IMG/VR virus record: IMGVR_UViG_2713896909_000008
DNA length: 8,052 nucleotides
Reading direction: 5' to 3' (one strand)
From: a virus
Lineage: Duplodnaviria; Heunggongvirae; Uroviricota; Caudoviricetes
In this document: piece after piece, positions 1 through 8,052 of the stretch
Numbering within the stretch: the stretch's first letter is position 1
Layout: each line of letters starts with the position of its first letter
Position numbers and translations under genes: made by a program
The notes under the pieces: model-generated
Database searches by the model: none
What the model was told of the DNA's origin: nothing
What the model saw: only the letters and a program-made list of their open reading frames with translations

Positions 1-399
1 TGCCAAAAGCAGACCGGACTCCACCACATCGCCATATTCTTTGTTTAACCCGGCGATCATGTACGTAATGCTTTTTCCGTCAGTAATTTCACAATACAAC
101 CTGAAATCGCTGATCCGGATAGCCTCCATAATTGCCGGAATCAGCGCCGTGAATTTTTCCCGCTTATCCCTGGTGTCGATAGCTTTCCAGCGTTCGAATA
201 TCTTCACCCGGTTAACGCCCAACGCCCGTTGATCAACCTCGCCATCATTAAACGTGACGCGTTGAACATCGATGTTCGGGCGTTCTTTCAGAGCCCAGAA
301 TGCTTCCGTGATTAATATCGTCGCCTGCTCCTGTGTCATTCCTGGTCGGCATACCCAGGCATCCAGAGCCTCACAAACCTGTTCAGGGGTGATTTTCAT
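1..399 (-). CDS. YdaT-like prophage regulator (cII-position gene), partial; C-terminus lies beyond the window start
   Basis: Own minus-strand translation from ATG at 399-397 is open for 133 codons to position 1 (MKITPEQVCEALDAWV...FERWKAIDTRDKREKFTALIPAIMEAI...). The track omits it because it runs off the window. From memory it resembles Rac YdaT (..YHRWLKGETKTQREKIQKLIPAILAIL..). Start overlaps the cro 3' end by 17 nt. Confidence 0.6.
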   Translation of the reverse strand, partial: MKITPEQVCEALDAWVCRPGMTQEQATILITEAFWALKERPNIDVQRVTFNDGEVDQRALGVNRVKIFERWKAIDTRDKREKFTALIPAIMEAIRISDFRLYCEITDGKSITYMIAGLNKEYGDVVESGLLLA

Positions 400-613
400 T
401 GTTCAACCGCCCCGCCCGCTTTGCCTTACGATATTCGTCATAAACTTTGGGGTCGTACTGAAGTTCCCCGCCGGATGCATCTTGCAGGCGCATCGCGCGA
501 CCTTCAGGTACTAGCTCCCCTTTCCAGCTATAAAGCGAAGCCAAACGAATACCAGCAGCTTGTGCAAGTTTTGTTTTTGAACCGAAATACAAAAGTGCGT
601 CAGTTTTAAGCAT
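383..613 (-). CDS. Cro-like HTH DNA-binding protein (P22 Cro / YdaS type)
   Basis: 76-aa ORF, MLKTDALLYFGSKTKLAQAAGIRLASLYSWKGELVPEG..., resembles P22 Cro as remembered (MYKKDVIDHFGTQRAVAKALGISDAAVSQWKEVIPEKDAYRL). AAGGTG Shine-Dalgarno 7 nt upstream of ATG. Divergent from the cI-like gene. Confidence 0.75.
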   Translation of the reverse strand: MLKTDALLYFGSKTKLAQAAGIRLASLYSWKGELVPEGRAMRLQDASGGELQYDPKVYDEYRKAKRAGRLNNENHP

Positions 614-696
614 TTAAAGCACCTTAATTGTTAGCCATAACTAACAAAATAGATGTTAACAAAAACATAGTCAATAAGATTTAGCATTAGCTAACT
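614..696. promoter_or_regulatory. OR-like divergent promoter/operator region between cro and cI
   Basis: Two copies of a TTAGC-N4-(G/A)CTAA inverted-repeat motif at 631-644 (TTAGCCATAACTAA) and 681-694 (TTAGCATTAGCTAA). Minus-strand promoter candidate: -35 TTGACT (plus 669-674), 17-bp spacer, -10 TATTTT (plus 646-651). The cI ATG at 697 abuts the second operator with no Shine-Dalgarno. Confidence 0.55.
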
Positions 697-1104
697 ATGG
701 ATACAAAAAATCTAACCATTGGCGAACGCATTAGATATCGCCGAAAAAACCTCAAATACACCCAAAGGTCTCTTGCTAAAGCCCTGAAAATTTCTCATGT
801 ATCGGTTTCACAATGGGAACGGGATGATAGCGAACCTACAGGAAAGAATCTTTTTGCCCTCAGCAAAGTACTGCAGTGCTCGCCAACATGGATTCTATTT
901 GGCGATGAAGACAAGCAGCCATCACCACCTATTGAGGAGCCAGTTGCTCTATCCCCCAAAGAACATGAGCTCCTTGAGCTTTTTAATGCATTGCCTGAAT
1001 CAGAACAGGATGCTCAGCTCACCGAGATGCGCGCCCGAGTAAAAAATTTCAACAAACTCTTTGAAGAGTTATTAAAAGCCCGTCAACGAACAAACAAAAG
1101 ATAA
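697..1104 (+). CDS. cI-like immunity repressor, XRE-family HTH, no peptidase domain
   Basis: 135-aa ORF with N-terminal HTH (IGERIRYRRKNLKYTQRSLAKALKISHVSVSQWERD). Too short for a LexA-like S24 domain. Divergent from cro and flanked by operator-like repeats on both sides. Confidence 0.8.
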   Translation: MDTKNLTIGERIRYRRKNLKYTQRSLAKALKISHVSVSQWERDDSEPTGKNLFALSKVLQCSPTWILFGDEDKQPSPPIEEPVALSPKEHELLELFNALPESEQDAQLTEMRARVKNFNKLFEELLKARQRTNKR

Positions 1105-1127
1105 CGCAATCAATGCGTTATCTTTTT
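1099..1127 (+). terminator. Intrinsic terminator hairpin at the end of the cI-like gene
   Basis: Perfect 10-bp stem AGATAACGCA (1099-1108) / TGCGTTATCT (1114-1123), 5-nt loop, followed by TTTT (1124-1127). Stem overlaps the cI stop codon. T-rich on the other strand too, so possibly bidirectional. Confidence 0.6.
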
Positions 1128-1141
1128 GGCCGCCCAGAATG

Positions 1142-1194
1142 TTAGCCATGACAAACAAAAATGCTTGACCAAATTGTTAGCCATGGCTAATATT
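1142..1194 (+). promoter_or_regulatory. pL-like early-left promoter with two operator sites
   Basis: -35 TTGACC (1165-1170), 18-bp spacer, -10 TAATAT (1189-1194). Operator motif TTAGCCATGACAAA at 1142-1155 and the perfect palindrome TTAGCCATGGCTAA at 1177-1190, which overlaps the -10. Same half-sites as the cro/cI intergenic region. Confidence 0.55.
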
Positions 1195-1270
1195 GCTTGC
1201 ATCAAGACACCGCACGGTGTTCTCAGCAAACAGTTCCGCTACCCCGGCGTTAAGGGGAAATGAGGTCAGC

Positions 1271-1423
1271 ATGGATACTATCGATCTTGGCAACAACGAA
1301 TCTCTGGTGTACGACGTGTTTCCCAACCAGGACGGCACGTTCACCGCGATGACGTATACCAAAAGTAAAACGTTTAAAACCGAAGCTGGCGCGCATCGCT
1401 GGTTAGCAAGAAACTCTGACTGA
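1271..1423 (+). CDS. Small 50-aa prophage protein, first gene of the pL operon (possibly YdaF/DUF1391-like)
   Basis: ATG at 1271 preceded by GAGG (1262-1265). MDTIDLGNNESLVYDVFPNQDGTFTAMTYTKSKTFKTEAGAHRWLARNSD. The track's upstream start at 1193 would sit inside the promoter -10. Family assignment is from memory only. Confidence 0.55.
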   Translation: MDTIDLGNNESLVYDVFPNQDGTFTAMTYTKSKTFKTEAGAHRWLARNSD

Positions 1424-1434
1424 TGAGGTTGACG

Positions 1435-2073
1435 ATGGAATTTAAAGATTTACCTACTTCAATCCAGGAGATTGCAGCACATACACTTCGTCATCGTCTG
1501 AACGAACTTGCATTGGAATCGGTAACGAAAAAAGACACTGATAATATAGCTCGTAATGTGCGCGATGCGTTTACCGGATTGTATTTCTGTGCGTCTATAA
1601 ATAAACACGACTCAGAGAGTGTGGCAAATAAAATTGCAGAAACGACAGCGCAAAACATCAATACGAAACCAACGGAAGAAGAAATTGATCAGTTTGCTCA
1701 TGATGCTGGTTTAAAAAACAAGAAAGAAAAATCGCCATATGCGGGGAACATGTTTGTTTATGACAATCTCATCAGAATTCGTGGCAAAATTCCGGCGGAA
1801 TACCTGGCAAGAGTCCATCAGGCATTGCTTAAAAATCTGGAAACAGAATTATTTGATGGCAACACTAACGGTTTCTTCATGGTATCAGGCCTTGAGAAAG
1901 ACTGGGATGCAGAAAAACGCTGGAATGTTGCTACATGGTTATTCAGTAACAGAGCCGCTGCCCTGGAAGCTTCGGCATGTATTTGCGGCCTGTTCTTAAC
2001 AGACCACAAATATAATCTGGATGTGTACAGTTATATTTACGCTGAACACGGTCCGCTCTGGATTGACTGGTAA
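1435..2073 (+). CDS. Hypothetical protein, 212 aa, AT-rich cargo gene in the sieB/exclusion position
   Basis: Long ORF. Preferred start is ATG 1435 with GAGG (1425-1428) 6 nt upstream; the alternative ATG 1423 overlaps the upstream stop (TGATG) but has no Shine-Dalgarno. No motif I recognise. Visibly more AT-rich than its neighbours. Confidence 0.65.
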   Translation: MEFKDLPTSIQEIAAHTLRHRLNELALESVTKKDTDNIARNVRDAFTGLYFCASINKHDSESVANKIAETTAQNINTKPTEEEIDQFAHDAGLKNKKEKSPYAGNMFVYDNLIRIRGKIPAEYLARVHQALLKNLETELFDGNTNGFFMVSGLEKDWDAEKRWNVATWLFSNRAAALEASACICGLFLTDHKYNLDVYSYIYAEHGPLWIDW

Positions 2074-2283
2074 TTATAAGGAAACACCAGCAGGGCCGCG
2101 GCGACCAACAGAACGATTAAAATCAATAATGCCATTATAAAGGACATTATTTAATTTATCGTCGAATGCTGATTCTGTGAGCCTCAACTCTGAATGAGTT
2201 TTTAATAACCCTGATTGCCTGAGTTGATTTACAAGGCATTCAATCTGTTTTTCAATAAGCGGATTTCTTTTTTTGTTTGGCAT
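2074..2283 (-). CDS. Hypothetical 69-aa protein, convergent with and abutting the 212-aa gene
   Basis: Minus-strand ATG at 2283 preceded by GGAGG (plus 2289-2293) with a 5-nt spacer. MPNKKRNPLIEKQIECLVNQLRQSGLL.... Its stop codon lies immediately next to the stop of the 212-aa gene (TAATTA). Track start at 2295 is a less likely upstream ATG. Confidence 0.45.
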   Translation of the reverse strand: MPNKKRNPLIEKQIECLVNQLRQSGLLKTHSELRLTESAFDDKLNNVLYNGIIDFNRSVGRRGPAGVSL

Positions 2284-2851
2284 TTTATCCTCCATTGAGG
2301 TTCTGGGTTAAAAATGGAGACCAACACGCTGTCACGTGTGGTCGTGCGCCGGACACGGATAAGAATCCGGTACTGACAGTTTACTGAAAGGATATATCCC
2401 TGAAAAGCCAGGGCATAACGCGAAAGCACACGGCGAAATTGGTCTCTCTGTACGGTGTCGTTAAATTTAATTCGACCGTGCGCTTCCGGTTGTGGCACTC
2501 CGCGAAATGGCGCGGCGGTAAGTATGGCGGGGTTATTCCTTCCCCGTTGAGGACACCGGGTTGTCAGGTTGACCATACGCTTAAGTGACAACCCCGCTAC
2601 AACGCCCTCTGTTATCAATTTTCTGGTGGCGTTTGGCGGTATCAGTTTTACTCCGTGACTGCTCTGCCGCCCTTTTTAAAGTGAATTTTGTGATGCGGTG
2701 AATGCGGCTAAGCGCACGTGGAACAGTTAAAACCAAAAACAGTGTTATGGGTGGATTCTCTGTATCCGGCGTTAATTGTTAACTGGTTAACGTCACCTGG
2801 AGGCACCAGGCACCGCATCAACAAAGTTCATTTGTAAAAATGGAGATAATT

Positions 2852-2986
2852 ATGATTGCTCATCACTTCGGAACTGATGAAATTCCTCGTCAGTGCGTGA
2901 CTCCCGGTGATTATGTTATTCATAAAGGAAGAACATATATTGCTTCGGTAAACAACATTAAAAAAACAACGGCTCTATATTCGTGA
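2852..2986 (+). CDS. Small 44-aa ORF of unknown function (kil-position small protein?)
   Basis: ATG at 2852 preceded by GGAG (2842-2845). [44 protein letters not shown]. Below the track's length cutoff; found by reading the sequence. No family recognised. Confidence 0.3.
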
Positions 2987-3197
2987 TTTTTCCACACAAC
3001 ACTGTATTAAGGAAACCATGATTAAAGTCTTCCTTGGTCGTGATGGTTTACCTGTAAAAGCAGAGTCATGGTGAGCAGTAATAAAATAACTGCCACAATA
3101 CGACATTCAGCTTAATGAATACATCAGATTTGATTCTTATATGCCAGCAATGGCAGGGATTTGTTCATCCTTAAATCTGTCATGAGGTTAAAACAAA

Positions 3198-3900
3198 ATG
3201 AGTAAAGTCTTTATTTGCGCCGCCATTCCGGACGAACAGGCAATAAAGGAAGAAGGTGCAATTGCTGTAGCCACTGCCATTGAAGCCGGTGACGAACGCC
3301 GCGCCCGTGCCAAATTTACCTGGCAATTCCTGGAGCAATATCCGGCTGCTCAGGACTGCGCTTATAAATTTCTTGTCTGCGAGGATAAACCCGGCATGCC
3401 CCGCCCTGCTATCGACTCCTGGGATACCGAATATATGCAGGAAAACCGCTGGGATGAGGAATCCGCTTCCTTTATTCCGGTCGAACCAGAATCCGATCCG
3501 ATGAACGTCAATTTTGACAAGCTGTCCCTTGAAGTACAGAACGCGGTCCTGGTTAAGTTCGGTACATGTGAAAACATCACCGTTGATATGGTGATTAGTG
3601 CTCAGGAATTACTGCAGGAGGACATGGCAACATTCGACGGGCATATCGTTGAGGCATTGATGAAAATGCCTGAAGTTAACGTCATGTATTCAGAGCTTAA
3701 GCTGCTCGCCATCGGGTGGGTTAAACATAAATGTAAGCCGGGTGCAAAATGGCCTGAGATCCAGACAGAATTACGCACCTGGAAAAAACGTCGCGAAGCC
3801 GAACGCAAAGAAACCGGGAAATACACGTCTGTTGTTGATCTTGCCCGCGCCAGAGTCAACCGGCAGAACACTGAAAACTCAGTAGCGACCCCCCCCCCCC
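3198..3900 (+). CDS. RecE N-terminal-like protein, 5' portion, running into the assembly gap
   Basis: ORF from ATG 3198 is open up to the poly-C/N gap. Contains ..ARAKFTWQFLEQY.., which from memory resembles the RecE N-terminus (..EIDFTWSERYQL..). Frame relation across the gap cannot be known. Confidence 0.55.
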
Positions 3901-3961
3901 NNNNNNNNNNNNNNNNNNNNNNNNNNNNNNNNNNNNNNNNNNNNNNNNNNNNNNNNNNNNN
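3889..3961. other. Assembly gap: 12-nt poly-C run followed by 61 N
   Basis: Directly visible: C x12 at 3889-3900, then N x61 at 3901-3961, interrupting an open reading frame on both sides. Confidence 0.95.
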
Positions 3962-5548
3962 CGCAAACAGCCTGATGCCCTTCGCTACGACCGCCAGACT
4001 ATTTTTGGCCTTGTCCGTGAACGTCCGATCGACATTCACAAAGCCCCTGTGGCACTGAACAAATACATTACTGAATACCTGACTACAAAGGGCGTGTTTG
4101 AAGATGAAGGAACAAATCAGAGCGCAACTGATACTCTCTCGTCGCCAGTACCAGAAACTGATGCAGTGGAAACGGCAATTCCGGACAACGAAAAAACCGA
4201 ATGCAAAGTGGAAGTCGAACCATCTGTAGAGCGTGAAGGGCCGTTCTACTTCCTCTTCACCGACAAGGATGGCGAAAAATATGGTCGCGCAAACAAACTT
4301 TCTGGTCTGAATAAGGCGCTGACTGCAGGGGCTACTGAAATCACGAAAGAAGAATATTTTGCCCGCAAAAACGGTACATACTCAGGTTCACAACAAAATA
4401 CTGGTGCATCTGACACGACCGCACAACCAGAGCCGGTAAAAGTTACCGCTGAAGAAGTAAACAAAATTATGCAGGCAGCCAATATCAGCCAGCCTGACGC
4501 CGATAAGTTGCTTGCTGCCTCTCGCGGAGAATTTGTTGCAGGGATTAGCGACCCGAATGATCCGAAATGGGTGAAGGGGATTGAAACCCGCGACTCTGTA
4601 AACCAGAACCAGCAAGAATCGGAACAGAACGACCAGAAAACGGAACAAAACAGCCCAAATGCGCAACAAAACGAGCCAGAAACGAAACAGGTTGAACCAG
4701 TAGCGCAACAGGAGCCGGAAAAAGCCTGCACCGCCTGCGGTCAGACCGGCGGCGGTAGCTGCCCTGATTGTGGTGCGGTGATGGGCGACGCAACATACCA
4801 GGAAATATTCGATGAAGAGAATCAGCCTGAAGTTCAGGAAAATGATCCGGAGGAAATGGAAGGCACTGCGCATCAGCACAAGGAGAACTCTGGCGGCAAT
4901 CAGCATCATGCCAGCGATAGTGAAACTGGCGAGGCGTCAGATCCCTTAATTAAGGTGAACGGTCACCATAATCTCACATCCACCAGCAGAGCGGGGATTC
5001 ATCTGATGATCGACCTTGAAACCATGGGAAAAAATCCTGATGCCCCGATTATCTCAATAGGTGCAATATTTTTCGATCCGCAAACCGGAGATATGGGACC
5101 GGAATTTAGTAAGACTGTCGATCTGGAAACTGCTGGCGGAGTCATTGATCGGGACACCATTAAATGGTGGCTTAAGCAATCACGCGAAGCGCAATCTGCC
5201 ATTATGACCGATGAAATCCCGTTAGATGATGCACTGTTACAATTGCGGGAATTTATCGACGAAAACTCCGGTGAATTTTTTGTTCAGGTCTGGGGAAATG
5301 GAGCAAACTTCGACAACACGATTTTGCGCCGTTCATACGAACGGCAGGGGATCCCCTGCCCGTGGCGTTACTACAACGATCGCGATATACGCACAATCGT
5401 TGAGCTGGGGAAAGCCATAGACTTCGATGCCAGAACTGCTATCCCATTCGAAGGTGAGCGCCATAATGCACTTGATGACGCTCGTTACCAGGCAAAATAC
5501 GTTTCAGCTATCTGGCAAAAACTGATCCCGAGTCAGGCTGATTTTTAA
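3962..5548 (+). CDS. 3' portion of the large gene: acidic Q/E-rich linker, CxxC-x7-CxxC zinc ribbon, C-terminal DnaQ-like DEDDh 3'-5' exonuclease domain
   Basis: Frame is open from the first base after the gap (RKQPDALRYDRQ...) through the track ORF 4049..5548. Zinc ribbon CTACGQTGGGSCPDC at 4727-4771. Exo I MIDLETMG (from 5005), Exo II WGNGANFDNTIL, Exo III HNALDDARY. An internal ATG at 5005 with a GGGGA Shine-Dalgarno could also express the domain alone. Confidence 0.7.
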   Translation, partial: RKQPDALRYDRQTIFGLVRERPIDIHKAPVALNKYITEYLTTKGVFEDEGTNQSATDTLSSPVPETDAVETAIPDNEKTECKVEVEPSVEREGPFYFLFTDKDGEKYGRANKLSGLNKALTAGATEITKEEYFARKNGTYSGSQQNTGASDTTAQPEPVKVTAEEVNKIMQAANISQPDADKLLAASRGEFVAGISDPNDPKWVKGIETRDSVNQNQQESEQNDQKTEQNSPNAQQNEPETKQVEPVAQQEPEKACTACGQTGGGSCPDCGAVMGDATYQEIFDEENQPEVQENDPEEMEGTAHQHKENSGGNQHHASDSETGEASDPLIKVNGHHNLTSTSRAGIHLMIDLETMGKNPDAPIISIGAIFFDPQTGDMGPEFSKTVDLETAGGVIDRDTIKWWLKQSREAQSAIMTDEIPLDDALLQLREFIDENSGEFFVQVWGNGANFDNTILRRSYERQGIPCPWRYYNDRDIRTIVELGKAIDFDARTAIPFEGERHNALDDARYQAKYVSAIWQKLIPSQADF

Positions 5549-5563
5549 TGTTCAACCCTAATT

Positions 5564-5589
5564 GCCGCTAACCGTATATAGTTAGCGGC
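5564..5589 (+). other. Perfect 9-bp inverted repeat (stem-loop) between the exonuclease gene and the xis-like gene
   Basis: GCCGCTAAC (5564-5572), loop CGTATATA, GTTAGCGGC (5581-5589). No U-rich tail on either strand, so not a classical intrinsic terminator. Confidence 0.4.
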
Positions 5590-5600
5590 GGTTATGAGAT

Positions 5601-5810
5601 ATGGCTATGAGCAGCTTATTTTTAACCGAAGATGAATTGCTAATATTAACGGGCTGCAAATATGCAAGCCACCAGCGAAAATGGTTAATGGAAAACGGGC
5701 TTCCGTTCTATACCAATCGTAGTGGCAAACCGATTGTCAGCCGGGATCTATTTACCTGCAATAAAACTTTACCACCGCGCGAGGTAGAGCCGAATTTTGG
5801 TGCAATCTGA
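5601..5810 (+). CDS. Small DUF4224-like protein in the excisionase position, translationally coupled to the integrase
   Basis: 69-aa ORF immediately upstream of int, with its stop overlapping the int start (TGATG at 5808-5812). Small proteins of this kind typically precede lambdoid integrases. DUF4224 assignment is from memory. Confidence 0.6.
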   Translation: MAMSSLFLTEDELLILTGCKYASHQRKWLMENGLPFYTNRSGKPIVSRDLFTCNKTLPPREVEPNFGAI

Positions 5811-6835
5811 TGGGAAGACGAAGGAAAAATCCTGAACACGAAAAATTACCTCCAAATGTATACCCAAATAAATATAGTTATGTATGGAAACCAACATCCA
5901 GAGAATCTGTCACACTAACCGCCATCAAGGATGGTTTAGCTGCTTTATGGAAAAAGTATGAGGAAACTGTAAATAATCGCGATCGCGCAATGACATTCGG
6001 TCGCTTGTGGGAAAAATTCCTCGCCAACGCCTATTACAGTGACCTCAGTCCAAGAACACAAAAAGATTATCTGCAACATCAAAAAAAGTTGCTTGCCGTA
6101 TTCGGTAAGGTGCCGGCAGATTCCATAAAACCAGAACACATCCGTCGATACATGGACAAGAGAGGGGAACAGAGTAAAACGCAAGCCAACCATGAAAAAA
6201 GCAGTATGTCCCGCGTTTACAGTTGGGGGTATGAGCGAGGGTACGTGAAGGGTAACCCATGTGCAGGTGTAAGTAAATTCAAGGCCAAAAACCGCGAACG
6301 ATATGTAACCGACAAAGAATACCAGGCAGTATTAAGTGTTGCACCTCTTCCTGTTTTTATCGCAATGGAAATTGCCTATCTGTGTGCAGCGAGGGTTTCC
6401 GATGTGTTATCACTGAAATGGGAGCAGATTGGAAGCGACGGGATCTTTATCCAGCAAGGGAAAACAGGGAAAAAACAGATAAAAGCATGGAGTCCACGAT
6501 TACAGGCGGCGATCGAAAAAGCAAAACAGTTACCAACATCTGCCTATGTAATCAGCAATCAATATGGCAACCGATATATGTACAAAGGTTTTAACGAAAT
6601 GTGGGTAGAAGCAAGAAATCACGCAGGCAAAATTTCAGGTATTTTAACCGACTTCACCTTTCATGAGCTGAAGGCGAAAGGAATTTCAGACTATGAAGGA
6701 AGCAGCCGGGATAAGCAACTTTTCTCTGGTCACAAAACCGAAGGGCAAGTGCTAATCTATGACAGAAAGGTTAAAGTTTCACCAACACTTGATGTCCCGT
6801 TATCTGATAATATTCCAAGAAAATATTCCAAGTAA
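5810..6835 (+). CDS. int: Lambda-family tyrosine integrase
   Basis: 341 aa. N-terminus MGRRRKNPEHEKLPPNVYP resembles lambda Int (MGRRRSHERRDLPPNLYIR). Catalytic region has R (AARVSD), H-E-L-K, GHK and the Y of LIYDR with lambda-like spacing. Lies beside a tRNA-derived att core. Confidence 0.9.
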   Translation: MGRRRKNPEHEKLPPNVYPNKYSYVWKPTSRESVTLTAIKDGLAALWKKYEETVNNRDRAMTFGRLWEKFLANAYYSDLSPRTQKDYLQHQKKLLAVFGKVPADSIKPEHIRRYMDKRGEQSKTQANHEKSSMSRVYSWGYERGYVKGNPCAGVSKFKAKNRERYVTDKEYQAVLSVAPLPVFIAMEIAYLCAARVSDVLSLKWEQIGSDGIFIQQGKTGKKQIKAWSPRLQAAIEKAKQLPTSAYVISNQYGNRYMYKGFNEMWVEARNHAGKISGILTDFTFHELKAKGISDYEGSSRDKQLFSGHKTEGQVLIYDRKVKVSPTLDVPLSDNIPRKYSK

Positions 6836-6842
6836 TTCCAAG
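6812..6842 (+). repeat. Three direct repeats of ATTCCAAG spanning the int stop; candidate arm-type integrase binding sites
   Basis: ATTCCAAG at 6812-6819, 6825-6832 and 6835-6842, between the int 3' end and the att core. This is the position of the P' arm sites in lambda. Confidence 0.4.
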
Positions 6843-6887
6843 TGTGATTTTTGTCACTGACTTAATGATGTGTAAGTGATTGAATTT

Positions 6888-6953
6888 TGGCGGAGAGAGG
6901 GGGATTTGAACCCCCGGTGGAGTTGCCCCCACTCCGGTTTTCGAGACCGGTCC
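6888..6953 (-). other. att core: 3'-terminal 66 nt of a tRNA-Ser(CGA) gene (anticodon arm, variable arm, T arm, acceptor 3' strand, CCA); 5' half absent
   Basis: Minus strand reads GGACCGGTCTCGAAAACCGGAGTGGGGGCAACTCCACCGGGGGTTCAAATCCCCCTCTCTCCGCCA. This matches the 3' part of E. coli serU as remembered, with a compensatory pair change in the variable arm. No GGAGAGA acceptor 5' strand or D arm is present upstream. Confidence 0.7.
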
Positions 6954-7033
6954 AATCATCAAACGAAACATAAAATTAGCTCACATTATGAGGAAAAGTA
7001 TCTTTTTTGTACTATGTAAATTCAAAGGCTTAG

Positions 7034-7903
<870 letters not shown>

Positions 7904-8052
7904 GTCTTTAAGTGATAAGCATAAACCGCAGCACGATCTTCTTGCATACGACGTGCTACGGTTTCATTTATCTCTGAAGTGGTCAACAAAAACTGGCCAC
8001 CGAGTTAGAGTTTTTCCAGTATCGATTTTCCGATTCGTTTGGGGGTAACCCA

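Follow-up and report, generated by a model that had tools for sequence, protein, structure and literature searches.

A polymorphic convergent gene pair in the early-left operon of Qin/Rac-like lambdoid prophages

The DNA analysed here, referred to below as the window, is a stretch of 8,052 nucleotides of viral DNA (IMG/VR record IMGVR_UViG_2713896909_000008), and it is an early-left operon, of the dicBF type, from a Qin/Rac-like lambdoid prophage. The gene order is DicC-like Cro, DicA-like repressor, early promoter, ydfA, the gene pair that is the subject of this report, DicF sRNA, kil, exonuclease, xis, and int. Pfam matches to P22_Cro and HTH_3 mark the switch genes, and the succession of a DicA/DicC-type switch, a DUF1391 gene and DicF is colinear with the K-12 alignment. 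A promoter-like site of the P_dicB type (TTGACC-17-TAATAT, 1165-1194, plus strand), found by a promoter scan and by reading the sequence, is flanked by operator-like repeats (TTAGCCAT) that occur again between the cro-like and repressor genes, and the early promoter region is about 87% identical to the K-12 dicA-ydfA interval. The pair had been described as proximal to pL; an early-left promoter does lie upstream, but it is of the DicA-controlled P_dicB type and not lambda pL proper. The first gene of the early-left operon is a ydfA-like DUF1391 gene of 50 aa (1271-1423, plus strand; Pfam PF07151, 95 bits), which is also annotated as DUF1391 in relatives and is a backbone gene outside the cassette described below. 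A preliminary description of this DNA gave 1271-2283 as the span of the pair, and while both genes are indeed contained in it, 1271 is the ATG of this separate gene, which was not mentioned.

The downstream backbone contains DicF (2621-2672, plus strand; Rfam RF00039, 76.4 bits, E=5e-16) and a 48-aa kil-like FtsZ-inhibitor ORF (2840-2986, plus strand), assigned from phrog_294 (E=2e-20) and from the annotation of a relative (L001); it scores 81 bits against NCBIfam NF008465, under the cut-off of 92, and is shorter than the 73-aa KilR of Rac. In K-12 the cryptic prophage Qin has a dicBF operon with the order ydfA-ydfB-ydfC-dicF-dicB-ydfD. The DicC-like Cro, the DicA-like repressor, the P_dicB region, ydfA, and DicF with its precursor are common to K-12 Qin and the window at 87-92% DNA identity, whereas dicB-ydfD is replaced in the window by the kil-like ORF and a dicB remnant, and the convergent pair lies where K-12 Qin has the co-directional ydfB and ydfC. 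The proposal that this is a slot for morons or cargo thus holds, as K-12 Qin carries ydfB and ydfC there and Rac has sieB in the same place and orientation; nearby, other relatives have a RelBE or HigBA toxin-antitoxin pair or a convergent gene of 170 aa. DicA represses the dicBF operon and DicF is processed out of a long transcript; toxic products are already present in the early operon in the form of DicF, DicB and Kil (PMC5069750). The title of a further paper states that DicB protects against phages (PMC6832061).

The forward gene of the pair (1435-2073, plus strand, from the list of open reading frames) encodes an acidic and soluble protein of 212 aa (pI 5.5) with no transmembrane segment, and belongs to phrog_2151, 'Ybl81' (E=9e-145). 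An alternative 216-aa reading starts at 1423, but the homologues, which occur only in Escherichia and Salmonella, begin at MEFK and correspond to the 212-aa form. Two parts can be distinguished. The first is an N-terminal helical module (1435-1600, plus strand), recognised by PHROG, HMM and blastn matches and by helices in an AlphaFold2 (AF2) model, that is common to all of the cassette alleles and to other small phage proteins; the PHROG matches to it cover only residues 1-50 to 1-75, and an exhaustive HMM search recovered about 45 clusters with just residues 1-35 to 1-93 in common. It is fast-evolving and mosaic, with dN/dS values of 0.4-0.9. YdfB, YdfC and YdaG were considered as relatives of this module and were ruled out on reading the sequences. 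The second part is an allele-specific alpha/beta domain, here called type A, at residues ~98-212 (1726-2070, plus strand), with the motifs FDGxxNGxF and WxFS...AAxE and dN/dS values of 0.1-0.2; its conserved residues are mostly hydrophobic and include no His, Arg or Lys. In every context the gap between the forward gene and the preceding early gene is 11-20 nt, too short to accommodate a separate promoter, and the gene should therefore be silent in a repressed lysogen. Such silence is unusual for a prophage defence effector.

The reverse gene (2283-2074, minus strand; phrog_4274, E=1e-51) encodes 69 aa and is preceded by the strong Shine-Dalgarno (SD) sequence noted previously, a GGAGG 5 nt before the ATG. 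The stops of the two genes adjoin exactly, with the forward TAA at 2071-2073 and the reverse stop, read as TTA on the plus strand, at 2074-2076. Coding selection on both genes bears out the convergent pair with abutting stops that had been proposed. The reverse frame has a dN/dS of 0.19-0.26, the lowest among the six frames, and because this constraint is seen in its own frame only, a non-coding antisense artefact is ruled out. The 212-aa and 69-aa genes are thus a tightly linked real pair, both evolving as coding sequence. The small protein is basic (pI 9.7). Its AF2 model (pLDDT 71) has helices at 8-24 and 37-61 followed by a basic tail with pLDDT below 50; this tail, GRRGPAGVxL, is predicted to be disordered, yet is conserved, and it is retained in the distant homologues at loci L015 and L018. 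Over 19-residue windows, Kyte-Doolittle hydropathy peaks at 0.22 in the small protein and at 1.16 in the large one, and the 69-aa protein is predicted to be soluble with no hydrophobic segment. The AT-richness ascribed to the 212-aa gene is real, but it is modest (41.3% GC compared with 45.2% for the window) and is not unique to it, with values of 36.7% for kil and 42.3% for int; the 69-aa gene is also 36.7% GC.

Neither strand has a predicted terminator-like site from 1126 to 3142, so that the two transcripts would be expected to overlap, in line with the overlapping 3' ends suggested earlier. For DicF to be reached, transcription of the early operon has to pass through the 69-aa gene in the antisense direction. 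The antisense or mutual control also suggested is architecturally plausible.

Database similarity searches place both proteins only in PHROG families of unknown function. Neither has a match in Pfam (E<=0.1) or NCBIfam, and no PADLOC-DB v2.0.0 family matches either protein at E<=1, while the neighbouring gene at 7079-7903, serving as a positive control, matches PD-T4-3 at E=3e-140. PDB searches, whether by single sequence or by profile, gave matches at noise level only (E>0.5), Foldseek of the 69-aa AF2 model against the PDB returned nothing, and the fold searches gave no structural relative for either protein, no toxin fold for the type A C-terminal domain, and no predicted DNA-binding fold for the 69-aa protein. 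A tblastn search of 50,697 deposited phage genomes detected only the N-terminal module, and neither the C-terminal domain nor the 69-aa gene; it gave no full-length copy of either gene of the pair, and a scan of GTDB species representatives showed no relatives. Literature searches on ybl81, DUF1391, the proteins and the PHROG families found nothing on function; a paper on the svsR sRNA concerns a different locus. The designation of the pair as the best candidate for an exclusion or defence function is therefore not borne out by PADLOC, Pfam or NCBIfam matches or by any structural relative, and the 212-aa gene is probably silent in the lysogen.

The reverse gene is preceded by an 88-nt leader (2284-2371, minus strand) that is conserved in every allele and backbone. 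It contains two hairpins, hp1 (2370-2349) and hp2 (2343-2319), and an anti-SD segment, CTCCAT (2319-2314), opposite the SD, ATGGAG (2295-2290), all on the minus strand. The hp2 stem has four different sequences across the leaders, and one pair in the anti-SD/SD helix switches from A-U to U-A. RNAfold predicts both hp1 and hp2 in all nine leaders tested, with most SD bases paired in most of them, and the window leader has a folding z of -2.7; no Rfam family was found in it. A putative promoter for the reverse gene (2378-2406, minus strand; -35 TTTTCA at 2406-2401, a 17-nt spacer, and -10 TAAACT at 2383-2378) would start transcription at about 2371, at the base of hp1. In each of five upstream contexts that are unrelated to one another, the hexamer most like a -10 (TAAACT, TAAAAT, TATAAC, TATAGG or CAGCAT) precedes hp1 by exactly 6 nt. 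The predicted promoter is weak, matching 8 of 12 consensus positions, and falls under the threshold of the consensus scan; a promoter that the scan did report, at 2311-2282 on the minus strand, was rejected because its -10 overlaps the start codon. The hairpins are near-palindromic and so would also form in the forward early transcript, where they may act; among the G-U wobble pairs, two variants favour the minus strand and three the plus strand. K-12, which has no such small gene, still retains hp1, hp2 and the anti-SD.

The main new result, from comparison of these loci, is that the pair represents one allele, type A, of a polymorphic convergent two-gene cassette, which exists in six or more interchangeable versions within the early operon of Qin/Rac-like prophages. 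In the forward gene the first 50-90 codons are constant and the C-terminal domain is allele-specific; in the reverse gene the promoter-like site and the three-hairpin leader are constant and the small ORF is allele-specific, and the C-terminal domain and small ORF are always swapped together. The other alleles are B (179+80 aa), C (153+91), D (201+63), E (133+57) and F (119+64), all of which have the N-terminal module and leader in common with type A and cores that are unrelated, and blastn breakpoints fall at window positions 1476-1583 and 2272-2344. The small proteins of types C-E are acidic, and those of the types other than A are acidic or zinc-ribbon proteins. Searches of the other alleles against Pfam, NCBIfam and PADLOC likewise gave no match, with the exception in PADLOC of matches that involve just the HTH and of some isolated ones at E of about 0.006-0.03. 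The N-terminal module occurs at 1,494 places in 944 E. coli genomes, about one-sixth of the complete ones, with O157:H7 and O145 strains among them; the cassette is also found in E. albertii and in Salmonella, where tandem copies occur. Such a layout is typical of phage-phage or phage-host conflict genes. Neither the allele polymorphism nor the conserved structured leader was noticed in the earlier reading of the window.

Several observations bear on the linkage of the two genes. First, among 5,426 complete E. coli genomes, 600 contain the type A C-terminal-domain DNA and 597 the 69-aa gene, and the two are joined in at least 594. The small gene occurs at 744 places in the 597 genomes, all of them among the 751 places in 600 genomes with the domain DNA, and at none of the 744 is it found without large-gene sequence. 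Secondly, all loci have the two genes facing each other, with 3' ends that abut or overlap, and the zero-nucleotide stop spacing is kept in nearly every IMG/VR locus long enough for both genes; the exceptions to an intact abutting pair are three deletion-variant loci, and L080 and L095, in which the spacing differs by a few bases. Thirdly, the pair moves as a unit into three other prophage backbones. It is found behind ydfA, ydfB, ydfC or a Salmonella 106-aa gene, under repressors of the DicA, S24 or Mu type, and always 1-3 genes from the immunity switch. Fourthly, the sole distant relatives of the C-terminal domain, P0181 and P0190 (39% and 33% identity in the best-aligned part of the domain), sit in integrase-repressor-Cox elements, a different backbone, and each is followed by a convergent overlapping gene of 64 or 69 aa, 44-52% identical to the 69-aa gene. 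Conservation of the pair thus extends from 594-600 E. coli genomes to other backbones and to distant relatives, and co-occurrence, joint movement and co-divergence at L015 and L018 support the view that the two genes form a functional unit.

These data make it very improbable that the genes are two unrelated pieces of cargo whose arrangement has been kept by recent descent and flanking recombination. Most E. coli copies are at least 95% identical, which would fit recent ancestry, and lambdoid genomes are mosaics with preferred recombination joints. However, a different backbone retains the pairing even though identity has fallen to about 33-39% where the C-terminal domain of the large protein can be aligned and to 44-52% for the small protein, purifying selection acts on both genes, and the two-gene layout recurs in five other alleles whose cores differ.

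The location beside the immunity switch would also fit a regulatory module, in which the pair tunes the early-left operon, for instance its read-through into DicF, dicB and kil or the choice between lysis and lysogeny; the small, basic protein would be an RNA- or DNA-binding autoregulator acting at hp1 and hp2, and the large protein its antagonist. P0181 has a Cro/CI-type HTH between its N- and C-terminal domains (Pfam HTH_3, 26.2 bits, cut-off 23), the inverted repeats of hp1 and hp2 could be operators and persist in K-12, and the small protein has its basic tail. Nonetheless we regard such a role as distinctly unlikely: one would not expect regulators to occur as six or more unrelated alleles when the backbone is conserved, the other types have acidic or zinc-ribbon small proteins, the 69-aa protein lacks a predicted DNA-binding fold, and K-12 Qin runs the same operon without such a pair.

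The combination of a constant N-terminus, a variable C-terminus and a cognate small gene is a hallmark of polymorphic toxin/immunity systems, which the cassette also resembles in having several alleles and tandem copies (in Salmonella), although the small gene that co-varies with the C-terminal domain is convergent rather than co-directional. In pore-forming colicin operons an inducible toxin gene is followed by a convergent constitutive immunity gene, with a downstream gene expressed by read-through, and the cassette, with a large gene predicted to be inducible, a convergent and presumably constitutive small gene, and read-through into the genes downstream, matches this layout. The large early protein could then be the effector, its variable C-terminal domain serving in toxicity or host takeover, with the small gene a cognate immunity or antidote gene that would shield the lysogen from leaky early transcription; that the early operon already encodes the toxic DicF, DicB and Kil would be in keeping with this. 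We nevertheless consider a colicin-like role somewhat unlikely. The large gene remains intact after deletion within the small gene at L012, L083, L093 and L096, and although this one-sided loss pattern represents one recurrent deletion lineage, it argues against a large protein that is a toxin needing immunity, as does its survival of small-gene deletion or frameshift in several lineages; the idea of the 69-aa protein as an obligate antitoxin is weakened by the same survival. In strain RM13752, IS100 interrupts the large gene and the small gene also has a stop. Orphan immunity genes are common in toxin/immunity systems, whereas no orphan small genes were seen in the E. coli genomes searched. 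The type A C-terminal domain lacks conserved catalytic-type residues and a toxin fold match, no recognisable toxin or immunity fold or secretion, receptor-binding or translocation domain was found, and no secretion genes occur among the neighbours. Moreover, the pair lies inside a phage early operon and not in a Col plasmid, CDI, Rhs or T6SS locus, and its small proteins are soluble and not membrane proteins.

There is also some likeness to type II toxin-antitoxin modules. The cassette is a small two-gene module that probably encodes a cognate protein-protein pair, basic and acidic in type A, and it adjoins the immunity region, where relatives have RelBE or HigBA. It differs in being convergent rather than a co-directional autoregulated bicistron, in its predicted reciprocal rather than joint expression, and in the lack of a match to any toxin or antitoxin family.

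The reading that we favour, tentatively and with the chances somewhat against it, is that the type A cassette is a reciprocal conflict pair, in which the small protein is an effector made in the lysogen and the large protein an allele-specific neutraliser. The C-terminal domain and the small protein would be cognate partners that bind each other. With no promoter of its own for the forward gene and no terminator between the genes, expression would be reciprocal. In a repressed lysogen the small gene would be transcribed from its own weak promoter into an mRNA that begins with a protective 5' hairpin, with translation throttled by the masked SD, and the transcript would run antisense into the 3' half of the forward gene. 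Once the DicA-like repressor leaves the early promoter the large protein would be made, and convergent transcription together with sense-antisense pairing would shut off the small gene. We speculate that the basic 69-aa protein interferes with incoming related phages, and that the acidic C-terminal domain of the 212-aa early protein neutralises it in an allele-specific manner, so that a phage with the same allele would make its neutraliser first. Competition among co-resident lambdoid prophages may then drive the diversity of alleles. The assignment of roles is suggested by the survival of the large gene when the small one is lost and by the opposing pI values of 9.7 and 5.5; on the other side, the charge complementarity is seen in type A only, and a soluble protein modelled as two helices would have no obvious means of blocking a phage. 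Furthermore, the lack of full-length copies in the 50,697 phage genomes suggests that the carriers may be largely defective prophages, in which case self-immunity during induction would matter little.

The self-immunity logic of this favoured reading would be that of SieB/Esc, which gives Rac, lambda and P22 superinfection exclusion combined with self-immunity: the lysogen expresses sieB, and Esc allows the phage to evade exclusion of itself. In Rac, sieB lies just downstream of the DUF1391 gene in the slot and orientation of the 69-aa gene, convergent with a 4-nt overlap, and is followed by the KilS sRNA and kilR. There is however no sequence or fold similarity between SieB and the pair, and no match to Pfam SieB. 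SieB is a membrane protein of about 160-190 aa, in contrast to the soluble 69-aa protein; Esc is made in frame from within sieB, whereas the pair consists of separate convergent genes; and Rac does not have the hp1/hp2 leader. Nor is sieB known to be polymorphic with a co-swapped partner.

In its broadest form, the proposal is that the cassettes are a new polymorphic effector/neutraliser system of temperate phages through which lambdoid prophages recognise one another in an allele-specific way, and in which each prophage's small lysogeny effector would abort or exclude related phages and only those with a matching C-terminal domain on their first early protein would escape, the either-or expression being enforced by the promoter, the 5' hairpin, the masked-SD leader and convergent transcription. 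We think this rather unlikely as a whole. If the cassette is a conflict module, it would define a new family of genes for phage-phage or phage-host interference, numbering six alleles or more, within an operon that DicB, DicF and Kil already connect with phage resistance and the control of cell division. The arrangement would also be a compact natural two-state device combining convergent transcription, a 5'-hairpin leader and a masked ribosome-binding site, and it would provide testable roles for the role-less families phrog_2151, 4274, 1363, 10133, 2605 and 4987. Even a regulatory cassette would bear on how DicF, DicB and Kil are gated in the prophages of pathogenic E. coli.

The window is the early-left, dicBF-type operon of a Qin/Rac-like lambdoid prophage, as seen from a map built from the ORF list, sequence reading, family scans and Rfam. 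A leftwards transcribed P22-Cro/DicC-like gene (613–383) and a rightwards transcribed DicA-like helix-turn-helix (HTH) repressor gene (697–1104), both identified from the ORF list and family scans, are followed by a hairpin (near 1096–1126), a promoter-like site (TTGACC-17-TAATAT, 1165–1194) with TTAGCCAT operator-like repeats on its flanks, and a ydfA-like DUF1391 gene (1271–1423, plus strand). To the right are the forward 212-aa gene (1435–2073; the large gene), the convergent 69-aa gene (2283–2074, minus strand; the small gene), a non-coding stretch of about 340 nt, the DicF sRNA (2621–2672, plus strand; Rfam, 76 bits), a short kil-like ORF (2840–2986, plus strand), a large exonuclease gene broken by a run of N (3198–5548), xis (5601–5810), int (5810–6835) and a PD-T4-3 defence gene (7079–7903, plus strand). 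In K-12, a long dicBF transcript runs from a DicA-repressed promoter through ydfABC to DicF and dicB (PMC5069750). Window positions 1100–2900 have a partial match in 4,740 of 5,426 complete E. coli genomes, with 80% or more of the length matched in 560. Both genes of the pair are labelled hypothetical in RefSeq, the exact 212-aa sequence is on record from Escherichia albertii, and a literature search found nothing on either protein or on the polymorphism described below.

Several features of the right part are of note. The kil-like ORF has 48 aa where Rac KilR has 73, falls short of the NCBIfam threshold (81 bits; cut-off 92), and is preceded in the near-identical locus L001 by a dicB fragment annotated by RefSeq just upstream (window about 2740–2830); the section of the operon that encodes cell-division inhibitors thus seems to have decayed or been rearranged. 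The spacer between DicF and kil (2674–2859, plus strand) has a sub-threshold Rfam match to STnc100 (36 bits, gathering score 47), and RNA from a minus-strand promoter-like site (TTAACA-16-GAGAAT, 2782–2755) would be antisense to DicF. The 3′–5′ exonuclease, about 823 aa in relatives, is present as two ORFs (3198–4058 and 4049–5548) separated by 61 bases of N (3901–3961), a split that may stem from masking or a gap in the assembly and not from disruption of the gene itself. A tRNA-like fragment adjoining int (6891–6984) probably represents part of a tRNA at the site of prophage attachment; ARAGORN reports no tRNA there, and the Rfam matches are sub-threshold (tRNA-Sec, 31 bits, minus strand, and a spurious plastid UTR). 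Just outside the integrase and this att-like fragment is the PD-T4-3 gene, whose 274-aa product covers the full PADLOC model for this known anti-phage defence gene (E=2.7e-140).

The stop codons of the pair adjoin exactly (TAA, 2071–2073; TTA, 2074–2076) and a GGAGG lies 5 nt 5′ of the ATG of the 69-aa gene, so that the abutting stops and strong Shine-Dalgarno (SD) claimed in the preliminary description are both present. That description is essentially correct, except that its start for the pair, 1271, opens the ydfA-like gene, which it lacked. Terminator prediction on both strands of 1126–3142 found no terminator-like sites, in keeping with its proposal of overlapping 3′ transcripts; the large gene can be read only from the repressed early promoter, and the early transcript can reach DicF only by running antisense through the 69-aa gene. 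Translation of the 69-aa ORF is supported by comparison with Salmonella and Escherichia sp. copies, in which dN/dS is 0.19–0.26 in its own frame, the lowest of the six, and it is therefore a real gene. In the 212-aa gene dN/dS is 0.1–0.2 for the C-terminal domain and 0.4–0.9 for the first 60 codons, with dS above 1 between allele groups. The AT-richness noted for the 212-aa gene is real though modest (41.3% GC, against 45.2% for the whole window), and other genes in the window share it; the 69-aa gene is 36.7% GC.

The two genes are closely linked. DNA for the C-terminal domain of the window allele (type A) is found in 600 complete E. coli genomes (751 places) and the 69-aa gene in 597 (744 places), and the two are joined in at least 594, on several backbones; conservation of the pair in related prophages and its description as a cargo pair with antisense coupling are both supported. 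Where both genes are complete the stops nearly always abut, among 80 IMG/VR prophage loci and the other fetched loci, with spacing off by a few bases in L080 and L095. The gene directly 5′ of the pair varies (ydfA, ydfB, ydfC or an unrelated Salmonella 106-aa gene), as do the repressors of the backbones, which are DicA-type, LexA-like S24-type or Mu-type. An exhaustive profile search of 1.84 billion cluster representatives returned only two distant C-terminal-domain relatives outside the 212-aa family, P0181 and P0190, both within integrase-repressor-Cox elements, and each followed by a convergent overlapping gene of 64 or 69 aa that shares 44–52% identity with the 69-aa gene and keeps its C-terminal GRRGPAGVxL. 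There are exceptions: a recurrent internal deletion has taken out the small gene and spared the large one (A19, L083, L093 and L096), two Salmonella genomes have a one-base frameshift close to the small gene's 3′ end, and at one locus the large gene is interrupted by IS100 and the small gene has a stop codon. No place was found with the small gene and without large-gene sequence.

The pair is also polymorphic. Residues 1 to about 50–90 of the 212-aa protein recur, by PHROG and profile matches, on many proteins with different C-termini, and the genomic contexts of several of these were fetched. Besides type A there are type B (L099; P0161, 179 aa, with a zinc-ribbon-like reverse gene of 80 aa that overlaps by 20 nt and whose first five codons are also MPNKP), type C (L102; P0177, 153 aa, and a candidate reverse ORF of 91 aa), type D (L103; P0189, 201 aa, and 63 aa), type E (L105; P0183, 133 aa, and 57/61 aa) and type F (119 aa and 64 aa), a second cassette in tandem after type A in L005/L006. 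In blastn comparisons of the window with these loci homology stops at 1476–1583 and restarts at 2272–2344; hence what stays constant on the two flanks is the 5′ portion of the forward gene and the reverse gene's leader, and what is exchanged between them is the forward C-terminal domain together with the body of the small ORF. Across all alleles, Pfam and PADLOC gave no matches beyond HTH and isolated weak ones (E about 0.006–0.03). The pair is co-inherited, co-diverging and co-swapped, and mere hitch-hiking of two genes is a very improbable account of it. DNA for the N-terminal module occurs at 1,494 places in 944 complete E. coli genomes. Stx2a phages carry the module too, on an early-left protein of 147 aa (VT2phi_272, L004 4001–4444) whose gene is flanked by those for a DUF2303 protein and a PAPS reductase and has no convergent partner annotated.

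The leader of the small gene, read on the minus strand, has three elements common to every allele: a hairpin, hp1 (2370–2349; GCCGGA-N12-TCCGGC), a second hairpin, hp2 (2343–2319), and an anti-SD CUCCAU (2319–2314) facing the SD AUGGAG (2295–2290). The hp2 stem varies in sequence, with four kinds seen (ACCACACG/CGTGTTGGT, CUCCAC/GUGGAG, CCCAAC/GUUGGG and UUCCCGA/UCGGGAA), and two alleles have CUCCU opposite AGGAG, so that a single A-U pair becomes U-A. Nine leaders were folded with RNAfold: all are predicted to form hp1 and hp2, and in most of them the majority of SD bases are paired; the window leader has a folding z of -2.7. Conservation ends upstream exactly at hp1, and in each of five unrelated contexts upstream of it exactly 6 nt separate hp1 from the best -10-like hexamer (TAAACT, TAAAAT, TATAAC, TATAGG and CAGCAT), from which we infer a weak promoter with a transcript beginning at the base of hp1 (predicted -35 at 2406–2401, -10 at 2383–2378, start near 2371, minus strand). 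The near-palindromic hairpins could equally act in the forward transcript. The full leader is present in 923 complete E. coli genomes, and hp1 with the promoter-like part in 3,526, including K-12, where no small gene follows. K-12 Qin (L002 about 2043–2140; cf. window 2343–2410) retains hp1, hp2, the anti-SD and a promoter-like TTTTCA-17-TAAACT on the minus strand downstream of ydfC, which predicts an antisense transcript facing ydfC; alternatively, the hairpins may act in the dicBF mRNA. That the pair as a whole is a regulatory switch ranks third among the readings and is improbable.

The large protein is acidic (pI 5.5) and soluble, and its AF2 model (pLDDT 67.6) has an N-terminal helical bundle and a C-terminal domain ordered strand-strand-helix-strand-strand-helix-strand; fold searches gave the protein no specific neighbour. 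Conservation with the distant clade falls mainly on hydrophobic residues, together with E98, D141, N145, S171 and E178, and includes no His, Arg or Lys; in one distant relative the two domains are separated by an inserted Cro/CI-type HTH. The small protein is basic (pI 9.7), is modelled as two helices and a disordered conserved tail, and had no structural neighbour. The C-terminal domain and the small protein would be cognate binding partners, expressed reciprocally, the small gene being on in lysogeny and the large gene on derepression, with convergent transcription and sense-antisense RNA enforcing the switch.

Tests for membership of SieB, Rex, type II toxin-antitoxin or any PADLOC family were negative for the pair. 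It resembles Rac sieB in position, the latter being convergent with the DUF1391 gene ydaF (4-nt overlap) with KilS and kilR downstream, and polymorphic toxin/immunity cassettes in organization. Because losses are one-sided, the C-terminal domain lacks catalytic-type residues and Rac sieB sets a precedent for the position, we tentatively favour roles modelled on the logic of SieB/Esc, in which the small protein would be a lysogen-expressed interference effector and the large protein an early-made, allele-specific neutralizer. The closest likeness in organization is to pore-forming colicin operons, in which the immunity gene is convergent, and the main rival reverses the polarity accordingly, with the large protein acting as effector at induction and the small one conferring immunity constitutively; we consider this rather unlikely. 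A defence function, as first proposed, is hypothetical; given the polymorphism, some part in conflict becomes more plausible.

Other cargo occupies the same region. Type II toxin-antitoxin pairs lie between the repressor and DUF1391 genes in A19 (L012 2307–2777; RelB and a frameshifted RelE) and in L105 (1397–2061; a HigB toxin and an HTH protein), which makes the interval that surrounds the early promoter a general hotspot for cargo. The antisense slot between the cassette and DicF/dicB holds a convergent 170-aa gene in two loci (L012 4015–4527 and L013 6156–6668, both minus strand), whose product has a coiled-coil N-terminus, a CxxC...CxxC zinc-ribbon C-terminus and no Pfam match. Downstream of the cassettes in the Salmonella element L005 (8251–9576, plus strand) are three tandem copies of C4 antisense RNA (Rfam, 74–82 bits), two of the three preceded by isrK and with Phage_ASH/Derepression-family genes interleaved, a repeated P1/P7-type immunity module that was unexpected there.

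Follow-up and report, generated by a model that had tools for sequence, protein, structure and literature searches.

A dicF-type non-coding RNA cassette with two further conserved RNA structures in the early-left operon of a Qin/Rac-like prophage

What is encoded by a block of prophage DNA that lies between two genes, holds several inverted repeats and offers no convincing open reading frame? This question is raised by positions 2296–2851 of the 8,052-nt DNA analysed here (the whole stretch is called the window below). A sequence-only reading had taken the block for a structured RNA or a regulatory region or, alternatively, for the remains of a decayed coding sequence. A match to the small RNA DicF and covariation at 2489–2603 and 2673–2838 support the view that the block is a structured RNA. 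It is very probably a non-coding RNA cassette within the dicBF-type early-left operon of an E. coli lambdoid prophage that resembles Qin and Rac.

The surroundings are those of a dicBF-type operon: DicA/DicC immunity is present, the gene of a cell-division inhibitor lies downstream, and the gene order is that of K-12 Qin (Table 1). Window positions 2343–2832 are about 95% identical to the ydfC-dicB spacer of K-12 Qin, where dicF (b1574) is annotated; the terminator is the same and has the same place in the operon, 3' of dicC, dicA and ydfA. The upstream genes are different, namely the 216-aa ORF and the minus-strand 69-aa gene in the window and ydfB and ydfC in Qin. The cargo differs as well, since Qin carries dicB-ydfD and the window a frameshifted kil. 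The cargo preceded by the cassette is a truncated kil. The frameshift results from one extra A in the run at 2960–2966, whereas in a near-identical locus (L001) kil is intact and encodes 73 aa. Because kil is frameshifted here, the cassette may sit in a decaying prophage. Functional phages also carry the region, and the annotation of phage Tritos has DicF at the same place. The sigma-70-like sequence just 3' of dicA is, judged by its sequence and position, the probable counterpart of dicBp, the PL-like promoter described as DicA-repressed (PMC10448788), and would drive the whole polycistronic plus-strand transcript.

Table 1. Features of the window in and around the non-coding block. MFE, minimum free energy fold.
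Feature	Position	Strand	Evidence or remark
DicC	383-613	minus	157.6 bits (cut-off 130)
DicA	697-1104	plus	235.7 bits (cut-off 101)
Sigma-70-like promoter TTGACC-17-TAATAT	1165-1193	plus	consensus scan; just 3' of dicA
YdfA/DUF1391	within 1193-1423		93.4 bits
216-aa ORF	1423-2073		
Small gene (69 aa)	2074-2295	minus	
Non-coding block	2296-2851	plus	
Leader	2296-2488	plus	lineage-specific; folded domain ~2316-2448 and hairpin 2449-2481 (MFE)
Module B	2489-2603	plus	four-helix junction RNA with pseudoknot, ~115 nt
Module B, helix P1	2489-2496 / 2596-2603		
Module B, helix P2	2500-2504 / 2511-2515		
Module B, helix P3	2528-2532 / 2542-2546		
Module B, helix P4	2558-2566 / 2586-2594		perfect 9-bp inverted repeat
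Module B, pseudoknot	2522-2527 / 2573-2578		GUAUGG with CCAUAC
Predicted hairpin GUUAUCAA/UUUUCU/GGUGGCG	2611-2631	plus	MFE folds
DicF small RNA, 53 nt	2620/2621-2672	plus	Rfam RF00039
DicF Rho-independent terminator	stem 2635-2671, U-tract 2673-2677	plus	
Module D, structured 5' UTR, 166 nt	2673-2838	plus	
Module D, closing helix	2673-2700 with 2811-2838		~23 bp
Module D, small invariant hairpin	~2703-2716		followed by a variable insert
Module D, hairpin GGCGUUAAUUGUUAACUGGUUAACGUC			contains the GTTAA hexamers; conserved loop UUGUUAACUGG
Module D, hairpin CCUGG-AGGCA-CCAGG			contains CACCTGG/CACCAGG
Shine-Dalgarno GGAG of kil	2841-2844	plus	ATG at 2852
Truncated kil (FtsZ inhibitor)	2852-2986	plus	NCBIfam PRK11354, 81.8 bits, residues 1-39 of 73
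Exonuclease VIII	3198-5548		
DUF4224 protein	5601-5810		
Integrase	5810-6835		

The Rfam scan proposed in the sequence-only reading returned DicF (RF00039) at 2621–2672 with 76.4 bits (gathering score 48, E = 5e-16, model positions 1–52 of 52). The structure that had been described as a terminator-like hairpin (GGCGG at 2635–2639 and CCGCC at 2667–2671, followed by C and TTTTT at 2672–2677) is therefore the DicF terminator. Its stem, GGCGGUAUCAG...CUGCUCUGCCGCC, precedes UUUUU and has a stability of about -16 kcal/mol. DicF has been known since 1989–90 and is a textbook prophage small RNA by which cell division is blocked and sugar metabolism rewired. A single exchange in 53 nt, A10G in the 5' seed, distinguishes the window copy from that of K-12 (GGUGGCG here, GGUGACG in b1574). 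In K-12, DicF acts together with Hfq and represses ftsZ, xylR, pykA and manX by base pairing (PMC10448788, PMC5069750). Given the identity to the K-12 copy, DicF of the window should be active as well, and expression of the region is likewise expected from its K-12 homologue.

Of 5426 complete E. coli genomes, 4723 contain the region in part or in full, frequently in several copies. Sensitive blastn searches against phages revealed that the block is a mosaic whose parts occur separately. The part around 2489–2611, which contains the structure here called module B, also exists apart from DicF, with 90% identity in cdtI-type and Stx2c phages and 77% in P1/P7-type phages. The part around 2694–2817, which belongs to module D, occurs alone in P7, D6 and one Klebsiella phage, and approximately 2667–2851 is located upstream of kil in Rac-like phages. 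Among 120 viral contigs with DicF the block is 86–97% identical; its left edges vary, and its right edge is fixed at 2832, just before the Shine-Dalgarno sequence of whichever gene comes next. At least 80% of the region is carried by 3481 of the 5426 E. coli genomes (at least 64%), and module B is consequently present in these genomes, too.

All four sequence features pointed out in the sequence-only reading are present, with coordinates that were off by 1–2 nt. The claim that the block is GC-rich applies to 2489–2603 (57.4%), which is the only clearly richer part; for the region overall the excess is modest (49.1% vs 44.8% for the whole window). Taken as a whole, the region is not unusually stable (z = -1.8 for 2330–2685). 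The perfect 9-bp inverted repeat, previously placed at 2559–2567 and 2587–2595, consists of GGGTTGTCA at 2558–2566 and TGACAACCC at 2586–2594; the loop comprises 19 nt, with TTGACC at 2569. Since 63 of 1000 dinucleotide shuffles (6.3%) also contain a perfect repeat of 9 bp or longer around a loop of 3–40 nt, the case for a structured RNA rests on compensatory changes in homologues.

Such changes are found in module B, in which the 9-bp repeat forms helix P4. Viral contigs, together with a single genome of each species, yielded 244 instances of module B, which originate from Escherichia, Shigella, Citrobacter, Trabulsiella, Erwinia, Izhakiella and P1/P7-type phages. In an alignment of 26 distinct sequences 93.8% of the cells are paired and 10 pairs are changed on both sides. 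None of 500 shuffles reaches the observed values, and slid partners pair in 32–55% only. In helix P4, GUUGUCA/UGACAAC of the window is replaced by GUUGCCA/UGGCAAC in phage P1 and by GGGUAACCA/UGGUUACCC in Izhakiella. Helix P3 reads CGGGG/CCCCG here and CUGGG/CCCAG, CAGGG/CCCUG or CGAGG/CCUCG elsewhere, and in helix P1 GGC/GCU is exchanged for GGU/ACC. The pseudoknot, whose 3' partner lies within the almost invariant 19-nt loop of P4, covaries as well (GUAUGG/CCAUAC here, GCAUGG/CCAUGC in phage P1). Single-sequence MFE folding also recovers helices P1–P4, both for the window and for seven other lineages. A covariance model built from the module B alignment (R1) scores the window copy with 149 bits and finds exactly one copy of module B in each locus searched. 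G-U pairs are frequent in the module B helices, which assigns the structure to the plus-strand RNA.

The same observations bear on the proposal that the region is a decayed protein-coding remnant with incidental inverted repeats, which we regard as extremely improbable and reject. Mechanical ORFs do extend into the region (a minus-strand ORF of 129 aa at 2229–2618 and plus-strand ORFs of 49, 38 and 39 aa), PGAP labels a partial 'DicB' pseudogene at the L001 equivalent of window positions 2742–2825, and hypothetical proteins are annotated over the region in several phage records. However, no ORF matches a Pfam or NCBIfam family, including the 39-aa ORF at 2718–2837 under the 'DicB' label. The indels in homologues are not multiples of three and thus shift the frame, the substitutions in the RNA helices are compensatory, and the block retains about 90–95% identity while the flanking genes are swapped. 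In module B the P3 loop has indels of 1–5 nt, which rules out coding. No intact gene was seen at this place in the homologues. The earlier description of the block as ORF-free is therefore justified in the useful sense, as the overlapping mechanical ORFs lack family matches and are broken in homologues.

Very unlikely, too, is that the region acts as DNA, with divergent promoters or operators that serve the minus-strand 69-aa gene on one side and plus-strand kil on the other. The region is indeed located between these genes, and two weak minus-strand promoter-like matches were detected (2311–2282 and 2782–2755). However, four promoter-like matches in the region compare with 4.3 expected from shuffles, which is chance level; no internal promoter was found in the K-12 operon (PMC10448788), and the G-U pairs of the conserved helices fit a plus-strand RNA only. 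The region is a segment of one plus-strand operon transcript rather than a divergent promoter region for the minus-strand 69-aa gene. The GTTAA(T/C) hexamers (2771, 2778 and 2786) and the heptamers CACCTGG (2794) and CACCAGG (2804) had been listed as short repeated motifs; they are stems of RNA hairpins and not protein-binding repeats.

These hairpins are part of module D, the second structure supported by the covariance analysis in related prophages. Its fold has a z-score of -5.6 against shuffles. In 37 diverse sequences the structure comprises 46 pairs with 89.5% of the cells paired, and 22 pairs are changed on both sides; again, none of 500 shuffles reaches the observed values, and slid controls pair in 32–41%. 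As in module B, G-U pairs possible on the plus strand only are frequent in the conserved helices. Module D has the closing helix and two 3' hairpins in common with STnc100/PasD (RF02076), and these 3' hairpins align to the model consensus with compensatory swaps from G-C to U-A (CCUGG/CCAGG in module D, CCGGG/CCCGG in STnc100). The first hairpin of module D differs from the consensus of the STnc100 model. The window copy (2674–2859) aligns in full length with 36.4 bits and misses the STnc100 gathering score of 47. Across module D variants the scores range from 34.6 to 51.3 bits, and two sister variants pass (51.3 and 48.2). Consequently, module D is a divergent branch of STnc100.

The two RNAs differ in their genomic context. 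The STnc100 copy reported 3' of stx2 is a separate small RNA gene (PMC12370729), whereas module D has no terminator of its own and constitutes the 5' UTR of kil, dicB or terB. The gene directly 3' of module D is always kil, dicB or terB/tciA. The U-tract of the DicF terminator forms the beginning of the closing helix, whose other end lies 2 nt ahead of the kil Shine-Dalgarno sequence; hence, module D would be restricted to read-through transcripts. It would be made, together with kil, solely by polymerases that pass the DicF terminator, and its long helix might serve as a second processing or stability site, possibly for RNase III.

Upstream of module B, the leader (2296–2488) is kept among close relatives only. 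RNAalifold on eight divergent relatives yields no conserved pairs in this segment, so that the locally folded domain is either lineage-specific or not meaningful. In K-12, RNase III generates a 190-nt DicF species, which RNase E trims to the 53-nt DicF, and the operon is driven by dicBp (PMC10448788). Mapped by length onto the window, the 5' end of the 190-nt species would fall at about 2483–2488, at the 3' foot of hairpin 2449–2481, where RNase III would cut. This end is situated 1–6 nt before helix P1 of module B, and the 5' end of DicF 17 nt after module B. The 190-nt RNA thus corresponds to module B plus DicF, with module B as its 5' two-thirds. According to MFE folds, the 5' end of DicF is paired in a second hairpin (2611–2631), and the mature 5' end (2620/2621) lies in its A/U loop. 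This pairing suggests that the seed is masked in the precursor until RNase E cuts, for which the A/U loop is a plausible entry site.

The dicF locus itself is already known, and the downstream element is within a known family. Module B may therefore be the sole part of the cassette with possible novelty. It has no entry in Rfam 15, and no Rfam match was obtained for the window copy, even at permissive thresholds, nor for the copies of phage P1 and phage cdtI; the sole match in a permissive scan of 2296–2625 was mascRNA at chance level (E = 3.4). A description of module B was not found in the searchable literature, covering the DicF papers and keywords, although an older description is possible, and an exact-sequence literature search with the P4 loop gave no result.

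What accompanies module B in its different settings is a terminator. A hairpin followed by a T-run is located within 110 nt 3' of module B in 240 of the 244 instances, with a cut-off of -8 kcal/mol and a reach of 110 nt. In three of the four unscored instances, from Trabulsiella and Izhakiella, inspection by eye or a wider fold shows a long-loop GGCGG...CCGCC hairpin and a U-tract; the remaining one, from Erwinia, has a hairpin and T-run just short of the cut-off. The terminators themselves vary between the DicF type, GCCCAUCUUCGGGUGGGC in P1/P7 and several others. Module B is better conserved than the part 3' of it, which contains seed and terminator.

The distance of module B from the promoter varies as well. 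In the Qin type it is preceded by about 1.3 kb of the operon, whereas in phage cdtI a PL-like promoter lies about 285 nt upstream of it. In cdtI-type prophages from four genera it lies between a cI-like repressor gene and a conserved gene pair, and the interval from the repressor gene to module B contains no N gene. Phage P1 contains a 'dicF-like region' (AF234172, 68791–68892) at the start of a repressor-controlled early operon with tRNA genes, tciA and ban downstream. This region contains a homologue of module B (R1 scores of 94–97 bits) followed by an intrinsic terminator. Helix P1, the closing stem, is absent or different there, the terminator is unrelated to DicF, and the Rfam DicF model gave no match at E <= 0.001. 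Module B starts about 30 nt after the -10 element of the C1-controlled promoter Pban, and the distance from the start to the end of the terminator is about 180 nt.

A 'mini' form consisting of the helix P1 hairpin only (GGUUGUG-AAUA-ACAAC) is found in at least 120 viral contigs. Phage phiSTEC1589, which has N, carries this mini hairpin only, and the Shigella phage 75/02 Stx has a 3' remnant of module B only. These two phages first suggested a rule by which the presence of N goes with loss of module B and the absence of N with its retention. However, of 91 mini loci whose upstream sequence was long enough, 68 have a YdfA-like gene there, and an N-like protein was not seen among the most frequent ORF clusters upstream. 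Owing to these two observations, the candidate rule was rejected.

On this basis we tentatively propose, as possible though short of probable, that module B is a distinct, so far undescribed class of structured RNA of enterobacterial temperate phages, built as a four-way junction with a loop-junction pseudoknot. Module B and an intrinsic terminator would be exchanged as one unit among the early operons of lambdoid and P1-type phages, and module B would either govern read-through into host-killing cargo genes or act in trans as a stable RNA set free during DicF maturation. Two narrower roles, each rather doubtful when taken alone, appear equally plausible.

The first is that of a cis-acting controller of the next terminator, either as a processive antiterminator RNA or as a riboswitch-like sensor, which decides between the short RNA and the toxic cargo (kil, dicB or the ban operon). 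Every instance of module B has a terminator 3' of it despite the differing terminator sequences, and module B is promoter-proximal in phage P1 and in cdtI-type prophages. In the latter no N gene separates it from the repressor gene, nor in the Erwinia and Izhakiella relatives, and expression of exonuclease, xis and int in these operons requires read-through. The nearly invariant junction and loop residues and the covarying pseudoknot are typical of ligand- or protein-binding RNAs. Since no protein gene is common to all three contexts, any partner should be a host factor or a small ligand.

However, mini loci without the module B core are at least as common and belong mostly to the same YdfA-type operons. 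As no N-like protein was conspicuous among the common ORF clusters upstream of them, module B is not necessary for passing the terminator. A conserved antiterminator pairing with the varied terminators was not found either; an alternative CAAC/GUUG hairpin is confined to three lineages and is not conserved across terminator types. With regard to a riboswitch, the observations are a conserved structured domain, a terminator that is always located 3' of it, and no alternative pairing conserved across terminator types.

Module B was also compared with put of phage HK022 and with EAR of Bacillus. In each case a structured RNA of an early or long operon precedes terminators, and an N gene was not seen in the operon, but this is a functional analogy only. 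Natural variants without module B exist in the same operon type. The put RNA comprises about 70 nt with two stem-loops and is present in two copies, putL and putR, one for each early operon (PMC9378689). In comparison with this published description, module B is larger (about 115 nt), has four helices and a pseudoknot, and is present in a single copy per phage genome. With R1, a second copy on the PR side, as for putR, was found neither in the whole cdtI genome nor in 28 other sources. The HK022 record was not among the matches listed in blastn of the region against phages. As no sequence match was listed and the architecture differs, homology of module B to put was rejected, and these differences also speak against a cis-acting controller.

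In the second role, module B would form a stable RNA domain by itself or provide the 190-nt 'long DicF' with a scaffold. After cleavage by RNase III at the 5' side and RNase E at the 3' side, it would be released as a highly structured fragment of about 135 nt that acts in trans, for instance through binding to a host protein, or it would shield the 3' part with the seed and time its release. In favour of such a role, the 190-nt species accumulates in K-12 and is the substrate of RNase E (PMC10448788), and both ends of module B lie close to the processing sites, 1–6 nt after the length-mapped 5' end and 17 nt before DicF. Promoter, module B and terminator of phage P1 would give an RNA of about 180 nt, which is nearly the same size. 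The higher conservation of module B compared to the seed and terminator part and the predicted masking of the DicF seed in the precursor point in the same direction. On the other hand, mini loci have DicF-like terminators without the module B core.

Our preferred view is that module B is an RNA domain with a function and is coupled to the terminator found 3' of it in every instance. In the proposed sequence of events, module B most likely sets the share of polymerases that stop for the short RNA against those that continue into the toxic cargo; this is the least-supported step.

As a DicF locus, the region is a case of routine annotation. Useful beyond this is the organisation of the non-coding block around DicF, which consists of three separable RNA modules, namely module B, DicF with its terminator, and module D. 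These recombine independently among lambdoid and P1-like phages and are always located before small toxic genes (kil, dicB, tciA/terB). In experiments, module B has figured only as an unnamed 5' portion of the '190-nt DicF'. If it controls termination or acts in trans, this would explain how toxic genes are metered in early-left operons in which no N gene is seen.

The DicF small RNA differs from its K-12 counterpart at position 10 (window position 2629), where G is found instead of A (GGUGGCG vs. GGUGACG). This exchange falls inside the 5' seed region and would convert a U-A pair to U-G in the predicted seed-masking hairpin. Among the homologous loci compared, the G10 variant is present only in L001, which is nearly identical to the window, and in L050 and L107. 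Downstream, a single surplus A in the A-run at 2960-2966 shortens kil, the FtsZ-inhibitor gene, to 44 aa; in L001 (99.5% identical) kil is intact and encodes 73 aa. Either the toxic gene has been inactivated by a genuine frameshift, or the surplus base is a homopolymer sequencing error.

The 5' part of module B (GGCAYNNCGCGAAANNNNCGGCG), the pseudoknotted RNA domain upstream of DicF, recurs about 82 nt upstream as one arm of a direct repeat with 71% identity. The upstream copy resembles leader sequences at the loci of cdtI, Izhakiella and E. coli ECMA0423; it may have arisen by partial duplication or may serve as an alternative partner for pairing.

In cdtI-type prophages, the terminator after module B is followed by a sequence that is conserved between genera (ACAGARAAGAGCAUC..CGACGGGYUCAUAACCCAA.CCACCCGGGCG). 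Mechanically called ORFs cross it in one frame (...GRRAHNPIHPG...); a small coding region that annotation missed and a further RNA element are both possible. Separately, an Rfam C4 antisense RNA match (68.4 bits) adjoins isrK (60 bits) in phage cdtI (L126 40-228, minus strand); this pair lies near replication-side genes and is unrelated to the DicF region.

Positions of features in the window and in homologous loci
Feature	Locus	Position	Strand
Direct repeat, upstream copy	window	2412-2435	
Direct repeat, copy in module B	window	2494-2517	
Equivalent of the partial DicB pseudogene (RefSeq/PGAP label)	window	2742-2825	
The labeled pseudogene itself	L001	3947-4030	
kil, shortened	window	2852-2986	
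Exonuclease VIII-like ORFs	window	3198-4058, 4049-5548	
Run of N	window	3901-3961	
Partial tRNA-like sequence (TGGCGGAGAGAGGGGGATTTGAACCCCC...)	window	6888-6984	minus
274-aa GIY-YIG protein	window	7079-7903	
Conserved post-terminator sequence	L126 (phage cdtI)	2680-2760	
Same, cdtI-type prophage	L262	2590-2680	
Same, cdtI-type prophage	L261	~4740-4830	

The exonuclease VIII-like gene appears as two ORFs because 61 N (masked or unknown bases) lie inside its reading frame. The partial tRNA-like sequence directly follows the integrase gene. It matches Rfam tRNA-Sec with 31.4 bits, which is below threshold, and ARAGORN found no complete tRNA there. It probably represents the 3' portion of a tRNA gene that was duplicated at the attachment site of the prophage. 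A nuclease domain of the LEM-3-like GIY-YIG type (54 bits) is present in the 274-aa protein encoded past the integrase and this fragment, outside the prophage.

In thousands of E. coli genomes, part of module D, the STnc100-related structured region ahead of kil, carries the RefSeq/PGAP label of a pseudogene, partial 'cell division inhibition protein DicB'. This probably arises from DicB proteins in the databases, some of which are extended in-frame upstream through module D (cf. the mEp460 record, in which DicB is annotated as 94 aa). The DicB label thereby seems to mis-annotate a structured 5' UTR systematically.

Follow-up and report, generated by a model that had tools for sequence, protein, structure and literature searches.

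Why should an intact phage integrase gene lie beside only the 3′ part of a serine tRNA gene, with AT-rich DNA in the place of the missing half? The question is raised by a stretch of 8,052 bp (hereafter, the window), which is the entire contig BBWD01000058.1 of the draft assembly GCA_001515065.1. An earlier note on this DNA had explained the arrangement by two elements inserted in tandem at the same tRNA gene, and had named a deletion as the alternative. We consider it probable (roughly 0.85) that the 66-nt segment at 6888–6953 is the integrase-proximal recombinant junction left by the integration of one type of phage, here called A-type, into a 3′-only serU remnant of a prophage of another type, here called X-type. 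To judge from its neighbours on either side, this junction is a hybrid composed of an A-type integrase-side arm, the core and an X-type distal arm, and it is the attP of neither phage. The segment is thus neither a decayed tRNA gene nor a simple attP.

The segment (6888–6953, minus strand) corresponds to the 3′ part of the tRNA-Ser(CGA) gene serU and constitutes the core region of the recombinant att site, an assignment based on sequence comparison, on folding and on the use of ARAGORN with comparators. Read on the minus strand from 6953 to 6888, its sequence is GGACCGGTCTCGAAAACCGGAGTGGGGGCAACTCCACCGGGGGTTCAAATCCCCCTCTCTCCGCCA, which comprises the anticodon arm, the variable arm, the T arm, the 3′ acceptor strand and CCA. 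All 66 positions are identical to the tRNA-Ser(CGA) gene annotated beside the same integrase in the prophage records ON470580 and ON470583 (typed by ARAGORN as tRNA-Ser, anticodon cga), and 64 of 66 are identical to the native serU of the non-lysogen NCTC122. The anticodon, variable and T arms and the 3′ acceptor strand of a functional serU gene are therefore represented, in the lysogen-type form at 66/66 and relative to the native form at 64/66; the complete cloverleaf, with its 5′ acceptor strand and D arm, is not. When folded in isolation, the fragment forms the anticodon, variable and T arms, followed by an unpaired 3′ acceptor strand with CCA. Homology to serU ends precisely at 6953, the point at which one would expect the D arm and 5′ acceptor strand to start, and unrelated AT-rich DNA lies beyond. 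As ARAGORN called no tRNA in the whole window, and the stop codon of int is only 52 nt away from the fragment, the earlier note was right in claiming that the integrase adjoins the 3′ part alone of a tRNA-Ser(CGA), that the 5′ acceptor strand and D arm have AT-rich DNA in their stead, and that there is no complete tRNA at this site. In Rfam, the fragment had only tRNA-like matches (plastid psbI-rps4 and tRNA-Sec); all of them were below the gathering scores and were discounted as a by-product of tRNA-like sequence.

Within the fragment, the anticodon stem-loop occupies 6934–6950, and the anticodon CGA reads TCG at 6941–6943. Chance hardly accounts for the 15-nt core CGGTTTTCGAGACCG, of which the window has one copy where 0.01 would be expected. 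In the variable arm, the A and T of native serU are replaced by G (6919) and C (6930), a compensatory pair of phage type, and the stretch 6888–6930 is consequently considered phage-derived. Lysogens at the genuine serU site therefore carry a slightly altered tRNA-Ser(CGA) gene in which a G-C pair replaces the native A-T pair. The source annotation places a 66-aa ORF (6771–6971, minus strand) across the fragment; it matches no Pfam family and is almost certainly spurious.

To the left of the fragment lies an intact tyrosine integrase gene (5810–6835, plus strand; 341 aa; PF00589, PF22022 and PF14659) of the A-type, that is, of a serU-specific lambdoid phage. The fragment thus has a tyrosine recombinase gene with an intact PF00589 domain as its direct neighbour, the int stop codon being 52 nt from the 3′ (CCA) end of the tRNA. 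These 52 nt (6836–6887) are, by comparison with lysogens, the integrase-side att arm, P′. They show 0–1 nt differences among serU lysogens and all junction-bearing genomes, and they are unrelated to the native downstream flank of serU except for about 15 nt. When 5600–8052 was used as query, more than 400 E. coli records matched at ≥99% identity; in every lysogen among the matches listed, a near-identical integrase adjoins a complete serU gene with mtfA-asnT beyond it, and resemblance to the window extends no further than 6953.

Directly upstream of int is a gene for a small DUF4224 protein (5607–5810, plus strand; Pfam PF13986, E 1.9e-15), possibly an excisionase or directionality factor to judge from its position; the same DUF4224-int pair is annotated in serU lysogens and in the genomes PM4 and MB15. 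It belongs to an early region of Rac/Qin-like lambdoid character that comprises cro, a cI-type repressor gene, the DicF small RNA, KilR, a split recE, DUF4224 and int. The DicF antisense RNA (2621–2672, plus strand) scores 76.4 bits, with a gathering score of 48, and is annotated at the corresponding position in the related phage Tritos; next to it, at 2674–2859, there is a weak STnc100-like match of 36.4 bits, below gathering. The recE gene, which codes for exonuclease VIII (3198–5548, plus strand), consists of two overlapping ORFs (3198–4058 and 3962/4049–5548), probably because of a frameshift or deletion. Its counterpart in strain Z1323HEC0067 is a single gene of 2472 nt, and that of ON470580 is similarly split. 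As for the A-type integrase itself, it is annotated as frameshifted in both complete genomes that carry the junction (L003:20211-21261; L006:20211-21261), while the copy in the window is intact and, in its exact form, was encountered on this contig alone. Since all 341 aa are present, the prophage in the window may still be able to excise, a capacity suggested by the intact int and the P′ arm of the window, together with the A-type P arm seen in related genomes.

To the right of the fragment, the place of the tRNA 5′ half is taken by an AT-rich stretch of 176 nt (6954–7129), which flank comparison assigns to the distal att arm (P arm) of X-type phages, characterised by a GIY-YIG gene. It is 100% identical to the attR of MB15 at the genuine serU, 99.4% identical to NT1F10 (a site of the 19-nt type, see below), 97.2% identical to the Z1323 orphan alleles and 94.3% identical to CD45. 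The arm is followed by a gene for a LEM-3-like GIY-YIG domain protein (7130–7903, plus strand; PF22945, E 2.1e-14), the terminal cargo of the second prophage. In every context inspected, this gene lies at a distal prophage end, beside pinE or tail-fibre genes, and at least 80% of the block 6954–7974 was found in 822 of 5426 complete E. coli genomes. Next come a terminator-like hairpin and the last ~12 nt of pinE (7926–7975, minus strand; stop at 7964–7966, by transfer of the pinE annotation of Z1323HEC0067), and then the left end of IS911 (7976–8052, plus strand; 100% match to IS911 in Sf6 and SfII), which truncates pinE about four codons before its stop. Homology with the junction-bearing genomes ends at 7974. 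The contig ends inside IS911, which explains why the assembly broke here.

Other GIY-YIG contexts retain only a 19-nt look-alike of the anticodon arm. In genomes that have no serU fragment beside the GIY-YIG gene, the gene is part of a cassette of ~1 kb flanked by imperfect direct repeats (hairpin plus CGGTTT), whose length varies between about 22 and 41 nt by genome (window 7926–7965; L019:3775-3812; L026:3775-3813; L009:13464-13486). The upstream repeat copy continues into T(C/T)GAGACCGGTCC, which is the 19-nt look-alike of the serU anticodon arm. This arrangement could stem either from an earlier att exchange at a secondary site or from an insertion mechanism of another kind.

The identity of the two arms is best seen at the genuine serU gene. 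When A-type phages are integrated there, their far end has the arm ATGATAC... joined to 62 nt of native serU, with the native flank of the gene beyond. By contrast, five complete genomes have at the genuine serU the order zinT/(yodB), native 66 nt, AATCATC... and GIY-YIG. In two of these, PM4 and MB15, the complete arrangement is zinT/yodB – 66-nt serU fragment – GIY-YIG ... int – intact serU – mtfA, and the GIY-YIG arm closes off a complete X-type prophage at its far end. The X-type integrase (that of MB15) is 58% identical to the A-type integrase of the window, and X-type phages at the genuine serU have a distinct integrase-side flank and a native-type tRNA copy. Both elements that meet in the window therefore use the serU att site, as its integrase-side arm is that of the serU lysogens and its GIY-YIG arm is the attR arm of PM4 and MB15. 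The earlier note had supposed that the GIY-YIG gene was the terminal gene of a second element; PM4 and MB15, where it is the genuine distal arm of serU phages, bear this out.

In the window, the sequence to the left of ~6930 matches the A-type integrase-side arm and that to the right of 6949 matches the X-type distal arm; rightward from 6934, it matches the GIY-YIG flank of the 822 genomes. Both sides are joined in two of the 5426 complete genomes (Z1323HEC0067 and CD45) and in two IMG/VR contigs, and a scan of genome contigs for the junction pattern, with one genome per species, gave no match. Occupancy is thus rare: two genomes have the junction, as opposed to 429 with the empty site. The five junction-bearing sequences (the window, the two complete genomes and the two IMG/VR contigs) represent at least three flank alleles, each of which matches a different empty allele. 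As the flank allele of the window (6954–7129) differs from those of the two complete genomes, the window stands for a separate event.

The comparison of related genomes with and without the incoming prophage, which the earlier note had suggested, could be made in a pair of sibling strains. In Z1323HEC0423, the site is empty and has the order AraC-family gene – 66-nt orphan – AATCATC... – GIY-YIG – pinE – myovirus-type tail genes; its orphan fragment has the native variable arm and a mutated T loop. At the same point, its sibling Z1323HEC0067 has a lambdoid prophage of 48.1 kb (as computed from the junction coordinates) with the genes of the type III secretion system (T3SS) effectors nleF/H/C/B2. 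The left junction of this prophage consists of the left part of the orphan, including the mutated T loop, followed by CGGTTTTCGAGACCG and ATGATACC..., and the right junction consists of int, 47 nt of phage type, CGGTTTTCGAGACCG, GTCCAATCATC... and GIY-YIG. CD45 has an equivalent pair of junctions on another allele, which matches the empty allele of CDC#03-98. In Z1323HEC0067 and CD45, then, there are two core copies and an empty site for comparison (in Z1323HEC0423 and CDC#03-98, respectively), and the junction pairs are reciprocal products from which no sequence was lost. The second core copy that the earlier note had expected elsewhere is found ~48–50 kb to the left in both genomes.

A four-way comparison of the empty site, both junctions and the serU lysogens confines the strand exchange to an interval of 19 nt (6931–6949) that overlaps the anticodon stem-loop. 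Its left bound, at 6930, is set by the polymorphism between the phage and native forms, and its right bound, at 6949, by the divergence of the target (GTCCAATCATC...) from the distal arm of A-type phages (ATGATAC...). For this integrase family, natural variants alone are thus enough to place the crossover within 19 nt.

The origin of the empty sites can be read from their surroundings. The orphan fragment and the 278 nt to its left form a block of 344 bp, in which 98.8% of positions agree with the genuine serU locus; in terms of that locus, it consists of the 66 nt of the gene and 278 nt of its downstream flank. This copy is present in 429 of the 5426 complete genomes (~8%) and lies between a 46-nt thrW fragment with a phage arm, that is, a thrW-type attR, and the GIY-YIG gene. 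The prophages that carry it have myovirus-type or lambda-type tails, and their own thrW-type integrase adjoins thrW-proA. Judged by this position, the block is a captured X-type attR in the cargo region of thrW-locus prophages, in other words, an att site of host origin carried by a prophage. The two complete genomes with the junction both have their array at thrW and not at the serU gene, and in each the 344-bp copy is the target. Consequently, the claim of a tandem insertion stands in part: two mobile elements do meet at an att core, but they need not do so at the same tRNA gene, as both complete genomes have the pair at thrW. Neither is an intact serU required beside the array, because the target in these two genomes is a serU copy captured in a thrW prophage. 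A thrW core, sought in the window to account for its GIY-YIG end, was not present.

One orphan serU allele has an altered T loop, GATTTGAACCCCC having changed to GATTTGCCCCCCC (L010:8039-8104; L005:12338-12399), a change consistent with a copy no longer under selection for tRNA function but still in use as an att site. A similar arrangement exists for thrW in the same array, where a P4-like integrase, often degraded, adjoins a 46-nt tRNA-Thr 3′ fragment that ends in the anticodon loop (L005:10476-10521; L010:6177-6222; L011:6189-6234) and leads into the next prophage by way of its distal arm, thus forming another inter-element junction.

In the mechanism that we propose, an incoming A-type phage, with its DicF/KilR/RecE early region, DUF4224 and int, would integrate by tyrosine-integrase site-specific recombination. 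Its target would be a pre-existing attR-type remnant (native 3′ serU part, core and distal arm) at the X-type GIY-YIG end, and not the serU gene itself. As such a remnant keeps the whole anticodon stem-loop, it would suffice as attB for an integrase that targets the anticodon loop. Strand exchange within 6931–6949 would join the 3′ tRNA copy of the phage (6888–6930, with int behind it) to GTCC, AATCATC... and the GIY-YIG gene. The resulting junction beside int would have no tRNA 5′ half because the remnant never had one, and a fragment of this kind could serve as a target because the crossover falls in the anticodon stem-loop. On the evidence of sequence comparison, Int would have catalysed the exchange, and the natural products suggest that a 3′-only fragment suffices as attB. 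Integration in the genome of the window would have taken the same course as in the related genomes.

Other explanations have to be weighed against the integration of an A-type phage into an X-type remnant. The order late genes – att – int – early genes is that of vegetative lambdoid phages, and in X-type phages GIY-YIG does form the distal arm of an attP of serU type. The junction might thus serve as attP in one phage, possibly of recombinant origin, whose genome would run ...tail – pinE – GIY-YIG – attP – int – recE... and which was either sequenced in a circular or concatemeric form or present as a prophage integrated by another route. We regard this as very unlikely because the arms belong to different types: X-type phages differ in the integrase-side flank of their attP, have a native-type tRNA copy in it and encode an integrase of only 58% identity, and the A-type attP carries the ATGATAC arm. 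Besides, all longer junction sequences place the two sides in separate prophages; in Z1323HEC0067 and CD45, each prophage possesses structural genes and an integrase of its own. In addition, the GIY-YIG flank (6954–7974) occurs in none of the 50,697 records of the phage collection, where matches were restricted to the IS911 end and a 50-nt HK97 stretch. A simple attP of a free phage, which the vegetative-looking gene order had suggested, was rejected on the same ground, namely that the two arms belong to different phage types.

Alternatively, the prophage could lie at a genuine serU gene from which the tRNA 5′ half was lost, and next to which unrelated DNA came to lie, through a deletion or through another rearrangement, illegitimate or homologous. 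Although deletions can generate 3′-only tRNA fragments, and copies identical at 64 of 66 positions could support homologous exchange, the breakpoint coincides with the end of the 66-nt block of identity between X-type phage and host, and the combination of the 66 nt and the GIY-YIG flank pre-exists without int in 429 of the 5426 genomes. Moreover, the junctions of Z1323HEC0067 (clean and reciprocal, as its sibling shows) and of CD45 formed without loss of sequence. Homologous recombination across the 64/66-identical copies could yield the integrase-side junction, but not the reciprocal junctions of these two genomes. The deletion that the earlier note had kept as its alternative is therefore highly improbable. 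There is a comparably slight chance of an assembly chimera in which an A-type attL at serU was fused, via common sequence, to an orphan or attR copy: the window is a short draft contig that ends in repeats, and both sites have in common an exact stretch of 23 nt, ACTCCGGTTTTCGAGACCGGTCC. Short-read assemblers, however, usually work with k-mers longer than 23 nt and normally break contigs at repeats instead of joining across them, so that this stretch is shorter than the usual k-mer; furthermore, two finished genomes and two other contigs have this junction as well.

If, then, an A-type phage integrated into an X-type remnant, there are several candidates for the remnant that was used in the window. 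An X-type prophage at serU could have provided its genuine attR, in which case the two prophages would be a true tandem pair; the phage could have used the 344-bp serU copy of a prophage at thrW, as happened in Z1323HEC0067 and CD45; or it could have used the 19-nt minimal look-alike. The flank allele of the window is identical to the genuine serU attR of MB15, while both junction-bearing complete genomes have their array at thrW, and we consider a true tandem pair at serU and a prophage within a prophage to be equally likely for the window. A more general reading, about which we are slightly more doubtful than confident, is that the 344-bp copy of the serU attR acts as a portable landing pad, used repeatedly and independently by serU phages, including those that carry effector genes, and that the window records one such event. 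If this is true, the attB sites known to be borne by prophages would gain one derived from a tRNA, and there would be a natural demonstration that a 3′-only tRNA fragment, with the anticodon stem-loop and the 3′ side, is sufficient as attB.

These results account for a structure that annotation pipelines leave unlabelled or describe as a spurious 66-aa ORF, and they indicate that orphan tRNA fragments beside integrases can mark junctions between prophages and not decay. With this site, the att copies by which phages can stack on other prophages come to include one of tRNA origin; such stacking builds the prophage clusters and the effector-gene loads of pathogenic E. coli.

Several parts of this picture are known from other systems. 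Among the tRNA sites of tyrosine integrases there is reportedly an anticodon-loop class, described by Williams in 2002, in which the phage bears a 3′ tRNA portion that extends from the anticodon arm to the CCA end. The crossover of the A-type phage, in the anticodon stem-loop, resembles this class, and the symmetric stem would give core-type binding sites. By contrast, the substrate here has no tRNA 5′ half, so a functional tRNA is not regenerated.

The use of the attR of a resident prophage as attB has been demonstrated by experiment in K-12, where Sp10 integrated beside Rac (Asadulghani et al. 2009, PMC2669165). In both cases, the incoming phage recombines with an att remnant at the end of a resident prophage, which results in a junction composed of integrase, core and foreign arm. 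The two differ in that the evidence is experimental for Sp10 and comes from natural genomes here, and in that two phages with 58% identical integrases have a common serU core in our case. To our knowledge, no tRNA gene is involved in the integration of Sp10 beside Rac.

Copies of host-derived attB sites in prophages, with other phages integrated into them, have been described in STEC and EPEC for yecE (21 bp), a 96-bp site and ompW (121 bp), in a study that makes no mention of serU, thrW or tRNA (Nakamura et al. 2021, PLoS Pathog, PMC8112680). Here too, an att-bearing piece of host DNA lies at the cargo end of a lambdoid prophage, a second phage integrates into it and prophage clusters result; the likeness extends to the T3SS effector genes nleF/H/C/B2 carried by the incoming phage of Z1323HEC0067. 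However, the piece is in this case a 344-bp serU segment that ends in a 3′-only tRNA, and it is thus the scar of an attR and not an intact attB. The junction in the window is, therefore, a clear new example of a known process whose mechanism is not new.
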